Shown piece by piece: positions 1 to 64,000 of a DNA stretch of 64,000 nt. Numbering within the stretch: the stretch's first letter is position 1; the number at the start of each line of letters is the position of its first letter. The stretch lies in IMG/VR virus record IMGVR_UViG_3300015608_002982, positions 25,286-89,285 of that record; one strand, 5' to 3'. The stretch comes from a virus. Its lineage: Duplodnaviria > Caudoviricetes. Under the pieces are notes generated by a model. That model was not told the DNA's origin, ran no database searches, and worked only from the letters and a program-made list of their open reading frames with translations. The translations under genes were made by a program, and so were the position numbers.

Positions 1-157
1 TTATAAGAATAATTTCTTTATTTTCTTTATAGTGATCTTTTGCATAAGACTTTCTACATTCTTTGCATTGATTTCTATACCCATCAATTGAATTATCTCT
101 CTTTGTAAAACAATTTATTTCTTTATTTTCTTTACAAGTTATACATATCTTATACAT
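1..157 (-). CDS. Partial ORF (runs off window start); N-terminal CxxC...CxxC zinc module typical of HNH/endonuclease VII-like homing endonucleases
   Basis: Manual translation MYKICITCKENKEINCFTKRDNSIDGYRNQCKEC; TAATATATA motif at 163-171 upstream; not in ORF track. Confidence 0.5.
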   Translation of the reverse strand, partial: MYKICITCKENKEINCFTKRDNSIDGYRNQCKECRKSYAKDHYKENKEIILI

Positions 158-162
158 ACAAC

Positions 163-171
163 TATATATTA
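163..171 (-). promoter_or_regulatory. TAATATATA phage (putative late) promoter motif
   Basis: Exact motif just upstream of ATG at 157. Confidence 0.55.
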
Positions 172-192
172 AATTTATTGCCTTTAATCATT

Positions 193-201
193 TAATATAT
201 A
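193..201 (+). promoter_or_regulatory. TAATATATA phage (putative late) promoter motif
   Basis: Exact motif abutting start of CTS-like ORF 201. Confidence 0.55.
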
Positions 202-824
202 TGATTATGAGAAACATCAAAAAATACGAAGACTTCCTAAATGAAGAAGTCAATTTAAAGAAAGCTTTAACAACTGGTGCTTTAGCTGCTGGTATGATGT
301 TGAGTAATCCAGTTTATTCACAGACAAAAACAAATACAACAAAAACAGAGGAAACTTCTAAAAAAGACAACCTATATTACATATCAACATCTTCTAAATC
401 AGGTCTTAATGGACCTTACAATAAAGATCCTGTTAAAAATATTAAATTCGCAGTTACACCTTATGTTGTTGATACATTAGGTTTGAGTTTGGTAGAGTTA
501 GAAAAAATTTATTTAAAAGCTCTTGAGACTGCCAAGATAAAACTATTATTATCTAGTAGTTTAAAAGATAAAAAAACATTTGATTATAAATCAAATGAAA
601 ATGGTATTATTGGTGGTATAGTTTCAATTGAAGAACTTCGTAGACAAGGTCCTGAATTTAGTAGTGATAAAGATTTATACATATCTTTTAGTTTTACTTG
701 TGATGGTAATGAATATGTTGTTGGTATAGAATGTTATCTCTCTGCTGCAAAAAGTGGAAATATCCCCTATAATGCTATAGGTGTTACAAAGGTATGTTGT
801 GGTCCTTGGGAGCCATTTGAATAA
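201..824 (+). CDS. Putative virion internal protein: CTS-like N-terminus followed by a cryptic signal peptide
   Basis: Starts MRNIKKYEDFLNEE then VNLKKALTTGALAAGMMLSNPVYS-Q. Confidence 0.6.
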   Translation: MIMRNIKKYEDFLNEEVNLKKALTTGALAAGMMLSNPVYSQTKTNTTKTEETSKKDNLYYISTSSKSGLNGPYNKDPVKNIKFAVTPYVVDTLGLSLVELEKIYLKALETAKIKLLLSSSLKDKKTFDYKSNENGIIGGIVSIEELRRQGPEFSSDKDLYISFSFTCDGNEYVVGIECYLSAAKSGNIPYNAIGVTKVCCGPWEPFE

Positions 825-1226
825 CTACCACCTCTTTTCTGTATCTTTTGGTGTGTGTCCTATTTTACTTACTACTAACTCATAATAAGCATCATTTACT
901 CCAAAATCAGATGAATAGACATAAAGATTAAACTCTTTTAGGTGTTCATTTACATCACGAATTAACTCAAATATTTTTGGCTCAACGTAATGTAAGACCG
1001 GTAAGTCACTTGGAAAATCTATATCTTTATGATTAAAAACCACAATAAAACATTTGTCATCTTTTTCTACTAATGATGATTGTAGAGAATCTTCAACATA
1101 ATATTCTAGCGAAGGAAACTCATCAGTTATGTGATAAAGTATTTCGGATAAGTCTTGGTGTGTAATACCAAAATCATTTTTTAATGAAAATCCTTCAGTT
1201 ATAAATTGTGAGTATTTCTTTATCAT
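825..1226 (-). CDS. Putative virion internal protein (CTS-like N-terminus)
   Basis: MIKKYSQFITE start; DLSEILYHITDE module shared with neighbouring paralogues. Confidence 0.6.
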   Translation of the reverse strand: MIKKYSQFITEGFSLKNDFGITHQDLSEILYHITDEFPSLEYYVEDSLQSSLVEKDDKCFIVVFNHKDIDFPSDLPVLHYVEPKIFELIRDVNEHLKEFNLYVYSSDFGVNDAYYELVVSKIGHTPKDTEKRW

Positions 1227-1336
1227 TAAAACATTTTAATTGATTGTATAAAAGCTACTTGTAGTCTTATCCAAGCTCTTTTTCTCCAAGGAAGTTCCTT
1301 GAACTCTTTTGTTAAAAAAATATCTTCTAATTCCGT
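1226..1336 (-). CDS. Possible 36-aa peptide with non-canonical ACG start
   Basis: Open frame (T)ELEDIFLTKEFKELPWRKRAWIRLQVAFIQSIKMF, TAATG-coupled to ORF 825..1226, AAATATATA at 1342-1350 upstream. Confidence 0.3.
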   Translation of the reverse strand, partial: TELEDIFLTKEFKELPWRKRAWIRLQVAFIQSIKMF

Positions 1337-1351
1337 AGTTCTATATATTTA

Positions 1352-1383
1352 TTTGTATATTTTACTTATTTACCTTATATTTG
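1352..1383 (+). promoter_or_regulatory. Bacteroidota housekeeping-sigma promoter (-33 TTTG / -7 TAnnTTTG)
   Basis: TTTG 1352-1355, 20-nt spacer, TATATTTG 1376-1383; ATG at 1403. Confidence 0.75.
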
Positions 1384-1402
1384 TATTCTAAATCACTACA
1401 AA

Positions 1403-1855
1403 ATGGAAGGTCGTAAACTTAAAAACTCAGATGCTCTCAAATTTATGTTTGCTGGTAAATCAATTTTTACTTTTCTGAATACTCAGTCTGGTAACCGATT
1501 TACTTTTAAGATTAAAGCCGCTAAAGATTCTAACCTTTTCTTTGTTAGTGTTCTTACACGACCTGATACATATACTTATATTGGAACTTGCATTGAAGGT
1601 AACTTCAAGCACGGTCGTAAATCCTCAATCTCAGAAGATGCTCAAAGTGTAAAAGTTTTTCAATATGTTTTAAGTAAACTAAAGGCTGGTAATTTAGCTG
1701 AGTTTATTGAGGTTTGGCACGAAGGTCATTGTGGTAAATGTGGTAAACGATTGACTGTACCTTCTTCTATTGAGAATGGTTTGGGACCAGAGTGTATTAA
1801 AACTCTTTCAAAGATGGAAAAAAGAGATAAATTTTTACAATTAATTTTGGGATAA
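1403..1855 (+). CDS. DUF6011-like zinc-finger protein with C-terminal RxxK/FLxxIL tag
   Basis: CGKCGKRLTVPSSIENGLGPEC motif; ends KRDKFLQLILG. Confidence 0.7.
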   Translation: MEGRKLKNSDALKFMFAGKSIFTFLNTQSGNRFTFKIKAAKDSNLFFVSVLTRPDTYTYIGTCIEGNFKHGRKSSISEDAQSVKVFQYVLSKLKAGNLAEFIEVWHEGHCGKCGKRLTVPSSIENGLGPECIKTLSKMEKRDKFLQLILG

Positions 1856-1856
1856 T

Positions 1857-2405
1857 ATGAGTGCTTTTATTAGTATATTAGTTTCTTTAACTCCTTTTAT
1901 TTTTATCATTTATTACTTTAGAATGATAAAAACAACAAAGTACATTTCTACCGACCTCCAAAGTGGTCAACGTTGTTATTCATGTAAACAAGATATTGAG
2001 ATTGATAGTGATGAACTTCTTGATATATTAGTACATAATAAAACTAACTATCGTCTGTGTAAATCTTGTCTTCGTGATGAAAAACTTGATAATCTAATTA
2101 ATAAAAACAAATCATCAAAGTTTCATAAACTAAAACTTTTACTTGTTAGTAAAGATTTTGATAAAATATCTAAAATCTTAATAGGGTCTATGGTCTTTTT
2201 ACTTTGTGTTGACTTATTATTAAAGATGTTATTTGATGTAAAGTGGTTTTCTTACTTCTATAACGCTTTTTTAGCTTGTTATTGGTCAATTATGATTTAT
2301 AGACATAAAGTTATTTCAATAAAAAACCCTCAGAATAATCTGAGGGTTTTAGGGCCGACCGGAATTAACACGGTTCAGTTTCCACCAACTTATTTTTCTA
2401 AATAA
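1857..2405 (+). CDS. Membrane protein with CxxC...CxxC zinc finger and internal RDEKLDNLI tag
   Basis: Hydrophobic N-terminus and two C-terminal hydrophobic segments; CYSC/CKSC; the last about 25 codons run through a terminator hairpin. Confidence 0.55.
   Translation: MSAFISILVSLTPFIFIIYYFRMIKTTKYISTDLQSGQRCYSCKQDIEIDSDELLDILVHNKTNYRLCKSCLRDEKLDNLINKNKSSKFHKLKLLLVSKDFDKISKILIGSMVFLLCVDLLLKMLFDVKWFSYFYNAFLACYWSIMIYRHKVISIKNPQNNLRVLGPTGINTVQFPPTYFSK
2323..2350. terminator. Bidirectional intrinsic terminator
   Basis: Perfect 12-bp stem AAAACCCTCAGA-ATAA-TCTGAGGGTTTT between convergent genes. Confidence 0.7.
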
Positions 2406-2608
2406 GTAAACTTATTCTTTTCAATGTAGTTTATTATACCACGGATGAAAAGCTCTTTAATTACAGACTCACAGGTATATGTTTTGTCGTAATAAAATTC
2501 TATGTTATTTCTAACATTTTCCATTCCAACTTTATATAAAACTTCCAAAGGAAAGTTTTTATTTTCCACATTTCTTTCTAAAAGAAGTTCTTTAACTATG
2601 TGTATCAT
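2390..2608 (-). CDS. Hypothetical protein
   Basis: 72-aa ORF in the recA-direction operon. Confidence 0.5.
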   Translation of the reverse strand: MIHIVKELLLERNVENKNFPLEVLYKVGMENVRNNIEFYYDKTYTCESVIKELFIRGIINYIEKNKFTYLEK

Positions 2609-2627
2609 TAGAATGGATTATTTTTTA

Positions 2628-2804
2628 TTACTTGCTTGCTTTACCTTCTTCTGTAGATGCTGCTCTATAAGGAGTAACTAATTTCTTAATTTCACCTAAA
2701 GCTTTACGAGCTCTAGCATCTGAAACTTTACTTGTAGCTGTGTGGTTTTTTTCAAACTCAGCCCAAAGTTGTTTTAATTGTTCAAAAATTTCATTCTTGT
2801 TCAT
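2628..2804 (-). CDS. Histone H1-like Hc1-family small basic protein (58 aa)
   Basis: Manual translation MNKNEIFEQLKQLWAEFEKNHTATSKVSDARARKALGEIKKLVTPYRAASTEEGKASK; K-x4-RxR-x7-K-x4-YRxxS spacing matches the Hc1 N-terminal domain; missing from ORF track. Confidence 0.65.
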   Translation of the reverse strand: MNKNEIFEQLKQLWAEFEKNHTATSKVSDARARKALGEIKKLVTPYRAASTEEGKASK

Positions 2805-2853
2805 TTTATTTACATTTTATTTTTATAACCTCTTAGTATTAAAGAGGTTTTAA

Positions 2854-4083
2854 TTATCCAAAAATATCATCAGCATCAGAGGCATCAGTGAATCCGTTTG
2901 AATCATCTTCATCACTTCCTATCATTTCATTAAACTGACTTTCTACTTTGTCCATTTCATCAATTGATTTGAAACGGAAGTAGTCATTAACAATTGGTGC
3001 CATTTTTTCTAAAACTTCTTGTGTAAAGATTTCAGAATTAAAAAGTTGTTTTGTGGTCACAGTTTTATCAAGGTGTGATACATACCATCTGTTTCCACCT
3101 GGTGTAAATTTCATCTCACCTGTTGATTTATCAACTTCCATTTTACCCTGAGCAATACCAATTTGTTCAAAAAATTCTGGACGACAAAAAGCATCTAAGC
3201 CAGTATAAGGATTTAGACCATTTAAAAAAGATATATCAAATCTAATTTTCTTAGGTTTAGCTAAACGATTCTTTTGAGTTTTGAAGAGAACAGATATACC
3301 TGACTGACCTAAGTCCATATCATCTTCTTCACCAGTTTTTAATTTAGATTTAGAAAGAAAACCTAAAACACTTGCGGAATAAACTAGACCCATCCCACCC
3401 TTGCTAATCTCTTTTGGATAGAGATCTTGTGTTAGATATGTATGATTGCAGCATACCATAGGAATATCTAAATAACCTAAATCAGAACTAATACTTCTGA
3501 AAAGAGCATTTAATTGTTTTGCTCTTGTCATATCTTGTTTAATATCCCCTTTTAGTAAGTCCGCCTTTTCTTTATTAGAAGACATCATACCAATTGAATC
3601 TAGTACAATTAAAATTTTTGGAATTTCATATCCACCCATTTTAGCCTCTTTTAACTCATCTAATAACTGAGTTAATGAGATATTGATATCTTCAACTTTG
3701 TTTGATCTTATTAATCTAAATTTATCAGTGCTATTATCAATACCCATTTTAGTGATACCCTCTAAATCAATAGAGTTTTCTGTATCAATGTAGATTACAG
3801 AGTATCCATCTTTTTGTGCCGACTTACAAATAGAGTAAGCGATAAATGATTTACCTGCCCCTGATTCACCTAATAGACCAAAAATACGACCTGCTAAAAT
3901 ACCACCACCAACTAATTTAGCAGATAAGGCAGCATCTAGTAAATAAACACCGGTAGAGATGTAACTCCTTTCTTTGATTTCTTTTTCAATTTGAATTGGA
4001 ACGGATTTAGCGATATTATCTAAAATTGTTCCTACTTTACTAAATTCAAACTTCTTTGTTTCTTTTCCTGTTGTTTTTGCCAT
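2854..4083 (-). CDS. recA: RecA/UvsX-like recombinase
   Basis: ISTGVYLLD, Walker A GESGAGKS, YIDTE, Walker B LIVLDSIG, MTRAK, NHTY, SGG-like KGGMG, KNR motifs. Confidence 0.93.
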   Translation of the reverse strand: MAKTTGKETKKFEFSKVGTILDNIAKSVPIQIEKEIKERSYISTGVYLLDAALSAKLVGGGILAGRIFGLLGESGAGKSFIAYSICKSAQKDGYSVIYIDTENSIDLEGITKMGIDNSTDKFRLIRSNKVEDINISLTQLLDELKEAKMGGYEIPKILIVLDSIGMMSSNKEKADLLKGDIKQDMTRAKQLNALFRSISSDLGYLDIPMVCCNHTYLTQDLYPKEISKGGMGLVYSASVLGFLSKSKLKTGEEDDMDLGQSGISVLFKTQKNRLAKPKKIRFDISFLNGLNPYTGLDAFCRPEFFEQIGIAQGKMEVDKSTGEMKFTPGGNRWYVSHLDKTVTTKQLFNSEIFTQEVLEKMAPIVNDYFRFKSIDEMDKVESQFNEMIGSDEDDSNGFTDASDADDIFG

Positions 4084-4107
4084 TTTAATAATTTTTATTT
4101 TATAATT

Positions 4108-4116
4108 TATATATTA
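4108..4116 (-). promoter_or_regulatory. TAATATATA phage promoter motif (recA)
   Basis: Exact motif about 25 nt upstream of recA ATG. Confidence 0.55.
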
Positions 4117-4187
4117 ATAATGAATTCTCCCCTTTTAACTTTTTTATAAATTTTCACCATATTTTTCTTAAAGGAGGAAATATAATT

Positions 4188-4196
4188 TAATATATA
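4188..4196 (+). promoter_or_regulatory. TAATATATA phage promoter motif
   Basis: 4 nt upstream of ATG 4201. Confidence 0.55.
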
Positions 4197-4200
4197 GTAT

Positions 4201-5271
4201 ATGACTAAATATGAATTTTTAGAAAAGGCGAGAGAAAAACATGGATATAAGTATCAATATCCTAATCTAAAAGATAAGATATTATCAACTGATGATATAG
4301 ATATAGTTTATAATGGCGTTTTGTATAAACAAAAGGTTGTTAAACATATCCTACTAGGTAGATGTCCTGAAAAAAACACACCTGCTAAAACAACTGAGCA
4401 GTTTATTAAGGAAGCAAAGCAAGTTTGGGGTGATAAATATGACTACTCGTTGACCGAGTATAAAGGTGCATTAAAAAAATTAAAAATTATATATGATGGT
4501 ATTATATTTGAACAGACTGCCTCAAGTCACCTTAAATATGCACCAGAGTTAAGAATGAATAAAGAATATTTTATAAAGCTTGCTAAGTATAAATGGGGTG
4601 ATAGGTATGATTACTCACTAGTTGAATATACGGATTGTAAATCAAAGGTAAAAATAGTTCTTAAAGAGACGAATGAATTATTTGAACAGACACCGTTTAA
4701 TCATTTACAATATTCACCAGAAAATATAAATAAAAGAAAATCAACAGAACAATTTATTAATGAATCAAACGCAGTTCATGATTTTAGGTATAACTATGAT
4801 AAATCTGACTATATTTCTAATCAAACAAAAGTTACAATAACTTGCCCGGTTCATGGTGACTTTACACAGAGACCTTTATCACATATACAAGGGAATGGAT
4901 GTCCAAATTGTAATGAATCTAAAGGAGAAAAAGAAATAGCTAAGTTTTTAGATAAATATAATATTTTCTACGAGAGACAAAAAAAATTTCATGATTGTCG
5001 TAATATATTTGAACTGCCTTTTGACTTTTACATACCAAGTGCTAGAACCTGTATAGAGTTTGATGGAAAACAACACTTTCAACCTATGAAGTTTTTTGGA
5101 GGATTAAAAGCATATGAATCTCTTAAAATAAATGATAAAATAAAAGAGAATTATTGTGAGGATAATTACATAAATCTTATAAGGATAAGATACGATCAGT
5201 TTGATGAAATTTACCAGATATTGTGGAATAATTTAAAGAACTTGATAGTTCTTAACAATAAAATCAACTAA
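4201..5271 (+). mobile_element. Free-standing homing-endonuclease-like gene: DUF723-like repeats plus C-terminal PD-(D/E)XK nuclease
   Basis: Four FIxxAKxxWGDKYDYS-type repeats, CPVHG...GCPNC, FDFYIP...IEFDGKQH; lone plus-strand gene in a minus-strand block. Confidence 0.75.
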
Positions 5272-5856
5272 TTCATCGCAGAATTTTTGTATATCTGCTT
5301 TCATATCATCTGTGATTTCAAATGATTCTTTCATGTATTGAGATAAAAACTTAACCTTATCAAAGTCTCTATCATCAAGAGCTTGGTCAATAAGTGCGTT
5401 TATTTCAGACTTAGACATATCTTCATAGTCTTTTTCTTTAGCTTGCTTCCATTCTTCACCTTCGGATTCTGCTGACTTTTTAATAGCTTCTAAAAATTCT
5501 ACAAAGAAATCAAGTGACTTATCAAGTCCTTCCTTAAATGATTTTTCAATAAATATTGATTTTGAGTTTTTTAATGATTTATCAAATTTTTCAAGAACTA
5601 AGTCTTTAAATTCTTCAGATAAATCAGGATTAGAATTTACAGATTGAACAAACATATTAAACAAAAGCTCAATTAAGCTATCAGCTCCTTCACTTAGGTT
5701 TTCAACATCACCAGTCATTCTTATATTTTTCTCCATAGAAAAAATAGGTTCTAACATAGCATAAAGTGATAATTTAAGATTTTCAAGCTTTCTCTTGAAA
5801 TCATCATCATCTTTAATACCTTCTAAAAATAGTTTATATGTTTTAATTCTTTTCAT
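5233..5856 (-). CDS. Putative virion internal protein (CTS-like N-terminus)
   Basis: MKRIKTYKLFLE start; acidic helical protein. Confidence 0.6.
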   Translation of the reverse strand: MKRIKTYKLFLEGIKDDDDFKRKLENLKLSLYAMLEPIFSMEKNIRMTGDVENLSEGADSLIELLFNMFVQSVNSNPDLSEEFKDLVLEKFDKSLKNSKSIFIEKSFKEGLDKSLDFFVEFLEAIKKSAESEGEEWKQAKEKDYEDMSKSEINALIDQALDDRDFDKVKFLSQYMKESFEITDDMKADIQKFCDELVDFIVKNYQVL

Positions 5857-5858
5857 AA

Positions 5859-6083
5859 TTATTCTTCTGGTTTTCCAGGTATTTCTAAATATTGGTCTAA
5901 AACTTCTTTAGTTTCAATATCTGATTCATCGTATTTTACTTCATCATCATATAAACTTACCTTCTTATCAGAAATAAGTTTTTGTAAAAGAGGTTCTTGA
6001 TTAAATAAACCAACTTCTTCATCACTAAGTTTTATAGTCTTTGTGTGTGATTCTTTAATGAAATCTGCGTACTTCTTTATCAT
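5859..6083 (-). CDS. Small putative virion internal protein (CTS-like N-terminus)
   Basis: MIKKYADFIKE start. Confidence 0.6.
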   Translation of the reverse strand: MIKKYADFIKESHTKTIKLSDEEVGLFNQEPLLQKLISDKKVSLYDDEVKYDESDIETKEVLDQYLEIPGKPEE

Positions 6084-6840
6084 AATCTGCTGTTGTTTGT
6101 GGTTTTATTTTATAATATAATATAACTGCCAATATTAAGATATTAGTAGCATAGTTTAATAATAATGGTAAATCTAATTTATCATACACATAAGCAAGTG
6201 CGAATATTTCACCAAATGCCCAAAGTAAAACAAATCCCCATGAAATACCATATGAGTGTTTGTCTTTGAATGATTGCCAAGCCTGTGGAAGACCACATAT
6301 AGCTAAACATATAGAACCTAACCAACCAAGTATTTCAAAAATTGACATACCTTTTGTTTGTTCTGATATACCGGCTGATGATAACTCAGATAAGTCTTTT
6401 TGTTCAATTTTATAATTATACTTAGATTCAACGTGACTAGATAGTCTATCAAATAATTCTTTATATTCTTCTTGACTACCTGATTCTAATTTACTTTGAA
6501 TCTCTTGTAATATATTACTTAACTCTACATCTTTTGGTGTAAGTTCTGTTTTTCTAATATCTGATAATTCAATTACTTGATTCTTTGCAACAACTACACC
6601 GTCTTTAGCCATTGGATTTGTTAGCTCAGTTTTTATGGGAACTTGTGCTTGTAAGTTTGGAGAACTTGCTAATAAAGAAGCACCAAGTGTCGCACCAAGT
6701 ATTCCTTTTTTCAAATCAAGTTCTTCTTTTACTTTAGTAACTTTTACTTTAGGATCTGGCATCCAACCAAAAGTCTTTTTAGAAGGTTTTGGATTAAAAT
6801 TGGACTTAATGAATTGATTATATGTTTTAATATTTTTCAT
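6055..6840 (-). CDS. CTS-like protein with internal signal peptide and C-terminal PQ-loop (SemiSWEET-like) membrane domain
   Basis: MKNIKTYNQFIK; LKKGILGATLGASLLASSPNLQA-Q; GWLGSICLAICGLPQAWQSFKDKHSYGISWGF with three TM helices. Confidence 0.7.
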   Translation of the reverse strand: MKNIKTYNQFIKSNFNPKPSKKTFGWMPDPKVKVTKVKEELDLKKGILGATLGASLLASSPNLQAQVPIKTELTNPMAKDGVVVAKNQVIELSDIRKTELTPKDVELSNILQEIQSKLESGSQEEYKELFDRLSSHVESKYNYKIEQKDLSELSSAGISEQTKGMSIFEILGWLGSICLAICGLPQAWQSFKDKHSYGISWGFVLLWAFGEIFALAYVYDKLDLPLLLNYATNILILAVILYYKIKPQTTADYDKEVRRFH

Positions 6841-6845
6841 TATGA

Positions 6846-6854
6846 TATATATTA
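6846..6854 (-). promoter_or_regulatory. TAATATATA phage promoter motif
   Basis: 5 nt upstream of ATG 6840, overlapping the previous stop codon. Confidence 0.55.
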
Positions 6855-7751
6855 ATTTGATTTAACAGTTTTTCCAAACCAATTTGAACTTGTTATAAAC
6901 ATCTCACAAAAAGATATTTTATAATCAATTGGATTCATCTCATCATCCATTATCCAACCTTTGTAAAATCTAATTTTATCCATTCTATTATTATGACTTT
7001 TTTCAGGTATGTATATCTCTACACTATATCCTTTATCTGTCATAAAATCTTGTATTCTTTCTAAAGTTTCTTTTATATCATATATATTGAATGGTGACCT
7101 ATAGCCTTTTCTAAAATCATCAATAGTTACTTTAATTTTAATTTCACCTCTTTTAAAAGAAGGTATTTCATCAGCTTTAGTTCTAAAACCAATATCATTT
7201 AGTTCTAAGCAAATATCTCTTATCTCTTGAACCTCTGGTTCTTCTTCAATTAATGATTCCTCAACCGGTTCATCTTCAATTAAATCAGCCGCCTTATTAA
7301 TATTAACTTTAATTCTTTCAATTCTTCTGGCTTCCTTGTCATTTTCATATACTGACTTAACTAACTCAGCTAATTGTTTAAGAATCTTTGGCTTTGCTTT
7401 ACAATTTTCCGGTTCACCTTCACATATAACATTTAAGCCATAAAACTCTTTATCACTATATCTTGCTAACTTTTTACTAATTAAAAGATCTTGAGATTGT
7501 TCATCAAATCCATTTCCTCTCAATGAAATAACAGACCATAATTTAATAGGTGTATCTTCAAAATCAACTATCCATTTATCAATTTCAAAGTTATTTCCCT
7601 CTCTATTTCCAGGATCATAAGTTATCTTATATGGTGAAATACCTTTAACCTTTTTTAGACGAGCAATATACTCTAAAGCAATCTCATCATCGGCTGATGG
7701 TTTGCTTTTGAAAAGGTCAAAAAATCCTTCATATGTTTTAAGACTTCTCAC
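6852..7751 (-). CDS. Putative virion internal protein, paralogue of 8236..9048
   Basis: GTG start MRSLKTYEGFFDLF; shares DDxIxL...RLxKVK..PYxI and RIERIxxxINxxADLI with 8236..9048. Confidence 0.6.
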   Translation of the reverse strand: MRSLKTYEGFFDLFKSKPSADDEIALEYIARLKKVKGISPYKITYDPGNREGNNFEIDKWIVDFEDTPIKLWSVISLRGNGFDEQSQDLLISKKLARYSDKEFYGLNVICEGEPENCKAKPKILKQLAELVKSVYENDKEARRIERIKVNINKAADLIEDEPVEESLIEEEPEVQEIRDICLELNDIGFRTKADEIPSFKRGEIKIKVTIDDFRKGYRSPFNIYDIKETLERIQDFMTDKGYSVEIYIPEKSHNNRMDKIRFYKGWIMDDEMNPIDYKISFCEMFITSSNWFGKTVKSN

Positions 7752-8239
7752 TATTTTGGTAGTTTTATTTTTATTGTAATATTTCTTTTTCTATTAGGTG
7801 AATCTGTTTTACTTATTGTTTTGCCAATCATTGTCATAAATTCTGACCACTCTTTATCACTGGAACTACCTTCATCAAACCCCCAACCAATAAAAAATGA
7901 CATCTTACAATTATAAATTTCTAATTTAGATTTACAATCTAATAATAGCTCATTTACTTCATTGTCCGATATTGAATTAGGTGAGTAAGTCATTTCAAAT
8001 GATATTGCTGATTTATTACCTGAGAAATTAAAGTCTCCAATTTTATGATTTGATACTTCTGATTTTCCCCAAATAACATCATCTGATGCAAAAATACCAC
8101 CTAGTATATTACCTTTCTCAATTCTTGACTCGTCAATAATATCATATAAACATTCAATAATATCGTTATATGTTACTTCAACTTTTTCCTTTTTTTTGAA
8201 AAGGTCAAAAAATCCTTCGTATGTTTTTAAGTTTTTCAT
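7751..8239 (-). CDS. Putative virion internal protein (CTS-like N-terminus)
   Basis: MKNLKTYEGFFDLF start, near-identical to neighbour. Confidence 0.6.
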   Translation of the reverse strand: MKNLKTYEGFFDLFKKKEKVEVTYNDIIECLYDIIDESRIEKGNILGGIFASDDVIWGKSEVSNHKIGDFNFSGNKSAISFEMTYSPNSISDNEVNELLLDCKSKLEIYNCKMSFFIGWGFDEGSSSDKEWSEFMTMIGKTISKTDSPNRKRNITIKIKLPK

Positions 8240-9048
8240 TTGAATTTATTAGGAAAGATGTGTCTCCATTCATGTCCTTGAGGAACATCAGATGTTTTTA
8301 CACCAAATATCTTTTTTTCTGGACAAGTATCTTTACCGTCCATTAAGAAGTTGTTATTACAAGCCCAAACTTCAACATTTCTTTGTAATAATTGACCAAC
8401 TGAAAAAGGAAATCTAATACCAGTTTCATTTTCAATATTAGTAATTCTACCATCCGGTGATTTAGTTACAACTATTTCCAATCTTGGGTTTCTTTTATTA
8501 GTGAATTTAACTTCTCTTTCGTGTAATCCTTCATCAATTAAGTCCGCTGATGGATTAATTTCAGTTTGTATTCTTTCAATTCTTTTTCTTTCTCTATCCT
8601 CATTATAGATTTTATCTACTAATTGAAATAATTTTTTACGATAAGATTCTTTGGATCTAATTCTCTCAGCTAATCCTGAGTTATTACCAATAAAAAATTT
8701 CCAAGGATTTTTACACTTTTCATAGCCAACCATTACTCCGTTTTGATTAACTAAAGTGTGTCTATCATTTGATATTACAATGTCAACATCATCAAATCTA
8801 ACTAAATATATTTTACTGAAATATTCAGTTTCTTCGTTATTTCTATGATCTGGTGTTGGATCGCCTACAAATTTACTCATCCAAGATGGTAGTTGGGCAG
8901 CGGTATTCATTATCTCATCTATCTGATAAGGATTTCTGTCTTTAACTTTTTCAAGACGGTGTATAATATCTAGTGTGATTTTATCATCACCGGTATCTTT
9001 CTTAAAATAATCTAAGAAACCTTCGTTATATTTCTTTAAGTGTTTCAT
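8236..9048 (-). CDS. Putative virion internal protein, paralogue of 6852..7751
   Basis: MKHLKKYNEGFLDYF start; shared N-terminal half. Confidence 0.6.
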   Translation of the reverse strand: MKHLKKYNEGFLDYFKKDTGDDKITLDIIHRLEKVKDRNPYQIDEIMNTAAQLPSWMSKFVGDPTPDHRNNEETEYFSKIYLVRFDDVDIVISNDRHTLVNQNGVMVGYEKCKNPWKFFIGNNSGLAERIRSKESYRKKLFQLVDKIYNEDRERKRIERIQTEINPSADLIDEGLHEREVKFTNKRNPRLEIVVTKSPDGRITNIENETGIRFPFSVGQLLQRNVEVWACNNNFLMDGKDTCPEKKIFGVKTSDVPQGHEWRHIFPNKFK

Positions 9049-9056
9049 TATACTAT

Positions 9057-9515
9057 TTATTTATTTTCAATTATCATGAAATCAAACTCGCCATTTTTAT
9101 GAGTTGATAATAAAAAGAAATAACCCATAGACTCAATTCTATATTGAACATCTTTAGTTATTTCAAAAAATTTATATAAATTATTATTTGGTACACCAAA
9201 TACTCTTTGATTATCACCTCTTTGTATATCGGTTGCAAAGTAACCATCTTTAAAAAATTCACTAAAAGAAACTTGAATTCCTTTATGAAGATTTGGTTGG
9301 CTTTCCCAATAGTTAGCCGGAATGTTGACAAATCCTTTAGTCAATTCATTACCAACTGGCATGAAATCTTGACCATCAAAAATCTTAAATGCTTTATATT
9401 TCAATGTATATTTAGCGTCACATTCTACATACTCAGATAAAATGTCGTGGAGTATTGATTCGTCAGAGAAAATATCTTCTTCGTTTGATTCATTGAATTT
9501 TTTTAAGTGTTTCAT
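9057..9515 (-). CDS. Putative virion internal protein (CTS-like N-terminus)
   Basis: MKHLKKFNE; start refined to ATG 9515. Confidence 0.6.
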   Translation of the reverse strand: MKHLKKFNESNEEDIFSDESILHDILSEYVECDAKYTLKYKAFKIFDGQDFMPVGNELTKGFVNIPANYWESQPNLHKGIQVSFSEFFKDGYFATDIQRGDNQRVFGVPNNNLYKFFEITKDVQYRIESMGYFFLLSTHKNGEFDFMIIENK

Positions 9516-9521
9516 TAACAC

Positions 9522-9530
9522 TATATATTA
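9522..9530 (-). promoter_or_regulatory. TAATATATA phage promoter motif heading the 9515->6852 cluster
   Basis: 6 nt upstream of ATG 9515. Confidence 0.55.
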
Positions 9531-9532
9531 AA

Positions 9533-9644
9533 TTAAAGACATGATAAATATCTTTCACCCCTATCACACAGTATAGTAATAACTCCACCTTCCTGATATT
9601 TTTAGAAGAGGTGTTTTACCGACTTCGGAAGATAATTTTTCCAT
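9533..9644 (-). pseudogene. Deletion scar of a cysteine synthase (CysK/CysM-like) gene
   Basis: MEKLSSEVGKTPLLKIS (compare IGNTPLV) joined out of frame to EGGVITILCDRGERYLSCL* (compare VVTILPDSGERYLS). Confidence 0.6.
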
Positions 9645-9660
9645 TAAAAAGAAATAATTT

Positions 9661-10707
9661 TTATGTTTTATATAATTTATAAAATGTTTTTTTTGATATT
9701 TTTAGCTTTTTTATTATGTCAGAGTTTTTAAATCCAACTCTTTGTAGCTTCAATATCTCATCTTTTACTATTATATATTTTTCTTGCCTTGTTAGTCTAT
9801 CTTCGTCTATGTTATCCCATTTTCTCTTCATAATAGGCAAATTTAATCTAAGGCATTCTTTTTTTATTTTCCTTAAAAGTATGTTATTTGATATTGTTAA
9901 AATTGAATATCCGTCATTTCCTATTCTAGAATATGTTTTTTCTTTATTAATCAAGAAATATTCATATAGAAAATTTTCAATAAATAATAAATTATTTAAC
10001 CATGATTTATGAAGATGTATTCTTATATTTGAATCCTCTCTTTTATACACTTTTGATATATTACCATCACCATCAATGATTCCAATTATCAGAGAGAATA
10101 TCAATTCTTTATTGAATGTGTATAAATTGAAGTTCGGAGGATTATATGTCTTTTTTGGTCTAATCTGAAATTTTTCACATATTTTAGGACAAATTTCTTT
10201 ATTTTGTATAGAAACTAAGCACATTTTATCATTGATTATTATTTTCGAACATTCAATATAATTTTTAAACTTTTCTAAATGGTTAATATCCTTAGTGGAT
10301 AATATTATTTTTATTCTTTCGCCGTTTAATATAGTACCATCTGCTAGTATAAATCCTATCCAATAAAAACTCTCTAATTCATCATTAATCAAAATAGACA
10401 TATCAGAATCTCTGAGAAAATCATAACTCCTACTTAAATTTAGGCTATTTGATTTTAACTTTATTGAATCCCAACTCCTGTTTGGTAATAGATTTACTAA
10501 ATCCTCTTTGATCATATTTTCGTAATTTTTTACAACTATATCTATTTCATCTTCTGTCCATTTTAGACAGCTTTTAATTTTATTTGGTAGTAACTTTTTT
10601 CTTTTTTTCCTTATTGAATTCCAATTTCTATTAATTAATATTCTCAATAAGTCTTCTTTACTTTCATAAGTCTTTAAAATCTCTATTTCATCTTCTGTCC
10701 ATTTCAT
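9661..10707 (-). mobile_element. Free-standing LAGLIDADG homing endonuclease with N-terminal Myb/SANT-like repeats and C-terminal HTH
   Basis: KWTEDEI repeats x2; YWIGFILADG and LIIGIIDGDG motifs; start refined to ATG 10707 (TTATATATA at 10728-10736). Confidence 0.8.
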
Positions 10708-10775
10708 ATAAAGTCTAATATTTATTGTATATATAAAATTTTGTCCTCTTCCTTTCATGTTAATCAAAAATATAC

Positions 10776-10783
10776 TATATTTG
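10776..10783 (+). promoter_or_regulatory. Bacteroidota -7 element TAnnTTTG
   Basis: TATATTTG 4 nt before ATG 10788; no clear -33 at canonical spacing. Confidence 0.5.
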
Positions 10784-10787
10784 TGTT

Positions 10788-11396
10788 ATGAAAAATATAT
10801 GGTTCACAAGTGATACTCACTATTCTCATTCCAACATAGCCGGTGAGTCTGTTTCTCGTTGGCAAAGAGGTTACAGAGATTTTAACTCTGTTCATGAAAT
10901 GAATATGGCACTTGTTAATGGTATTAATAAATATGTAAAGGAAGATGATATTCTTTATCATCTTGGTGATTGGAGTTTTGGCGGAGTTCATAATATATTT
11001 CAATTTAGGAACCTCATTATTTGTAAAAATGTACATTTAATTTTAGGTAACCATGATCAACATATTGTTGATAAAGAAATAAAATATCATGACACCTCAT
11101 TTAACCCAATTGAACTTTTTTCATCTGTTCAAGATGTTTTAACTTTGAATATAGGTAAGACAAGATTATTTCTTTCTCACTATTCACACCGAGTTTGGTT
11201 GGGTAGTCATAAAGGTGTTATACATCTTTATGGCCACTCACATGGTTCAATTCCTGATTATGGAAAGTCAATGGATGTTGGAGTTGATGTTGCTTTTAAG
11301 AAATTTGGTGAGTATCGTCCATTTAACATTGGTGATATTACTAACATAATGTCTAAAAGAGATATAGAGAAGATAGACCATCACGGGGATTTGTAA
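10788..11396 (+). CDS. Calcineurin-like metallophosphoesterase
   Basis: SDTHYSH, HLGDW, GNHD, HLYGHSH, DVGVD motifs. Confidence 0.9.
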   Translation: MKNIWFTSDTHYSHSNIAGESVSRWQRGYRDFNSVHEMNMALVNGINKYVKEDDILYHLGDWSFGGVHNIFQFRNLIICKNVHLILGNHDQHIVDKEIKYHDTSFNPIELFSSVQDVLTLNIGKTRLFLSHYSHRVWLGSHKGVIHLYGHSHGSIPDYGKSMDVGVDVAFKKFGEYRPFNIGDITNIMSKRDIEKIDHHGDL

Positions 11397-11563
11397 TGAA
11401 GTATTTACAAAATAGATTAGCAGTATTAAAAATAATGCTTAACTCACATTATGGTGAAGGTAAAATTATTAGTAATGTTTATGAGGAAACTTATAAAATA
11501 AAAAAGAAGATTTTTGTTATAAAAAGCCGAAGAGAAAAAATAAAAAGAATATTCAATGACTGA
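11396..11563 (+). CDS. 55-aa tagged protein containing a PolB motif-B-like peptide
   Basis: Manual translation MKYLQNRLAVLKIMLNSHYGEGK...SRREKIKRIFND; overlaps both neighbours; not in ORF track. Confidence 0.6.
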   Translation: MKYLQNRLAVLKIMLNSHYGEGKIISNVYEETYKIKKKIFVIKSRREKIKRIFND

Positions 11564-11879
11564 TAGATTTGAATTGGGTGATAGAGTGGTTTGTATTAAA
11601 GAATATGAAACACTTAAAGTTGGTTCACACTACCGAGTTAATGGTAGTGGTGATTTGAGTTGGAATGCTGCTACTGATAAAAAGGGTTATGGATTTATGA
11701 TTGAAGATCAAAATTACCTATATGTTTTAGGGGTAAAAGATAGTTGGAAGCTACCATATGAAAAACAGATTAAATATTACTATTTCACCGAAAAAGAAAT
11801 GGATGAATATTTTATTACAGAACAAGAAGATTATAAAGCTTATTTAAGAGACCAAAAAATAAAACAAGTATTATCATGA
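11556..11879 (+). CDS. Hypothetical SH3-like protein with C-terminal tag
   Basis: FELGDRVVCIK start; ends LRDQKIKQVLS. Confidence 0.6.
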   Translation: MTDRFELGDRVVCIKEYETLKVGSHYRVNGSGDLSWNAATDKKGYGFMIEDQNYLYVLGVKDSWKLPYEKQIKYYYFTEKEMDEYFITEQEDYKAYLRDQKIKQVLS

Positions 11880-12745
11880 GAGACGTGAAAGGATTTTTTA
11901 AGCTTATGGATATAAGTGTTCCTTCTTATGAACACTATGATTATTATGTAGAACAACTTTCAAAAACCGAAAAGTGGAAAAATATAAAAGAACTTATTAA
12001 GTTGTTTGAAGATGCTGAAGAAAAGTATGGCGATCTTTATGAATATAGGTTCAAAAAAGCCAATGAAATTATAGAGTATTTAAAAAATACAAGAGCTTAT
12101 AATGAGCTTATCTATGATAATTTAATTCCTGATTACCCTACAACTAAAAGCTTTGAGTATTCAGAGCATAAAAAGTATCTTTCTATTGATATTAGAAAAG
12201 CTAACTGGGTAGTCTTGAAAAAGTATGATCCTGAATTTGCACCAGAGTTAGGAAACTCATATGATGATTTTATTTCTAAATTTGATGTACCTGAAATATT
12301 CAACCATTCTAAACAGCTAAGGCAGTTTATTTTTGGTAATATCAATCCCAAAAGACAAGGCAAGGCTCAACGAGTTATTGTCCAAGATTTAATAGACCGA
12401 TATGCTCATTTGAACCTTGATATAGCATGTATTAAGAATGATGAAATTATTTATTCTTTTGATACACTTGACCAAATAACTGAAATACTAAATTCAGTTG
12501 ATACAGAAAAGTTTAAAACTAAACTTTTTACTGTTAAAAGAATAGAAGATTTCCGAATTAATACATACCTATCTGAATCAGGAGAAGTTCTATACAGTGA
12601 AATGGTTGGATGCAATGGCAACTTGTTTTTTCTTTACTTAAAGAAATACATACTAAACGAACCTTTAGATATTAGAGACTTGTATTTTAGAATGGATGGT
12701 AATCTTGCTATCTGGAGTGTAGAAGGATTAAAAGTTAGCTTATGA
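11876..12745 (+). CDS. Hypothetical protein, possibly polymerase-palm-like
   Basis: LSIDIRKAN, RQFIFG and KNDEII loosely echo polymerase motifs A/B/C; function unproven. Confidence 0.45.
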   Translation: MRDVKGFFKLMDISVPSYEHYDYYVEQLSKTEKWKNIKELIKLFEDAEEKYGDLYEYRFKKANEIIEYLKNTRAYNELIYDNLIPDYPTTKSFEYSEHKKYLSIDIRKANWVVLKKYDPEFAPELGNSYDDFISKFDVPEIFNHSKQLRQFIFGNINPKRQGKAQRVIVQDLIDRYAHLNLDIACIKNDEIIYSFDTLDQITEILNSVDTEKFKTKLFTVKRIEDFRINTYLSESGEVLYSEMVGCNGNLFFLYLKKYILNEPLDIRDLYFRMDGNLAIWSVEGLKVSL

Positions 12746-12996
12746 TTAGGATAAATATTTATTATAAAGGACAGCTTTCTGATGGATTTAATATACATAC
12801 TGGTAGCAAAATAAACACCATTGATGATGCAAGGTATGTTGTTATATCACATCTTGATAAATTCTATTCTGATGTTAAGTATAAACTAAATTTATTTAGA
12901 CCACATGATGGTCAATCAGAAATAAACTTATACTTTGAAGATGATTTGGGTTTATCAAGAGAACTTAAACTAAGACAAATATTAGAAAATGATTGA
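12742..12996 (+). CDS. Hypothetical protein with C-terminal tag
   Basis: Ends SRELKLRQILEND. Confidence 0.6.
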   Translation: MIRINIYYKGQLSDGFNIHTGSKINTIDDARYVVISHLDKFYSDVKYKLNLFRPHDGQSEINLYFEDDLGLSRELKLRQILEND

Positions 12997-13615
12997 TATT
13001 TTTGATAAAAAGCCTATTGATAAGACAAATGTAGTTTGTCACTCTGGTGGCGCACCAGGTGCTGATACTGTTTGGGAAACCGACGGTTCACTATTTAGTG
13101 TTTCTACCAGAGCTTATTCATATAAGACTCCAAAACATCAATCAGTCAACAAAGTTGAGATATCTGATGAAGACTATAAGGAAGGTATAGTTGAAGTCAA
13201 TAAGGCTAATAAATGGTTAAATAGATACGGGATTCATAAATATATGAATCTCTTAGCACGCAACTGGGCTCAAGTAAAATACTCAGAACAGATTTTTGCC
13301 ATTGGTACTATCATCAAACCTGGTGACAAAAACACAAAAGGTTACTACAATAAGGGAAAATATGAAATAGTTGATGGTGGTACTGGTTACGCTGTTATGA
13401 TGGGTATAAACAATAAACGTGATGTTTTTGTATTTGACCAAACTAAAGATAAGTGGTTTAGATGGTCATATTCAACAATGAGTTTTATTGAAATGAAAGA
13501 TATTCCTGAAATAACCACTCAGAATTTTGCTGGAATAGGAACCAGAGAAATTAAAGCTAATGGTGAAAAAGCCATTAGAGATGTATATGAAAAGACATTT
13601 AAAAATAAAATATAG
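12989..13615 (+). CDS. SLOG-superfamily (DprA/YspA-like) nucleotide-binding protein
   Basis: HSGGAPGAD, GGTGYAV, FAGIGTR motifs. Confidence 0.6.
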   Translation: MIDIFDKKPIDKTNVVCHSGGAPGADTVWETDGSLFSVSTRAYSYKTPKHQSVNKVEISDEDYKEGIVEVNKANKWLNRYGIHKYMNLLARNWAQVKYSEQIFAIGTIIKPGDKNTKGYYNKGKYEIVDGGTGYAVMMGINNKRDVFVFDQTKDKWFRWSYSTMSFIEMKDIPEITTQNFAGIGTREIKANGEKAIRDVYEKTFKNKI

Positions 13616-13617
13616 AA

Positions 13618-14085
13618 ATGAAAACAATCCTAACAAAAGAGGGTAAAGTGAAAATTCAAGAAGAGTTGAATTTTCTTCTAACAATAGAAAAGAATAGAGT
13701 TATAACTGAACTTGCGGATGCTCGCGAGGCTGGACAACTTGAAGAAAATACTCAGTACTTAGTAGCTAAAGACGAGTATGAAAAGTTACAATCAAAAATT
13801 GAGAAACTGCAATCTGTTTTATCAAATGCTACAATAGTTGACTCAAATGACTTAACAACTGATAAGGTAATGATTCTATCAAAAGTTAGAGTATTAAATA
13901 CTAACAATGGTAAAGAAATGACTTTTAGTATTGTTCCTGAAAATGAAATTGACTTAAAATCTTTTAAGATTTCACCAAATAGTCCGATTGGTTCTGGTCT
14001 AATGGGTAGAAAAGTTGATGAAGTTTGCCAAGTAAAAACACCAGCCGGTACATTTGAATTTAAAATTCTTGAAATATCATTATGA
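13618..14085 (+). CDS. greA: GreA-family transcription elongation factor (first catalytic Asp replaced by Gln)
   Basis: LTKEG...AREAGQLEENTQY coiled coil; ISPNSPIGSGLMGRKVDEV...TPAG..FKILEI. Confidence 0.9.
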   Translation: MKTILTKEGKVKIQEELNFLLTIEKNRVITELADAREAGQLEENTQYLVAKDEYEKLQSKIEKLQSVLSNATIVDSNDLTTDKVMILSKVRVLNTNNGKEMTFSIVPENEIDLKSFKISPNSPIGSGLMGRKVDEVCQVKTPAGTFEFKILEISL

Positions 14086-14489
14086 AAAAATTAATTAGTT
14101 TTGACTTTGATGGTACTTTAGTTGATGAGTTTGGAGGACACCCAATGAATAGTCAAAAAGATGAAATCCAATCACTTGCTAAAAAGTATATTAGTCAAGG
14201 TCATGAAGTTATAATCGTTACAAAAAGGTATGGTCCTGAAAATCCACACCTTGGTCTTAAAAACGAGCATGTAGAAGTATATGAATTAGCTAAGAAATTA
14301 GGAATACAAAGAGTCTATTTTACAAATAGAGAATGGAAGTTTGGATATCTAATGAACTTAGGAGTTAATATGCATTTTGAAAACTCTGATAGTGAGATTG
14401 ATTACATGAATAGAGCATTTGAAGAACAAAATTACAAGTGCTTAGTTGTTCCTGTAGAAGATCCATATTGGAGAGATTTAGTTTATTAA
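14082..14489 (+). CDS. HAD-superfamily hydrolase
   Basis: ISFDFDGTL motif I, IVTKR, HFEN. Confidence 0.7.
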   Translation: MKKLISFDFDGTLVDEFGGHPMNSQKDEIQSLAKKYISQGHEVIIVTKRYGPENPHLGLKNEHVEVYELAKKLGIQRVYFTNREWKFGYLMNLGVNMHFENSDSEIDYMNRAFEEQNYKCLVVPVEDPYWRDLVY

Positions 14490-14501
14490 AATAAGTTTAC
14501 T

Positions 14502-14897
14502 ATGATAAAGATGCCAGATAAGATTTATGTTGATAAATCACCAATACACGGCTGGGGTGTTTTTGCCAAGGAAAAAATACTAAAAGACGAAATAATTGAA
14601 GAGTGTCCTATTCTTACCTTACCAATTAAAAAAGATGAGAGTACTTCTCTTCTAATTGACTATAGGTTTAATTTTCCAACTGGTACACAAGATTGGACTG
14701 AACAAGTTATTCCTTTTGGTTATGGTTGTCTTTATAATCACTCAAATCAACCAAATGCTTATTGGTGTTCTATTGGTGTTAAGAGAACATTTATTTTTGT
14801 CGCTTTAAGAGATATAGAACCTGGTGAGGAAATATTTACCTATTACGGTGATGATAACTATTGGAATGATGGTAGAACACATACTGAAGTAAAATGA
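14502..14897 (+). CDS. SET-domain lysine methyltransferase
   Basis: IHGWGVFAKEKI, YNHSNQPNA, ALRDIEPGEEIFTYYG. Confidence 0.9.
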   Translation: MIKMPDKIYVDKSPIHGWGVFAKEKILKDEIIEECPILTLPIKKDESTSLLIDYRFNFPTGTQDWTEQVIPFGYGCLYNHSNQPNAYWCSIGVKRTFIFVALRDIEPGEEIFTYYGDDNYWNDGRTHTEVK

Positions 14898-15265
14898 CAA
14901 AAGAAGATTTTATAGAATTTATAAAAGAGTTAGGTTTTACTCAAACTTGGAGGTCAGAGGGTAATTCCTTTTCTATGGCAACTGATGTAGTTGGACTACC
15001 AAACTCAAACTATGCAGCTTTTGCTGACCAGTTAAATATAACTATAAGTGATGATCATGATTTGTTTCAATTATCACTTTCACAAATGAGTTCACACATG
15101 ATGGGTGGTAAAAACTTTGGTAAATTTAGTTTGAAGACATTTGGTGAAAAAAACGACTTTCAAATAGAGATATTTATGAGTTTTATTAAAGGCTCATTTA
15201 AAAAGGCACCTGATAGTATTATTCAGTTTATGAGAGATAGAAAAATCTCCGATATTTTAAAATAA
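14894..15265 (+). CDS. Hypothetical protein with C-terminal tag
   Basis: Ends MRDRKISDILK. Confidence 0.6.
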   Translation: MTKEDFIEFIKELGFTQTWRSEGNSFSMATDVVGLPNSNYAAFADQLNITISDDHDLFQLSLSQMSSHMMGGKNFGKFSLKTFGEKNDFQIEIFMSFIKGSFKKAPDSIIQFMRDRKISDILK

Positions 15266-15277
15266 TTTCATATATTT

Positions 15278-15661
15278 GTGACTATGAATGAAGGCGATGT
15301 AGTTATAGAAATGACACCGTTTATATTTGAAGATGGTAATACCTACTACTTTCAGATATTAAAGCGTAGTCACTCTAATGATTATCATGATATTTATGTA
15401 TATGAGAAGATTAGAGAAGAAAAAAGCTTTTTTGGTATAAAAAGAGTTAATGAGTATTTTAAACAGATTAATAAAAGTCCAGAATTGGTATCAGTTGATT
15501 TAAATACTGATAAAATTAAAAGAGATATCAAAAAAATATTGATAGCAACAAAAGCTTTTCACCAATTGAAAAATTGGGATGGTTTTGTTGGTGATATACC
15601 TAGTGATGTAAAAGTGGCTCTTAAACGAGAGAACTCTTTGAAAAACATTTTAGGTGAGTAA
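15278..15661 (+). CDS. Hypothetical protein with C-terminal tag
   Basis: Ends KRENSLKNILGE. Confidence 0.6.
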   Translation: MTMNEGDVVIEMTPFIFEDGNTYYFQILKRSHSNDYHDIYVYEKIREEKSFFGIKRVNEYFKQINKSPELVSVDLNTDKIKRDIKKILIATKAFHQLKNWDGFVGDIPSDVKVALKRENSLKNILGE

Positions 15662-15679
15662 TATATACATTATGATTAA
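15659..15679 (+). repeat. TAATATATACATTATGATTAA promoter-plus-start cassette (identical copies at 36519-36539 and 43644-43664)
   Basis: 21-nt exact identity at three loci, each spanning the motif and ATG of a CTS-like gene. Confidence 0.7.
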
Positions 15680-16157
15680 ATTTAGTGAAATGGTTAGTGA
15701 AAATGTAAGTGATAAATCTAATTTTAAGTTAGGATTAGATGTACATGGTGTTGTTGATGCTCTTCCTGAGTTCTTTGCTTTTTTAGCAGACTCATTTATT
15801 AAAAATGGAGGAGAAGTACATATTTTAACAGGTGGACATTGGAATGAAGAATTTGAGAATCAACTAAAGTCTTTAGGTATTAAATGGACTCATAAGTTCT
15901 CAGTCTATGATTACTTGATTGAAAAAGAAACCGGAATAGTTGGTGAAATAGAATTTCCAGATGGAACTATTCAAAAGAAGTTTGAAGATGGTGCTTGGGA
16001 TAAAGTAAAAGCAGAATATTGTAGACAGAATAATATATCACTTCATATTGATGATACTCTTATCTATAATGATTTCTTTACAACACCATTTGCTAGATTG
16101 TGGTCACACAATCAAAAACCTAAAGCATCTCATAAAGATGTTAGACATTTAGACTAA
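15672..16157 (+). CDS. HAD-like hydrolase with CTS-like N-terminus
   Basis: Start refined to MIKFSEMVSE; LGLDVHGVVD, HILTGG, HIDD motifs. Confidence 0.65.
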   Translation: MIKFSEMVSENVSDKSNFKLGLDVHGVVDALPEFFAFLADSFIKNGGEVHILTGGHWNEEFENQLKSLGIKWTHKFSVYDYLIEKETGIVGEIEFPDGTIQKKFEDGAWDKVKAEYCRQNNISLHIDDTLIYNDFFTTPFARLWSHNQKPKASHKDVRHLD

Positions 16158-16636
16158 TGATTAATAAGATTAATAAATTTTTTGAATTTAACCCTTACGA
16201 AAGCAAAATGAAACAATCAGCTGGTGTTATAATTATTTTAAATAATGAAAAAATATTAATTTGTCATCCATCAAATGCTAAGTGGATGGCATCATATTCA
16301 TTTCCAAAGGGCGGAATTGATGAAGGTGAAACTATTAAGCAAGCTGCTATAAGAGAGTTGTTTGAAGAAACATCAGTCCTTGTTGACGAATCTAAAATAT
16401 CAAAAGAGCCTTTAGTTCTTGATTACATGAACTACAAGAAAAAAGATTTAGTTTATAAAAGAATATACCTTTACACTATGTATATTAATGATGTTTCTGA
16501 AATTGGATTAGACTCTGAGGTAATTCCTAAAGAAAAACTGCAATTAGAAGAAATTGACTGGGCTGGTTTTGTAACTAAGGAAGAAGCTAGAGTTAGACTT
16601 TTTCATAAGAGTGTTCCTATACTTGATAAGATTTAA
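16157..16636 (+). CDS. NUDIX hydrolase with weak CTS-like N-terminus
   Basis: FPKGGIDEGETIKQAAIRELFEETS Nudix box; MINKINKFFE start. Confidence 0.85.
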   Translation: MINKINKFFEFNPYESKMKQSAGVIIILNNEKILICHPSNAKWMASYSFPKGGIDEGETIKQAAIRELFEETSVLVDESKISKEPLVLDYMNYKKKDLVYKRIYLYTMYINDVSEIGLDSEVIPKEKLQLEEIDWAGFVTKEEARVRLFHKSVPILDKI

Positions 16637-16681
16637 ACAAATCTTAGTTATTTTGGTATAACTAAAAAATAAAATTTAGTT

Positions 16682-17110
16682 ATGCCTTTGCCATATTTTA
16701 ATAATCCTAATAATGTTAATTTAAATTCTGCTATTAATTCTATTCCTTTTGCTATGAATTATCAGGTAGAAGAAAAAATTGAACTTGATTTAAATAATCC
16801 TATATTTGTAGCTTATGTAAATACAAATGGTCATAGTAGACAAGCCGCAGAAGAACATTTACATAGTGTGAAAAAAATGTTTAGTGTTTATAAGAATATA
16901 ACTGTTTGGGTTATAGCTTCTAATGAAACTAGAATTGAGTGCGTTTATGATGGTCAATGTAGAACTCGTGATATGGAAATAAGTGACCTAATAAAAGAAA
17001 TAAATACAAGGATAGATATAATGTCTAGATCAAACTCTTTTGACGATTTCAAAATTAACATTAGAGATTGGCGAATAAATGAACTTGTAAATGGCTCACA
17101 GGAAAAGTAA
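16682..17110 (+). CDS. Tagged protein containing a T4 portal (gp20)-like peptide
   Basis: VAYVNTNGHSRQAAEEHLHSV vs T4 gp20 [21 protein letters not shown]; near C-terminus IRDWRINELV. Confidence 0.55.
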   Translation: MPLPYFNNPNNVNLNSAINSIPFAMNYQVEEKIELDLNNPIFVAYVNTNGHSRQAAEEHLHSVKKMFSVYKNITVWVIASNETRIECVYDGQCRTRDMEISDLIKEINTRIDIMSRSNSFDDFKINIRDWRINELVNGSQEK

Positions 17111-17468
17111 AATAGAAATACTTGATAAAATAATAACAAAACAAGAAATTCAGGAAGGTCTTGAATATGGTTGTTGGTGGGATTATGATGATTGGGACTA
17201 TCATGATGATTATTGTGACTGTTATGCTTGTATGCCAATTGACTACGAATACTTACCTGATGAATTTCAACCTAAGTCAATTACACATATAAGCAAAAGA
17301 GGCATTAGAATAACTGAACACACATTTTCACCGGGGAAGCTTATAGATATGACTTCTATTTATTCTAAGGAAGTTTTAAGACAAAAAAGAATTAACCATA
17401 TTTTAGGCATAGAATTAATGGAAAATTCTCGTCCAACTTTAGCTGATATTTTGAATATTAAAAAATAA
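17091..17468 (+). CDS. Hypothetical protein with Asp/Trp/Tyr/Cys-rich segment and tag
   Basis: CWWDYDDWDYHDDYCDCYAC; LRQKRINHILG. Confidence 0.55.
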   Translation: MAHRKSKIEILDKIITKQEIQEGLEYGCWWDYDDWDYHDDYCDCYACMPIDYEYLPDEFQPKSITHISKRGIRITEHTFSPGKLIDMTSIYSKEVLRQKRINHILGIELMENSRPTLADILNIKK

Positions 17469-17480
17469 TTCGTATCTTTG
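17450..17480 (+). promoter_or_regulatory. Bacteroidota housekeeping-sigma promoter
   Basis: TTTG 17450-17453, 19-nt spacer, TATCTTTG 17473-17480. Confidence 0.75.
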
Positions 17481-17499
17481 TATAACAAACATAAAAGAT

Positions 17500-17640
17500 A
17501 TGGATACAACAACTGTAGTTTCGGATGTTCTTGATAAACAAGATTTAGATGTTAATTTGGTTGGTGATTTTCTTCAGATGGCTGAAGATTATAAGTATCA
17601 AGTCTTAATGGATGAACTCAACGCTGAGTTAAATTCTTAA
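17500..17640 (+). CDS. 46-aa acidic peptide
   Basis: MDTTTVVSDVLDKQDLDVNLVGDFLQMAEDYKYQVLMDELNAELNS, with its own host-type promoter; not in ORF track. Confidence 0.55.
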   Translation: MDTTTVVSDVLDKQDLDVNLVGDFLQMAEDYKYQVLMDELNAELNS

Positions 17641-18475
17641 AATTAGGATATTTATTATTCCACTTTTCTATATCTTTAATTAATTCTTCTATAGAAATTG
17701 AGTTTTTAGTACCTTTAGATGAATTTTTTGTCTGTTGTATCAATTGACAATTAGCTGGGTGTGATATTATACTTGGATCTATTTTATTTTCAAATCCATA
17801 TTTAACTGATACTTTGTGGTCCCTACTCACCCCAATTGGATTATCACCATTATTTTTTGCTTTATACCACCCAAAGGACTCTATTAGAGTAAAATCAAAT
17901 TCTTCTTTGAAGTCATTTAAATTGAAATTAAATGAACACATTTCTCTATAGTCTTGATAATTTTTATCTATATCTTTTGTTTTAATTTTTCTTTTTCCAG
18001 AAATTAAACTATATTGATAAGCTTCTTTTAGGCTTCTAAATTTTATCTTACCTTCTTTCTGAGCTTTTAATATTTTTTGAGGTGTAATTTTAAATTCATT
18101 AATAATATCTTTATATGTTTTACCCGAATCATATTCATCTTGTAATTTACTCCAATTTATTGTCTCACTTTCTTTGTGTTTATAATTTGTTGAGACTTTT
18201 ATATTTAATCTATTCATTTTCTTTCTTACAGAATCAATTGATCTATTTAGTTCCTTTGAAATTTCAATTATATTTAATTTATCTTTTGTCATACTTATTA
18301 ATTTAACTTCCTCATCTTTTGTCCAAAATAAATTTCTACCATTATACTTATTCATTCTTTTTAATTTTTTGTATATTGATAGTTCACTTTTATTTAACTT
18401 TATTGACATTTCTTTTAGAGAAATATTTGAGTCATAGAGTAAAACTAAATTATTAACTTCTTCTTCTTTCCACAT
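17618..18475 (-). mobile_element. Free-standing HNH-like endonuclease with N-terminal Myb/SANT-like repeats
   Basis: WKEEEV / WTKDEE repeats; SRDHKVS...HPANCQLI...NSSK; start refined to ATG 18475. Confidence 0.65.
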
Positions 18476-18480
18476 ATAAG

Positions 18481-18489
18481 TATATATTA
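18481..18489 (-). promoter_or_regulatory. TAATATATA phage promoter motif
   Basis: 5 nt upstream of ATG 18475. Confidence 0.55.
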
Positions 18490-18505
18490 AAAATATACTC
18501 CTACA

Positions 18506-18537
18506 TTTGACCATTAGGACATTTTTAACTATTTTTG
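18506..18537 (+). promoter_or_regulatory. Bacteroidota housekeeping-sigma promoter
   Basis: TTTG 18506-18509, 20-nt spacer, TATTTTTG 18530-18537. Confidence 0.65.
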
Positions 18538-18555
18538 TAAAAAATAAAAAATAAT

Positions 18556-19152
18556 ATGGCAAAGGTTCATACCAATTTTCTAACTACAGATGAACTAAAA
18601 TCTGAATTTCGTGATTATAAGTTGAAGGTTTTAAGTGGTGAGATTAAATTTACACCTTTAAATTATCCTTTAGATAGTGTTTATTTATCCTCTAAAAAGC
18701 ATAAAGATTTACTTTACTTTATTTCAGACACATTTCCTAACGATATTGTTAGTGGCTCATTAGCTTTAAGCTTGTTTGGTCTTTTGCATAGACAAACAAA
18801 TGATATTGATATTATCATTGATGATAGAAATCGTTATGATAAGTATGATAAAGATGGATATGCTGATGATGAATTCTCAACACCTAATAGATTAGGTTAT
18901 AGAGAGTTCAAGTATAAAAAAGGTATTTTTACTTCTGAAAAAGAATACATTGTTGATTTCTTTGAGAATGTTGGTGCCTCTTTTATCACAATTGATTTTG
19001 GTAGTAGGAAAATCAAAGTTCATAATCCTTTAGAAATTATGGATTATAAATTAAATATGGCTATCAACTCTAAAGTTATTAGATCTACTTCTCGAAAACA
19101 TAATGAAGATTTGACTCAAATTTTTGGTCAAGCTCCTTGGCAAGTTAAATAG
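18556..19152 (+). CDS. Pol-beta-superfamily nucleotidyltransferase
   Basis: VSGSLAL...RQTNDIDIII (GS...DxD) and later VDFF. Confidence 0.7.
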   Translation: MAKVHTNFLTTDELKSEFRDYKLKVLSGEIKFTPLNYPLDSVYLSSKKHKDLLYFISDTFPNDIVSGSLALSLFGLLHRQTNDIDIIIDDRNRYDKYDKDGYADDEFSTPNRLGYREFKYKKGIFTSEKEYIVDFFENVGASFITIDFGSRKIKVHNPLEIMDYKLNMAINSKVIRSTSRKHNEDLTQIFGQAPWQVK

Positions 19153-19159
19153 TTTTTCT

Positions 19160-19167
19160 TATCTTTG
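19160..19167 (+). promoter_or_regulatory. Bacteroidota -7 element TAnnTTTG
   Basis: TATCTTTG 4 nt before ATG 19172. Confidence 0.6.
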
Positions 19168-19171
19168 TGTT

Positions 19172-19807
19172 ATGGCAAAGTACCTCAACTATCGTTATAT
19201 TTTTCCTCCAAGACCTAAGAACGCAATTCCCGATACGGAATTAAACTTCTGGGATAATGGTTCGTTGATTGCTCAACCAAAACTTAATGGTTCAAATTGT
19301 GTTATCTTTACAAATGGTGTAAAGACAATTGTTATGAATCGTCATAATCAAAAACTTACTAATTTCAATATATCTGATAATGAAATCAAAGACATTTATC
19401 GTGGAAATGGTTGGATGATTTTGAATGGTGAGTATATGAATAAGTCTAAATCGGACGAAAACTCTCAAGTATTTAATCATAAGTTTGTAATCTTTGATAT
19501 TCTTGCCTTTGATGGTGAATATCTTGTTGGTAAAACATTTGAAGAAAGAATTAAACTACTTGATGAATTATATGGTCAAGTAGATTCTGAAAAAGAATAC
19601 CTTTTCAAAGTAACTGAAAATGTTTATCGTGTAAAATCTTATTTAGCAAATTTCAAAAATATTTTTGATAGACTAACTCCAATTGATATGATTGAGGGTT
19701 TAGTTATGAAACGTAAGAACGCACGTTTAGAATTGGGTACTTCTGAGAATAATAATACTAAAAGTCAGTTGAAATGTCGTAAGGCAACCAAAAACTACAA
19801 GTATTAA
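19172..19807 (+). CDS. ATP-dependent polynucleotide ligase, adenylation domain only
   Basis: Motif I QPKLNG, III LNGEY, IIIa FVIFDIL, IV EGLVMK; no OB-fold; start refined to ATG 19172. Confidence 0.8.
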   Translation: MAKYLNYRYIFPPRPKNAIPDTELNFWDNGSLIAQPKLNGSNCVIFTNGVKTIVMNRHNQKLTNFNISDNEIKDIYRGNGWMILNGEYMNKSKSDENSQVFNHKFVIFDILAFDGEYLVGKTFEERIKLLDELYGQVDSEKEYLFKVTENVYRVKSYLANFKNIFDRLTPIDMIEGLVMKRKNARLELGTSENNNTKSQLKCRKATKNYKY

Positions 19808-19809
19808 TT

Positions 19810-19818
19810 TAATATATA
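19810..19818 (+). promoter_or_regulatory. TAATATATA phage promoter motif
   Basis: 20 nt upstream of GTG 19839. Confidence 0.5.
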
Positions 19819-19838
19819 AGAAAAACAATTAAATTAAC

Positions 19839-20408
19839 GTGGATAAGTTCTCAAAATTAAAACCGAAATCAGAGTTTGAACAAGATAAAGAAAAAGTACT
19901 TTACCAAGACAATCATTTTCAAATAGTTCAGTTTGAGGACTGGTCAATTCTAAAAGAAAGAGACGCTGTTGTTTGTATTCCTTATTTGATTGAAACTAAT
20001 CAAGTAGTTTTAAGATATGAATATATTCCTACGTTTAAGTATGCTGATGGTCAAGAATATCATCTAACTTTAGTTTGTGGTGGTATTGAACAGGGTGAAA
20101 CCGTTGAGAAGGCTTTGAGAAGAGAGCTTGAAGAAGAAGCGGGTATTGTTTTAAGAGAAGACTTTCAATTTGAAGAAGTTTTAAAGCCACTTTTTATTAA
20201 TAAAGCATCGGCTAATAAATATTATCCTTATATCTTACCTCTTAATGAAAGAGACTATCACGAGGTAGTTGCTAAAGGTGACGGTTCTAAAGAAGAGCAA
20301 ATGTCTAAATCTGTTAAGGTTGATGCTAAATATATTAGCTCGTTAAATGCTTCCGATTTGATAACAGACTATATGTTGTTAAAGTTGAAAGAGTATTTGA
20401 ATGCTTAA
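19839..20408 (+). CDS. NUDIX hydrolase (ADP-ribose pyrophosphatase-like)
   Basis: GGIEQGETVEKALRRELEEEAG Nudix box. Confidence 0.85.
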   Translation: MDKFSKLKPKSEFEQDKEKVLYQDNHFQIVQFEDWSILKERDAVVCIPYLIETNQVVLRYEYIPTFKYADGQEYHLTLVCGGIEQGETVEKALRRELEEEAGIVLREDFQFEEVLKPLFINKASANKYYPYILPLNERDYHEVVAKGDGSKEEQMSKSVKVDAKYISSLNASDLITDYMLLKLKEYLNA

Positions 20409-21742
20409 TTTTTTAAGTATCTTTCTAAATCTCCTTTTATTTCTCTATTAAGTGCTTTTGAATCTACATCACCGTAGTCTGAGAAATTTGGATCCATTCT
20501 ATAAGTGAAGTATTGTTCTCCACACCATTGTTTGAATATATCAACTAAGCTATTACCTTTTAATCTTTCAGCATCTTCATTATCTATCCAATCATTGTTG
20601 TAAGGAATAGTATAAAATGTATCAATATCTTGATACTCTTTTCTTGTTTGAGTACCGTCAGCATTTTTTTGAGTGTAGTATTTAGTAACCTCTCTCTTTT
20701 CCTTTGTGAATGTAAATTCTTTTTCAACGATTTCATCAAATTCATCAAGAATTGATTGATAGTTTGCATCAACGTGAGCATTCATTTCCCAATCACCAAT
20801 AGTTTGTTTAACCTCTTGACAGATTTCAGAATCTTTACACATTGATTTTAAAGTTTCATAGAATCTCTCTTTTAGTAAAAACTCAATAGCTTCTTCTTCA
20901 GACATACCGGCTATGTTATCATTCTCAATTTGCTCTAAGCCACCCATTTCTTTAATCATAGCTTTAACTAATAATTGAGCATTCTCTTTATCTAATGTAT
21001 ATTGAAACATTGATACAGTATCTGGTTGATAGTCAGATCCGTAATAGTTATCATACATATTTTCTTCACCTTTTACTAAAATATCTTTATAACTGGAATC
21101 TCTTGATAACATAATATCAGACATATCTTCTATATCTAATTCGACATAAACTTTGTCTTCTTTTATAATAGCATCTGACCAATTGTAATATTCAACAAGA
21201 TCTTTTTCTTTGAATGTAACTGTTTCTTTACATTTAGCAAAAATAGCAATATAATCACCATTTGCTTCTAATAATTCAGGTTCTGATGAATTCCAATTAT
21301 CTGTATAGAAAAAACCACCTTTAATTTCTATTTCATCTACATCTCCAAGATTACCATCTTGGTCATGTATTGATATTTCTACATTAGCTTCTTCTTGTAT
21401 AATTGAACAAGCAAATTGAAATGTAGAAGTAACATCAGTGTCTTTAATCTTACGACCGTATGCTTTGTGAATAGATATCCAGTAGGCAGGTATAACCTCA
21501 TCACCTGATTTAACCTTTTCCGTAAAAACATCTTTTTCGGTTTCTACCCATTCACCATTCTTATAAGCACCTTTTTTAACTTTTTCTGAAAAGCCGAATT
21601 CTACTGAAACATAATATCCAGCATCTGTTATCTCTAACATATATTCTTCAATATCTTGTTCAGTGAGTTTCCATAACTTACCTTCCTCAATATCTTCTTT
21701 GAGTGATTCTTTAATAAAGTGGATATACCTTTTAAGTTTCAT
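20405..21742 (-). CDS. Putative virion internal protein (CTS-like N-terminus)
   Basis: MKLKRYIHFIKE; TTATATATA at 21748-21756; very acidic. Confidence 0.6.
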   Translation of the reverse strand: MKLKRYIHFIKESLKEDIEEGKLWKLTEQDIEEYMLEITDAGYYVSVEFGFSEKVKKGAYKNGEWVETEKDVFTEKVKSGDEVIPAYWISIHKAYGRKIKDTDVTSTFQFACSIIQEEANVEISIHDQDGNLGDVDEIEIKGGFFYTDNWNSSEPELLEANGDYIAIFAKCKETVTFKEKDLVEYYNWSDAIIKEDKVYVELDIEDMSDIMLSRDSSYKDILVKGEENMYDNYYGSDYQPDTVSMFQYTLDKENAQLLVKAMIKEMGGLEQIENDNIAGMSEEEAIEFLLKERFYETLKSMCKDSEICQEVKQTIGDWEMNAHVDANYQSILDEFDEIVEKEFTFTKEKREVTKYYTQKNADGTQTRKEYQDIDTFYTIPYNNDWIDNEDAERLKGNSLVDIFKQWCGEQYFTYRMDPNFSDYGDVDSKALNREIKGDLERYLKN

Positions 21743-21754
21743 TAGTGTATATAT

Positions 21755-21783
21755 AAAAAAAGAGAGACCATTTTAGTCTCTCT
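21755..21783 (-). terminator. Intrinsic terminator downstream of the SHOCT gene
   Basis: AGAGAGAC/GTCTCTCT 8-bp stem followed by a T-run on the minus strand. Confidence 0.65.
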
Positions 21784-21806
21784 TCTTAGCTGTTCGTTTA
21801 TTTGTT

Positions 21807-22766
21807 TTAGATTTTAGATAGTAGTTCTGCTTTCTTTTCTGAGAACTCTTCATCTGTTAAGATACCAGCTGAATGTAAGTCTGCTAATTTTTTAATTAGT
21901 TCGATTACATCTTCTGCTTCTTTCTTAAACTTAATTTCACCAGTTTTTTTATTGAATACTTCTTTTACTTCTGCTGGTTTTCTACTTTCTGGTAAGATTT
22001 GAATAATAGTAGAAGCAATATAATGTTTCTCAAAATCCATATCTACTTCAGTAAATTTTTGTTTTGATACTTCACCTTTTTCAACTCTACCTGTTTCAAT
22101 CGAATTGATAGGTGTCATATTACTTGAAAGTGATCCACCAATGTTTAGATTTGATAAATCAACACTACTACTGTAACTACAATTTACAGCATTATTACTT
22201 GAGTAATAAGCATTTGTAGTTGTTGTTCCACCGATTAATCCAGAACCATTTGTAGTTACACAATTACCACCAATTGTAGGTGATGATGTACCAAACCAAA
22301 CACTTGGTCTATAGTAAGGATAAACAGGGTAAGTTGGGTAATAAACAGGATACCACTTTTCAACAATTACTCTATCGAATTTAGACTTCCAGTTATCTAA
22401 AGTGATAACATCTTCTTTATAAAAGAAAACTTCTAAAAGACCATTGTTCTGAGTAGCATCTAATGATTCGCCAGAGTTTTCAATTTCGTAAGTTGAAAAT
22501 TTGAATTTTTTTCTATCATCAATAAAGCAGTCTAAATAAACCCTTTGTCCTGGTTTTACTACTAATCCTGTTTTTGAGATTGATTGACCGTTTAATTTAA
22601 TATCAGCGAGAACTGAAACGGTTAGTGGGTTGAATAATTCGATTTCGAATTCGTCTCCATCATTTAAGAAGACTTTCCCATTTTTAATTGATTTTCTCCC
22701 TCTGTCGTTAGGAGATACAATCCAAGCATTTGGCTTGGAATTGCTACTTGCAATTTGTTTTGCCAT
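21807..22766 (-). CDS. Hypothetical protein with C-terminal SHOCT domain
   Basis: Ends LIKKLADLHSAGILTDEEFSEKKAELLSKI; N-terminal beta-rich domain; low-complexity P/Y/S/T linker. Confidence 0.7.
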   Translation of the reverse strand: MAKQIASSNSKPNAWIVSPNDRGRKSIKNGKVFLNDGDEFEIELFNPLTVSVLADIKLNGQSISKTGLVVKPGQRVYLDCFIDDRKKFKFSTYEIENSGESLDATQNNGLLEVFFYKEDVITLDNWKSKFDRVIVEKWYPVYYPTYPVYPYYRPSVWFGTSSPTIGGNCVTTNGSGLIGGTTTTNAYYSSNNAVNCSYSSSVDLSNLNIGGSLSSNMTPINSIETGRVEKGEVSKQKFTEVDMDFEKHYIASTIIQILPESRKPAEVKEVFNKKTGEIKFKKEAEDVIELIKKLADLHSAGILTDEEFSEKKAELLSKI

Positions 22767-22862
22767 AGTTATTCTTTTTTATTTTATCCTATATCTTTGA
22801 TTCATTTCTAAATCTCAATGGCATCCTATTGATACCCGACATAAGTGTAGCGAACAGCTAAA

Positions 22863-22880
22863 TTATATATTGAAAAGTTT
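22863..22880 (-). repeat. 18-bp direct repeat AAACTTTTCAATATATAA (second copy 23423-23440); promoter variant
   Basis: Identical sequence upstream of two consecutive minus-strand genes. Confidence 0.6.
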
Positions 22881-23419
22881 TACGCCTGTTTTAAATTTGT
22901 TCCACAGTTTGGACAGAATTTAAATCCTTTGTTTTCGGTTCCACAGTTAAAACAGAATTTGAAATTGTTATTGACTACAATATTTTTCTCAACTACTTCT
23001 GTTTTTTTCATGTGTATTATATTTTTATTTAAGTATATTTTATTGGCTCTTCCTAATATGTCAATTACTGGGTTTCTATGAACTTCAAATGTCCAAGGAC
23101 TTCTAATCCATCTTGTAAATACTTTGGTCTTTTTTTCCATCTCGTCTTTATCGTCTGCTTGAATTATAGAAACGATTTCCTTGATATTTTTACTTTCTAA
23201 TAATCCATCTTTTTCGGTTAGAACTTCAAACACTTTACCCATTGTTTGATATATTTCTTTGGCATTTGGTTTATTACTATCAGACATCAATATTAGGTCT
23301 AAGAACCAGATATTTGAATCTTCTGCCGTTTCAGTCATTAATATCTTATAAGCCACTCCTGATTCAGATCTGAGTGTTATTTGATTCCATTCTAATTCTC
23401 TTTCTATTGAATATGACAT
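22880..23419 (-). CDS. Hypothetical protein with C-terminal double zinc ribbon
   Basis: FCFNCG...FCPNCG. Confidence 0.7.
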   Translation of the reverse strand: MSYSIERELEWNQITLRSESGVAYKILMTETAEDSNIWFLDLILMSDSNKPNAKEIYQTMGKVFEVLTEKDGLLESKNIKEIVSIIQADDKDEMEKKTKVFTRWIRSPWTFEVHRNPVIDILGRANKIYLNKNIIHMKKTEVVEKNIVVNNNFKFCFNCGTENKGFKFCPNCGTNLKQA

Positions 23420-23437
23420 AATTTATATATTGAAAAG

Positions 23438-23469
23438 TTTGTTTTTTGTTAAAAAATGTCTTATATTTG
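23438..23469 (+). promoter_or_regulatory. Bacteroidota housekeeping-sigma promoter
   Basis: TTTG 23438-23441, 20-nt spacer, TATATTTG 23462-23469. Confidence 0.75.
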
Positions 23470-23494
23470 TGTATTATAAATAAATTATACCAAA

Positions 23495-24700
23495 GTGGAT
23501 AGACAAGAAAACCTTATTTTAGAAACCTTTTTACGATTAACAAGTCGTACATATCCTTATGGTACTGAGGATGATTTGGTGCAGTCTATGATTGAGCAAG
23601 GTGTTTTTCCATCTGATTTGCAGAAGGATGAACATGGAAACTATTTTTATAAAATTGGAAACTCAAGAACTATATTCGCCTCTCACTTAGATACTGTTAG
23701 CAAAGAATCAACGGAAGTTATACATACCTTTGAAGATTATATTATTGGTACAGATGGAAAGACTACATTAGGCGCAGATGATAAAGCCGGTGTTACTGTA
23801 CTTCTTCATTTAATGAAACATAATGTTCCAGGTCTTTATTATTTTTTCATTGGTGAAGAGGTTGGATGTATTGGTTCTGGCTTAGCATCTTCTAAGTCTA
23901 TTTCTCAATTCAAAGGAAAATATGACAGGATTATTTCTTTTGACCGCAGAGGTACAGACTCTGTTATTACTTACCAATCATCAACAAGATGTTGTTCAGA
24001 TGAATTTGCTGATTCTTTGGCAAAACAATTGAATATTTCTGGAATGTCTTACAAAAAAGACGACGGTGGTGTTTATACAGACTCTGCTGAATTTACTGAT
24101 ATTATTCCTGAATGTACTAACATTTCTGTTGGTTATTATAAAGAACACACTGTAAATGAAATTCAAGATATTAAACATCTTGAGTTATTGTCAAATGCTT
24201 GTCTTTTAGTTGATTGGGAAAATCTTCCAACTAAGAGAGATATGACTAAAAAAGAATACAAGGCTTACAAATCTTGGGGTAGCTCATACGGTAACTATGG
24301 AAACTACGGTGGTTCATACACTGGTAGAAACTGGAGAAGTAGAGACTATGGATATCATGACGATTGGTATGACCAGTCAACTGTTTCAAATTTCAAAACT
24401 AATGATGGTTTAGAAGATTGGGAAGTTGAATACAGTAAGTATAAAAAATCTCGTAGAAGTAACAAGAAAAAGGGTAGAGAGTTTTTTGATGCTGGAGGTG
24501 GTAATTTAGTTCCGTTCAAGAACTCTAGTAAAGTTACTATTAATCATGATAGAAACTATTATGATAGTCTTATTGATAAAATTGTTAAAGAAGATTTAAC
24601 AAGAGAAGAATTAGAGATTATAAAAGACCAGTATCTTGATATGAGTACAGAAAGTGATAGAGCTTTCTATCAGTACCTATTGGGAAATATTATCGACTAA
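23495..24700 (+). CDS. M20/M28-family metallopeptidase with low-complexity C-terminal tail
   Basis: SHLDTV, LGADDKAG, GEEVG, SFDRRG, YTDSAEF, SVGYYKEH. Confidence 0.85.
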   Translation: MDRQENLILETFLRLTSRTYPYGTEDDLVQSMIEQGVFPSDLQKDEHGNYFYKIGNSRTIFASHLDTVSKESTEVIHTFEDYIIGTDGKTTLGADDKAGVTVLLHLMKHNVPGLYYFFIGEEVGCIGSGLASSKSISQFKGKYDRIISFDRRGTDSVITYQSSTRCCSDEFADSLAKQLNISGMSYKKDDGGVYTDSAEFTDIIPECTNISVGYYKEHTVNEIQDIKHLELLSNACLLVDWENLPTKRDMTKKEYKAYKSWGSSYGNYGNYGGSYTGRNWRSRDYGYHDDWYDQSTVSNFKTNDGLEDWEVEYSKYKKSRRSNKKKGREFFDAGGGNLVPFKNSSKVTINHDRNYYDSLIDKIVKEDLTREELEIIKDQYLDMSTESDRAFYQYLLGNIID

Positions 24701-25922
24701 AATCAATAATATCTGAGGATTTTATGATTTCATCAGGAGCATTAAAAATTTTAGAATTTGGTACATTATGACTAACTTTGTAACTCCTTCCAATCTTATC
24801 TATTATTACAACTTCACATATCATATCATTATACCAATATTCTATAAGAACTCTATCTCCTATTTTATAAAACTCGTTTCTCTCAATTAAATATTTTAAC
24901 TTTTCATTTTCATTTTTCTCTTCTATGACTTTCATATGTGAAGTAAATTCTTTTAATAAGCCCAAATAGTGTAATTTATTATAAATATTTTTTTGTTCTT
25001 TAATAAACTTTGAATAATCATTATACTTTAGACAGATATTTTTGATTTTATCAATATCAAATAGATTTTTAAAAACATTTTCTTTTTTTATTTTAAATTT
25101 GTCTATATCTTCTTTTGTAATTTTTGTATTTAAGTAAAAATTCATATCATCAAGGCTTTGTTTAATTTGATTTTTTATATTAATAATATATGATTCGAAT
25201 CCCCTTCTTGTTAAATTTGTTTCTCTTATTGTTATTAATTTTATATTTTTAGCTTTACAAATATTATCCTTTATAGATGATATATCATGATAGTATGAAC
25301 CATCATACTCAATTCCCATATTATAATTTTTAAAATAAATATCAATTTCATATGGTCTAATTGCTTCTCTGTCATTATAATTAAAGTCTCTATTGAATAT
25401 TTTAACAATTTCTGATAATATCAACTGGGGTGTGCTATAAGATATATTCATCATATGTTTGCTAACATCCTTGATTTTACCATTTTTATATAACCAAGCA
25501 TATAGATTGGGATCAGCTAATCTTAATTCCGATTTTGTTATATACTTTAAACATTCCTTTTCAATATATTCTTTATTATATTTTCTATCTCTTTTAATAT
25601 CTAACCTACCAAACATAGATACAATCGAATCTATACTTCTATTTAGTGATACTGAAAGTTCTTTATTATCTAAAGTATTTATATTATCTACTAAAAAGTT
25701 AATATCATCTTTAGTCCATGTTTTTTCTTTCCATCTTTTATTAATTACTCTATCTTTATTTATTTGACTGATATAATCACTATTTTTTTTAAGATTTAAT
25801 TTCAATGACTTAGAATTAATTGATAATAGGCTTTTATTCAAATAATTAGATATTTCTTTATTTGACATCTTACTGTGGTTTTTTATTAAAAAATCAACTT
25901 CTTCTTTTGTCCATTTATTCAT
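24690..25922 (-). mobile_element. Free-standing PD-(D/E)XK endonuclease with Myb/SANT-like repeats and an extra C-terminal SH3-like module
   Basis: KWTKEEV / TWTKDDI repeats; YEIDIY...GIEYDGSYYH; tail YKIGDRVLIEYWYN. Confidence 0.7.
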
Positions 25923-25937
25923 TTTTTCTTATATTTG
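25906..25937 (+). promoter_or_regulatory. Bacteroidota housekeeping-sigma promoter
   Basis: TTTG 25906-25909, 20-nt spacer, TATATTTG 25930-25937. Confidence 0.7.
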
Positions 25938-25948
25938 TATTTATATAC

Positions 25949-25957
25949 TATATATTA
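25949..25957 (-). promoter_or_regulatory. TAATATATA phage promoter motif
   Basis: About 26 nt upstream of ATG 25922, overlapping the divergent host-type promoter region. Confidence 0.5.
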
Positions 25958-25961
25958 AAAT

Positions 25962-26909
25962 ATGTCAATGCTTATTTTCAATGATGATATGATTAACTTT
26001 TTGAACTTTGCTCAAAAAGAATCAATTATTGCAGCACTTCTACTTCAAGGCAATGAGTCACATCTTTTAGATGAAGGTAACTATATTAAGATAGAGCCAA
26101 CCGAAGTTGATGTTATATCTTTTTTACCTAAATCCAAGTATGATAAAGTAGAAAATCCCTGGGAGAATGGTCGTGTTAAAATTAAAATAGGAAGATTTGT
26201 TAAAAAGTTTTTAACTGAGTTTTCAGTTAAAAATTTCAGTGTAGATGATAAACTAATTGAGAAGTTTGTAAATATCTATAAGTCTTACTTTTCAAGAGAC
26301 ACATCTAAACTAAAAATTGTTGAGGGTGATGATATTCTAAAATACTACTTAGAGTATAACTATCATACTTCTAATGGTAATAGAAATGGTTCACTTTGGA
26401 ACTCTTGTATGAGACAGAGTGAGAGAAATAAGTTTATGAGACTTTATTCAGAAAATCCTGATAAAGTTAAAATGCTTGTTTTCTTTTCAGATGAAGGTAA
26501 AGTTAGAGCAAGAGCACTACTTTGGTATGGTGTCAAGGATCACAAAAATCCTGATGCTGAGTATAAGTTTATGGATAGAATTTATTTCTACTATGATCAT
26601 GATGTTAACTTTTTTAAGGATTGGGCTAAAGAAAATGGTTACTTAACTAAGATGGAACAAAGTGCAAAAAGTCAAATTTACTTTATTGAGAATGGAGTTG
26701 TTGTCGCTAAGAACCTTTATGTAATTTTAGATAAGGTTGATTTTTCTTACTACCCTTATTTAGATACTTTTAAGTTTTTTAACTATAATAGATCAAGATT
26801 TTCTAATTCTGACTCTTACAACTTTGACTATATTTTGGTTCAAAGTAATGGAATGACAGAAAGAGAACCTGAGCCAGAACCAGAAGAGTTCTATGATGAA
26901 GAAGATTAA
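25962..26909 (+). CDS. Conserved phage protein (SCM / ARALLW / MDRIY family, possibly PcfJ/GNAT-like); paralogue of 50837..52348
   Basis: NSCMR, LYSENPDKV, ARALLW, FMDRIY, YPYLDT motifs shared with 50837..52348. Confidence 0.55.
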   Translation: MSMLIFNDDMINFLNFAQKESIIAALLLQGNESHLLDEGNYIKIEPTEVDVISFLPKSKYDKVENPWENGRVKIKIGRFVKKFLTEFSVKNFSVDDKLIEKFVNIYKSYFSRDTSKLKIVEGDDILKYYLEYNYHTSNGNRNGSLWNSCMRQSERNKFMRLYSENPDKVKMLVFFSDEGKVRARALLWYGVKDHKNPDAEYKFMDRIYFYYDHDVNFFKDWAKENGYLTKMEQSAKSQIYFIENGVVVAKNLYVILDKVDFSYYPYLDTFKFFNYNRSRFSNSDSYNFDYILVQSNGMTEREPEPEPEEFYDEED

Positions 26910-26912
26910 ATA

Positions 26913-26940
26913 AAAAAACCCACTTAATTGTGGGTTTTTT
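26913..26940. terminator. Bidirectional intrinsic terminator
   Basis: AAAAAACCCAC-TTAATT-GTGGGTTTTTT between convergent genes. Confidence 0.8.
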
Positions 26941-26942
26941 AT

Positions 26943-29876
26943 TTATAAGTCTTTTTGTTCAGATCTATATTTATCGTATCTATTTGCTATTTCAACTAAG
27001 AATTTATTTCTAACTATATCTTCGTTTGTAAATTCATGCATATATAAATCATTCATTCCGTCTACCATCTTTATAAAGTCATTATATCCTGAGTCTCTTC
27101 TTTTAACATCATATTGTGATGTATCTCCCATCATTACTGCTTTTGAATCCTTACCTAAACGAGTTACCCATAACATAAGTTGTTTAATTGAAGCATTTTG
27201 GCAGTTATGAACCAATATATTTTCAACAAAATAATTGTGATTACCATCAACCTCTATGTTATATACATAATCTGGTTCAGAATCTTCAATATTTACAATC
27301 TCGGTTGTTGATAAATTTTTGTTATATGATATTCTATATAAACTATTATCAAAATTATTAGTATCACTATTCAATTTATAAGACATTGATGGGTGTATAT
27401 ATTTTGATATAATATCAAACATTTTTAAAGAGTTAATTCTATTTAAACATAGTATTACACCTTTTGATGTTTTATAAATACTACTATCTAAACTGAATTT
27501 ATTTTTCAATATTTTAGATAATACATTGACTTCCTCGTAACTCATGGAATTGGTTGAGAATGTTACAGACCCACTTGATTTTGAAATAGATCCATCATCC
27601 ATATACCATATAGCTAAAGTTCTTTCTGTGAACCATCTACTTATCTCACTACTTATGAACTTCTTAGACCCATTATACATAGAGTTATAAAACTCATTTG
27701 ATATATTTATAGATTTTGTTTGAAATCCACACTGCTCTTCACCTGTATATCCAGACTTTAAAGAATTTCTATATGATGATATTTCACCAAAAATATTTTT
27801 TTTGAAATTCATATAGTCATATTGTTTAATAGAATGATTTGTTAGTATTCTATATGACTTTTTAACTTGCTTATTTTGTAGTAATGATGAATCACCCAGA
27901 CACATTCCTAAAATTATATCATATGAGTCATTTGTAATAATTGTGGAATCATTTGTGTTATAGCCTTTATACCTACATATACTATCACCTATGTTTAAGT
28001 TGTCAACTTCAATCCATTTAATTTCTCCATCTTTAAATATCGCAAATGGATGATTTTTTGTTGTCTTTATAGGTTTTATTCTATCCTTTGTATATATTTT
28101 AGTGATATTTTTTATACCATTTTCAAAAACTCCAGTTACTTTTCTATTTTCTAAAATTTTCATATCTTCATTCCAACTAGAAACATACACATCTTTACCT
28201 AATTTAAACATATTAACGATATCTTTTATTCTAAGATAATTAAAAGATCCTCTAGTTCCATGTTTTGTAACAACCCTTGTGTCACCCGTGAAACACTCAT
28301 CTAACAACATTATGCAATTGTCATAAGTTGATCCTCTCATGTAAGCTAAAGGTTCAAAACAAATTTCTTCAGTAGCAAACAAAAAGTCAATTGTTGGTTT
28401 TCCCAAAATTTTACAAAATGTTGTGTAATATGATTGTTTGTATGGATCTATTTTTTCTGCAATGTTACCAGGAAGTGCTCCTAAGTTTTCACCACTTTCC
28501 TGAATTGGCTTAGTGATAATGATTTTTTCTATTTTTTTATCAGCTAATAATGCTAGAGCTGTGTAACAGGTTGTATATGTATTGTGTGTTACAATATAAT
28601 CATTTGTCAAATAGAGATGAGATGGATTATCCACACTAATACACTGAGCTTTCTTTTTACCAATTAGTTTAGCAGATACTATATATCTAGTTGGTTTATA
28701 TTTTGACTTTGGTTTTACTAATTTAAATTTTCTATTTAATGAAAATGGATTTATTTCCGAATTCATTTTTATAGTTATTTTATATGACGTTTTTCCATAT
28801 ATTTTTTCACCAGATTTAATATAGTAACTATCTGATGGAGTGTGATCTGTTGCAACTCCACCTAGTGATTGAACCAACTCTTTAACATCATTGATTAATC
28901 TTTTGGATGTTGATGAGAAGCTTACAAAGGTACCATCTTTAGATACAGATCCGTCCGAATCCATCAGTCCTCTTAATATAGATATTCTATTTTCTATAGA
29001 ATTGAATTTATAACAATCCGGGATAAATTTTTCTTGTGAGAGTTTATTCCAAAGTCCTATTTTAGTTAAATATTGTTTAATTTTGTTTTCTCTTACTTCG
29101 GGTTCTTTTACCAATGAGTAGTCATAACAACCTCTATAAATTACAGAAATTTCTTCATCAATTAAATTTTCAATACGTTCTACTATCTCTAAATCAGATG
29201 TCGTGAAATTAACACTTCCTCTAAAACATCCATCTCCAATTAGGAATCCCATAATATATGGATCTATGTCTACTTTTATTTCGTTAAATTGAACAGGCTT
29301 TGTAATAGGAATTGTGTGGTTTATCCTACCTCTTTTAGTATAGAGTGTTTCTATAATTTCCGAAGTTGATTTAACACTTCCTTCCTTTTCATCTTTATGT
29401 CTACTTCTTTTACCATTTATGGTTTTAGTCCATTTCCTATTATTTCTATCACTTTCGGTTTGAGTAAACCATAAATGGTCACCACAGCACTCTACTTTAG
29501 AACTATCAGAAAAAGTTAGCTCCCAAATATCTTTTTCACCTTGTGGATAAACTCCCGTGACAATTGTTGGTAAGCCATCAACAGAGATAACTCTATCACC
29601 TATTTGTATTTCACCCATCTTAACCCAACCATTTGGTGTTAAAATTGGTGAATCTAATGGTTGGGCTTTGCTTGTCCCGGCTGGCCCATGAACTACTGAC
29701 AAAATATTGTTTCTTATTCCTTTGTATAAGAGTTGTTGTTTATCAGATAAATGTACATTTGATTTTTGAAATTCCTCTTTAGTTAAAGAGTTCTTTTTTC
29801 TAAGATTCTTTTTGTATTCAAATTCTTGAATTCCGTCCTGAATCTGACCGTTAAGTTCGCTTTTGTACTTGCTCAT
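26943..29876 (-). CDS. phoH: PhoH-family ATPase interrupted by two inteins (spliced product about 251 aa)
   Basis: GPAGTSK|T, ITKP..ESGENLGALPG, EPLAYMRG, LLDE|CQN, LWVTRLG, GDTSQYD. Confidence 0.93.
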   Translation of the reverse strand: MSKYKSELNGQIQDGIQEFEYKKNLRKKNSLTKEEFQKSNVHLSDKQQLLYKGIRNNILSVVHGPAGTSKAQPLDSPILTPNGWVKMGEIQIGDRVISVDGLPTIVTGVYPQGEKDIWELTFSDSSKVECCGDHLWFTQTESDRNNRKWTKTINGKRSRHKDEKEGSVKSTSEIIETLYTKRGRINHTIPITKPVQFNEIKVDIDPYIMGFLIGDGCFRGSVNFTTSDLEIVERIENLIDEEISVIYRGCYDYSLVKEPEVRENKIKQYLTKIGLWNKLSQEKFIPDCYKFNSIENRISILRGLMDSDGSVSKDGTFVSFSSTSKRLINDVKELVQSLGGVATDHTPSDSYYIKSGEKIYGKTSYKITIKMNSEINPFSLNRKFKLVKPKSKYKPTRYIVSAKLIGKKKAQCISVDNPSHLYLTNDYIVTHNTYTTCYTALALLADKKIEKIIITKPIQESGENLGALPGNIAEKIDPYKQSYYTTFCKILGKPTIDFLFATEEICFEPLAYMRGSTYDNCIMLLDECFTGDTRVVTKHGTRGSFNYLRIKDIVNMFKLGKDVYVSSWNEDMKILENRKVTGVFENGIKNITKIYTKDRIKPIKTTKNHPFAIFKDGEIKWIEVDNLNIGDSICRYKGYNTNDSTIITNDSYDIILGMCLGDSSLLQNKQVKKSYRILTNHSIKQYDYMNFKKNIFGEISSYRNSLKSGYTGEEQCGFQTKSINISNEFYNSMYNGSKKFISSEISRWFTERTLAIWYMDDGSISKSSGSVTFSTNSMSYEEVNVLSKILKNKFSLDSSIYKTSKGVILCLNRINSLKMFDIISKYIHPSMSYKLNSDTNNFDNSLYRISYNKNLSTTEIVNIEDSEPDYVYNIEVDGNHNYFVENILVHNCQNASIKQLMLWVTRLGKDSKAVMMGDTSQYDVKRRDSGYNDFIKMVDGMNDLYMHEFTNEDIVRNKFLVEIANRYDKYRSEQKDL
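27204..28295 (-). mobile_element. Class 1 intein with LAGLIDADG endonuclease at Walker B of PhoH (364 aa)
   Basis: CFTGDT start, TTKNHPF block B, ILGMCLGDS and IWYMDDGS, ends VHN followed by C. Confidence 0.92.
28581..29666 (-). mobile_element. Class 3 intein with LAGLIDADG endonuclease in the P-loop of PhoH (362 aa)
   Basis: Ala1 (AQPLDS), DHLW, AQCISV, VTHN followed by T (WCT triplet); MGFLIGDG and LRGLMDSDG. Confidence 0.9.
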
Positions 29877-29948
29877 TAAAAATGATTTTTCTTTTATATA
29901 TTGATATCTTTTATACTCCTTTTTCTAATTATAAGAGCTACCATATTT

Positions 29949-29957
29949 TAATATATA
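29949..29957 (+). promoter_or_regulatory. TAATATATA motif heading the plus-strand structural block
   Basis: 22 nt upstream of ATG 29980. Confidence 0.55.
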
Positions 29958-29979
29958 AGTCAAATAGTATTCTACTCGG

Positions 29980-30198
29980 ATGAAAAAAAACGAAGATGAC
30001 TTAATTTATGATTTGATTTTTTCTGATAAAGAAAATTTTAAAATCGATATTTCTGACTACTTATCGGATATATACAAGTACGAAGAATTCATTGAGAAGA
30101 TTAAAAAAATATTAAAAAAATCAAAAGTTAAAATAATCATTAGTGACACACTAATGATTAGTAAAACTGTGATTTGGGAACTAAAAGTTAAAAAATAA
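29980..30198 (+). CDS. Hypothetical protein
   Basis: 72-aa ORF directly upstream of the 2100-aa gene. Confidence 0.55.
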   Translation: MKKNEDDLIYDLIFSDKENFKIDISDYLSDIYKYEEFIEKIKKILKKSKVKIIISDTLMISKTVIWELKVKK

Positions 30199-30200
30199 TT

Positions 30201-33200
30201 ATGTGGATATATAATAGCGATTATAAGAAGTGGTTTGCCAAAGATGACTCAATTTCCAAAAATGACTTTGATTATCTAAAACAAGAACTAAAATCAACTA
30301 GACTTTACTCAAGAGTATTGAGTGGTGCTACTTATTTGCCGGTAAATGACTTAAATAACTTATATGATATATTAGTTGATTATCAACAAAGAGATTGGTA
30401 TGTAAGTGCTGATCCTACAAATGGTTCTTTATATAGTGCTACTTCTATACCACCGCAACATGCAAGTCCAATAGATAAAAACTCTTCAAATAACTATTAT
30501 ACAAAATATTTATCTGAATATGGTTTGACACTTAAAAATCTATTCACACCTTATCGACTTATTAAAGATTCTTCAAAGAATTATTATGATGTTGATGTTG
30601 CTACAACTGAGACCTTAGACCTTACCAATATACCTAAGTCTATAGATGGAGTTAATCTTATAGAAGGTCATAGAGTTTTAGTTAAGGATCAAGTTTCTAC
30701 AACTGTTTTGTTAGCAACTGCTGATCCAACTACTTATTTTACAGGTAACTATATAATCACACAGGACTTAGGTGCTACAATAGAATATCAGTACTATAAC
30801 GAAGAAAATGGTATTTACAAATTTACAAATGGTAGCTTAGTTAGAGAGAAAGACCTTGATGATTATAGTAAGTGTGTAAGATATAGTGTTCTTGTAAAGT
30901 TAGGCTTATCTAATGCAAATAAACAATATCATTTATCAAGACTATTAGATGGTTACTACCCATCAACTTCTCTTACACAGCCTATTGAGTTTAAGGAAAA
31001 ACATAATTGGATATTAAGAAATAGAGTTGATTATAATAACCTATTTGAGATTAATTATTATGATGTTCTAAAACATGGAACACAATCTTATAACTTTGAA
31101 GGAATGACTTATAGTATTCCAGAACGAACAATAGCTATTGGTGAGTTTGGAGTTATATTAAATACACAAGAAGGTAAATCAAATATTATAAAAAACAAAT
31201 ATAAGGTAAATCTTAGAGGTATTACTCAAACTTCTAAATACTATTGGATTTGTGGAGATGAAAATACACTTTTAAAAGTTAGAAAACATGACTTTTTTAT
31301 TGATAGAATTATCGTTGAGAATATACCAACTACTCTTCCTAATATAATTAAGTCTAATCTTTCATCTGTTTCATTTTTTGATGATTTGAATGGTGCTGTT
31401 GTTGGTGAGTTAAATACAATTCTTTATACAAAAAATGGTGGTCTAAATTGGAATCGTATAGAAGTTTCTGATTTTACCGGTTATAACTATAATAAAGTTT
31501 TATATTCAACAAACTCTAGCTTTTTTGTTGCCGGTAATACTGGTGTTTTAATAGAGTTTGTTAATACTTTAGCTGGTTGGGTTGCTTATAAAAGAAGAGT
31601 TTCAAAAATTGAGGATTCAGTTGATGAGTATTTGTTAGTTGAAAATATTAATGATTTATATAAAACAACTTTAACATCTTGGTCAATATCTTATAATTAT
31701 TATACGCAATCAATACCGACTAATAAAGAGCTTTTGTTCTTAGTAACAAATAATAATAACATTATTGCTTATGATATCAACAATTCTTTTTCACAAGTAG
31801 GAACAGACTTTATTTATTTTGATTTTGGCAAAAATTATGGAGATGTTAGAAACATTACACAGAAAGCTGGTACAAATAAATTTTATTTTACCGGAACTGA
31901 TCCTATAAGTGGAAATGATGGTATTTTCTCTTTTGATATTTCAACTTTTAACCTACTAGGTACTGGTAGTTCTTATTCAAATACTACCGTTGCGAATACT
32001 ACCGCTGTTTATGAATATTCATCATATCTTAATAAAATATTTGATTATAACGGCAATCAAATGTTGGCTTGTGGTAATAATTCTATTTTAGGAATTTCTA
32101 CATATCCTACATTAAGTTTCAGTACATTAGATTCTACATTTAATAACAAGTTAAAATCTAAGATGCTATTTGTTGATTATGATATTGCATCTAAATTAAA
32201 CTTCTTTACAGACCAAGGAGAGTATAGATTGCCAACATCTCTTACATTTAGTACTTCATTAACTGCATCGGGTAGTAAATTAGAGTTTTTACCAATTCAA
32301 CACGGAATAACATCTACGAATAATGGTACTTATTCAGAAACTAACTGGATTACATATATGACAGATAGTATGAAAACATTTGAGTACTACAGTAATGCTC
32401 CTTTAGATGAATCAACTAAGGTTTTAATCTCAACTACTTTCTCATATACTAGTCAAATAACATCAATTACATATAGTAATGTGAATATTACTGCATCTGC
32501 TTCGCAAATTAGCTATTTAGCACCAATGATAACATATGCAACCGCTAGCAGATATGATGGTCAGTTTTTACCTGCCATAACAGCACCTCCATCAAGTTCT
32601 TATAATATATACCTATATGATTACTTAATGGTTTATAAAGTACCTACAAGTTATCTTGTTTCAAAGGGAGATGTTTTACTATTTAAGAGTCCGATGGTCG
32701 ATACTCATCTAACTGTAAATAAAATAGTTGATATTGGTTCTTGGAGATATATTTATTTATATACTGAGTTTAATCAAAATATTATTACCGATTTAACAAA
32801 GACATCTGGTGTTATTACTGTAACTAACTTGAATAAGTACTCTAATATGGGTCAATTAAAGTATAGATTTAATAATCATCCAATCTCTGATGGTTATAAA
32901 ATAGAATATGTTGATACATATGGAAATGTTACTTCAGCAACAACTAGTGTTTTTCAAATAACACCTAGATTTAACTATGAGACTGCCTACTATAATTTAC
33001 AATATAGAGGATTAGTAAGTGCGGCATCTCAAAATATTAATTATAATAATACTTATTATTTTAATGGTGGTGCGACTGCTACAGTAGCTACTTCTTTGAA
33101 TTATTTTGGTGGTGGTCATACTCAAAATAACTATCCTGCTTGGTCAGGTCAGTTATTAAATATGATTAATCTACCAATTCCTGGTGAGCAAGTTATTGTA

Positions 33201-36200
33201 AAACTCAACAACATAGCTCAAATATTTACATTCACTGCAGGTCCTTCAAGTGGATTAAATGTTAATATAGACACAGATCCTTTTAATGGAATACCAAATA
33301 CACTTAATAATTTATTAAATGCTATTACAACCAATCCAACATTAGCTCCGTTTTTATACATTCCACTTTGTCAGGTTGGCTCTTTACCACCTTCATTAAA
33401 TTGGCTCGAATTATGGACTAATCCAATCTTTGGTTCTCTTCCAAATAGTAATCCGGCTTGGCAAATAGTAACCAATCCTGCTTATCCAGCATCTATAACT
33501 TGGCAGTTTGCTGGTCCATCTATTCAATTTACTGGTGGTATAACTGATCCAATACCTACTACATCAGCAACTGTTAGTGCTACAATGTCTTCTTTGCCAT
33601 TAAATAATGACACTTGCTTAGTTTATGTCGGTTCTACGCCATATACATTTACTTTTAAAAACTCGCCTATTTTATCAACAGATGTTCAAATTACAGGTAG
33701 TATTAATTCTACATTGATAGACCTTAAAAACAAGATACTTGCATTGACTGGTCTAAATGCTAAGGTTAGTTCAGCTACAGTTGTTGGTAATCAAATACAA
33801 CTTTCTGCTTTTTCTACTTTTGGCTCTACACCTAACACTAATTGGTATATAAGATTTAATTTAACAACATCTTTAGGCTCTTTCTCATATGTTAATGCAA
33901 CTATGTCAATAGTACCAAGTAATGGTGATACATGTGTTGTTACAGTTAATTCTACACCATATACATTTACATTTGTAAGTCCTGGTCCTGCTGTTGGTTC
34001 ATATCAAGTTCAAGTAGGTGGTACAATAAACACAACATTAACTAATTTAAGAACAAAGATAAACTCATCTCCTGTATTGTCTTTCTTATCCGGTTCATCT
34101 GTTAATGGTAATCAGATTGGATTGACTGCTACACCAATTGGACCTACACCAAATAACAATTGGAATATTAATTTTTCACTAAATACTGGATCGTATTTTA
34201 CTTCATCTATATATGATGCTAAATACACAGATTCATTTTTGAAATTTGGATATTCACCTACTTATAATCTAATGGATTATTTAACAGGTATAAATGATCC
34301 AAATGATGTTAATCCTAAGTTCTACGCAACTAAAGAGTATTTAGCAATGCCAATTTATAATGGATTGCCTTTAGGTAGCTTATCAACATCAACAGTTTAT
34401 ATTGATTATAACGGTATGACATATTCTGGTGGTAGTTATAGCTTGCCGGTAAATAAGATTTTATTTGGCTCAGACTTTAAATTAGAATGGGAAAGTATAT
34501 TCTTAAATACATTTGTTGATGTAAAGATACATGGTATCTCTCAAACATATACTACTGAGAAAATGCTAGTTACTGATAAGTATTATGATTCAATAAATGA
34601 TACTTATATTGTTGAATTTCATAAGAGATTTAACTTGCCTTTAGGTATTAATATTTTACAATCAGGTTGTACTTTAGATATTATCTCAAGAAGACATTTA
34701 TATCAGATAAGTGAAGATCTACAAGAATTGAATAATATTCAAAGAACAAAAGGCAAAGTTAATAAAGTTCATCCAGATTCAAGTAGGGTAAATTACTCAT
34801 ATGAATCTTATGAAAATGAGTTAAATTATAAGATACCTACAGATTCTTATGCTAAAATTCTTTTATCGGACTCAGATACAATTCAACAATTATCAGCTGT
34901 TATTTATATTGACTATAAGAATGAACTTGCTATGAATATAACAAGGCTAGTAAAAGAGTATAATGTGCCTATAGTTAATACTATAGATTACAGCGGTAAG
35001 CTTTATATTTCATGCGCACAAAATCATGATTTAATAACTGGAGATGGTGTTGTACTTGATTTTATAGGCGGTACAGGATCTTCTCAAGAATTAAATCCAC
35101 AATACTCTGGTTATCATGTTATTACTAAAATAAATAACACAGACTTTGTAACAGATATTAACTATGGAGTTGCACCTACTGTTGGTTTAGATAGTGGTTA
35201 TGTTAGATATACTAAACAAGATCCTTTCTTAAATTATCAACCAGTTGATTTAATTGACTTGGGAATTGATGGTAAGGGTAAAATAGCTATAGAGTTATCA
35301 GTAGATAATGTAAAACTTTCTGAAGGTATTTATAGCCTTGTTGATGTAGATTTTGAGAAATATAGATTTAGATTAATAGATGGTCTAAACATAGAAACAG
35401 TCAATCTTCAATACTCTTGGTTACTTGAGGCGGAGTTGTCAGATGCTTTAATTGGATTTAATGGTCAGTTAATTTGGTACAAAGGAACTTGGGTATATGG
35501 TAGATGGTTTGGTGGTGTTTGGCAGTCGGGTGTCTGGATGGCAGGTGATTGGTATGGTGGTGTTTGGAATTCAAATATAGAATCAATTTGGTATTCAGGT
35601 AGATGGTTTGATGGTACTTGGAACGGTGGTGTTTGGAATAATGGTAGATGGTATGGAGGTACTTGGAATAACGGTATGTGGCACAGAGGTACTTGGAATG
35701 ATGGCACTTGGAACGAAGGTTCTTTTGAAGGAGGTATCTGGGTTTTAGGAACTTGGAATAAAGGTGTATTTAGTTGTAAAAACGAACCAGCTTACTGGTT
35801 AGATGGTAAGTGGTATGGTGGTGATTTTGAGAATGGTATGTGGTACAACGGTTACTGGGAACAAAAAAATAAACTTGCAAGATTTGGTACTAAGTCTTTC
35901 AATAGTAGAACAGCCAACTGGCAAGCAGGTATCTGGGTTAGTGGATCATTCTATTCTTATATAAATACAAATGATCAAGGAATACTTGATGTTTCTGATG
36001 TACATAAATATTCTATTTGGAAAACTGGACAATGGTTATCAGGTGAGTGGTATGGTGGTATTGCTTACAATATGGATTTCAAAACAGGTACTTGGTATGG
36101 TGGTATATTAGAAGAAATAGAGGTTATTGGAATAGACGCGGTTAATAACACATTTATACTTAATGGTATATTCAAATTCAATATAGGTGATAAAATATAC

Positions 36201-36503
36201 ATCATAGATAATGAACTAAATAATTCTAACTCGGTTTATGGTAGTAACTTATCACCAGGTGAGTATGTTGTTCTTTATCAAAAAGAAGACTCCCTAAACA
36301 AAAGAACTATACTATATGTAGATACTAAATTATCTACACTTGGTTCATCTGTAACTCCTGCGGTTGATACTGGTTTAAGAGTTGTTTCTAGATTTAGAAA
36401 TCTAAACTGGAAGTCTGGTATATGGACAAATGGTATCTATGATTCTGGTCTTTGGGAAGGTGGTATTTGGTATAATGGTGTATTTAGTGGTACTTGGACA
36501 TAA
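30201..36503 (+). CDS. Giant probable virion structural protein (tail/baseplate/fibre-like)
   Basis: IDGVNLIEGHRVLVKDQ...NGIY tail-protein motif, propeller-like YTKNGGLNW segment, three about 100-aa internal repeats, C-terminal WxxGx repeats. Confidence 0.6.
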   Translation: MWIYNSDYKKWFAKDDSISKNDFDYLKQELKSTRLYSRVLSGATYLPVNDLNNLYDILVDYQQRDWYVSADPTNGSLYSATSIPPQHASPIDKNSSNNYYTKYLSEYGLTLKNLFTPYRLIKDSSKNYYDVDVATTETLDLTNIPKSIDGVNLIEGHRVLVKDQVSTTVLLATADPTTYFTGNYIITQDLGATIEYQYYNEENGIYKFTNGSLVREKDLDDYSKCVRYSVLVKLGLSNANKQYHLSRLLDGYYPSTSLTQPIEFKEKHNWILRNRVDYNNLFEINYYDVLKHGTQSYNFEGMTYSIPERTIAIGEFGVILNTQEGKSNIIKNKYKVNLRGITQTSKYYWICGDENTLLKVRKHDFFIDRIIVENIPTTLPNIIKSNLSSVSFFDDLNGAVVGELNTILYTKNGGLNWNRIEVSDFTGYNYNKVLYSTNSSFFVAGNTGVLIEFVNTLAGWVAYKRRVSKIEDSVDEYLLVENINDLYKTTLTSWSISYNYYTQSIPTNKELLFLVTNNNNIIAYDINNSFSQVGTDFIYFDFGKNYGDVRNITQKAGTNKFYFTGTDPISGNDGIFSFDISTFNLLGTGSSYSNTTVANTTAVYEYSSYLNKIFDYNGNQMLACGNNSILGISTYPTLSFSTLDSTFNNKLKSKMLFVDYDIASKLNFFTDQGEYRLPTSLTFSTSLTASGSKLEFLPIQHGITSTNNGTYSETNWITYMTDSMKTFEYYSNAPLDESTKVLISTTFSYTSQITSITYSNVNITASASQISYLAPMITYATASRYDGQFLPAITAPPSSSYNIYLYDYLMVYKVPTSYLVSKGDVLLFKSPMVDTHLTVNKIVDIGSWRYIYLYTEFNQNIITDLTKTSGVITVTNLNKYSNMGQLKYRFNNHPISDGYKIEYVDTYGNVTSATTSVFQITPRFNYETAYYNLQYRGLVSAASQNINYNNTYYFNGGATATVATSLNYFGGGHTQNNYPAWSGQLLNMINLPIPGEQVIVKLNNIAQIFTFTAGPSSGLNVNIDTDPFNGIPNTLNNLLNAITTNPTLAPFLYIPLCQVGSLPPSLNWLELWTNPIFGSLPNSNPAWQIVTNPAYPASITWQFAGPSIQFTGGITDPIPTTSATVSATMSSLPLNNDTCLVYVGSTPYTFTFKNSPILSTDVQITGSINSTLIDLKNKILALTGLNAKVSSATVVGNQIQLSAFSTFGSTPNTNWYIRFNLTTSLGSFSYVNATMSIVPSNGDTCVVTVNSTPYTFTFVSPGPAVGSYQVQVGGTINTTLTNLRTKINSSPVLSFLSGSSVNGNQIGLTATPIGPTPNNNWNINFSLNTGSYFTSSIYDAKYTDSFLKFGYSPTYNLMDYLTGINDPNDVNPKFYATKEYLAMPIYNGLPLGSLSTSTVYIDYNGMTYSGGSYSLPVNKILFGSDFKLEWESIFLNTFVDVKIHGISQTYTTEKMLVTDKYYDSINDTYIVEFHKRFNLPLGINILQSGCTLDIISRRHLYQISEDLQELNNIQRTKGKVNKVHPDSSRVNYSYESYENELNYKIPTDSYAKILLSDSDTIQQLSAVIYIDYKNELAMNITRLVKEYNVPIVNTIDYSGKLYISCAQNHDLITGDGVVLDFIGGTGSSQELNPQYSGYHVITKINNTDFVTDINYGVAPTVGLDSGYVRYTKQDPFLNYQPVDLIDLGIDGKGKIAIELSVDNVKLSEGIYSLVDVDFEKYRFRLIDGLNIETVNLQYSWLLEAELSDALIGFNGQLIWYKGTWVYGRWFGGVWQSGVWMAGDWYGGVWNSNIESIWYSGRWFDGTWNGGVWNNGRWYGGTWNNGMWHRGTWNDGTWNEGSFEGGIWVLGTWNKGVFSCKNEPAYWLDGKWYGGDFENGMWYNGYWEQKNKLARFGTKSFNSRTANWQAGIWVSGSFYSYINTNDQGILDVSDVHKYSIWKTGQWLSGEWYGGIAYNMDFKTGTWYGGILEEIEVIGIDAVNNTFILNGIFKFNIGDKIYIIDNELNNSNSVYGSNLSPGEYVVLYQKEDSLNKRTILYVDTKLSTLGSSVTPAVDTGLRVVSRFRNLNWKSGIWTNGIYDSGLWEGGIWYNGVFSGTWT
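33159..34180 (+). repeat. Three imperfect about 100-aa domain repeats within the 2100-aa protein
   Basis: DTCxVxVxSTPYTFTF...TLxxLxxKI...GNQIxLxA...TPNxNW in copies 2 and 3; looser copy 1. Confidence 0.65.
35465..36500 (+). repeat. [WF]-x-x-G-x pentapeptide repeats (15-nt period)
   Basis: e.g. WFDGTWNGGVWNNGRWYGGTWNNGMWHRGTWNDGTWNEGSF; repeated GGTACTTGGAA. Confidence 0.8.
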
Positions 36504-36531
36504 ATTTAAAATTTAATTTAATATATACATT

Positions 36532-36897
36532 ATGATTAAGAAATATCTTCAATTTATAAAAGAAGCTGATGAGCCTGTAAAAGATAATAATAAATATACA
36601 GAGCTTAAAGAAGAAATCAAATCAATGATTGAAAAAACTATCGAGAAGAGTGGTGGTGAGTATAAATCATTTGTAGATAAGTTTATTAAGTCACCTGATG
36701 ATGTTAAGATAGAGGGTCTTATAAATGATTCAGATATATATGACTTCTATCTTAAATTTAGAAATGATATAGATGAATTGCTTAATGATATTAAGTACTT
36801 TGATGAAGTTCCAAGCGAGTCTAATACTTTTGGACTATATGACTATATCATAAATGGCACAGAGAAAGCAATTATAGAGGCTGTTAAACTTTTATAA
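36532..36897 (+). CDS. Putative virion internal protein (CTS-like N-terminus)
   Basis: MIKKYLQFIKE; TAATATATA at 36519-36527. Confidence 0.6.
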   Translation: MIKKYLQFIKEADEPVKDNNKYTELKEEIKSMIEKTIEKSGGEYKSFVDKFIKSPDDVKIEGLINDSDIYDFYLKFRNDIDELLNDIKYFDEVPSESNTFGLYDYIINGTEKAIIEAVKLL

Positions 36898-37333
36898 TTC
36901 TTCTTTTTTCTGACCTAATAAATGTAATACCCTTAAATTTTAATAATTTATCTGATATGTCAAAGTGATGTAGTGTATTTATAACTACGATAAGTTGAAA
37001 TTTATTATATTCTTTTTCTAATTCTAAAAGCTCTAATAGGAAATTAAATAAGTTTTTTTTATCATACTTTAAAAAGTTTATAGGGTCTATGACAACATAA
37101 GATAGATTATTATTAAGTAACCCACCATGATTTAATATCTCATATTCTAAATCATCTAGGTGAGTGCTTTTATTTGGAAAGGCAGTAACTTGAATATTTT
37201 TGTTTTTTAATTCAATACTTTTTATTCTCTTATCAAAATCAAGTGCAAAGTATAAAGTTTTTTTAGACTTATCAATTAGATTAAAAACCTTACTTGATTT
37301 ACCCGAATTTCTTTCACCATGAATTACTATCAT
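36884..37333 (-). CDS. Small RecA-fold-like P-loop protein
   Basis: IHGERNSGKS Walker A-like; YVVIDPINFL Walker B-like. Confidence 0.5.
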   Translation of the reverse strand: MIVIHGERNSGKSSKVFNLIDKSKKTLYFALDFDKRIKSIELKNKNIQVTAFPNKSTHLDDLEYEILNHGGLLNNNLSYVVIDPINFLKYDKKNLFNFLLELLELEKEYNKFQLIVVINTLHHFDISDKLLKFKGITFIRSEKRRIIKV

Positions 37334-37773
37334 TTTGATATTTTGTTTAGTATAAAGCTATATGTATCTATGTGTAGATAAAAATGATTAACTACCAAGT
37401 ACAAATATAACGATATCTTTACTAAAAGAAAAAGAAATAATGATATTTTGTAAAATATTGTCCATTTAATCGGCTTTAATATCCAGTTTAATATAAATGA
37501 TAATGATAAAAGAAAGCCAAAAATATACCAATTGTGTGTAAATAATCCAATAAATACCCAAAATAGTTCAAATAGTGATAGTATGTGATAAGCTTCAATT
37601 ATAGAATATTCCTTCTTAGTTCTAAACTCTCTTCTATTGGGTTTTTTACCTATTACTTTTTCATACTTTTCTTTCCATTCTTTTATTGAATAGATTTTAC
37701 CAAATCTTACAGTACTTGATAATGTTGATAGTAGTACTAAAATTCCTATTGCGTAATATATAGTTGCTAACAT
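37330..37773 (-). CDS. Multi-pass membrane protein
   Basis: About four hydrophobic segments. Confidence 0.55.
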   Translation of the reverse strand: MLATIYYAIGILVLLSTLSSTVRFGKIYSIKEWKEKYEKVIGKKPNRREFRTKKEYSIIEAYHILSLFELFWVFIGLFTHNWYIFGFLLSLSFILNWILKPIKWTIFYKISLFLFLLVKISLYLYLVVNHFYLHIDTYSFILNKISK

Positions 37774-37794
37774 ATGTTTTATATCTATTAAAAA

Positions 37795-37824
37795 TCTGTT
37801 TGTTTCTTTTTTAAAACAAACAGA
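37795..37824. other. Inverted repeat between divergent genes
   Basis: TCTGTTTGTTT / AAACAAACAGA 11-bp arms. Confidence 0.4.
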
Positions 37825-37870
37825 AGATGTAAATAATTATATATAGATAATAAAATTAATTGACAATTAA

Positions 37871-40585
37871 ATGGCATCTACACCTCTTTATAAATTTTTA
37901 AAGTCAAACGGAACATCATTCTATGCTTTTCCAGGTGCGGCTGAAGATATATCAGCAGCTTATCAGAATTCAAACTACAAGATGTATTTTTCAAAATTTG
38001 TCTTGTTAAATTTCCCTAAGCAAAATTTGACATCGGGTACAATGTCAAACCCTATTGTTTTTGACTTTGATGGTTCATTTCAAAAATCAGTTAATGCGAC
38101 ACCTCCAGGTACTTTTAATGAGTCTATAATAGAATCTCTAAGAAACTATGTAGCTAATCATGAAGTTGTAATGAGAGAAAGTAGATTAAACAATACTAAG
38201 TATTATTATGATACTAATGCTTTAGAAACACCTACTGAGAAAATATTCTTTAAATGGGCTAAAAAGTTGAATCTTATTGACTTTGAACCTGCTATTCCAG
38301 ATGATGAGTATTTCAGTAATCTTAAAGAGTTCGAAAGAGGAAATATAAATGATGATGCTTATTTTCCAGAATATTTATGGAAGGAAAGAGAAGTTATTTC
38401 TTGGGATGCTATTTCTTTTTATCAAAGTGGTGTTTCTGGATATGGCACTAACTTAGAAGTTGAGTTTGCTGGTACTACAAATTTTAAAGTAGGTGATAAA
38501 GTAAGAATATTTAATGTTAGTAACTCTGCAATTTATTCTGATCCAGGTTTAGCTGGTTCAAATACTGTAGATGGTATTCAGACTGATGTTCTTTATATAA
38601 CACCAGCTGGTGCTACACAAGGTCAAAAAATAGTATTTGATATAAATACTACAATTTCTCAACAGTTTGAAACTACTGGTCAAATAGAATTGGTTTATAA
38701 CAGATTTGTTCAATATATTGGTGAGATTACAGGTATATCAAATGTACAAGAAGCAAATAGAAACTATACTGAAGTACATGCTCATATTCCTGATCATACC
38801 GGTGCTACACCCGATGTTTTATTTAGAACTATGGTTGATGTTAATTATAAACCAAACTTAACATTTCCAATATTACCAAGTCAATATCAACCTGAAATTT
38901 TAGGTGCTGAGTTATTCAGTTCTCCAATTGTTAGCTCTCCTCAAAATTATCCGGGTTCTTATTTTGCACAATTTGACACTCCTGACTTTACATACGAAAC
39001 ATCTACTGGTGATTCAGTTAGAAGAAGTGGTGATTACTATGGAGTTGGTGGTGATATTAATAATCCAATAATTAATAGTGATACTTTAGATGGTATAGGC
39101 TTAGATTTCAATACAAGTCACTATGTTAAAATGAATATTTTTAATAAGGTATTAACTAATTTTGATCAATTTAATGCTTTAGAGGTTAATAACCAACCAC
39201 CTTCTGATTTTGAGTTTAATGCTATTTTGTGGTATTATACTGTTCAGAAAGTTGATTTAACTGGTGCAGTTACCACTAAGACAAATCTTTATGGTATTTC
39301 ATTTTTAGATAACCCAGATAACAACCCTATAGAAACTGAAATGGGTCTTAGATTCCCAGTTTATCATAAATTAGTTTCAAATGGATTACAAGATGGTACA
39401 TCTTATGCTTATAGTTTGAATTTAAATTTTAATATTATAAATGATAATCCACAACAAGCTTATAATCCAGAAGCGATAAATTCATTATTTAGTATGAATT
39501 TATTTAATCAAGCAATGAGTAGATTATCTGCAACTAATGACAGTTTCTTAAATTTAATTAATGAACAAGGTGTATTGAAAGATCAAGTTGATGCCTTAAA
39601 ACAATTATTATACACACAAACAGATATCTCAACTATAAATGCCAAGATTTCAAATCTTGAAAATTTATTAAGGCTATATTCAACAAACCAAATAGTTAGT
39701 TCTAACAGTATAGACGCTGTAACTAATCCAGGTACTCCAGTAACTATTTCTTTATATAACAAAGAAACATCATATAGTGTTATTAGTAACATCAAAACAA
39801 CTGACTTATATTCATCAACTGGTATAATTCCATTGAACTACTCAGTACCTACTAATAAAAACTTCTTACTAAACATTGTAAATAATGATGAGGTTAATTT
39901 AACACTTTCTAATAATGACAAATTGACTATAGTTTTAAGTAATGATTTAGATTACAAGCAAAGTGTTGATATTTTAATAACAGGTACGCCACAGGCTTCT
40001 CAGAATAAAAAGTTAGATATCTACATTGATACTACTATTCCTTCTACGACTACTACATCATTAACAACAACTCAAGCTTTGTTAATTGGTGATATTGATT
40101 TACCTATTTTCTATAATAATGTTAGTTCATTGGTAAATTCAGCTTATTTATGGTCTGACTTTAAGTTTGATATTGATTTTAATCAAACTATACAATATAC
40201 ATTAGGTAATGTACTTGAAGTTCCTTTAAGTGGTAATCAATTAATTATTAATAATTCTATTAAAGTAGGAGATACATTAATGTTGAATAATTTATTTGTA
40301 GGAACATCTTCTGTATTTAATTTCTCAGGTCAATATAAAGTAGATTCATTAGTTGGTTCAACTAGTTCTTATATTAGATTGAATCTTGAGAGTAATCCAG
40401 ACTTTATTGCATATGGATCATCTGCCTCACTACCACTTTATATACATGGTACAAATTCTACAATGCTTTCAAACAAGCCTTACTTTAGTTTGAATAAAGG
40501 AAAGAAAATTAAAATTACAAGAATTAATTCTGGTGATGTATCGATTTCTGAAAAATATCAAATAGAAGTTCAAGATATAAAATAA
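37871..40585 (+). CDS. Large probable virion structural protein
   Basis: 904 aa, beta-rich, N/T/S-rich, FKVGDKVRI-type modules, short coiled coil; TTATATATA at 37837-37845. Confidence 0.5.
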   Translation: MASTPLYKFLKSNGTSFYAFPGAAEDISAAYQNSNYKMYFSKFVLLNFPKQNLTSGTMSNPIVFDFDGSFQKSVNATPPGTFNESIIESLRNYVANHEVVMRESRLNNTKYYYDTNALETPTEKIFFKWAKKLNLIDFEPAIPDDEYFSNLKEFERGNINDDAYFPEYLWKEREVISWDAISFYQSGVSGYGTNLEVEFAGTTNFKVGDKVRIFNVSNSAIYSDPGLAGSNTVDGIQTDVLYITPAGATQGQKIVFDINTTISQQFETTGQIELVYNRFVQYIGEITGISNVQEANRNYTEVHAHIPDHTGATPDVLFRTMVDVNYKPNLTFPILPSQYQPEILGAELFSSPIVSSPQNYPGSYFAQFDTPDFTYETSTGDSVRRSGDYYGVGGDINNPIINSDTLDGIGLDFNTSHYVKMNIFNKVLTNFDQFNALEVNNQPPSDFEFNAILWYYTVQKVDLTGAVTTKTNLYGISFLDNPDNNPIETEMGLRFPVYHKLVSNGLQDGTSYAYSLNLNFNIINDNPQQAYNPEAINSLFSMNLFNQAMSRLSATNDSFLNLINEQGVLKDQVDALKQLLYTQTDISTINAKISNLENLLRLYSTNQIVSSNSIDAVTNPGTPVTISLYNKETSYSVISNIKTTDLYSSTGIIPLNYSVPTNKNFLLNIVNNDEVNLTLSNNDKLTIVLSNDLDYKQSVDILITGTPQASQNKKLDIYIDTTIPSTTTTSLTTTQALLIGDIDLPIFYNNVSSLVNSAYLWSDFKFDIDFNQTIQYTLGNVLEVPLSGNQLIINNSIKVGDTLMLNNLFVGTSSVFNFSGQYKVDSLVGSTSSYIRLNLESNPDFIAYGSSASLPLYIHGTNSTMLSNKPYFSLNKGKKIKITRINSGDVSISEKYQIEVQDIK

Positions 40586-40600
40586 AGTGTCTTTAGATTT

Positions 40601-40609
40601 TAATATATA
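40601..40609 (+). promoter_or_regulatory. TAATATATA phage promoter motif
   Basis: 21 nt upstream of ATG 40631. Confidence 0.55.
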
Positions 40610-40630
40610 AGTTAAAATAAAAAGATACAT

Positions 40631-41776
40631 ATGTCGGTTGGATGTTCAGCTAATTTATTTGGAGCAAAAAGTCAATTTATAAAAACCAACGGAGGTGATT
40701 TCGTAGCTGTAGATGGTTCAGGTGTTAGAGAAAGACTTATATTGTCTGATTTAAGAATCCCTTATAAACAAATTTTAAAAAGTAGAGTTATACTTAAAAC
40801 TGGTCAAGCAAACTACTTGCTTAATCATTTAGGATTAGGAGATAATGCTACCTTTCTTTGTATAAAAGCTGTATATGATCCTAAGTCTGTTATTGAAGCT
40901 GATAATTATATTAATTGGAGTTATTATGATGACTTGACTAGAATCAATCACTTTGCTGACATGATGGTACTTACTGGTAATTCAACTAATAGAATTCCTC
41001 AACTTTATTTAACAAATCCAAGTACTAAGTATCCAGTTTATTTAGATGTTATGGTTGCTGTTATAGATGATTCTTATTCAATATTCACTGATGTGTTAAA
41101 TCAGTCAGGAACATCTTTTGTTGGTTTAGAATATACAGATATACATAGTCATGTTGTTGGCTCATCTATCGTTATAAATGATAAAAGTTCACCAGTTAAA
41201 CCTTTGATTTATATTAATCTAAGTGATGTTAATTCTATTCAAATAAGTGGTAAAATATTAATATTAGATGATTCAAGTAGAGGATCTTTATTTCTACAAT
41301 TTTTAACAGAAAATGATGCTTATCAAGCACATTCTCTAATAAACTATGTACTTGAAAATCCTAATGTTGATATTGATTCATTATCACCGGTTAGTGATAA
41401 CTTAGACCCTATTCTTTATTTTTATCAAACTGCTGGTGTTGGTGGTGATTATATATCACTTGATGGAGCTACATATGGAGTTCCTTATGACACAAGTGAA
41501 GGATTAACATTCTCTACTAGTATATCATTATCAACATATGGTACTGCTAGTGGTTATATAGACAAGTCTCAATTAATTTACTTATTAGTTGATTACATAC
41601 AAGATAATAGAGATGGTTATATGTATATGATGCCTTCAAATTTAATTATTTCAGGTACAGCAGGTACAGTCGATAGAATTTTAACTACAGGTACTTATTC
41701 ATTAACATTTGACTTTTCTGATATAGCACATAACTATTTAGATGGAGTTAATTTGAACTTAACTATAACTAACTAA
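40631..41776 (+). CDS. Probable virion structural protein
   Basis: 381 aa beta-rich ORF in the structural block. Confidence 0.45.
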   Translation: MSVGCSANLFGAKSQFIKTNGGDFVAVDGSGVRERLILSDLRIPYKQILKSRVILKTGQANYLLNHLGLGDNATFLCIKAVYDPKSVIEADNYINWSYYDDLTRINHFADMMVLTGNSTNRIPQLYLTNPSTKYPVYLDVMVAVIDDSYSIFTDVLNQSGTSFVGLEYTDIHSHVVGSSIVINDKSSPVKPLIYINLSDVNSIQISGKILILDDSSRGSLFLQFLTENDAYQAHSLINYVLENPNVDIDSLSPVSDNLDPILYFYQTAGVGGDYISLDGATYGVPYDTSEGLTFSTSISLSTYGTASGYIDKSQLIYLLVDYIQDNRDGYMYMMPSNLIISGTAGTVDRILTTGTYSLTFDFSDIAHNYLDGVNLNLTITN

Positions 41777-41796
41777 AAAATATACAAAATGAGATA

Positions 41797-42825
41797 ATGA
41801 GTTTTACTTATAATAAATTTTTAAGACCTCTAACAATATCAGATACTAATATTCAGATATTAGATGATAGTGGTGTTATAGTTTATACTATTAACCCATT
41901 TGCGGTATCATCACCTATAATATCAAATAATTTACTTAAAGTAAACTTTAAGAATGGTAAAATAATAACAATAAATTTTTCATCAACTAATGAGGCAAAG
42001 TTGGCGTTAAGTAGAATACAAGCTCAAATTGATGAACTTTTAGGTAGAACTCCTTTAATTATTGATAAACAAATAAAGAATTACATTGATAGTGTTGTAG
42101 GTAGTAATAATGAACTTTCTGAAATTTTAACAAATGGAAGAGATGTTGATTCTATTGGTGATATAAATGATGTTGATTCAAATAGCTCTATTAATTTGAA
42201 TTCCAGAGTTTTATACAACTCAAATGGTTCAGAGATTTTAGGATGGTCAGCTAGTTCAGATCAAGGTCTAGTATACTTAAATGATTATTCTGCTAACTTT
42301 GTTACACAATCTTTAGTTGATAAAAACTATGTAGATTCTGGAACAAATTCTATCTGGACATATATTTATGATAATGAAAAAACATTTGTAAGTGGGTTAG
42401 AAACAAATGGAAATACTATTAGTTTAGGTGGTACAGTTTCTAATAACTTAATATTAAATGGTTCTGGATATGACATGATGTTTACAGAATTTGATAATAT
42501 GGTTTTTACAAGTTCTGTTTATGATGTTGTTTCCGATTTTATTAGTTTAGATTCTACTGATTCTATTCAAATATTGGCTCAGGCAGATTTAGGATTTGAT
42601 GCCGGTGGTCAACTATCTATATCTGCTAGCAGTAGTTCTATTTCTATTAATGATGGTAAAGGTTTAGTTTATCAATCAGATTATTCTTCTGGATTTGTTA
42701 ATAGATCTTTATGGTATGTTCAAAACGAAGGAACAATATCTTATAGAAGAATGGATGGTGAATCAAAAACTCTTAAAATTCACTGGGGTGCTAAAGTATT
42801 CTATGGTAATGAGTTATATGACTAA
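41797..42825 (+). CDS. Probable tail-fibre-like protein
   Basis: GLVYxxDYSxxFVxxSL(VDKNYVD) repeated twice; S/N/D-rich. Confidence 0.45.
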   Translation: MSFTYNKFLRPLTISDTNIQILDDSGVIVYTINPFAVSSPIISNNLLKVNFKNGKIITINFSSTNEAKLALSRIQAQIDELLGRTPLIIDKQIKNYIDSVVGSNNELSEILTNGRDVDSIGDINDVDSNSSINLNSRVLYNSNGSEILGWSASSDQGLVYLNDYSANFVTQSLVDKNYVDSGTNSIWTYIYDNEKTFVSGLETNGNTISLGGTVSNNLILNGSGYDMMFTEFDNMVFTSSVYDVVSDFISLDSTDSIQILAQADLGFDAGGQLSISASSSSISINDGKGLVYQSDYSSGFVNRSLWYVQNEGTISYRRMDGESKTLKIHWGAKVFYGNELYD

Positions 42826-42846
42826 AAATAAAAATAAATTAAAAAT

Positions 42847-43641
42847 ATGGCAAGAGTAAGAAGAATAGTAGTTAGTCAGGTTGAAGGTGACTATTCAAAT
42901 GATTCAGATAAAAGACCTAATGGTGAAATTGCACTCTATGATGATAATAATGGTGGATTTGACTTAGTTATTCACGATGGTGTTAATGGCACATCCGATA
43001 ATAAAATTCTTGGTAAAGGAAAATTTTATGGACATGGTGCTGATAGTGGCGATGGGAATGGATATAATACTATAAAATTGATACCGGATACTAATCTATT
43101 TGGTAATGATCAATACATTATTGTAGATCCTACAGTACCTGGTCATATTCATTTAAGAGCCGGTGGTCAGATTGATAATTCCAATGCTTATTTATATTTA
43201 GGTGGTGAAAAGTATCATGTAAGGATTGATGATAATAGTTCTGTTACTATGACTGCAGAATCTGGTATAGAAAATCCAAATCCTGGTGATTTACTGCGTA
43301 CTAACTTTTCTGTAATGAGTGGTCAAGTAAGTATATCATACATTGAAAAAGATGCTTTTGGTGGAGAAGATGTTAGATTTCAATGGGACTTTCATCCGGA
43401 TTCGGGGTTAATTCAATTACCTTTTAATGGTGGTGGTATACAATTTGGTGATGAAACTGTACAAAATACAGCTTGGACAGGTGGTAGAGTTGTTGTATCA
43501 CCTACTAGTAGTGTTGGTATTAGTGGTGACTTACAAGGTGACTTAGCATTTAGTTCAGATTATATCTACTATTGTACACAAAACTATGATAGTTCTACAA
43601 ATATCTGGAAAAGAATTGCTTGGAGCAACGATACTTGGTAA
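42847..43641 (+). CDS. Probable tail-fibre-associated protein
   Basis: C-terminal PTSSVGISGDLQGDLAFSSDYIYYC...WKRIAW module typical of phage fibre proteins. Confidence 0.5.
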   Translation: MARVRRIVVSQVEGDYSNDSDKRPNGEIALYDDNNGGFDLVIHDGVNGTSDNKILGKGKFYGHGADSGDGNGYNTIKLIPDTNLFGNDQYIIVDPTVPGHIHLRAGGQIDNSNAYLYLGGEKYHVRIDDNSSVTMTAESGIENPNPGDLLRTNFSVMSGQVSISYIEKDAFGGEDVRFQWDFHPDSGLIQLPFNGGGIQFGDETVQNTAWTGGRVVVSPTSSVGISGDLQGDLAFSSDYIYYCTQNYDSSTNIWKRIAWSNDTW

Positions 43642-43656
43642 TTTAATATATACATT

Positions 43657-44622
43657 ATGATTAAAAGATATTTAGATTTTATAAAAGAAGATTTTAATGA
43701 TTTCCATACACTTGGTGAATGGATTGAATCATTAATAGATGATGAATACATTAGAAATATTGTAGCTCGTTATACTAAAGATTCTGATGCTTCTGTTGAT
43801 TTATCAAATGCTATAAATATCTTAGATGATAAAACTAAACAAGAGATAAAATCTCAAGTGGATCACTACTTAGAAAATGGTATAGAAGAAAAAGAACCTC
43901 AGTTTTTAGTTTCAACTGATATTGAATCTTTAACTGAGTCTTTATCTGATGAAATAACAATTGCAGGTAAAGGAATATTTACATCATTTTTAAAATCACT
44001 AACAGGTTTAGGTCAAAAAGAAGGACAACCTAACTGGGATAAATGTCCAGAAGAGTTTTTATTCTACTACTATTATCCTAATATTCAGTCTGAGGTTTTA
44101 AAGCAAATATTTTCAAGATTTAAATCATTATCAAGATATATCGATTTGATAGATTATCAAAAGAATGAAGTTGACTTGTATTTTGGTGTTAGATGTGATG
44201 GTGAATTTGAATATGGTTTACATTATGAGAATAATCAACCAATTGGTAGATTTAAATTATCACAATCCACTATTAAATGGATATGCCAGTTAGATTCTAA
44301 ATCTGCATCTTCTTTGAAAAAAGAATTGGTTAATTTAACATATGCTGATATTTTAACACTTGGTAGAATTAAATCGGAAATGTCTACTTTTCAACCAGGA
44401 TATTATGAAAAGAAATTATCACCAACTGTAAAAGATAAAGTAATATCATTTGGATATTATGGAATCGGTAGATGGGATAATGGTAAATTAGACGAAGGTG
44501 AGTTTCAAAATATTAAAAATAACTTTACTACTTGGTTACTTTCAAAAAGATGGGGTAATAAAGTATTAATCAGTGTTAAACCAATGTCTTTTTGGGTTTA
44601 CTTACATATAAAATTAAAATAA
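43657..44622 (+). CDS. Putative virion internal protein (CTS-like N-terminus)
   Basis: MIKRYLDFIKE; TAATATATA at 43644-43652. Confidence 0.6.
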   Translation: MIKRYLDFIKEDFNDFHTLGEWIESLIDDEYIRNIVARYTKDSDASVDLSNAINILDDKTKQEIKSQVDHYLENGIEEKEPQFLVSTDIESLTESLSDEITIAGKGIFTSFLKSLTGLGQKEGQPNWDKCPEEFLFYYYYPNIQSEVLKQIFSRFKSLSRYIDLIDYQKNEVDLYFGVRCDGEFEYGLHYENNQPIGRFKLSQSTIKWICQLDSKSASSLKKELVNLTYADILTLGRIKSEMSTFQPGYYEKKLSPTVKDKVISFGYYGIGRWDNGKLDEGEFQNIKNNFTTWLLSKRWGNKVLISVKPMSFWVYLHIKLK

Positions 44623-44625
44623 GAT

Positions 44626-44937
44626 ATGAAATACTTAAAGAAATTTAACGAAAATCAAGAACAACAAGATCCTGTATTTGCTTTAACTAAAATTAAAGAA
44701 GAATACTCTGATAATAAAGTTAAAGAAATGTTAGAAAAAGAGATTAAACAGTGGATTCCAGATGAGAACGATCCAGACTTTTATTCTACTTCAGGAAATG
44801 GCGAAGCTGAGGATGTGATTATTAATCAACTTATTGGTTGGTTTGAAAAAAAGTATTATTCTTTGTCTGATGAAAACTTTGAAGAGGTTAAAAGTTTAAT
44901 TCTTAAAGACTATGAGTTCTTAAACTTTAACTACTAA
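44626..44937 (+). CDS. Putative virion internal protein (CTS-like N-terminus)
   Basis: MKYLKKFNE start. Confidence 0.6.
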   Translation: MKYLKKFNENQEQQDPVFALTKIKEEYSDNKVKEMLEKEIKQWIPDENDPDFYSTSGNGEAEDVIINQLIGWFEKKYYSLSDENFEEVKSLILKDYEFLNFNY

Positions 44938-44948
44938 ACTAAAAACAG

Positions 44949-44978
44949 AAACTTTTCTATAACAAGAAAAGTTTTTTT
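44949..44978 (+). terminator. Probable intrinsic terminator
   Basis: AAACTTTTCT-ATAACA-AGAAAAGTTT followed by TTTT; weak AT-rich stem. Confidence 0.45.
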
Positions 44979-44982
44979 GTTT

Positions 44983-45423
44983 ATGGAAAAACCAAGTAAA
45001 GAAGATATAATGAAAAAGTGGGCACCTATTTTAGGTTCTATGGGTATGACCGGCTCACAATTAGATAACTTATCACAGTTAGCCGAAAATCAATCAAATG
45101 AAATATTAAAAGAAAATACACAAGCATCTGAGTTTCCAAGTATATTACCAATTGCTATGCGAGTAGCCGCTAAAACAATATCAAATGACTTAATATTTGC
45201 TTCACAAGAAGAAATTGATGAAGTTAAAAAGAAAGTCCAGTCTGAAAATCGTGATGGTAAAATTGAAGCTATTATCGAAGGTGGTGAGTTTGTTGAAAAG
45301 AAGTTAGAAGATGATGAAGAGTATAAAGAACTGATGAAGAAAGGTGTTACACCAATGTCTGGGCCATCTGGTACATTATTTTATTTAGATTATAAATATG
45401 GAAAAGACGAAGACAATATTTAA
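44983..45423 (+). CDS. Truncated T4 gp23 (major capsid)-like protein with inserted RDGKIEAII tag
   Basis: KEDIMKKWAPIL, LAENQ, ILPIAMRVAAKTISNDL, GVTPMSGPSGTLFYLDYKYGKD align to gp23 N-terminal motifs; start refined to ATG 44983. Confidence 0.75.
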   Translation: MEKPSKEDIMKKWAPILGSMGMTGSQLDNLSQLAENQSNEILKENTQASEFPSILPIAMRVAAKTISNDLIFASQEEIDEVKKKVQSENRDGKIEAIIEGGEFVEKKLEDDEEYKELMKKGVTPMSGPSGTLFYLDYKYGKDEDNI

Positions 45424-45589
45424 GAGTCCTGGTGTTTATGTAACCGAAAAAGACATAAATGTTATGATTATTCATAAAAGATATCAAAGAAGAATTAAGA
45501 TAGGTAAGATATTTGATATTGAAGTTTCTAATAAGGTAATTATAACATCTACACCAAAAGGCACATCAAACTTTCCACAAATCTGGTGA
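45398..45589 (+). CDS. 63-aa chimeric peptide: tail-sheath-like N-terminus + tag + terminase motif III-like C-terminus
   Basis: FKSPGVYVTEKD; QRRIKIGKIF; KVIITSTPKGTSNFPQIW. Confidence 0.6.
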   Translation: MEKTKTIFKSPGVYVTEKDINVMIIHKRYQRRIKIGKIFDIEVSNKVIITSTPKGTSNFPQIW

Positions 45590-45605
45590 TGAAAACATGT
45601 TAGGG

Positions 45606-45614
45606 TAATATATA
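45606..45614 (+). promoter_or_regulatory. TAATATATA phage promoter motif
   Basis: 5 nt upstream of ATG 45620. Confidence 0.55.
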
Positions 45615-45619
45615 CTCTA

Positions 45620-45955
45620 ATGACAAATGTTTATTTAATATGTGCAGAATTTGAAGGTAGAAGACTGTATAAGATAGGTTACACAAGACGTGATGTCTCT
45701 AAAAGAGTTAAAGAGTTAAAGACTGGAAATGGTTCTGACTTATACATTATAAACTTTTTTAAGTCTAAATGGGGAACTAAAATTGAGGCACAATTACATA
45801 GAACATTTAAAAATAAAAAAATAAATGGTGAGTGGTTTGATTTAACCGATGAAGATGTAAAGTCTTTTATGGAAAAATGTAAATTAACACACGATATGTT
45901 AGAGTTAATAACTACTAACAACACTTACTATTTAGAAACTGGTAAACTATATTAA
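45620..45955 (+). CDS. T5orf172/MUG113-type GIY-YIG-superfamily protein
   Basis: YKIGYT...KRVKELKTGN, IEAQLHRTF, INGEWFDL. Confidence 0.8.
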   Translation: MTNVYLICAEFEGRRLYKIGYTRRDVSKRVKELKTGNGSDLYIINFFKSKWGTKIEAQLHRTFKNKKINGEWFDLTDEDVKSFMEKCKLTHDMLELITTNNTYYLETGKLY

Positions 45956-45991
45956 TAAATAAAATATAAATAAAAAATAAAACTTTCAAAT

Positions 45992-46264
45992 ATGAGCTCA
46001 ATGAAAGAAATGGCAATCAGAGATTACATCTCAAAAATCGATTTCAAACACGATGATTGGAAAGTATCAACTATAAAAGAAGATATGAGAAGATTCTTAG
46101 GTGAAGAACCAGGATTAGATATCATCTATAAGAAAGATGTTATGGTAAATGAATTTACTGGTGAGTCTAAAGAATTTTTAGATATTGATAAAATACAAAT
46201 AATCTTTACTGATACTGACGATAAGTTTAAAAAGTTAGAATTTATCTTAGGTGAAAATATCTAA
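45992..46264 (+). CDS. Hypothetical protein
   Basis: 90-aa ORF in operon. Confidence 0.6.
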   Translation: MSSMKEMAIRDYISKIDFKHDDWKVSTIKEDMRRFLGEEPGLDIIYKKDVMVNEFTGESKEFLDIDKIQIIFTDTDDKFKKLEFILGENI

Positions 46265-46267
46265 TAT

Positions 46268-46633
46268 ATGAACGAAGAATCTAAAATAATAACCGCTGAT
46301 ATTGTAGATTACTTAGGTAAGTATGAGAATGGTGTTCTTGTACTATTATCTATTGGCTACAAAGATACATTTACAGAAGGAACAATATACTATTCTGATG
46401 AAATGTTAGCATTAACTGTAGATGAATCTATAGAACAGGATCTTGGAACACCTATTGAATTATGGGATGGCTACCGAGATTTACTTATTTCTATACTTAA
46501 AAAAGTAGTACCTTATAACGAAATAATCAATAGATTAGATGAGATCGACTTTGCTGATTACTTTAAAGATAAAGATGAGGATACTCAGGTTGGTGAAGAT
46601 ATAGATAATAGTGATATTAAACAACCTGAGTAA
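46268..46633 (+). CDS. Hypothetical acidic protein
   Basis: 121-aa ORF in operon. Confidence 0.6.
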   Translation: MNEESKIITADIVDYLGKYENGVLVLLSIGYKDTFTEGTIYYSDEMLALTVDESIEQDLGTPIELWDGYRDLLISILKKVVPYNEIINRLDEIDFADYFKDKDEDTQVGEDIDNSDIKQPE

Positions 46634-46742
46634 GCGCACTCCTTACATTCTATTTTTTCTAATATACACATTTTTTGCAAATTTTCATAACAAATTAAAA
46701 TATTTTAACTATAACTATATATTAAAAAATAACAAACATGTA

Positions 46743-47027
46743 ATGATAATAAGTGAGATATGTATAAGAGGCTTTAAATCTTTTGGTAATAATGAGTCCG
46801 TTCTGAAATTAAATACTGAAAAAGGAGAATTGATTCTTCTTGTGGGAAATAACGGAGCCGGAAAATCACTCATTCCTACTACTGAGATTGAGGTTGAAAT
46901 TAATTTAGAAAATCTAAAATTAAAGGATTTTAATAATTTTTTGGAAATAATGGGGAGGGAAAGGATATATATTGAATATATAAAAGAAAATAACTATTCA
47001 CTATATGAGCAATATATTAATCAATGA
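46743..47027 (+). CDS. sbcC: gp46/SbcC N-extein (41 aa, to Walker A Lys) fused to split-intein N-fragment (46866..47027)
   Basis: MIISEICIRGFKSFGN...LVGNNGAGK then intein block A-like SLIPTTEIEV; start refined to ATG 46743. Confidence 0.8.
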   Translation: MIISEICIRGFKSFGNNESVLKLNTEKGELILLVGNNGAGKSLIPTTEIEVEINLENLKLKDFNNFLEIMGRERIYIEYIKENNYSLYEQYINQ

Positions 47028-48546
47028 AAAACAACTAGAAGATTATCTTTCAGATTTTCATCCAGTTAAAAAAAATGAAATTTTAGAAAAATTCAAAGAT
47101 TTTAATTTTAATTGTGGTAAATTTTCTTTTAGAGATAAAATGAAGAGAATTATATCAATGCCTAAATTTGGCAAAAGGACAATTAATTACTGGGTAAGTA
47201 GGGGATGGTCAGAGGAAGAAGCTTTATTAAAAAGAGTACCTGATAACAGAGATCCTGAAACATCACCAATGAATAAATTTTTTTGGATAAAAAGAGGACT
47301 TACAGAAGAAGAAGCTTTATTAAAATTAAAATCACAAAGAAAATCTAATAAGGAATATTGGACGAAAAGGGGATTTTCAGAAACCGAAGCATTGCAAAAA
47401 TCAGTTGAATTTCAAAAAGACTCTAATTCAGCATTTATTAATAGAATTAACTCAGATATGGATTACCGAGAATTGATAAATTCTAAAAGGAATAATAATA
47501 AAAAATATTGGATCAATCTTGGGTTTTCAGAAGAAGAGTCGATAAAAAAAGTATCGGAGAGACAATCGACATTTTCTTTAAAAAAGTGTTTGGATAAATA
47601 TGGTGATATAGAAGGTCATAAAATTTGGCAAAATAGACAGAAAAGATGGCAAAAATCTCTCTTGCTTAGTTTATATAATGGTAAAGACAATAAGGATTCA
47701 AAGACTATAGAGTTCTTCAAAGGAAAATATAAAGAAAATTGGATAGACCATTACTTTAATAAGATATCATTTAAAGAAAAAGATAAAATATTGTTTTTAA
47801 CATCATTTTATAATTATAAAGATTTAATAGACTCATTAATTGCCGATAAATTGAAATTAGTAGAAATATCATCAATTATTCGGTATAAAATTATACAAGA
47901 GATATATTCTTGTACAATAGATGATATGTTTGAATATTTACATAATAATTATGAAAAATATTCAAAAACACCTGAATATTATCATAAAAATTTCCCCGAT
48001 TGGATAGAAAGATTTATAAATGACAATTCTTTTAAAAATAAAAATGAAATAAAAAAATTATTAAACTTCAAGGATTATAAAGAAATGATTATCTACATGA
48101 TTGATAATTATAAAATTACTGATATAAATATTTATCTACAAAGTAAATTGATATCATATTTTTATAATACAAATCATAAGGAAATGTTCAACTTTTTAGT
48201 AAATAGTGACCCAACAATAAAATCAAAATATGGACATATTAGATATTTTAATGGACACATTTGTCGAAGTGATTCGGAATTTTTATTGGCAAAGTTTTTA
48301 CTTAATAATGATATAAAATATGAATATGAGAAGAGATATAAAAATACATTAAAAAGATGTGATTTCTATCTTATAGATTTTGATCTTTATATTGAATATA
48401 CAGGAATGAAGAAAAATGAAATTTGTAATAAGAAGTATAAAGAGAAACAGAAATTTTGTCTAGAAAATAATATCAATTGTATATTTTCTAACAATATTCA
48501 AGAAATAAAAAATAAAATATTAAATGAAATTAAAATTAACAATTGA
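47005..48546 (+). mobile_element. Free-standing homing-endonuclease-like gene separating the split intein halves
   Basis: Four YWxxRGxSEEEA repeats, two about 70-aa helical repeats, C-terminal RSDSE...RCDFYL...YIEY PD-(D/E)XK domain; GAATATATA at 46974-46982. Confidence 0.75.
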
Positions 48547-50521
48547 ACAATTGAACAAACTTCAAGAATCAATTAAATTAATCGATAATTATGAAATAAA
48601 TGTTTCAACTGAAAATGGATTTAAAAAAATCAAAGCTGTTGGTGTAACAAGTAGAAACTCAGAAAAAATAAGAATTAAAACAAAGGATTTTGAATTGGTA
48701 GGGTCTCCATTTCATAGAGTAAAATATCAAAATAATTGGTTATATCTAAAAGATATTAAAATAGGAGATAAAGTAAATACAAAAAATGGAATACAAGAAA
48801 TTTTAGATATTAGTTTTGATAATAATAAAGAAGACTTATGGGATATAGAAGTTGATGGACATGAATATTATTCAAATGGAATCTTAAGCCACAACTCTTC
48901 TCTACTAGACTCATTTGATTACACACTTTACGGTAAAGTAAGAGGTCGTAAAAAAAGATGGGCTACTTTATCAACACTACCAAATAGAATTAATGGCGAA
49001 CTTCTTAATAGAATCAAATTTGTTTCTAATAGTACAGAGGTTGAAATAAAAAGAGGTATCTCACCAAGCGTACTTGAGTTGTGGGAGAATGGAGTTCTTA
49101 ATGAAAGAGCTGGTAAAGCCAATGTAGATGAAAAGATTGAGAATTACATTGGAATGGATATTGAGACATTCAAATCATTTATTTCAATGTCTATTAATGA
49201 TTTCAAAAATTTTATTTCATTATCAAACGAAGAAAAACAACTTCTTCTTGATAAGTTATTTAATCTTGAAGTCATCAACATTCTCAACAGTATCTTGAAA
49301 GATATTGCTAAAAATAATAAAGTAAGAGCAGCTTCATTTGATGCTGAAATTAGAACTTTAGATGATTCAATTGCCTCTATTAAAAGGTCAATTGAAAAAG
49401 CACTTGAAAGAGAAAGACAAGAAGCACAATTAGCACTTGAAAGAGAAAAAGAAGATATACAAGCTGAGATTGATAGAATTACAAATGAAATGAATTCTAG
49501 AAAAGATGAGTATAAAGCTCTAAAAGAAAAGATTGATAAAATCAAAGAAAAAGATGCTGAACTCGTTGATGAGATGGATAAGGAAAAAAGACAGTTAATT
49601 AACTGTCAAAATGATATCAGAAATGTTCAAAAAGAATTAGACTTGTATGATTCTGGAAAATGTCCGACCTGTAAAACAGATTTCAACTCTGAACACTTTT
49701 CTAATTTAAGAACTACTTTAGAAGAAAAGAAATTAGGATTTGAAAATATCAAACTTGAAATTGAAGCAAACATTACTAAAGTGAAAGAAAGACAAACTAA
49801 GTTAAAATCACTTTCTGAATCAACAACAACTGCATTTAATGATTTAAGTTATTTATTAAAGACTCACAAGTCTGAAATTGACAAACTAAATCAAAAGAAA
49901 GCATCACAGACCGTTACTGTTAATACAACTCCTTCTGTTAATATTCAAGAGTTTCAAAATACAATTGAAGAGCTTGAAGAAAAGAAAATAGTATCAACTG
50001 ATAATATAAGTGTTTGTAAAGAAAAAGAACTTTACTACAAAGAGTTAAATCGTATCTTTGGTGAAGATGGTGTTAAGAAGTCTATTATTGCTGGTATTAT
50101 TAAGCCAATAAACCATTTTATTTCTGAAAATGTTAAAAAGATGGGACTTCCATTTGAAGTTAAATTAGATGAGACTTTTACAGCTGAGATTAAACAATTA
50201 GGTTCATCAATTGAACATGACTCACTTTCTACCGGTGAGACTAAAAAAGTAAATATTAGTATTTTAATTGCTTATCTAAAGCTAATTAGAACTAAACGAC
50301 ATATCAATATTTTGTTCTTAGATGAGGTTTTTTCATCAATTGATATCGAGGGTATAGATTCTATTTTGGCACTCTTAAAATCGTTTGCAAACGATTATAA
50401 CATCAATATCTTTGTTGTACATCATGCTATTTTGAATCAAGAAATGTTTGATAGAATATTAAAGATTAATAAAGAGGTTTTCTCTTCAATAGAAGAAGTA
50501 AATTTGGATTATGCAAGTTGA
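48524..50521 (+). CDS. sbcC: Split-intein C-fragment (48524..48895, 124 aa) fused to gp46/SbcC/Rad50-like C-extein
   Basis: LTIEQL, VSTENGFKKI, SPFH, WDIEVDGHEYYSNGILSHN|SSLLD; zinc hook CPTC, LSTGE signature, LFLDEVF, VVHH. Confidence 0.9.
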   Translation: MKLKLTIEQLNKLQESIKLIDNYEINVSTENGFKKIKAVGVTSRNSEKIRIKTKDFELVGSPFHRVKYQNNWLYLKDIKIGDKVNTKNGIQEILDISFDNNKEDLWDIEVDGHEYYSNGILSHNSSLLDSFDYTLYGKVRGRKKRWATLSTLPNRINGELLNRIKFVSNSTEVEIKRGISPSVLELWENGVLNERAGKANVDEKIENYIGMDIETFKSFISMSINDFKNFISLSNEEKQLLLDKLFNLEVINILNSILKDIAKNNKVRAASFDAEIRTLDDSIASIKRSIEKALERERQEAQLALEREKEDIQAEIDRITNEMNSRKDEYKALKEKIDKIKEKDAELVDEMDKEKRQLINCQNDIRNVQKELDLYDSGKCPTCKTDFNSEHFSNLRTTLEEKKLGFENIKLEIEANITKVKERQTKLKSLSESTTTAFNDLSYLLKTHKSEIDKLNQKKASQTVTVNTTPSVNIQEFQNTIEELEEKKIVSTDNISVCKEKELYYKELNRIFGEDGVKKSIIAGIIKPINHFISENVKKMGLPFEVKLDETFTAEIKQLGSSIEHDSLSTGETKKVNISILIAYLKLIRTKRHINILFLDEVFSSIDIEGIDSILALLKSFANDYNINIFVVHHAILNQEMFDRILKINKEVFSSIEEVNLDYAS

Positions 50522-50801
50522 GGTTTTAATAATTGAGTATTTAAATATAAAACTTGAAAAGGTTAAATTTATTAAGAATCAAAACTTTCAATTTGCTGCC
50601 GAAGTTCGAGATAAAGAAAGAGTAAAATCAAAAGAAATATGCGATATTATTAACCCAGGTGGTGAGTTTGTTAATTACAATACTTATGATAAAATAATAG
50701 ATGATTATTGTAAGCAGGTTTATAACTGTAGTACTTATGATTATTCAACATGTGTTAAAGCAATTATGAGAGCTAAAAAACTAAATGATTTAGGTATATA
50801 A
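50511..50801 (+). CDS. Tagged small protein with UVR (UvrB/C, ClpC-type)-like motif
   Basis: KVKFIKNQNFQFAAEVRDKE; ends MRAKKLNDLGI. Confidence 0.55.
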   Translation: MQVEVLIIEYLNIKLEKVKFIKNQNFQFAAEVRDKERVKSKEICDIINPGGEFVNYNTYDKIIDDYCKQVYNCSTYDYSTCVKAIMRAKKLNDLGI

Positions 50802-50804
50802 AGA

Positions 50805-50831
50805 AAAAAGTCAGATTAAATCTGACTTTTT
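50805..50831. terminator. Bidirectional intrinsic terminator
   Basis: AAAAAGTCAGA-TTAAA-TCTGACTTTTT between convergent genes. Confidence 0.8.
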
Positions 50832-50836
50832 ATATT

Positions 50837-52348
50837 TTAATTACAATCGTAACAACTTACTTCACCTCGTCCATCACAGTTAGAACATTCTTCTCTACCT
50901 GAACCACCGCAATCTGAACACTCAGATTTTCCGGTTCCACTACATTCAGGACAATCTACTTCATTACCATCGTCATCAGTAGTTTTACCGGAACCATCAC
51001 ATTCACCACAATCAACTTCACCATCACCATCACAGTTATTACAATCGTGACTTCCTCTACCATAACAATCATCACATTCTACAGTTCCTCTACCACCACA
51101 AGTTTCACAATCACCAACATCATATCCACCACCTGTGTCTTCTAAGGTAATAGCACCACCTCTGTTTTCATTTGATAAAATACCAGTACCTTCTTTATAA
51201 TATTTAAGAGTATCTAAGTAAGGATAATGTCTGTAATTTTTCTGATCTAAATTTACTGTTAAATCTAAATCAACTATTGTACCATCTGGTGCAATACATC
51301 TACCGATATCTGAGCTACTATTGTGATATTTTGCATACCAACCATTTTCTTTAGCAAATTCTCTAAATAAGTTTACATCAGAGTCATTAATAGTATAAAT
51401 TCTATCCATGAACTTTTTACCATCGTTTAGAGTCCATAAAAGTGATCTACCTACAATTTTACTATCATCATCCTGAGATTTGAAAATAACTAAACTAACT
51501 TGATTTGGATTAGCTGTATAAATTTCTAACCAAGATTCATCGGCACCTGCCATACAAGAAGAGCCTAAAGTACCTCTTCTTTCATAGTAGTTTTTACTAC
51601 CATACCAGTAATGTATATCATCACCACTTACTACATTAAAATAAGAAAATTTATCATTTAACTTATCTATAGTTGCCTTGAATAAATTTACAAATGCTTC
51701 AAAGTCTTTATCTAAAATGTCTGTAACACCGGCTGATCTTAATAATGCTCTTGCTCCTCTACCAACTTTAATATCTTGTCTATTTTTAGACCAAACTTCT
51801 CTCATTAAAGCAGATACTGTATCAATAAGCCTTAATTTATCTTGGTTATAAACACCTTGTCCTAATTCAACTTCTTGATTATCTGTGCCAGTACCACCAG
51901 TCCATTTAATCCAGAAATATGTTTTACCTGAAGTTTCAGATGTTACCTTAGCTACAACTGTTCCAATATCTCTTGAGTTTGGCTTATAAGGTTCTGATCC
52001 TTCTTCATATGTATATCCTAATTTATCAAATATTCCTTTATTAGTATCTTTGTGTTTTAACCAACCACCACCAGAACCAGTGAACCTATAAAGTTCTTTT
52101 GTTTGACCTAATATTTCTTGAGCTTTTCTATCAGGAATAAAGTTTAACGAGTCATTTTTATCAGATGTCACATCAAAATAATTTGATTGTACAGGTAAGT
52201 CTTTATTTTCAATTTCTAATAATTTTTTAGCTACAGGGCTATCTATTTTAGACAAGGCTCTTCTTAATTTATCAGAGTAAATAACATTAGATTCTAGTAG
52301 TAAGAAATCTAAAGATTCATTTATGAAATCGGAATATTTTTTAATCAT
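50837..52348 (-). CDS. CTS-like SCM/GRSLLW/MDRIY-family protein with C-terminal DnaJ-type zinc repeats
   Basis: MIKKYSDFINE; SSCM, GRSLLW, FMDRIY, YPYLDT; seven CxxCxGxG plus terminal CxxC. Confidence 0.65.
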   Translation of the reverse strand: MIKKYSDFINESLDFLLLESNVIYSDKLRRALSKIDSPVAKKLLEIENKDLPVQSNYFDVTSDKNDSLNFIPDRKAQEILGQTKELYRFTGSGGGWLKHKDTNKGIFDKLGYTYEEGSEPYKPNSRDIGTVVAKVTSETSGKTYFWIKWTGGTGTDNQEVELGQGVYNQDKLRLIDTVSALMREVWSKNRQDIKVGRGARALLRSAGVTDILDKDFEAFVNLFKATIDKLNDKFSYFNVVSGDDIHYWYGSKNYYERRGTLGSSCMAGADESWLEIYTANPNQVSLVIFKSQDDDSKIVGRSLLWTLNDGKKFMDRIYTINDSDVNLFREFAKENGWYAKYHNSSSDIGRCIAPDGTIVDLDLTVNLDQKNYRHYPYLDTLKYYKEGTGILSNENRGGAITLEDTGGGYDVGDCETCGGRGTVECDDCYGRGSHDCNNCDGDGEVDCGECDGSGKTTDDDGNEVDCPECSGTGKSECSDCGGSGREECSNCDGRGEVSCYDCN

Positions 52349-52378
52349 TTCAACTATATTATATTTTACAGATATAAG

Positions 52379-52395
52379 TATATATTAAATATATA
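52379..52395. promoter_or_regulatory. Overlapping divergent TAATATATA (-) and AAATATATA (+) motifs
   Basis: Between 50837..52348 and rpsU. Confidence 0.45.
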
Positions 52396-52418
52396 AAGTA
52401 CAAAAAAAATTTATTTAT

Positions 52419-52607
52419 ATGCTATTAGTAAAAGTAGAAGGAACAACAATTGAAAAAGCTCTTAAAACACTTAAAAGAAAGTGGGATAGAACAAAAGCTA
52501 TGAGAGAGTTGAGAGAAAGAAAAGAGTTTGTTAAGAAGTCGGTTAAAAGAAGAGCCGAGATTAACAAGGCTAAGTATGTTCAAGAGAAATACGGTAATAA
52601 TGATTAA
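52419..52607 (+). CDS. rpsU: Ribosomal protein bS21
   Basis: IEKALKTLKRK...LRERKEFVKKSVKRR. Confidence 0.88.
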   Translation: MLLVKVEGTTIEKALKTLKRKWDRTKAMRELRERKEFVKKSVKRRAEINKAKYVQEKYGNND

Positions 52608-52896
52608 AAAATTACTTAGTTTATTTCCTAATCAAAATAACAAAACTTATGATCTAGGAAAACTACAGAAAGTTGGCTTCATAAAAACTTTAGAAGATTT
52701 ATCTGCTTGTCCTAATTGTAAAAGTAAAAATATTGCTTGGAAGTTTTATATTCCAACTGATGGATCTAAGCCAACTCTAGACCACGAATCTGTTTGTAAA
52801 GACTGTGGTTATAAGGATAAAAAAGGTGAGTTTGAAAAAACAAATAAAGCTATTTTAAGAAATAAAAAAATTAATCAAATATTAGATGAGTTTTAA
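52600..52896 (+). CDS. Zinc-ribbon protein with C-terminal tag
   Basis: CPNC...CKDC; ends LRNKKINQILDEF; start refined to ATG 52600. Confidence 0.65.
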   Translation: MIKKLLSLFPNQNNKTYDLGKLQKVGFIKTLEDLSACPNCKSKNIAWKFYIPTDGSKPTLDHESVCKDCGYKDKKGEFEKTNKAILRNKKINQILDEF

Positions 52897-53101
52897 TAAA
52901 AGATATATTAGTAAAGATAGTTTATTATCAGCCGCTTCTAATGGCTTAGATTATTTAATTGGATATGTAACTAAACCAGATGCTCTTATTATAGAGTGTG
53001 ATGGTATATCTCATCAAGTTTGTGATATCGTCGGTTTAACTAAAAACAAACAAGAGATGAAAAAGAAATTAAAAGAAATTGGCTTCTATGAATTTGAATA
53101 A
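52886..53101 (+). CDS. Hypothetical protein
   Basis: 71-aa ORF overlapping both neighbours. Confidence 0.55.
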   Translation: MSFNKRYISKDSLLSAASNGLDYLIGYVTKPDALIIECDGISHQVCDIVGLTKNKQEMKKKLKEIGFYEFE

Positions 53102-53807
53102 AAACTATTATGGTGTCTTGGGTGTTAAAAATACAGACGATGAGAAAACTATAAAAAAAGCTTACTATAAACTATCTTTTACACATCACCCTGATAAAGG
53201 TGGTGATGCGATAGTTTTCGCTGAAATGACAGAAGCATATAATGTTCTATGTAGTGAGGAGAGAAAAGATTACGACTTAAAAAGTAAATTTGGTAGCAAT
53301 TATAATGAATATTTTGAACTTTTTAATATTGATATTGACTTTGATTTTAACAAAGAAAAATCAAATCTTGAAAAGTTTAAAAAGTTTGAATTAAATGATA
53401 TTTGTATAAATATTAGTGATGATTTTGATGGATCTTTGGAATATGAAAGATGGGTTAAATGTAAATCTTGTGATGGTACAGGTAAGGACTTATCAGCTAA
53501 AATAGTTATCAAAGATAATGATGGTAATATTTTAAAAACATTTGATGCTGATGATGGTTGTGATTTTTGCGAAGGTACTGGTAAAGACTACAAAGGAGAT
53601 GCTTGTAACTTCTGCCAGGGTAAAGGTAAAGTTGGACTAACGCCTTGTAAAAAATGCAATGGTGAAAAAAGAATTTTAGGTAAGCAAAAGCTTTCTGGTA
53701 TTAAATTAACCGGTGATGAGACAAAAATTGAATCAATGGGTAATTGCTCAAAAGATGTAGTTGGCCAAGTAGGTCACTTAATATTAAAAAGAACTAAACT
53801 TGATTAA
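53079..53807 (+). CDS. dnaJ: DnaJ-family co-chaperone (J domain plus zinc finger, short C-terminus)
   Basis: YYGVLGV...IKKAY...HHPDKGG; CxxCxGxG repeats. Confidence 0.9.
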   Translation: MASMNLNKNYYGVLGVKNTDDEKTIKKAYYKLSFTHHPDKGGDAIVFAEMTEAYNVLCSEERKDYDLKSKFGSNYNEYFELFNIDIDFDFNKEKSNLEKFKKFELNDICINISDDFDGSLEYERWVKCKSCDGTGKDLSAKIVIKDNDGNILKTFDADDGCDFCEGTGKDYKGDACNFCQGKGKVGLTPCKKCNGEKRILGKQKLSGIKLTGDETKIESMGNCSKDVVGQVGHLILKRTKLD

Positions 53808-53809
53808 CA

Positions 53810-56800
53810 TTAGCCTGCATCAAAAGCAACTGCACTAGCTTGAGCTTGTTGATCAAGATTTGGATTGTAATATATACCTCCACTAGCAACAGTGTTTGAT
53901 ATTCCCACTCCAACTCCACTAATGGCTACATTTGAATTTTGAGTCTGAATACTATCTAATCCTATTGATATATTATCCACAAATACAAAAGCTGAGTTAG
54001 TATAATCTATAAATGGTGACAAACCTTGATACGGAACAGCAATTCCTTTGTTAATATTATCCGGTGTAAAGTATAAGAAGAATGGAATCATATCAACCTC
54101 ATAGAAGTGAAGATTATCTATTACATAATCAACTGTTTTATCACTTGTTGCGTAAGAACTATACCCATAAAAATGCATTCCTAAATTTCTCTTATTATAG
54201 AAATACTCTACCTTCTTCTTATACTTAGTAGTAAATGGATTTACATTTTGATTTATAGGTAAGTAAGAAGCAATTGTATTTATTGAGTATGTTAAACCAC
54301 TAATAACAGTATTTCTTTTTATAATATTTAGATTATTAAAATGTATAGGTGGTACATAATATGCGTCAATAACTATATTTCCTTTATACTTGTATAAGTA
54401 AGGATAGTGCCAGTTTCCAAAGCTCGAATCATAGTTTGCTATATTAGTAGAATATGTAACTAAATCATACTCTATTTTAGTATATCTAAGTTTTTGAACT
54501 TCTTCATATGTTTTATTTACTATATCAACATCTGTTAATGGTGTAACATCTAATATACCACCACTTCTAAATGCTTGTATTTTTAACTCTTCGCCGGTTC
54601 CTCCACCATCTGGTTGAACTCTTGAGAATGTTAATGAATAAGCACCTGCTTTTGAATAAGTCCAGCCATATTTTAAGAAGCTACTTTCTGGTACAAGACT
54701 GCTATCACTATATGTACCACCAAAGTCTTCTTCAAAATTACCAGCATCTCCTATAAAGTCAGCAAATACTTTGTATTTAGTTCCTAGTCTATAACTTCTT
54801 ATAGTTGTTGAGAAACTATCTCTAAATGTTGATGTACTATCTAAAATATCCTTTGTTATATAACCATATAAATTGTTTTCAGAATATGACTTTCTTGATA
54901 GTCTATTTAACATAGATTGTGGTTTTCCAATATTTGTCGCATAATCTGCGTCATAAACTAAATCCATCCAAGAATTATATACAAATACAGCATTAGATTC
55001 CATAGATGTTGCCGATGTTACTTTTGATATGTTATTAGATTTAAAATTAACTTTTTGTAATAAACCTTTTGACACATCTAAGAATACACTTCCTCCTTCA
55101 TTAGTTGTATCATATCCCCACTCAGCATCAATTACAACTAAGTAGTCATTAACAACAGCGGTTACATAGTGATCCCCATTATATTGAGGGTTTATTGTAG
55201 CATCATCTTTTTCGATTGTTACTAAATCTCCTACTACCAGTCCATGTGGTGAAGAGAATGTTAAACCTACATTACCTGATTGGAAAATTGTATCTACAAA
55301 TTTAGGAACAGAATATAATTCCGAATAGAAGTGACCACCATCAAATATACCATCTATCCAATGGGAATTATACATTTCTGTTATCAACGGATAACCTTTG
55401 AATAACCCGTAGTTCCATATACCGGTGAAGTATCCGTTAAGGAAGCCACCAGATAACCAAACATTTTTAGTAACATATATTCTATGATGTTCAGAATCTT
55501 TTTCGATTCTTCTTAATGGGAAATTATTATCAAACTCAACTATTATACTATCTGTTGTTTTGCTAGTAATTGTATAGTAACCCTTTAGTAATTTTCTATC
55601 TTCATTTATATCAATTGCTACTATATTACTTATAGCTACATTGTCACCAATATTGAATTTAGCAACTGAAGAAGTTGGACCAGTTACTTGTAATCTCCAT
55701 CTATTTCCTCTATTATAATTAAAATATCTAAAGATATTATGAAACTCATACATATTTTCATCAACTCTCCATCCACTGTTCCAAACACCATTTTCCCATA
55801 TTCCGGCTTTAAATTTACCATTTCCTATTTTTGAATATATTTGACTTAATCCAGGATTAACAAGTGATGCTGTCGCATTTATAGTATTGCCATATCCTAC
55901 TATTGCAGAATATGTAGCACCAGTCAATCCTTGATAAGGAACAGAATAAGTAGAATAGTTATTCATTACATATTGTCTGTTATTACCAGAGTGGTAACTG
56001 CCATCCACTTTAAGATTCTTAATATAAATTGATGAGTATGTTGCAGTTGATGAAGAAACACCAGCAAAACCACCGACAAGCATTAAATATCTATTTCCGC
56101 TTACTCCAAAAAAGTTTGTTGATATAAAATTATCATATGATGAGTATGTACCTGACATACTTTGAGTTATTGTTGCTAGTAATATACTACCAGATGGTGG
56201 ATTATAAACTGTGTCTGACCAATATGCCGGCGAAAGTATAGGTGCGGCCGGTGATAAATATATTCTAAGTGGAAAACCACCGTTGTTTTGATAAGCAAAT
56301 GAAAAATTAAAATTTGAAAAAGGTATAAATTTATATAAAGCATTATTTAATCTATAACCAACATCCGGTGCTTTACTATTTACTGAACCACCTACTGGAA
56401 AATATCCTCTAGATTGAGCCTCTGCTAATGTTGATGGTGTACTTGCTATATAATCGTACCAAAAGTATGTATCTTGACCTTTATCATATACCCAACCTAA
56501 TGAATTACTAGTTGATGGCTTAAATCTATTTACACCATCTTGATAATATGAAAAACCTAATAGACTAAAGTCTAATTCATCTATCTCAGCTGACAGTATT
56601 CCAGGGTTAAGAGAATCAGCACTACTAAAAGTACCATTTGCTCTATATCTTGATCTAACAGTAGATGATATAGTTGATGGTGGTGTTGAGTAATTGTAAA
56701 ACGATTGAGTTGTTGTAGATAAGACTGAACTAGATGGTGTTGCACCTGGAATACCAGGTACCGATCCGTTATAATTCATAAAGTCATCCCAAACACCTGG

Positions 56801-57022
56801 TGAGACTGAGAATGACGCGGCTGTTCTTACACCAATTGTATTTGTTACAAATTGATATGTCTTATTAGTAGAGTAAGTGTATGAGTAAGTTCCGGTAAGT
56901 TTCAATTCCCTTACATTTGCAATAGCATCAGCTTGTCCAGGTCCATTAGGACTACTTGCAATATTTATTTGCATTCTACCAGGAGCTGGTGTTGGTTTAT
57001 ACACCCAATAGTCATAACCCAT
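53810..57022 (-). CDS. Large probable virion structural protein
   Basis: 1070 aa; WxxG/FxxG repeats, PHGLVVGDLVTI module; TTATATATA at 57042-57050. Confidence 0.55.
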   Translation of the reverse strand: MGYDYWVYKPTPAPGRMQINIASSPNGPGQADAIANVRELKLTGTYSYTYSTNKTYQFVTNTIGVRTAASFSVSPGVWDDFMNYNGSVPGIPGATPSSSVLSTTTQSFYNYSTPPSTISSTVRSRYRANGTFSSADSLNPGILSAEIDELDFSLLGFSYYQDGVNRFKPSTSNSLGWVYDKGQDTYFWYDYIASTPSTLAEAQSRGYFPVGGSVNSKAPDVGYRLNNALYKFIPFSNFNFSFAYQNNGGFPLRIYLSPAAPILSPAYWSDTVYNPPSGSILLATITQSMSGTYSSYDNFISTNFFGVSGNRYLMLVGGFAGVSSSTATYSSIYIKNLKVDGSYHSGNNRQYVMNNYSTYSVPYQGLTGATYSAIVGYGNTINATASLVNPGLSQIYSKIGNGKFKAGIWENGVWNSGWRVDENMYEFHNIFRYFNYNRGNRWRLQVTGPTSSVAKFNIGDNVAISNIVAIDINEDRKLLKGYYTITSKTTDSIIVEFDNNFPLRRIEKDSEHHRIYVTKNVWLSGGFLNGYFTGIWNYGLFKGYPLITEMYNSHWIDGIFDGGHFYSELYSVPKFVDTIFQSGNVGLTFSSPHGLVVGDLVTIEKDDATINPQYNGDHYVTAVVNDYLVVIDAEWGYDTTNEGGSVFLDVSKGLLQKVNFKSNNISKVTSATSMESNAVFVYNSWMDLVYDADYATNIGKPQSMLNRLSRKSYSENNLYGYITKDILDSTSTFRDSFSTTIRSYRLGTKYKVFADFIGDAGNFEEDFGGTYSDSSLVPESSFLKYGWTYSKAGAYSLTFSRVQPDGGGTGEELKIQAFRSGGILDVTPLTDVDIVNKTYEEVQKLRYTKIEYDLVTYSTNIANYDSSFGNWHYPYLYKYKGNIVIDAYYVPPIHFNNLNIIKRNTVISGLTYSINTIASYLPINQNVNPFTTKYKKKVEYFYNKRNLGMHFYGYSSYATSDKTVDYVIDNLHFYEVDMIPFFLYFTPDNINKGIAVPYQGLSPFIDYTNSAFVFVDNISIGLDSIQTQNSNVAISGVGVGISNTVASGGIYYNPNLDQQAQASAVAFDAG

Positions 57023-57065
57023 TAAATTTATCTATTTTTATTATATATAAAATTCATATATTTTC

Positions 57066-60000
57066 TTATAAATATGTTTCAGACTGCCATCCAGTAGAGC
57101 TAACAGTTGCTGCAATAGTAGATTGTACTAAAACCTCATCTGCGGTATCTTTGAATATATTCCAAATATGACAAGATGATGTTCCACTCCAAGATGCTCC
57201 TCTATAAAGTATATTTAATGTATAATCATCTGAAACTTTACCATTAAATTCAAAAGATGAACCATACCAGTTACCATTTCTCCATAATCCATTTTCCCAG
57301 AAAACATTGAATGCATTCATATAAGATGCTATACCATTTTCCCATATCATACCAGTTGCTGTTCCTATTATAAAGTTACCATTTCTCCAATGTGAGATAT
57401 AGAAATCACTTTGTATTAAATCACCATTTTCCCAATAACAAGTACTATCATTAAAGTTAAATGATGGATATAATTTGTATATTTCAAGTGATCCAAATGA
57501 TACTGTGCCGCCTAAGTTGTTTGTATCAACATATAAAGATACACTACCACCATTTGTCTTGCCAGTAAATGTATTTAAGCCAATTGTTAATGGTGATGAA
57601 GCATTGAAATATGAGTATGTACCAACATTAACTTTTAAATTGATATTCGATGAGTGTGTTATTATATCTAAGTTAAATTTGTAGTAACCAGATGGTAATT
57701 TAGTAACTGTGTTGTATAAGTATAAACCAGATGCTGAAACGCCACCAACATATCGAGCAGTAGATGAAAAAATACCAAATGTTGCTCCTGTTGTAGAAGC
57801 TGTTGCCCAACCTGAACTTGTGCCGGGAATTATGTTAAAATCTGAATTATATAAAAATTGTTCATTTCCTATAATTTGAGGTCCTGCATTAACTTGACTT
57901 CTCTCAACATAAGGATTGAAAGAACTGCCTATAAATTTACCTCTTTCAAATGCACCATCTAACCAAACAGAGCTATTCATTTCACCACTTGGGTGGCTAA
58001 ATGTACCATTAATCCAAAGAGCATTTTTAAATACGGCTTTTCTTTTCTCTACATTTAATTTTTCTAAAATATTTGCCTTAATAGGTTTTGTATAAAACTT
58101 TTGGTCTTTTATAAATTTATCCTTAGTATTTGTTACTAAACCATTTCTCCATTTACCCCAATATGAGTTTGTAAATGAATCAACAAATGATTGAGCGTTT
58201 GCTGAAGTAAGACCAGAAACTGGATTTCCTCCACTTCCTTGGAATTCACCATATAGGAATACCCCATTATTCCAAACTCTACCCTTGAATATACCACCAT
58301 TAAAGTCACCATTGTACCAAGTTGAGTTTGATAAGCCGTTTGCATTACCAAAATCACCACCGTTAAATGTACCGCTTTCCCATCCATAGTATGATGAGTT
58401 TATGTTTTCGCTTTGTGTCCATCCATAAGATGATAGGAATTTACCACCATTGAACGTTCCTGATTTCCATTTAGCATTAGTTATAAATTGACCACCATTG
58501 AACGTGCCATTATACCAAGTTGCTGTGTTAATTGCAGTTTGTGAGGTATTAGAACCAAATATTCCATTTTTAAATATACCATCTAACCAATATACATTCT
58601 GACTATACGTTCCATTTAAGCTTGTATCACTAGCATATATAGCAGCATTCTCAACAGTAGCATAACTAACAGTACCATTGTAAAATATAGTATCAGTAGA
58701 TGATAAATTATTACTTCCTATGACACCATATTTGAATAAACCATCATACCATTTTGAGTAGTAGAATATACCGTTATAAAAATTACCTAATTCCCAGTCA
58801 CTCTTTAAGAATTCACCATTATAGAAATTACCTTTTTGCCAAGAGTTTCTATTATTTGGCAAAGGATATCCTTTTCTGTAATAAGAGTTTATATTTTCTG
58901 AGTAATAATTAGGAGACGAAACACTTGCTGTACCATTAAAAGTTCTTGAATTATAGAATGTACCACTACTAAAGTTACCATCTACCCATCTTGTATCTAT
59001 TACAGTACCATTACTAAATGTGCCGCCATTCCATACAGAGTCTTTAATAATTCCTGAGTTCCAAATATCAGAGCCATTTATAAAGAATGAGTTCAAGTAA
59101 GTGGCATTTGATAATATATTTCCATTATTTGCAAATAAGGCATCAGATACTAATAAACCTCTTATCTTTTCAAGATTTGTTAAATCTTTATCTGAATAAT
59201 CATAGTCTATATTTTGTAATAAAGATGATGATATATAGGACCTTCTGAAGAAACCAGACTTAATATTTGATTTAGTTATCTTTAGTTTTTTAATATGACC
59301 GTATCTATTTTCTGTATTTTTTGTATAGAAATAACCATTAGATGCGGATAAACTTATTATTTTACTATAAGTTCCAATTTCCTGAAGTTTTATAACAGAG
59401 TTTGAATTAGATATTACTTTATAGGCATCAGGTATTCTTGATGTCGTAAGACCATATGTATAATCAACAGAATCAAGGAAAACAACACTACCAACTTCAA
59501 TTGGTTTTGACTCAAGATATATTGGATTATAAGAATATGTTGCAGTTAGGTTTAAGTTTGAATCAATTGATATATTATAGGAACCACCAGTAGCACCTGG
59601 TATAGTCATATTATTGTCATTATTTGACTCAATATGTGATCCACTATTCCAATCACAGTTTTCCATCAAACCACTATCAAAGTCAGAATCAACAACATAA
59701 GCCTTTGATGTATCAATTATAGAATTATTCAAATATGTAAAGGTTGATGTGTTATAGTCAAAGTCTATATTATCATTTGTTAGATTTGAATTAATGTCAA
59801 ATCTACTAACCCAAATATCAATTGAATAGTATTTATTGTTAGGATTTAAAGAAGTTATATCTGTATATCTTCTTGTTCCAAGTGGTGGAAATGTACCAAC
59901 TACACTGTTAAACTTATATAAGTTCTCTGATGGTGTTGATAAAAACACTGAATACTCATACCCTCTCTTAGACCAGTATGATGTAGGTGTTGTTCCGACA

Positions 60001-61763
60001 ACATCATCAATATATTCTGTCCAAGATCCAATTTTAAATTTCTTATCAAAGAAGTTTATCACATCTTTTGATAGATTGTTTATTTTAAGTCCTTTAATAT
60101 AAAATGTATCACCTGCTCTTAGTCTTTCATATCCACTTTTATCTATATAAAATTTGAATACTTTTTGGTCTATGCTATTTGTAGAGCTAAATGTATAACC
60201 TGGACTAGTTGTTTCCGATGCGGTTAATTCATCATAAGCATATATTTTAATAATATTATCACTATTATAATTTGAGTTTTTTAATACTGAATTATTAAAA
60301 TATGAGTTTATAGATTTTACACTTTCAAACTTAGAGTTATTTGATTTTGTATTTTTTAACTCAGAGTTTTTAAGATATGAAATATTAAATTCACAATCAT
60401 TAAAATACGAGTTGTTAATTTTATTAACAAATAACGAGTCATAGTTAAGTAACTCATTTTCAACAACTGAAAAGGTTGAATATGATTGAGTTCCAAATGA
60501 TGTTCTATAAAACGACCCATTTTGAATCTCAGATTGTTCAATTTTTGAATTCCATATAAAGTTATATCCTCTACCCGCATTATTAGGTGAATTTACCTTT
60601 TGGTATGGTAATCCATATTCATCAAAGCCTGAAAAATAACTTTGAGATGCAGTATATAAAGAATTTATTTTACCTTTTTTCCAAACCGTATTTAATAATG
60701 TACCAACATTCCAAGTTGATAAATCACCATGCCACTTTATTCTTTTCTTATAATGACCGTATAAACCAGAATTCCATTCTCCTCTGAAGTTACCTCCTCT
60801 AAAATTATTTTTAGTTAAATAAGGTGCAAAATAAGCATCATCAACAACCCATTCTGATTGCGTTGGGCCTACATACCATTTATACACATATCCTTCTTTA
60901 AATTCTTTACCATTATAAATAAAGTCAGCATTCATTATCTTAATTCTATTTACATTTGAATAAGTTGCAGATAGTGAATATGAGTAGCTACCACTATTAA
61001 TAAGTGGTGTTGTTATATTAGTCCATGATGCGGTTGAGCTTCTAACAAAAAAACCTGGAGTTCCTGATATACCATTATTTAAACCCCAGTTTTGTATTGT
61101 ATTATAGTTAGAATCAATATATGCTATATTATTTTGATAGTAGCTGAATTTGTACTCAAATTTAGAACCTCTTGTTGTTATAGCTCTATTGGCGTTTAGG
61201 AACTCAGATTTATCTCTTATATAATATACTTTGATAAAATCATCGTCTTTTGATGTTATGTATGGTTTAACACCAGTGTAATCTATATCTAAAACAACTT
61301 TACAGTTTTCTATAGATAATATTTTATATCCATCTTTACCCTTTTTATACTTATCTTTTTGTATAAGAGTGTCACTATCATAGTTACCATTAATTATAAA
61401 AACTCTATCACCTACTTTTAAATCAGAATTAACTTCTGTATAGAATAGTGTTTTTATGGAACCTTTTATTTCATAAGGCTCGACCCAATTTAATAATTTT
61501 GAGCTAAACGTTTTATTTGAGTTTGAAATTAAACCAGCTAATGGATTATAACCCACAAGTTTTATATTAGCACCTAATCCCAATAACTCAGCTTTAGTAA
61601 CTAATAATGGCTTTGTTGTTATCTTATCATTTACTTCTTTAATACTAGCATTTGTCAATGTTGGTACATTACTAACCGGCTCAAGATATTGAGGTGTTAC
61701 AGGTTCTAACGAAACATCAAATATTTTTTTTCTAATATTTGAATCTATAGAGTAAGTAGCCAT
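57066..61763 (-). CDS. Giant probable virion structural protein with extensive [WF]xxGx repeats
   Basis: 1565 aa; LKVGDRVFI modules; many WxNGxFxxG units. Confidence 0.55.
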   Translation of the reverse strand: MATYSIDSNIRKKIFDVSLEPVTPQYLEPVSNVPTLTNASIKEVNDKITTKPLLVTKAELLGLGANIKLVGYNPLAGLISNSNKTFSSKLLNWVEPYEIKGSIKTLFYTEVNSDLKVGDRVFIINGNYDSDTLIQKDKYKKGKDGYKILSIENCKVVLDIDYTGVKPYITSKDDDFIKVYYIRDKSEFLNANRAITTRGSKFEYKFSYYQNNIAYIDSNYNTIQNWGLNNGISGTPGFFVRSSTASWTNITTPLINSGSYSYSLSATYSNVNRIKIMNADFIYNGKEFKEGYVYKWYVGPTQSEWVVDDAYFAPYLTKNNFRGGNFRGEWNSGLYGHYKKRIKWHGDLSTWNVGTLLNTVWKKGKINSLYTASQSYFSGFDEYGLPYQKVNSPNNAGRGYNFIWNSKIEQSEIQNGSFYRTSFGTQSYSTFSVVENELLNYDSLFVNKINNSYFNDCEFNISYLKNSELKNTKSNNSKFESVKSINSYFNNSVLKNSNYNSDNIIKIYAYDELTASETTSPGYTFSSTNSIDQKVFKFYIDKSGYERLRAGDTFYIKGLKINNLSKDVINFFDKKFKIGSWTEYIDDVVGTTPTSYWSKRGYEYSVFLSTPSENLYKFNSVVGTFPPLGTRRYTDITSLNPNNKYYSIDIWVSRFDINSNLTNDNIDFDYNTSTFTYLNNSIIDTSKAYVVDSDFDSGLMENCDWNSGSHIESNNDNNMTIPGATGGSYNISIDSNLNLTATYSYNPIYLESKPIEVGSVVFLDSVDYTYGLTTSRIPDAYKVISNSNSVIKLQEIGTYSKIISLSASNGYFYTKNTENRYGHIKKLKITKSNIKSGFFRRSYISSSLLQNIDYDYSDKDLTNLEKIRGLLVSDALFANNGNILSNATYLNSFFINGSDIWNSGIIKDSVWNGGTFSNGTVIDTRWVDGNFSSGTFYNSRTFNGTASVSSPNYYSENINSYYRKGYPLPNNRNSWQKGNFYNGEFLKSDWELGNFYNGIFYYSKWYDGLFKYGVIGSNNLSSTDTIFYNGTVSYATVENAAIYASDTSLNGTYSQNVYWLDGIFKNGIFGSNTSQTAINTATWYNGTFNGGQFITNAKWKSGTFNGGKFLSSYGWTQSENINSSYYGWESGTFNGGDFGNANGLSNSTWYNGDFNGGIFKGRVWNNGVFLYGEFQGSGGNPVSGLTSANAQSFVDSFTNSYWGKWRNGLVTNTKDKFIKDQKFYTKPIKANILEKLNVEKRKAVFKNALWINGTFSHPSGEMNSSVWLDGAFERGKFIGSSFNPYVERSQVNAGPQIIGNEQFLYNSDFNIIPGTSSGWATASTTGATFGIFSSTARYVGGVSASGLYLYNTVTKLPSGYYKFNLDIITHSSNINLKVNVGTYSYFNASSPLTIGLNTFTGKTNGGSVSLYVDTNNLGGTVSFGSLEIYKLYPSFNFNDSTCYWENGDLIQSDFYISHWRNGNFIIGTATGMIWENGIASYMNAFNVFWENGLWRNGNWYGSSFEFNGKVSDDYTLNILYRGASWSGTSSCHIWNIFKDTADEVLVQSTIAATVSSTGWQSETYL

Positions 61764-61787
61764 CTAATTTAATAAAACAATTTTATG

Positions 61788-61796
61788 TATATATTA
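61788..61796 (-). promoter_or_regulatory. TAATATATA phage promoter motif
   Basis: 24 nt upstream of ATG 61763. Confidence 0.55.
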
Positions 61797-61811
61797 TTTA
61801 TTAAGACTTTC

Positions 61812-61842
61812 TTTGATATTAAACTTTGTTTAATTAACTTTG
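61812..61842 (+). promoter_or_regulatory. Bacteroidota housekeeping-sigma promoter
   Basis: TTTG 61812-61815, 19-nt spacer, TAACTTTG 61835-61842. Confidence 0.75.
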
Positions 61843-61851
61843 TAAAATATT

Positions 61852-62565
61852 ATGGATAAAAAGAAAATATTGATTTTTACTGGAGCAGGTGTTTCAGCTG
61901 AAAGTGGAGTTGCTACTTTTAGAACTGGAGATGATGGACTTTGGTTTAATCACAAAGTAGAAGATGTTGCCACACCTGGCGGCTGGAGTAGAGATAAAGA
62001 AAAAGTTCTTAATTTCTACAATATGAGACGTGCTCAATTGAAAGACGTAGAGCCAAATTTAGCACATAAAATAATTGCTGAGTTAGAAAAAGATTATGAT
62101 GTTACAGTTGTTACACAGAATGTAGATAATCTACATGAAAGAGCCGGTTCGACTAATGTAATTCACCTACACGGTGAGCTAACAAAAGTTCGTTCTACAT
62201 TAGACCCATCGTTAGTTTATGATTGGACAGAAGATTGTAATCTTGGTGATAAGTGTGAAAGAGGTTCTCAATTAAGACCACACATTGTTTGGTTTGGTGA
62301 AAACTTAGAACAAAAAAATACTGATTTAGCAGCAGAGGCGGCAAAAGAGTGTGATGTTTGTATTATTGTTGGTACTTCAATGCAGGTTGCACCAGCAAAC
62401 TCAATTCCTTTCTTAACGAAAGAAACAGCTATTATCTATTGTGTAGATCCATCAGACATTGATTTTTATATGCCTGAGTATAGAAGAGCATTTTTTTATC
62501 ACTATAAAGAGCAAGCATCAACAGGTATGGAAAAAGTTAGAAACGATATAAAAGAATACTTATAA
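61852..62565 (+). CDS. cobB: Sir2/CobB NAD-dependent protein deacylase
   Basis: GAGVSAESGVATFR, FYNMRR (YxxR), TQNVDNLHERAG, HG, LRPHIVWFGE, VGTS. Confidence 0.93.
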   Translation: MDKKKILIFTGAGVSAESGVATFRTGDDGLWFNHKVEDVATPGGWSRDKEKVLNFYNMRRAQLKDVEPNLAHKIIAELEKDYDVTVVTQNVDNLHERAGSTNVIHLHGELTKVRSTLDPSLVYDWTEDCNLGDKCERGSQLRPHIVWFGENLEQKNTDLAAEAAKECDVCIIVGTSMQVAPANSIPFLTKETAIIYCVDPSDIDFYMPEYRRAFFYHYKEQASTGMEKVRNDIKEYL

Positions 62566-62567
62566 TT

Positions 62568-62834
62568 ATGAATGATAAATATTTAAAAGGCTTACTAAAA
62601 GACTACTACAATATTGGCGGAGGCAAAAAATATGGAGATTATTTAGTTTATGGTTTAGATAAAGATGATTCAGACTTATCAGACTACTCCGACTATTCTG
62701 ATTTATATACTCAAATAGTTAAATACTATAATGTAAAGACTGAAGAAGAATCAGAAGAACAAAAGGCTATAAGACTGGCTAAAGAAAAAGCCGAAAAAAG
62801 AAATAATAAAATTGATCAAATTTTAGGTGAATAG
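62568..62834 (+). CDS. Hypothetical protein with C-terminal tag
   Basis: Ends KRNNKIDQILGE. Confidence 0.6.
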   Translation: MNDKYLKGLLKDYYNIGGGKKYGDYLVYGLDKDDSDLSDYSDYSDLYTQIVKYYNVKTEEESEEQKAIRLAKEKAEKRNNKIDQILGE

Positions 62835-63399
62835 TATATCACAAATATCAATTGCAAATTGGGTTACGGCTTTTTTAATAGTCGTGCCTTTATTTGCTTT
62901 TTTTATTTCAATTCCGAGTTTTATATCTATGTATAAACTTGGTTTCAAGGTTTATATAGAACAATTGGTACTTTTGAGAACAATGTTAAGAAAACTATCA
63001 ACTGGTTATAAGGTAACTGTAAATCAATCCTATGCATATAGTGGTGTTGGTTATAATGGCCCACCAACAATAACACAAGTTGAGACTAATCATTTCTTTC
63101 CAATCGTTATTAATAAAGACAATTTATTAGTTCTTAATAAAAAAGAAGGACCTTTTAATACTTTACATATTCAATATTGTAAGCATATAAATGATAATTG
63201 GGAAAATAATATAGTGCAAATAAAAACCAGTAGTTGTTTATTTACTCAAATTCTAAATGATAGATTTCAAAAGAAAGTTGATAATCTTATGAAAGAATCT
63301 GTTCAACTTGACGATGTTGAAAATCTAAATGAACTATTAAATAGTCAAATAAAATCTATTACAAGAGAAGATAAACTTAATGCTATATTAAATGATTAA
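62827..63399 (+). CDS. N-terminally anchored membrane protein with C-terminal tag
   Basis: Hydrophobic N-terminus; ends TREDKLNAILND. Confidence 0.6.
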   Translation: MNSISQISIANWVTAFLIVVPLFAFFISIPSFISMYKLGFKVYIEQLVLLRTMLRKLSTGYKVTVNQSYAYSGVGYNGPPTITQVETNHFFPIVINKDNLLVLNKKEGPFNTLHIQYCKHINDNWENNIVQIKTSSCLFTQILNDRFQKKVDNLMKESVQLDDVENLNELLNSQIKSITREDKLNAILND

Positions 63400-63565
63400 A
63401 AGAGATATTATCATAGTAGATTATTTTAGTAAAATAACAACAACTGAAATTTCTGATGCTGATAGAGAATCACTGAATAAGTTAAATATTCGTGTTAAGA
63501 ATATGCGTAAGTATAGAGGTCGTATTGAAAGACGAAAAGAAAAAATCAAAAATATTTATGGATAA
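63392..63565 (+). CDS. 57-aa protein with C-terminal tag
   Basis: Manual translation MIKRDIIIVDYFSK...ERRKEKIKNIYG; overlaps both neighbours; not in ORF track. Confidence 0.6.
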   Translation: MIKRDIIIVDYFSKITTTEISDADRESLNKLNIRVKNMRKYRGRIERRKEKIKNIYG

Positions 63566-63752
63566 CAGAGACGTTATTGATATTTTTAACCAATTAATAA
63601 ACGGTAATAAAAACTTTATACTTGGTAAAGCCAGACAAACAGGAAAATCATATTCATCCTCAAAGGCTCTTAAAGATTGGCGCCTTATATTTGATAAATA
63701 TAGTCGTGCTCAAGATAGAAAAGAAACCATAAAAAGACTTTTTAATATATAA
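63558..63752 (+). CDS. 64-aa tagged protein containing a terminase Walker A-like peptide
   Basis: NKNFILGKARQTGKS; ends DRKETIKRLFNI; start refined to ATG 63558. Confidence 0.6.
   Translation: MDNRDVIDIFNQLINGNKNFILGKARQTGKSYSSSKALKDWRLIFDKYSRAQDRKETIKRLFNI
63743..63751 (+). promoter_or_regulatory. TAATATATA phage promoter motif
   Basis: 19 nt upstream of ATG 63771. Confidence 0.5.
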
Positions 63753-63770
63753 GAAAACATATTTATTTTT

Positions 63771-64000
63771 ATGAATTTACAAGAATTATTAAATAAGTGG
63801 AACATTAAATGTGATGTTAATACTTTACTTGCTATGTGGAATGAATCACATAGAGCTTATCACACTCTAACACACTTGAATGATTTGATTGATCAAATCA
63901 ATGAGAACAAATCAAAATATTCAGAAAAAGAATATGAAAAATTAATCATTGCTTCACTTTTTCATGATTGTGTTTATGACCCTATGAAGACTGATAATGA
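63771..64000 (+). CDS. HD-domain phosphohydrolase (partial, runs off window end)
   Basis: HRAYHTLTHL...ASLFHDCVYDP..TDN; not in ORF track. Confidence 0.75.
   Translation, partial: MNLQELLNKWNIKCDVNTLLAMWNESHRAYHTLTHLNDLIDQINENKSKYSEKEYEKLIIASLFHDCVYDPMKTDN

Follow-up and report, generated by a model that had tools for sequence, protein, structure and literature searches.

A 146-residue megaphage protein related to the N-terminal quarter of the T4-type major capsid protein and carrying an inserted tag module

Sequence comparison shows that a short gene of a tailed phage encodes, on its own, a paralogue of the T4-type major capsid protein (MCP) limited to its first ~130 residues, about a quarter of the length. 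The gene, here called mini-MCP, lies in a 64,000-nt stretch of DNA (the window) that covers bases 25286–89285 of an 89-kb IMG/VR record with a CheckV completeness of 45% (Table 1). Judged against full-length MCPs, its product retains two propeptide helices, the N-arm helix and a pair of short strands at the beginning of the P-domain/E-loop. Comparison with relatives marks it as a functional gene under purifying selection, and the protein probably stands in for the MCP, either in head assembly or towards a host factor. We assign the start to ATG 44983 because homologues share the Met encoded there; a TTG at 44977 was ruled out as the start on the same ground.

Table 1. Coordinates of the mini-MCP gene, its parts and its immediate neighbours, in window positions
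Feature	Position	Strand	Remarks
Stem-loop	44947..44978	+	11-bp stem and 8-nt loop (T-A-T-A-A-C-A-A) followed by a T run; ends 4 nt ahead of ATG 44983
Mini-MCP gene	44983..45423	+	146 aa plus stop; ATG 44983, TAA 45421–45423
Propeptide-like part, residues 5–44	44995..45114	+	Two helices, invariant K12-W13; aligned to MCP residues 7–45 (hhalign)
L42-K43-E44 / N45-T46, candidate gp21-type prohead protease site	45106..45120	+	At the position of MCP I-N-E-N
N-arm-like helix and remnant first strand, residues 51–71	45133..45195	+	Aligned to MCP residues 86–107; P56 invariant, T65 nearly so
Inserted module, residues 72–120	45196..45342	+	Absent from MCPs; long helix, G-G-E-F turn, acidic E-E-Y-K-E helix
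Tag motif R90-D-G-K-I-E-A-I-I98	45250..45276	+	N89 and R90 nearly invariant in the family
MCP strand motif, residues 121–140	45343..45402	+	V-x-P-M, P-x-G-x-L-F-Y-L-D-Y-K-Y-G; P128, L132, Y134, D136 and Y139 conserved
63-aa ORF	45398..45589	+	Overlaps the mini-MCP stop; paired with it in L013, L014, L016, L017, LR745206 and LR756502
T5orf172/MUG113 (GIY-YIG-like) gene	45620..45955	+	Pfam PF13455 E 6e-21, PF10544 E 6e-13; conserved neighbour

The likeness to the MCP was established by profile and pairwise comparison. A profile search matched mini-MCP residues 121–144 to positions 82–105 of PHROG 138 (major head protein; E 2.2e-5) and, over residues 121–143 at E 0.02 and 14.7 bits, below the cut-off of 24.4, to positions 26–48 of Pfam PF07068 (Gp23). 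With a 39-sequence family profile, the sole match in the PDB was the N-terminal 60 residues of T4 gp23, a weak one (E 0.29); the corresponding PDB search with the MCP alignment returned no match even at E 10, and a search of the ESM Atlas gave no usable match. Alignment to the genuine MCP, proposed as a check in the preliminary description of this DNA, was carried out with MCPs of related megaphages: hhalign joined the two families with a probability of 99.7% (E 2.8e-26), mini-MCP residues 5–145 corresponding to MCP residues 7–132. Within the single genome LR745206, BLASTP between mini-MCP and MCP gave E 7e-22, and a further BLASTP comparison E 6e-8. Chance similarity is ruled out by the E values of 7e-22 and 2.8e-26, and the four segments that the preliminary description had lined up with gp23 are indeed collinear with gp23-type MCPs, the hhalign comparison being the decisive one.

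Relative to the MCP, the mini-MCP departs in three respects. A Gly-rich linker of ~35 residues is deleted, and a 51-residue insertion separates the D-L-V-x-V-K-P strand from the P-G-x-K-I-D-L-L-Y-I-D-F strand (both hhalign), two strands that are contiguous in the genuine MCP. An insert between motifs adjacent in MCPs had been described before, exactly ahead of V-x-P-M; the insert itself holds, and its placement ahead of V-x-P-M is that of the window's sub-lineage, the family alignment putting that piece before the insert in most members. The protein ends directly after Y-K-Y-G, that is, after the Y-x-D-x-x-Y-G strand and about ten residues past the second of the two MCP strands. A complete HK97-type body (spine helix, P- and A-domains) is absent, the alignment reaching MCP residues 7–132 only.

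An AF2 model built on the 39-sequence alignment (mean pLDDT 67.7, pTM 0.34) places helices at residues 6–19, 25–43, 55–69, 75–99 and 112–120. The tag-bearing helix 75–99 exceeds pLDDT 90, and for the isolated protein the last MCP strand motif is predicted as coil. The corresponding model of the genuine MCP is of low confidence (pLDDT 41.5), with helices at 8–21 and 26–45. Helices joined to an unstructured strand motif are, in this prediction, what one would expect of a piece folding on a partner. The structure prediction, likewise suggested beforehand, returned helices plus coil and no globular fold; together with an alignment that stops at MCP residue 132 and the lack of any continuation, it bears out the earlier reading that a protein stopping right after Y-G-K-D has no HK97 shell fold. 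As modelled, with no globular fold of its own, the mini-MCP cannot form a shell.

The gene is not a broken MCP. When all six frames of the entire 89-kb record were searched with Pfam Gp23, PHROG 138 and a megaphage-MCP HMM, no MCP continuation was detected near it. Syntenic mini-MCP homologues were found by tblastn in LR745206 and LR756502, each of which encodes a full-length MCP as well (560 and 571 aa), about 90–100 kb from the mini-MCP, and two IMG/VR relatives, both near-complete (476 kb and 385 kb), have the mini-MCP and a full-length MCP on the same contigs. The full-length MCPs of relatives match Pfam PF07068. A frameshifted or split MCP is thus ruled out, as no MCP-like piece lies nearby and relatives carry both genes. 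Pairwise dN/dS values between the window and five IMG/VR relatives range from 0.11 to 0.53, and the earlier view that this is not a frameshifted pseudogene stands on these values and on the absence of an MCP in the six frames downstream.

Far from being the single odd gene that it had first appeared to be, the mini-MCP belongs to a large family and to a wider set of tagged mini-genes that copy MCP pieces. The family has 564 members in 90% clusters, the best 120 of which are all 143–169 aa long, and 233 clusters at 50% identity (E <= 1e-3). Among the 150 clusters listed, sizes run from 46 to 236 aa and none is MCP-sized, apart from one 2016-aa protein whose match is confined to the module. The dominant order in the listed clusters is K-W helix, L-L-P-I-A-M helix, tag and F-Y-L-D-Y strand; the window protein follows this order with none of the four missing (family members are about 130–180 aa), and the architecture is kept across the 233 clusters, down to about 30% identity. 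In the 39-sequence alignment K12, W13, P56 and D136 are invariant and T65, N89, R90, P128, L132, Y134 and Y139 nearly so; with N89 and R90 as the only exceptions, the MCP too has these positions invariant (K-W, L-L-P, T, P-x-G, L-x-Y-x-D-x-x-Y). Within the window's sub-lineage, the inserted module is the most conserved segment. The reading frame is intact in every relative examined. The mini-MCP of this phage is 43–45% identical to those of LR745206 and LR756502 and 86% identical to that of the 476-kb relative G001, and the MCPs of LR745206 and LR756502 are 70–71% identical to that of G001; the MCP N-terminus is nearly invariant across these phages. We found no published description of the mini-MCP in the megaphage paper on the LR745206 and LR756502 genomes (PMC9723777) or in literature searches on MCP paralogues.

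In most homologues the C-terminus is a Lys/Arg-rich tail, about 15 residues long, which overlaps the start of the next gene in those examined (P0007, P0021, L013, L014, L017 and LR745206). The tail is missing in about a quarter of homologues, including the 146-aa form of the window, and in the L017 protein the second propeptide-like helix is missing 22 residues.

The inserted module carries a motif that recurs across the proteome of these phages. Defined as R-[DE]-x-K-[IL]-x-x-[IL]-[ILF], the tag is strictly matched 11 times among the 108 ORFs of this record, where shuffled sequences lead one to expect 0.33, and occurs in 62 of the 641 ORFs of G001 against 1.2 expected. In 49 of the 62 G001 carriers it is no more than 8 residues from the C-terminus (0.06 expected). 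In the mini-MCP of the window the tag is instead internal, 48 residues before the end and so outside the C-terminal limit of ~8 residues, and an internal tag is found in 113 of the 150 listed family representatives, which marks it as ancestral in the family. P0129, P0211 and P0266 have two or three copies. In P0222 and P0266, internal and terminal copies share the K-L-K-R-I-L spelling, and the C-terminal tags of neighbouring genes are similar. Because in relatives its spelling matches the C-terminal tags of the same locus, we read the internal motif as the same label. Codon usage within the tag varies (AGA/CGT/CGA; ATT/ATA/ATC; TTA/CTT), which points to selection on the peptide. A DNA element is ruled out by this variation and by the in-frame C-terminal matches.

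Larger proteins carrying the insert module were sought and none was found, which is weak evidence, and among the larger tagged proteins of G001 a search for a reader of the tag gave no informative Pfam match; the PolB of G001 is fragmented. No phage chaperonin was found in relatives. PHROG and Pfam scans returned no portal or polymerase match for the other tagged ORFs of the preliminary description (11396, 16682 and others). At 1403–1855 of the window, a 150-aa protein combines a DUF6011 zinc-ribbon-like domain (E 2e-10) with a C-terminal tag after it, and matches PHROG 20259 at E 5e-39.

Other mini-genes copy other parts of the MCP, likewise with a tag added. Outside the window but in this genome, an 85-aa ORF (G000:C1:11921-12178; L002 1543–1800) is a copy of the MCP C-terminus that matches Pfam Gp23 positions 304–331 (E 0.005) and has a basic tag between its two conserved pieces; close copies occur in G001, G002 and G004. 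Spine-helix minis are present in LR745206, LR756502 and G002, and an A-domain mini in G001. Near its MCP gene, G001 also encodes two MCP-like proteins of ~250–260 aa (69912–70661 and 75556–76338), with a tag or module that is C-terminal in one and, in the other, internal and spelled like that of the mini-MCP. Three adjacent minis in the distant relative L061 (3404–4477), forming an operon beside a UvsY-like gene, represent the spine-helix, C-terminal and N-terminal MCP pieces in that order, and each has the same ~45-aa helical module with a tag; the L061 pieces match the MCP weakly (E 4.5e-4 and 2.8e-3, single comparisons). P0142 is a natural fusion, in which a C-half MCP piece with a tag is joined to an N-terminal mini.

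The genes around the mini-MCP are kept in a conserved order: a 103-aa gene, the mini-MCP, an overlapping gene of 63–81 aa, T5orf172, a 90-aa gene and a gp46-like gene. In distant relatives, the minis lie near PolB, dUTPase, HNH and UvsY-like genes. In relatives, the overlapping 63-aa ORF invariably accompanies the mini-MCP gene. It starts in a sheath-like way with S-P-G-V-Y-x-x-E, bears the basic tag R-R-I-K-I-G-K-I-F and finishes in a segment similar to terminase ATPase motif III, motif likenesses seen by eye only; it has no Pfam or PHROG profile match. Upstream, the stem-loop recurs in every relative examined (L013–L017, LR745206 and LR756502, besides the window), with C-G to T-A compensatory changes and a loop of the form T-A-T-A-A-N-A-A. 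Being AT-rich, it was missed by a pattern scan and was recognised by reading, folding and comparison; terminator, attenuator and promoter-in-loop are candidate roles. A similar stem-loop lies at genome position 79486 on the minus strand.

Two sequence elements were seen before other genes. T-A-A-T-A-T-A-T-A-C (43640–43656, 45601–45619 and 36514–36531) stands 3–5 nt before the starts of 43657, 45620 and 36532, and T-T-A-T-A-T-A-T-A-G-A-T precedes 37871 and the MCP gene of G001; the two may represent two promoter classes. Further along the window, the gp46/SbcC-like gene is split into an N-piece (46611–47027), ending just past Walker A, and a C-piece (48524–50521; PHROG 77, E 9e-63), which opens with an intein-like segment (end H-N|S); the two pieces flank a 513-aa ORF. 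The gene is unbroken, at 488–565 aa, in L003, L013, L014, L016 and L017.

The reading we favour, though tentatively, is that of a prohead-associated MCP stand-in trimmed by a gp21-like protease. It comes close to the prohead-protease substrate or assembly modulator proposed in the preliminary description, a proposal that gains indirect support from the strongly conserved propeptide-like K-W helix, the retained L/I-x-E and the gp21-like protease of relatives. The mini-MCP would imitate the MCP N-terminus inside the assembling head, its propeptide-like helices and unpaired strand motif docking by strand addition on the usual contacts of the MCP N-terminus, the scaffold or core and neighbouring MCP subunits. 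The gp21-like prohead protease is predicted to trim it at the retained L-x-E site, the tag helix would connect it to a putative reader of the motif, which about 10% of the phage's small proteins share, and the basic tail of most homologues, lost in the 146-aa form, would face the DNA. In T4 the propeptide part exists and acts only before maturation. Several observations favour this reading. The most invariant residues, K12 and W13, sit in the propeptide-like part, and MCP-type residues stay constrained without the rest of the fold, from which it follows that a partner would supply those contacts. At the position of the MCP I-N-E-N segment, 30 of 39 family members keep an [LI]-x-E where 17.3 would be expected, a motif of the form h-x-E-N-T recurs, and relatives encode a gp21-like protease, a domain found in four of them within a 700–727-aa protein adjoining the MCP gene; we infer cleavage at L42-K43-E44. 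The AF2 pattern is that of a piece folding on binding, the G001 head-gene block (56–81 kb) includes several tagged proteins and two larger tagged MCP-like ones, and most homologues have the Lys/Arg-rich tail.

Other observations weaken the head-assembly reading. In relatives the gene is about 90–100 kb from the head genes, and its neighbours are homing-endonuclease-like and gp46-type recombination genes here and PolB, dUTPase, HNH and UvsY-like genes in distant relatives, a setting that suits an early or middle, non-structural role. The T-T-A-T-A-T-A-T-A-G-A-T element of the MCP gene is absent upstream of the mini-MCP, and [LI]-x-E is common by chance in sequence rich in E, I and L. Head assembly leaves the sheath-like and terminase-like motifs of the paired downstream gene unexplained, and the window's form has no basic tail.

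The same non-structural neighbourhood would fit a decoy or competitor that imitates the nascent N-terminal quarter of the MCP towards a reader of that segment, such as the host factor EF-Tu or a Lit/Gol-type immune trigger at the peptide level, a proposal made in part by the preliminary description and the main rival reading, which we consider somewhat unlikely. The first quarter of T4 gp23 binds EF-Tu, and Lit is activated by the 29-residue Gol stretch, where gp23 is most conserved (PMC3014915). The mini-MCP retains exactly the EF-Tu/Gol quarter, with its insert falling within the conserved stretch, and a contiguous ~29-residue Gol-homologous stretch (Gol as defined in PMC3014915) is absent from it, split by the 49–51-residue insert. 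Such a split stretch would bind its reader without setting it off, or would sequester it. Against a decoy, a Gol-like fragment is expected to activate a Lit-type protease and not to block it, barring an inactivating effect of the insert, and the strongest conservation lies in the propeptide-like K-W helix, outside the Gol region. Avs7 also reads the MCP together with EF-Tu, but it recognises the folded A- and P-domains and the E-loop by shape (PMC13581612), and a fold-less fragment cannot mimic that folded HK97 body. A decoy would also agree with the faster evolution of the mini-MCP than of the MCP (43–45% against 70–71% identity, for different phage pairs) and with sibling and neighbouring mini-genes that copy conserved motifs of other core virion proteins. 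These siblings suggest, too, a multi-piece mimic in which N-terminal, spine-helix and C-terminal minis associate through the shared module and rebuild a partial capsid-protein surface as an adaptor, cap or decoy. The three consecutive L061 minis with their common ~45-aa module, the P0142 fusion and the C-terminal, spine-helix and A-domain minis of this genome and its relatives all speak for such an association; we nevertheless judge it unlikely, as the pieces are dispersed in this lineage, the module is long and acidic here whereas the others bear a short basic tag, the L061 pieces match the MCP only at E 4.5e-4 and 2.8e-3, and the contact of the three pieces in the HK97 fold is putative.

Two further explanations carry much smaller probabilities. 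A truncated interaction-domain paralogue follows the logic of microProteins and could interfere, as a dominant negative, with head assembly of co-infecting related phages, provided that the resident MCP has diverged enough to escape; the faster divergence of the mini-MCP would suit this, yet the MCP N-terminus is almost invariant across phages, so that the resident MCP would be hit as well, and nothing links the gene to exclusion, which makes interference very unlikely. A functionless relic, either a decaying MCP duplicate or a flank dragged along by the homing-endonuclease-like neighbour, is brought to mind by the T5orf172 gene 200 nt downstream and by the fact that conserved genes are targets of mobile endonucleases. 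With dN/dS well below 1, an architecture held through 233 clusters to about 30% identity, a frame intact in all relatives examined and an insert that is the best-conserved part, we regard a relic as exceedingly improbable.

Megaphages, which are abundant and uncultured, build and fill shells for genomes of 0.4–0.6 Mb. The mini-MCP family, widespread and under selection, joins the assembly-phase N-terminus of the MCP to a peptide label and offers a handle on the partners of the N-terminal quarter of the T4-type MCP, with scaffold, protease, EF-Tu and immune triggers as candidates, and on what reads the proteome-wide label. Whether as an assembly adaptor or as an immune or host-factor stand-in, the mini-MCP would, if the reading is true, represent a new mode of capsid-protein fragment use, and both readings can be approached with recombinant proteins without phage culture. 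On a more speculative and rather improbable view, the mini-MCP and its siblings would be docking adaptors on the prohead lattice or scaffold, their tags coupling about a tenth of the proteome to it in a cargo-loading or address system undescribed in phages, or else would form a pre-emptive set of immune decoys.

T4 gp23, whose propeptide is removed at Glu65, is among the closest known counterparts. The K-W-x-P-L-L and N-arm helices of its N-terminal quarter, like its V-x-P-M and P-x-G-x-x-F-x-L-x-x-x-Y-G strands, are collinear with the mini-MCP, which differs in being a separate 146-aa gene, with no spine-helix, A-domain and P-domain body, the Gly-rich linker deleted and a tagged 50-aa module added. 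T4 gp24, the vertex protein, is likewise an MCP paralogue kept beside the MCP, but has the full HK97 fold and builds pentons, whereas the mini-MCP is about a quarter of that length and has no such fold. Proteins that act inside proheads include the HK97 delta domain and the T4 scaffold and core proteins gp22, gp67 and gp68 and the internal proteins; the mini-MCP is, like them, a small, charged protein made of helices, its N-terminus is propeptide-like and it has a candidate L/I-x-E protease site, but it differs in showing no sequence relation to them (Pfam, PHROG) and in being encoded outside the head module. Eukaryotic microProteins such as Id and LITTLE ZIPPER are small proteins derived from the interaction part of a larger one, and the mini-MCP could similarly form non-productive or regulatory complexes with its parent or the parent's partners; it belongs to another domain of life and adds a docking motif. 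Finally, although its motif is internal, part of a longer module and without sequence likeness to the C-terminal address peptides of encapsulin cargo loading or the clamp-binding tails of T4, R-D-x-K-I-x-x-I-L resembles them as a short shared label.

Follow-up and report, generated by a model that had tools for sequence, protein, structure and literature searches.

A sheath-like micro-protein with an inserted peptide tag in Mahaphage-like huge phages

In contractile sheaths, like those of T4 (gp18), the R-pyocins, and the T6SS, the lattice is meshed by the N-terminal arms: the arm of each subunit contributes an additional strand to a sheet of its neighbour. MicroProteins, e.g., the eukaryotic Id and LITTLE ZIPPER proteins, are small paralogues with a single motif, which regulate larger proteins by non-productive pairing. 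To our knowledge, the microProtein concept has been established in plants and animals, but not in phages. Short terminal targeting peptides are represented by the cargo-loading peptides of encapsulins and by the capsid-targeting sequence of T4. Lastly, the small T4 proteins Srd and Srh resemble fragments of host sigma factors.

The protein of 63 aa described here, which we call mini-sheath, has features in common with these systems and differs from each of them. Like the N-terminal arm (N-arm) of T4 gp18 and of the giant sheath of its own clade, it exhibits the motif order ..[KR]PG[VI][YF][VI].E.D.S.., a strand, and ..KGP.N.P.., and its arm, taken by itself, is predicted to adopt an extended form, as expected for a segment that pairs as a strand with a neighbouring subunit. 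In contrast to contractile sheath proteins, it is tiny, has no globular domains (no PF04984), and contains an additional basic helix of about 14 residues, which the sheath lacks. With motif III of TerL (T4 gp17, and the 714-aa TerL of the clade) it has only a local string in common, but neither the ATPase fold nor a profile match. As in the case of microProteins, a tiny paralogue appears to keep only the interaction segment of a large self-assembling protein. However, the added tag has no counterpart in microProteins. As for the targeting peptides of encapsulins and T4, an amphipathic peptide of about ten residues is found on many otherwise unrelated small proteins, in most cases at their very C-terminal end, but the tag has an unrelated sequence, its carriers cluster outside the structural module, and it is internal in mini-sheath. 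In the searchable literature no description was found of the mini-sheath family, of tagged mini-copies of capsid or sheath proteins, or of the terminal tag.

The window, i.e., the whole stretch of 64 kb that was analysed, is part of a viral record of 89 kb and has a G+C content of 28%. Among named genomes, those of two uncultured phages (634,780 and 642,428 bp) are the closest to it. The predicted hosts of the Mahaphage clade are Bacteroidetes (Al-Shayeb et al., 2020, PMC7162821). The 89-kb record contains no genuine gene for a sheath, a capsid protein, or a terminase, and therefore all comparisons were made against relatives, including a genome of 476 kb with 683 ORFs (G001). Mini-sheath is very probably a conserved micro-protein of Mahaphage-like huge phages, which was derived from the 5'-end of the phages' own giant sheath gene, has kept the N-arm and most likely also the next sheath block, and has acquired a basic amphipathic helix of about 14 residues between the two. 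The features of the locus are summarized in Table 1.

Table 1. Features of the mini-sheath locus (positions refer to the 64-kb window).
Feature	Position	Strand	Evidence
321-aa and 103-aa genes preceding the mini-gp23/mini-sheath pair, after a promoter-like TAATATATA element	43644..44937	+	Motif positions; synteny in 6/7 relatives
Hairpin with 10-bp stem and U-run, immediately upstream of the mini-gp23 start	44949..44978	+	Folding energy -12.5 kcal/mol, z -4.0
Mini-gp23 gene, 146 aa, N-terminal fragment paralogue of the major capsid protein	44983..45423	+	PHROG, hhalign, clusters, tag match
Mini-sheath gene, 63 aa, probable stand-alone paralogue of the tail sheath N-terminus with inserted tag	45398..45589	+	ORF list, homologues, hhalign, dN/dS
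N-arm, residues 8-24 (..KSPGVYV.E.D..), sheath N-terminal strand motif	45419..45469	+	hhalign, genome profile matches, conservation
Tag, residues 27-39 (K.Y.RRIKIGKIF), inserted relative to the sheath, most conserved block	45476..45514	+	AF2, hhalign, motif counts
Block 3, residues 46-63 (.VIITSTPKG..NFPQIW)	45533..45586	+	Collinear with sheath residues ~34-50; local likeness to TerL motif III
Second TAATATATA element and 111-aa T5orf172/MUG113 gene (GIY-YIG clan), conserved downstream neighbour	45606..45955	+	Pfam, motif conserved in relatives, synteny

Judged from its conservation and its pattern of codon changes, mini-sheath is a real gene. Its ATG start codon resides within two codons (Tyr-Gly) close to the 3'-end of the preceding gene, so that the two genes overlap by 26 nt, and it ends with TGA TGA. 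A sequence-only reading had described this short ORF and its overlap with the preceding gene, and both were confirmed; the three peptides that it had quoted were all found, with the start resembling a sheath at residues 8-19, the tag at residues 30-39, and the tail resembling a terminase at residues 46-63. A word-indexed search yielded a family of 64 cluster representatives at 90% identity, which have lengths of 52-83 aa, identities of 60-84%, and E-values down to 4e-25. Among 1.84 billion representatives (50% identity), an exhaustive HMM search retrieved 44 matches at E <= 0.001, all of them small proteins with the exception of the repeat protein P0088. The latter was rejected as a family member, because it is an 83-residue tandem-repeat protein with a spurious match of -3 to +2 bits per repeat. 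All three segments are kept in the consensus of the 64 clusters. The invariant residues (K27, Y29, R31-I35, K37-F39) all lie within the central basic block, and S10, P11, G12, V13, and E17 are conserved to at least 90%, although the family members have otherwise retained only about 36-50% identity. Pairwise dN/dS values for five loci range from 0.33 to 0.83, and more than one codon is used in 14 of 24 invariant residue columns, which together indicate that the protein is constrained, and not a DNA element. At none of the loci examined is the reading frame disrupted. An alternative genetic code (table 4), under which the TGA TGA would be read through in frame into T5orf172 in the window, was considered and rejected: this frame relation is lost in one relative (L002) and is therefore coincidental, and the large ORFs are intact under table 11.

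The gene order is also conserved. The genes for the 321-aa and 103-aa proteins, mini-gp23, mini-sheath, T5orf172, a 90-aa protein, and a 121-aa protein follow one another in six of seven related loci. The protein encoded downstream of mini-sheath matches the Pfam families MUG113 (E 6e-21) and T5orf172 (E 6e-13). Mini-sheath is adjacent to recombination genes (SbcC) and to this gene of the GIY-YIG clan, not to tail genes, and in a relative its distance to the structural module is about 130 kb, which counts against the sheath-related role proposed below. One alternative is that mini-sheath is a non-functional leftover of a duplicated sheath 5'-end, which is carried along by the T5orf172 gene. 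The conserved presence of that gene directly downstream would fit, as would other mobile insertions in the genome, e.g., in the interrupted SbcC gene. However, a leftover would hardly be found in 64 clusters with dN/dS values below 1 and with synonymous changes within invariant residues, nor would it be expected to have a stable position in six of seven relatives and an intact frame everywhere, and thus we regard this explanation as extremely improbable. The ORF had also been said to look designed rather than random; the 64 conserved clusters show that it is indeed not random, while no evidence for a design was found.

Searches against known families did not identify mini-sheath. Pfam and PHROGs gave no family for the ORF (E <= 1) or for long family members, a PDB profile search with the family yielded only chance matches with E ~1 and no sheath, and a search of the ESM Atlas gave no usable match. 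No sheath and no terminase is among the 44 matches of the exhaustive library search. The link to the sheath therefore rests on the clade's own sheath. The Pfam sheath models do not report the sheath N-arm, and even the first 150 aa of the genuine sheath retrieve only DUF2586, below the threshold of that model.

The genuine sheath proteins of related near-complete genomes comprise about 1296-1314 aa (L015, 404..4294, minus strand; L016, 728..4672, plus strand). The profile of this giant sheath matches the C-terminal domain in T4 gp18 structures with an E-value of 4e-5, and therefore the ORF used as reference is a true sheath. Between its conserved N- and C-terminal parts about 800 residues are inserted, and it has more than 1,100 relatives at E <= 1e-10. 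The sheath of the clade starts with ..YKRPGIFIEE.D.S.., which is followed about 20 residues further on by ..VIGVSKKGP.NTP.. and then by ..DLESIFG, and the elements of the mini-sheath family occur in the same order. Alignment of the family with the sheath N-terminus using hhalign (96.2%, E 2.6e-9) resulted in 62 collinear columns, which correspond to sheath residues 4-65, and the basic tag of about 14 residues appeared as an insertion. The same residues 4-65 were found when the full sheath of 1296 aa was used (89.6%, E 1.9e-6). The N-arm sub-alignment alone matched the sheath N-terminus (93.9%, E 1.5e-7) and did not match TerL (0.3%), while the tag sub-alignment matched neither of the two (0.2%). 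In six-frame translations of four related genomes, the family profile found the first residues of the genuine sheath ORF in all four cases and TerL in none. The sheath-like character of the N-terminus, which had been proposed by the sequence-only reading, was thus borne out. In contrast, its view that two unrelated signature peptides have been stitched together is not supported, in view of the collinearity of the whole family with a single stretch of the sheath, interrupted only by the tag. The N-terminal arm and the first conserved block of mini-sheath are collinear with those of a bona fide sheath, but its 63 residues contain nothing of the globular core (PF04984 and the C-terminal domain) that builds the wall in the genuine sheath of relatives, and therefore it is a fragment paralogue and not a sheath subunit.

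The C-terminal segment, block 3, requires a closer look, because it had been interpreted as motif III of the terminase. The genuine TerL of the related genomes is encoded by a separate gene and comprises about 714 aa. A local similarity to it does exist: the family aligns with TerL over 16 columns at motif III with 56% identity (8.6%, E 0.0039), and the string ..IITSTP.G...F.. of block 3 is shared with TerL residues 234-249. When block 3 was isolated by cutting the alignment at the end of the window protein, the match to TerL had an E-value of 5e-4 (30.8%, 10 columns), compared to an E-value of 0.03 for the sheath, in this case over 18 columns and at the collinear position. The separate comparison of the two halves thus gave a match to the sheath but not to TerL for the N-arm, and a better score with TerL than with the sheath for the short block 3. 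However, in longer members (P0055, P0070, P0071, P0099, and others) block 3 continues without a break into the sheath-type sequence ..GP.N.P..I....DF..IFG. The parts following the tag of 11 long members matched sheath residues 38-65 with an E-value of 2.8e-5, compared to 0.23 for TerL, and even for four members with an IITST-type block the sheath (E 4e-4) was preferred over TerL (E 3e-3). The position of block 3 is that of the second conserved block of the sheath N-terminus (..KGP.N.P..). The 63 residues include neither Walker A nor Walker B nor the catalytic glutamate, and there is no match to Terminase_6N or to a PHROG terminase, and therefore mini-sheath is not a terminase. Based on these alignments, block 3 is most likely the second conserved block of the sheath N-terminus, with a local likeness to motif III of TerL. 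The likeness recognized by the sequence-only reading is thus genuine over 10-16 columns (E 5e-4 to 4e-3), whereas a terminase origin is disfavoured by the sheath-type tails of the long members and by the missing TerL matches in the four genomes. Taken together, the collinear alignment, these tails, and the outcome of the genome searches (four of four for the sheath, none of four for TerL) do not support a chimera of sheath and terminase.

Two observations speak for a small TerL-derived piece in block 3: the isolated block scores better against TerL, and the distant member P0100 contains an IITSTP.G block and, in addition, a separate sheath-type block further downstream. Both would be explained if an ORF derived from the sheath had received block 3 as a copy from the terminase gene, as a true recombination accident that was retained without any decoy function. 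We consider this improbable, as the TerL match spans only 10-12 columns, block 3 resides exactly at the collinear sheath position, and P0055, P0070, and P0071 have it fused without interruption to the ..GP.N.P.. tail.

A composite of sheath start, tag, and terminase motif III could also serve as a decoy for host sensors such as Avs. The real local likeness to motif III of the clade's TerL described above would be in favour of such a function, several mini-ORFs of the clade mimic pieces of the capsid protein, and fragment mimicry has a precedent in Srd and Srh of T4. However, all of the family can be aligned collinearly with a single protein, the sheath, and the long members join block 3 to a tail that is specific for the sheath. 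TerL was found in none of the four genome searches, and terminase matches are absent from Pfam and PHROGs. As the terminase piece is not supported, the decoy explanation loses its main premise. Strings of the type strand-T-[AS]-T-x-x-G recur by chance in unrelated folds, as exemplified by P0088. Avs sensors have been reported to recognize core folds that are conserved, and the sheath is not among their known targets (PMC13581612), whereas mini-sheath is predicted by AF2 to have no fold beyond one helix. A decoy role is thus very improbable. For annotation, this example illustrates that a short resemblance to a motif, such as IITSTP.G, may be misleading.

Block 3 is absent or replaced in three of the related loci. 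A variant of 39 aa consists of N-arm and tag only (L006, ~4491), and a variant of 65 aa has a different C-terminus (L003, 2790..2987); at the latter locus a second related ORF of 153 aa follows T5orf172. A variant of 84 aa has a degenerate N-arm and a sheath-type ..IPIG.. tail (L002, 3818..4072).

The central basic segment had been called a tag by the sequence-only reading, and motif counts verified this. In the set of 73 ORFs of the window, the motif R..K[IL]..[IL][LFIV] occurs nine times, compared to 0.5 in shuffled sequences (maximum of 3), an enrichment of about 18-fold. In the 683 ORFs of G001 it occurs 69 times, with 3.5 expected and a shuffle maximum of 9, and thus about 10% of the phage proteins are tagged. 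The carriers in G001 have a median length of 114 aa, and in 51 of the 69 the tag is not more than six residues away from the C-terminus, with the consensus R-[DE]-x-K-[IL]-x-x-[IL]-[LI]-[KN]-end. In mini-sheath and mini-gp23, in contrast, it is internal. Residues 31-39 of mini-sheath match the motif and represent a more basic variant, R-R-I-K-I-G-K-I-F. Codon choice inside the tag mirrors the genome-wide usage, and I and L interchange, which indicates that the motif has been selected as a peptide. A DNA-level cause for the conservation of mini-sheath and of the tag is ruled out by these codon frequencies together with the variation of synonymous codons. In the AF2 model of mini-sheath, residues 27-39 form the only predicted helix, with pLDDT values of 80-87 compared to a mean of 70 for the whole model, and both arms are extended. 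Examples of tag sites on small proteins of the window are 12742-12996, 14894-15265, 52528-52896, 62568-62834, and 62827-63399, and examples from G001 are L042-L065. The tag carriers of G001 are grouped at about 354-364, 389-411, and 434-474 kb, outside the structural module. Three tandem tiny ORFs of 47, 61, and 49 aa (G001:C1:434186-434657, minus strand) each end in the basic variant ..KKIK.IF.., which looks like a local amplification of tag-only peptides.

Mini-sheath is not the only tagged fragment of a virion protein. The upstream gene had been proposed to encode a mini-version of gp23, and this assignment held: mini-gp23 matches phrog_138 (E 2.2e-5) and the N-terminus of the genuine capsid protein of 564 aa (hhalign 94%, E 1.4e-7), which is of the HK97 type. 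Its family comprises 564 clusters, and its internal copy of the tag is located at residue 92 (R-D-G-K-I-E-A-I-I). The AF2 model of mini-gp23 was uninformative (pLDDT 48). With the capsid-protein profile, several small ORFs that match the spine-helix region were found in G001 and in a second relative, G002 (E 3e-8 and 2e-6). These ORFs have lengths of 68-86 aa and cover phrog_138 positions ~180-250 (L019 and L021 in G002; L022, L023, G001:C1:75694-75939, and 338713-338835 in G001). Four of the small ORFs with capsid fragments end in R..xSINKIF, the same basic variant of the tag. Further weak matches to capsid fragments were seen in other small ORFs. Searches for fragments with portal and tail-tube profiles retrieved only the genuine genes, and therefore, by profile evidence, tagged mini-copies exist only of the two lattice-forming proteins, capsid and sheath. 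A single-sequence phmmer comparison of 279 small with 256 large ORFs of G001 missed even the links that are supported by profiles; it is thus too insensitive to say anything about how general fragment mimicry is.

Mini-gp23 and mini-sheath are probably made together, because their stop and start codons overlap and because a conserved hairpin with a U-run lies directly in front of the pair. Hairpins comparable to the one of the window were found at all seven related loci. The hairpin is AU-rich and has the loop UAUAAC, and its U-run ends a few bases 5' of the start codon. The z-scores in the window and at equivalent sites (L002-L005, L007, L008) range from -2.5 to -4.8, and in L003 a hairpin before mini-gp23 is retained although its sequence differs. 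Possible roles of this element are those of a terminator, an attenuator, or a translational operator.

The prominence of the tag leads to the question whether the sheath-derived parts of mini-sheath have a role at all. The tag helix might bind a hub that is common to the roughly 10% of tagged phage proteins, e.g., a host or phage protease, a polymerase, a chaperone, or an encapsulin-like cargo-loading site in the capsid, while the sheath-like arms would be mere inherited scaffolding and the sheath would never be touched. In agreement with this, the tag is the most conserved block and contains all invariant residues, it is the only confidently folded element in the AF2 model, and it is common to dozens of unrelated small proteins grouped outside the structural module; in addition, block 3 is dispensable in some members, and the gene is located among non-structural genes. 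However, the conservation of S-P-G-V and E17 to at least 90%, despite an overall identity of 36-50%, is hard to explain for an arm without a role, and the tag has been joined specifically to fragments of capsid protein and sheath, not to portal or tube fragments. We therefore regard a purely tag-driven function as unlikely.

As a whole, a sheath-derived tagged micro-protein with a role as adaptor or regulator is in our opinion the best explanation, and on balance a probable one. The mechanism itself is a tentative proposal, possible on the basis of analogy to known sheaths. Because its arm is predicted to be extended by itself and shows the same degree of conservation as the arm of genuine sheaths, mini-sheath might dock via strand addition onto a sheath subunit or onto the free end of the sheath. 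The tag helix would then engage a common partner of the other tagged proteins, and mini-sheath would act as a tagged cap, an adaptor, or a regulator of the assembly or timing of the sheath lattice. Mini-gp23 might fulfil the same role for the capsid lattice. An even more far-reaching possibility, which is rather doubtful at present, is a proteome-wide peptide-tag system, in which about one of ten proteins ends with R-[DE]-x-K-[IL]-x-x-[IL]-L, and in which tagged mini-copies of the capsid N-terminus, the capsid spine-helix region, and the sheath N-arm would couple the tag partner (a loading site, a protease, or a chaperone) to capsid and tail assembly, e.g., as timed caps that delay polymerisation or as adaptors for the loading of tagged cargo. 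If true, micro-proteins derived from a virus's own proteins would represent a novel way of controlling its assembly. If the reading of mini-sheath as a tagged sheath fragment holds, it would exemplify a route of giant phages to new regulators, namely, cutting off the interface end of a self-assembling virion protein and adding a short shared tag. The strongly enriched terminal peptide motif, so far undescribed, is present on about 10% of the proteome in an abundant clade of huge phages that infect Bacteroidota, and two very widespread "hypothetical" small genes can now be given names, mini-gp23 (564 clusters) and mini-sheath (more than 64).

Several additional features of the window deserve mention. 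The motif AATATATA, mostly in the form TAATATATA, is present at 15 sites on the plus strand and 18 sites on the minus strand (e.g., 194, 15660, 36520, 43645, and 45607). The sites are located 5-30 nt upstream of start codons, and because the distance is often only 5-6 nt, they suggest leaderless or near-leaderless transcripts. A similar motif, TTATATATA, is found 27-30 nt upstream of the genuine sheath and capsid genes in relatives. Window ORFs for which links to portal and PolB had been proposed received no support from PHROGs or Pfam. A gene for an SbcC/gp46-like protein (46611-50521) is broken just after the Walker A motif (~46870). The interruption of about 1.6 kb contains an ORF for a protein of 513 aa (47005..48546), and the remainder of SbcC resumes in 48524..50521. 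The homologue in the related locus L007 (5897..7645, 582 aa) is uninterrupted.

Follow-up and report, generated by a model that had tools for sequence, protein, structure and literature searches.

Organization of the locus

The window, a 64,000-nucleotide stretch of DNA from a large uncultured phage (positions 25,286 to 89,285 of record IMGVR_UViG_3300015608_002982), possesses a Rad50/gp46/SbcC-like DNA-repair ATPase gene that is divided into two ORFs, between which a third ORF coding for a putative nuclease is located (Table 1). The upstream ORF (46743-47027, designated as the N-gene) codes for 94 aa, namely 41 extein residues ending in GNNGAGK and 53 intein residues that begin with SLIPTTEIEV and run to the stop codon. 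The downstream ORF (48524-50521, designated as the C-gene) codes for 665 aa, in which 124 intein residues precede the extein sequence SSLLDSFDYTLYGK. The middle ORF overlaps each of its neighbors by 23 nt, and the three ORFs are in three different frames. An earlier reading made from the sequence alone (hereafter, the sequence-only reading) had pointed to T4-like phages as known carriers of fractured genes with split inteins around a homing endonuclease. The records nearest to the window's phage are uncultured phages of 630-640 kb rather than classical T4-likes.

Table 1. Positions of the genes and features at the fractured ATPase locus in the window
Feature	Positions	Strand	Description
N-extein, Rad50/gp46/SbcC-like ATPase	46743..46865	+	41 codons, GNNGAGK Walker A at end
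IntN	46866..47027	+	53 codons + stop; block A Ser1, Thr6
Putative homing endonuclease ORF, free-standing	47005..48546	+	513 aa
Putative mobile cassette, ~1.53 kb	47005..48535	+	placed by homology, L011 (split) vs L007 (contiguous)
Nuclease domain, restriction-endonuclease-like fold	48217..48543	+	residues ~405-513
IntC	48524..48895	+	124 codons; strand-helix unit KLKLTI-EQLNKLQES, blocks B, F and G
C-extein	48896..50521	+	541 codons + stop; Ser+1 first, SSLLDSF...

The host ATPase and its exteins

The N-extein matched SMC_N and AAA_23 and, over residues 1-45, PHROG 77, and the C-gene matched the same PHROG from residue 124 onward with an E-value of 9e-63. The translated C-extein contains a zinc hook (CPTC, C380/C383), an LSTGE signature and an LFLDE Walker B, and it is matched by the Pfam families Rad50_zn_hook and SbcC_Walker_B with scores under the curated cut-offs. 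The set of features expected of a Rad50/gp46/SbcC protein, i.e., Walker A, a coiled coil bearing a CxxC zinc hook, an ABC signature and Walker B, is therefore found in the two exteins. Their Cys residues are Cys7 in the N-extein and those at 361, 380, 383 and 498 (C-gene numbering) in the C-extein. Elsewhere in the window (10788-11396), a small phosphoesterase of 202 aa matched Metallophos under the Pfam cut-off; it is not evidently a gp47/Mre11 partner.

When the exteins are joined, the resulting 582-aa protein is 89.0% identical, with 0 gaps, to an uninterrupted protein of 582 aa encoded at a homologous locus (L018). The 15 residues before the junction are identical in this homologue, and 30 identical residues span the junction. 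Homologues that have no intein read GNGK-SSLLESFEY at this site, and removal of the intein restores the host protein in frame. The statements of the sequence-only reading on the division of the gp46/SbcC gene by an intein were all reproduced, and the junction proved to be exact against the intein-less homologues. The selection ratios are approximate, as pS comes close to saturation (0.4-0.77), but pN/pS values of 0.15-0.28 indicate strong constraint on both exteins; the ratio was 0.43 for IntC, 0.56 for IntN and 0.38-0.56 for the middle ORF.

Intein fragments and the site of the break

Pfam and PHROGs gave no intein match for IntN or IntC, so the fragments were identified as an intein by sequence and profile searches of the PDB and by fold matches. 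A phmmer search of the PDB aligned IntC residues 4-125 with residues 25-143 of VidaL (6vgv) at an E-value of 4.4e-8, and the gp41-1 and NrdJ-1 inteins were also matched. When whole contiguous proteins were used as phmmer queries against the PDB, the N-part of the intein was left unaligned. Fold prediction used P0128, a contiguous relative, in place of the two fragments of the window; over the shared part of alignment A4, its identity to the window's C-gene is 68%. The model (pLDDT 92.8) is a HINT fold that matched inteins with a Foldseek E-value of 2.8e-10 and gave Z scores of 20.2 to VidaL and 20.6 to NrdJ-1.

The sequence features of a class 1 intein are all present: a nucleophile at position 1, a block A Thr, blocks B and F, a terminal His-Asn and Ser+1. 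Position 1, which is Ser42 of the N-gene, comes immediately after the Walker A Lys; the +1 residue is Ser as well. IntC starts with MKLKLTIEQL, contains VSTENG and carries block B (S61-P62-F-H64, S-P-x-H in the family), block F (DLWDIEVDGHEYY; D104-L-W-D-I-E-V) and block G (S122-H123-N124), after which S125 is the +1 residue. Among the N-halves (n=55), Thr47 and Ile49 are invariant, position 1 is either Ser or Cys, and Y79-E82, L87 and Y88 are nearly invariant (N-gene numbering). Among the C-halves (n=31), S61-P62-x-H64, D104-L-W-D-I-E-V, S122-H123-N124 and S125 are invariant. Thr42 and Ser46 of IntC are invariant as well. The invariance of the splicing residues persists among halves as low as 44% identity. 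Together with the VidaL match and the folds, this invariance supports the HINT-domain identity proposed earlier.

As also read from the sequence beforehand, neither IntN (53 aa, 0 Cys) nor IntC (124 aa, 0 Cys) contains Cys, and both position 1 and +1 are Ser. Cys-free fragments are common among relatives of the Ser1 lineage (37 of 43 IntC and 53 of 64 IntN). The His of the NX motif, which follows an Arg or Lys upstream of block B and is thought to mark oxyester inteins, has been reported to be critical in Ser1 inteins (PMC10189870). No His occurs upstream of H64 in the window's intein, and 33 of the 43 Ser1-lineage relatives have no His before block B, the others having it at scattered positions.

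According to the secondary structure of the contiguous relative's model, IntN consists of a core strand (residues 1-12), a two-helix insert (~17-44) and residues 47-53, which overlap the endonuclease start. In the model, the entry point of the cassette is between residues 49 and 50, just ahead of a strand (50-54) and a helix (55-65), so that the break follows the first strands and precedes the strand-helix (alpha1) unit, with block B in IntC, as at the S1 site. On this model, the break is at the VidaL-type site, with about 12 core residues and a two-helix insert before it. The sequence-only reading had envisaged a short IntN that ends after about 13 core residues. The N-proximal break and the number of core residues (~12) held, but the natural IntN is not short: the core, the two-helix insert (~30 residues) and a tail of 7 residues bring it to 53 aa (53-66 aa in Ser1 relatives), compared with 15-37 aa in known atypical split inteins (PMC13014065). 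At this length, it is no convenient synthetic peptide as it stands. Natural variants include contiguous alleles whose inserts are shorter, down to ~27 residues ahead of the strand-helix unit in P0173, and a split form with an IntN of 32 aa (L048).

The putative nuclease encoded between the halves

The N-terminal region of the middle ORF product is helical and contains four YWxxRG(W/F)SxEEA-like repeats, and the nuclease domain is C-terminal. Its protein family has 1752 representatives at E<=1e-3; alignment A5 of this family has six invariant positions (S422, Y445, D453, F454, E464 and G467) and a nearly invariant one (E425, 90% or more). Searches of Pfam and PHROGs gave no family for this ORF, and the ESM Atlas gave no more than weak leads for its nuclease domain (DUF559, Phage_endo_I). 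The full 513-aa model (pLDDT 87.6) gave poor Foldseek E-values, and the domain-level matches alone are meaningful. Foldseek matched the catalytic domain of I-Bth0305I (3r3p) with a probability of 0.99. At the domain level, the match to 3r3p had Z 9.0 (90 of 98 residues aligned, rmsd 2.7) and that to 1vsr Z 6.5, the fold being that of Vsr-like nucleases.

A profile match to T7 endonuclease I (2pfj/1m0d, E 0.006-0.011) pairs E425, D453 and E464 with E20, D55 and E65 of the T7 enzyme. The catalytic motif of the EDxHD family is E, D, x, H, D (PMC3239194), and alignment A5 contains no conserved His or later Asp corresponding to it. Given that this His and a Lys at the position of T7 endonuclease I Lys67 are both missing, the activity of the putative nuclease is not assured. 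The nuclease fold, together with the near-identical allele described below, nevertheless upholds the earlier claim that a free-standing endonuclease gene separates the halves.

Within the IntN coding sequence, GAATATATAAAAG at 46974-46986 is similar to an enriched motif, TAATATATA. This 13-mer, with <=2 mismatches allowed, is not itself enriched, and the idea that a promoter for the nuclease lies there is speculative.

Putative mobile cassette and distribution of the split gene

The borders of the cassette, which extends from the endonuclease ATG to 12 nt beyond the IntC ATG, were derived from two alleles, one contiguous (L007) and one split (L011). Over flanks of 3.8 and 2.4 kb, the two agree at 98.6-98.9% identity, and they differ solely by a 1537-bp insert that starts at the nuclease ATG; L007 is thus a near-identical allele without the endonuclease. 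Fracture of intein genes by a free-standing homing endonuclease was proposed by Dassa et al. in 2009 (PMC2677866), and this pair provides an unusually clean natural snapshot of how such an endonuclease may fracture an intein-bearing gene.

The layout is not confined to the window and is due neither to chance nor to faulty assembly. It was found in all 16 split loci, which come from independent assemblies, each with separate ORFs for the two halves and a same-strand ORF of 365-519 aa between them, and it is common to >100 protein clusters. The spacing of the ORFs in the 16 loci ranges between a gap of 28 nt and an overlap of 44 nt; the starts and stops are conserved. A Cys1 sister lineage shares both the insertion site and the layout. 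The intein allele is the minority state, as 69 of 80 relatives among IMG/VR loci have no intein. Searches with the window's IntC also matched numerous C-halves of terminases (Pfam PF03237) that begin with an IntC ending in YSNGILSHN|S (E 1e-9 to 1e-6). The gp46 intein is therefore part of a larger clan of phage inteins with an N-proximal split.

Proposed trans-splicing and alternative explanations

We consider it highly probable (roughly 85%) that the locus is a fractured ATPase gene with a split intein and a nuclease cassette, in which the ATPase is rebuilt by trans-splicing and the spread is driven by the nuclease. On this reading, the intein is of class 1, with Ser1, the block B His, a terminal His-Asn and Ser+1, and interrupts the P-loop after the Walker A Lys, just ahead of the Ser; the intein gene is itself cut by a 1.5-kb cassette encoding a free-standing nuclease with a restriction-endonuclease fold. 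The cassette lies in the two-helix insert right before the first HINT strand-helix unit, a site topologically equivalent to the VidaL split. Two polypeptides would be made, one consisting of the 41-aa extein and the 53-aa IntN and the other of the 124-aa IntC and the 541-aa extein. We infer that the fragments associate, fold as a HINT domain and trans-splice via oxyester intermediates, which would restore the 582-aa ATPase with its P-loop, GNNGAGK-SSLL, intact. The nuclease, in turn, would cut cassette-free alleles and spread by recombination, carrying a short flanking tract along. A near-universal phage recombination ATPase may thus depend on protein trans-splicing within its P-loop.

The alternative that survives best, although improbable, is that both halves are made and no splicing occurs, the gene being inactivated or the intein fragments acting merely as non-covalent docking domains for the two ATPase pieces; the split NrdA of phage Aeh1 is such a case (PMC3045599). 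The absence of the NX-motif His that is reported to be critical for Ser1 inteins (PMC10189870) and the minority state of the intein allele are consistent with this explanation. However, the break falls between Lys and Ser within the P-loop, where 177 foreign residues should abolish nucleotide binding, and both exteins are under strong constraint. Docking alone, moreover, would need none of the splicing-chemistry residues, which are invariant (with Ser or Cys at position 1) even between distant relatives.

Group I introns with nuclease ORFs are frequent in phage genes, a fact that favors the production of a single mRNA or polypeptide, the middle segment being an RNA intron or two frameshifts placing the nuclease inside a conventional large intein. 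The 23-nt overlaps between the three ORFs point in the same direction. Against an intron, a search of positions 46400-49000 with Rfam, including group I and II introns, gave no family at E<=1, and the coding regions on either side are halves of an intein, for which an RNA intron would have no use. The frameshifts are opposed by the use of three frames with conserved starts and stops and variable spacing in the 16 loci, i.e., there is no conserved slippery site, and we regard this explanation as very unlikely in either form. Sequencing or assembly errors within a contiguous intein-containing gene, which the sequence-only reading had itself raised against its interpretation and for which one could cite the origin of the record (a metagenomic fragment of 89,285 bp, CheckV 45% complete), have a negligible chance of explaining the breaks, given that the three-ORF layout recurs in independent JGI, ENA and Logan assemblies and that the extra 1.5 kb codes for a conserved protein family.

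Beyond the trans-splicing of the ATPase, a more tentative proposal, which we consider rather doubtful, is that these sequences form a large natural family of Ser1/Ser+1 inteins, fully Cys-free and N-proximally split, in which Ser1 is activated with no help from an NX-motif His, with the two-helix extension of IntN perhaps serving as a capture or solubility module. If this were true, the Cys1 lineage, the contiguous alleles with short inserts and the 32-aa IntN variants would constitute a ready series on Ser1 activation, and the same comparators would be useful for deriving a short, redox-insensitive labelling intein.

Comparison with known systems

The locus shares with the fractured genes of Dassa et al. 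(PMC2677866) the succession of an ORF for the N-extein and IntN, a same-strand endonuclease ORF with overlapping ends and an ORF for IntC and the C-extein, as well as the occurrence mostly in phage DNA of environmental metagenomes and the interruption of a DNA-metabolism enzyme. The host protein is different, Rad50/gp46/SbcC being absent from the text of that paper, and the split is N-proximal here, whereas theirs is at the canonical endonuclease-domain site. Their nucleases have a GIY-YIG or Vsr-like EDxHD motif, in contrast to the E/D/E constellation found here. I-Bth0305I (PMC3239194; 3r3p), the best fold match, is likewise bipartite, a putative DNA-binding region at the N-terminus being followed by the nuclease at the C-terminus. 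The Glu and Asp of the present nuclease, and its second Glu 11 residues beyond that Asp, fall at positions described as conserved in the I-Bth0305I family (PMC2677866). The present protein is much longer (513 aa; the crystallised C-terminal domain of I-Bth0305I comprises residues 167-266), does not conserve the His and final Asp of EDxHD, and has T7 endonuclease I as its best sequence-profile match.

VidaL T4Lh-1 (6vgv) is the best sequence match of the intein and among its best fold matches (142/145 residues aligned). The two share block B in IntC and Ser at position 1. VidaL is split after strand beta2 (S1 site), and residue 4 of the window's IntC corresponds to position 25 of the VidaL chain, at most a few residues from the VidaL split. 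The VidaL IntN is 16 aa, in contrast to 53 aa with the ~30-residue two-helix insert in the window. VidaL is said to use Cys at +1, a finding attributed to Bachmann and Mootz in 2015, and hence to be cysteine-dependent; the window's intein has Ser+1 and no Cys. The AceL-TerL and GOS-TerL terminase inteins are atypically split as well, but their split follows helix alpha1 (S2 site) and they are cysteine-dependent (PMC13014065).

PolB16 OarG (PMC10189870; 8cpn) shares the natural atypical split, Ser1/Ser+1 and class 1 membership. It resides in a PolB polymerase, has an IntN of 15 aa and an IntC of 168 aa, contains two non-catalytic Cys (PMC10189870), and relies on the NX-motif His that the window's family lacks; the fold similarity to it (Z 14.7) is lower than that to VidaL or NrdJ-1. 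PolB16 OarG has been described as the sole natural cysteine-less intein that is also atypically split and as a poor performer (PMC13014065). The sequence-only reading, which called such inteins rare, overstated the novelty, as PolB16 OarG, a natural Ser1/Ser+1 intein with an atypical split, had appeared in the literature by 2023 (PMC10189870). The locus is thus a fresh example of a known arrangement, a fractured gene with an atypically split cysteine-less intein like PolB16. Cysteine-less split inteins allow protein ligation in oxidising conditions and beside thiol chemistry, for which the locus is a possible tool. With it, the natural example of PolB16 is joined by another family, unrelated and far larger, with hundreds of sequence variants that span Ser1 and Cys1 sister lineages and contiguous and split alleles.

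Organization of the gp46 locus

The gp46 locus of the window consists of three ORFs on one strand and in three different frames, with 23-nt overlaps between ORFs 1 and 2 and between ORFs 2 and 3. Residues 1–41 of ORF 1 form an SMC/Rad50-type N-terminus that ends with the Walker A motif GNNGAGK and is followed by 53 residues, starting with SLIPTTEIEV. In ORF 3, the first 124 residues include block B (S61-P-F-H64), block F (DLWDIEVDGHEYY), and block G (SHN). They are followed by SSLLDSFDYTLYGK and a Rad50/SbcC body, which shows the zinc hook (CPTC), the ABC signature (LSTGE), and the Walker B motif (LFLDE); from residue 124, this ORF matches PHROG 77 (E 9e-63). Both intein fragments (IntN and IntC) are free of Cys, while the exteins contain it. 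The sequence-only reading had described the ORFs, blocks, and Cys-free fragments accurately, and its interpretation, a fractured gp46 gene with a split intein and a nuclease ORF, is real and correct as judged by sequence and model comparisons.

Coordinates of features (in the window unless a relative locus is named)
Feature	Locus	Position	Strand	Description
gp46 locus	window	46743-50521	+	three ORFs
ORF 1	window	46743-47027	+	94 aa; N-extein and IntN
ORF 2	window	47005-48546	+	513 aa; middle ORF
ORF 3	window	48524-50521	+	665 aa; IntC and C-extein
IWESEY-type ORF between halves	L017	4763-5860
IWESEY-type ORF between halves	L048	4018-5235
IWESEY-type ORF between halves	L056	1889-3112
IWESEY-type ORF between halves	L077	4737-5963
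Third form, Cys1 short IntN	L048	3769-3990
Third form, Cys1 short IntN	L056	1639-1860
Third form, Cys1 short IntN	L077	4501-4716
LAGLIDADG_3 ORF	window	9661-10767	-	368 aa
Metallophosphoesterase-like gene	window	10788-11396		202 aa
Second intein-like match	window	~29514-29639	-	within 993-aa open frame
TAATATATA example	window	45606-45614	+	upstream of gene start at 45620
Zinc-knuckle protein	window	50837-52348	-	503 aa
Zinc-knuckle protein	L001	6944-8476		642-kb relative
S21 homologue	window	52419-52607	+	62 aa

The joined exteins (582 aa) aligned with an uninterrupted 582-aa IMG/VR protein (L018) at 89.0% identity and with 0 gaps, and the 30 residues spanning the junction were identical. At the sequence level, the extein junction is exact. 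In the closest phage records, from uncultured phages of 630-640 kb, the gp46-like genes have no interruption (GNGK-SSLLESFEY). Among the best 80 IMG/VR loci, 69 were intein-less, while 6 and 5 were split with Ser and Cys, respectively, as the first intein residue (Ser1 and Cys1).

Identity of the intein and position of the break

The window IntC matched the VidaL intein (6vgv; E 4.4e-8, residues 4-125 against chain positions 25-143), as well as gp41-1 and NrdJ-1. The protein database also holds contiguous versions of this intein (712-740 aa proteins, e.g., P0128), in which the IntN-like segment continues directly into the IntC-like segment. The fold was assessed with a predicted model of a contiguous relative (L007:3693-4223; mean pLDDT 92.8), which stands in for the two fragments of the window. 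This model matched VidaL (Foldseek E 2.8e-10; Z 20.2 with 142/145 residues aligned) and NrdJ-1 (Z 20.6). It consists of Ser1, a strand (intein residues 7-12), helices at ~19-29 and 35-41, a strand-helix unit (KLSIS-IDKLNKLQNKI), and an all-beta body. The nuclease cassette is inserted after the second helix and before the strand of this unit, only a few residues away from the natural split of VidaL, a position termed the S1 site and common to VidaL and PolB16 (PMC13014065). Sequence and model thus identify the gp46 insertion as an intein with an N-proximal break. The estimate of about 13 core residues before the break stood, but that of a short IntN was only partly right: because the core is extended by a two-helix insert (~30 residues) and by a tail of 7 residues from the start of the cassette, the natural IntN has 53 aa and lies outside the published range of 15-37 aa for atypical IntNs (PMC13014065).

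Middle ORF and allele pairs

A library of 1.8 billion proteins contained 1752 representatives (E<=1e-3) of the middle ORF, for which no Pfam or PHROG family was found. Its family profile matched T7 endonuclease I (2pfj, 1m0d; E 0.006-0.011), with E425, D453, and E464 opposite T7 E20, D55, and E65. In the predicted model (pLDDT 87.6), residues 1-400 are helical and residues 405-512 form an alpha/beta domain, whose closest structural match is the catalytic domain of I-Bth0305I (Foldseek probability 0.99, Z 9.0, 90 residues aligned), followed by a DUF559-type protein, TnsA, and Vsr. We regard the product as a putative homing endonuclease with a predicted restriction-endonuclease fold. The EDxHD class has a composite motif with a His and a final Asp (PMC3239194); membership was rejected because neither residue is conserved in the middle-ORF family.

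An ORF of 365-519 aa lies between the halves in all 16 split loci examined. In four relatives, the ORF at this site has another type of C-terminal sequence (...IWESEY...), for which Pfam and PDB sequence searches returned no match. The N-terminal YWxxRGxS repeat region that these ORFs share with the middle ORF of the window, together with the differing C-termini, suggests nuclease-domain swapping at a single insertion site.

Contiguous L007 and split L011 are a natural before-and-after pair, a neat evolutionary snapshot: their flanks are 98.9% identical over 3.8 kb and 98.6% over 2.4 kb, and L011 differs by a 1537-bp insert that begins precisely at the ATG of the nuclease gene and extends to 12 nt past the IntC ATG. 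Differences cluster in the ~35 nt immediately upstream of the insert, and the peptide encoded there (YIEYIKENN.xLYEQY) is near-invariant in split alleles and variable in contiguous ones. This cluster would fit a short tract that moved together with the cassette by recombination or, equally well, a nuclease target site that has diverged. A second pair, P0168 (contiguous) and P0054 (split), repeats this pattern in protein sequence: the first 70 residues are common to both.

Family, constraint, and alternative readings

The N-halves formed >100 clusters (94-107 aa, 44-99% identity) that match over all 94 aa, tail included, and the matching C-halves have about 645-665 aa. Two sister lineages share the insertion site: in one the intein starts with Ser, in the other with Cys, and both have Ser as the first C-extein residue (+1). 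The family alignments show no variation at block A Thr, block B S-P-x-H, block F, SHN, or Ser+1. Pairwise pN/pS among five loci was 0.15-0.28 in the exteins, compared with 0.43 in IntC, 0.56 in IntN, and 0.38-0.56 in the nuclease; as synonymous sites are nearly saturated, these are rough upper values. The window IntC also retrieves many terminase large-subunit C-halves, whose N-terminal IntC ends with YSNGILSHN before S; by sequence, this places the gp46 intein in a larger clan of phage inteins with N-proximal splits. A third form (Cys1) has an IntN of only 31-32 aa (CLSPDTEIEI... and one helix) and an IntC of 121 aa, providing a natural short-IntN comparator.

Non-covalent assembly of the halves without splicing is unlikely, given that the break sits within the P-loop and that none of the splicing residues varies. 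Programmed frameshifting across the ORFs is argued against by the three frames, the conserved starts and stops, and the variable ORF spacing (28 nt apart to 44-nt overlap); likewise, removal of the middle segment as an RNA intron is argued against by the lack of any Rfam family at E<=1 within 46400-49000. An assembly artefact is ruled out, since independent assemblies from three sources have the same layout. For the fractured gene with a split intein, we infer splicing, nuclease activity, and expression from sequence and models.

Other features of the window

A second intein-like region matched IntC residues 68-109 (E 6e-4), and a free-standing ORF combines tandem KWTEDEI repeats with a LAGLIDADG_3 domain (E 1.2e-5), back-to-back with the metallophosphoesterase-like gene. 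Inteins and homing endonuclease genes appear to be abundant in this genome fragment. TAATATATA, a possible phage promoter-like element, occurs 22 times in the window (6.5 expected; 0/100 shuffles reach 22), including immediately upstream of a T5orf172/MUG113 gene. One short ORF encodes a homologue of ribosomal protein S21 (PF01165, E 9.9e-11, above cut-off); in relatives L005 and L006, this gene adjoins the gp46 locus. The 503-aa protein has a C-terminal series of CxxCxGxG-like zinc-knuckle repeats and only weak Pfam matches (Anti-TRAP, BSD2_CRD); both the protein and its position are conserved in the 642-kb relative.

Comparison with known systems

The fractured-gene arrangement was described by Dassa et al. 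2009 (PMC2677866), in whose text gp46, SbcC, and Rad50 are absent, and full-text literature searches found no description of an intein in these proteins. According to Pasch et al. (PMC10189870), Ser1 inteins have a conserved and critical 'NX' histidine, whereas in the gp46 intein family no His is conserved ahead of block B; this is the sole point a specialist might find unexpected. The natural intein PolB16 OarG (2023; PMC10189870) is also atypically split, with Ser1, Ser+1, and an IntN of 15 aa; it contains two non-catalytic Cys, and the two intein fragments of the window contain none. The gp46 locus adds a member with a new host protein to a known type of system, the concept itself not being new, and its split intein has practical promise.
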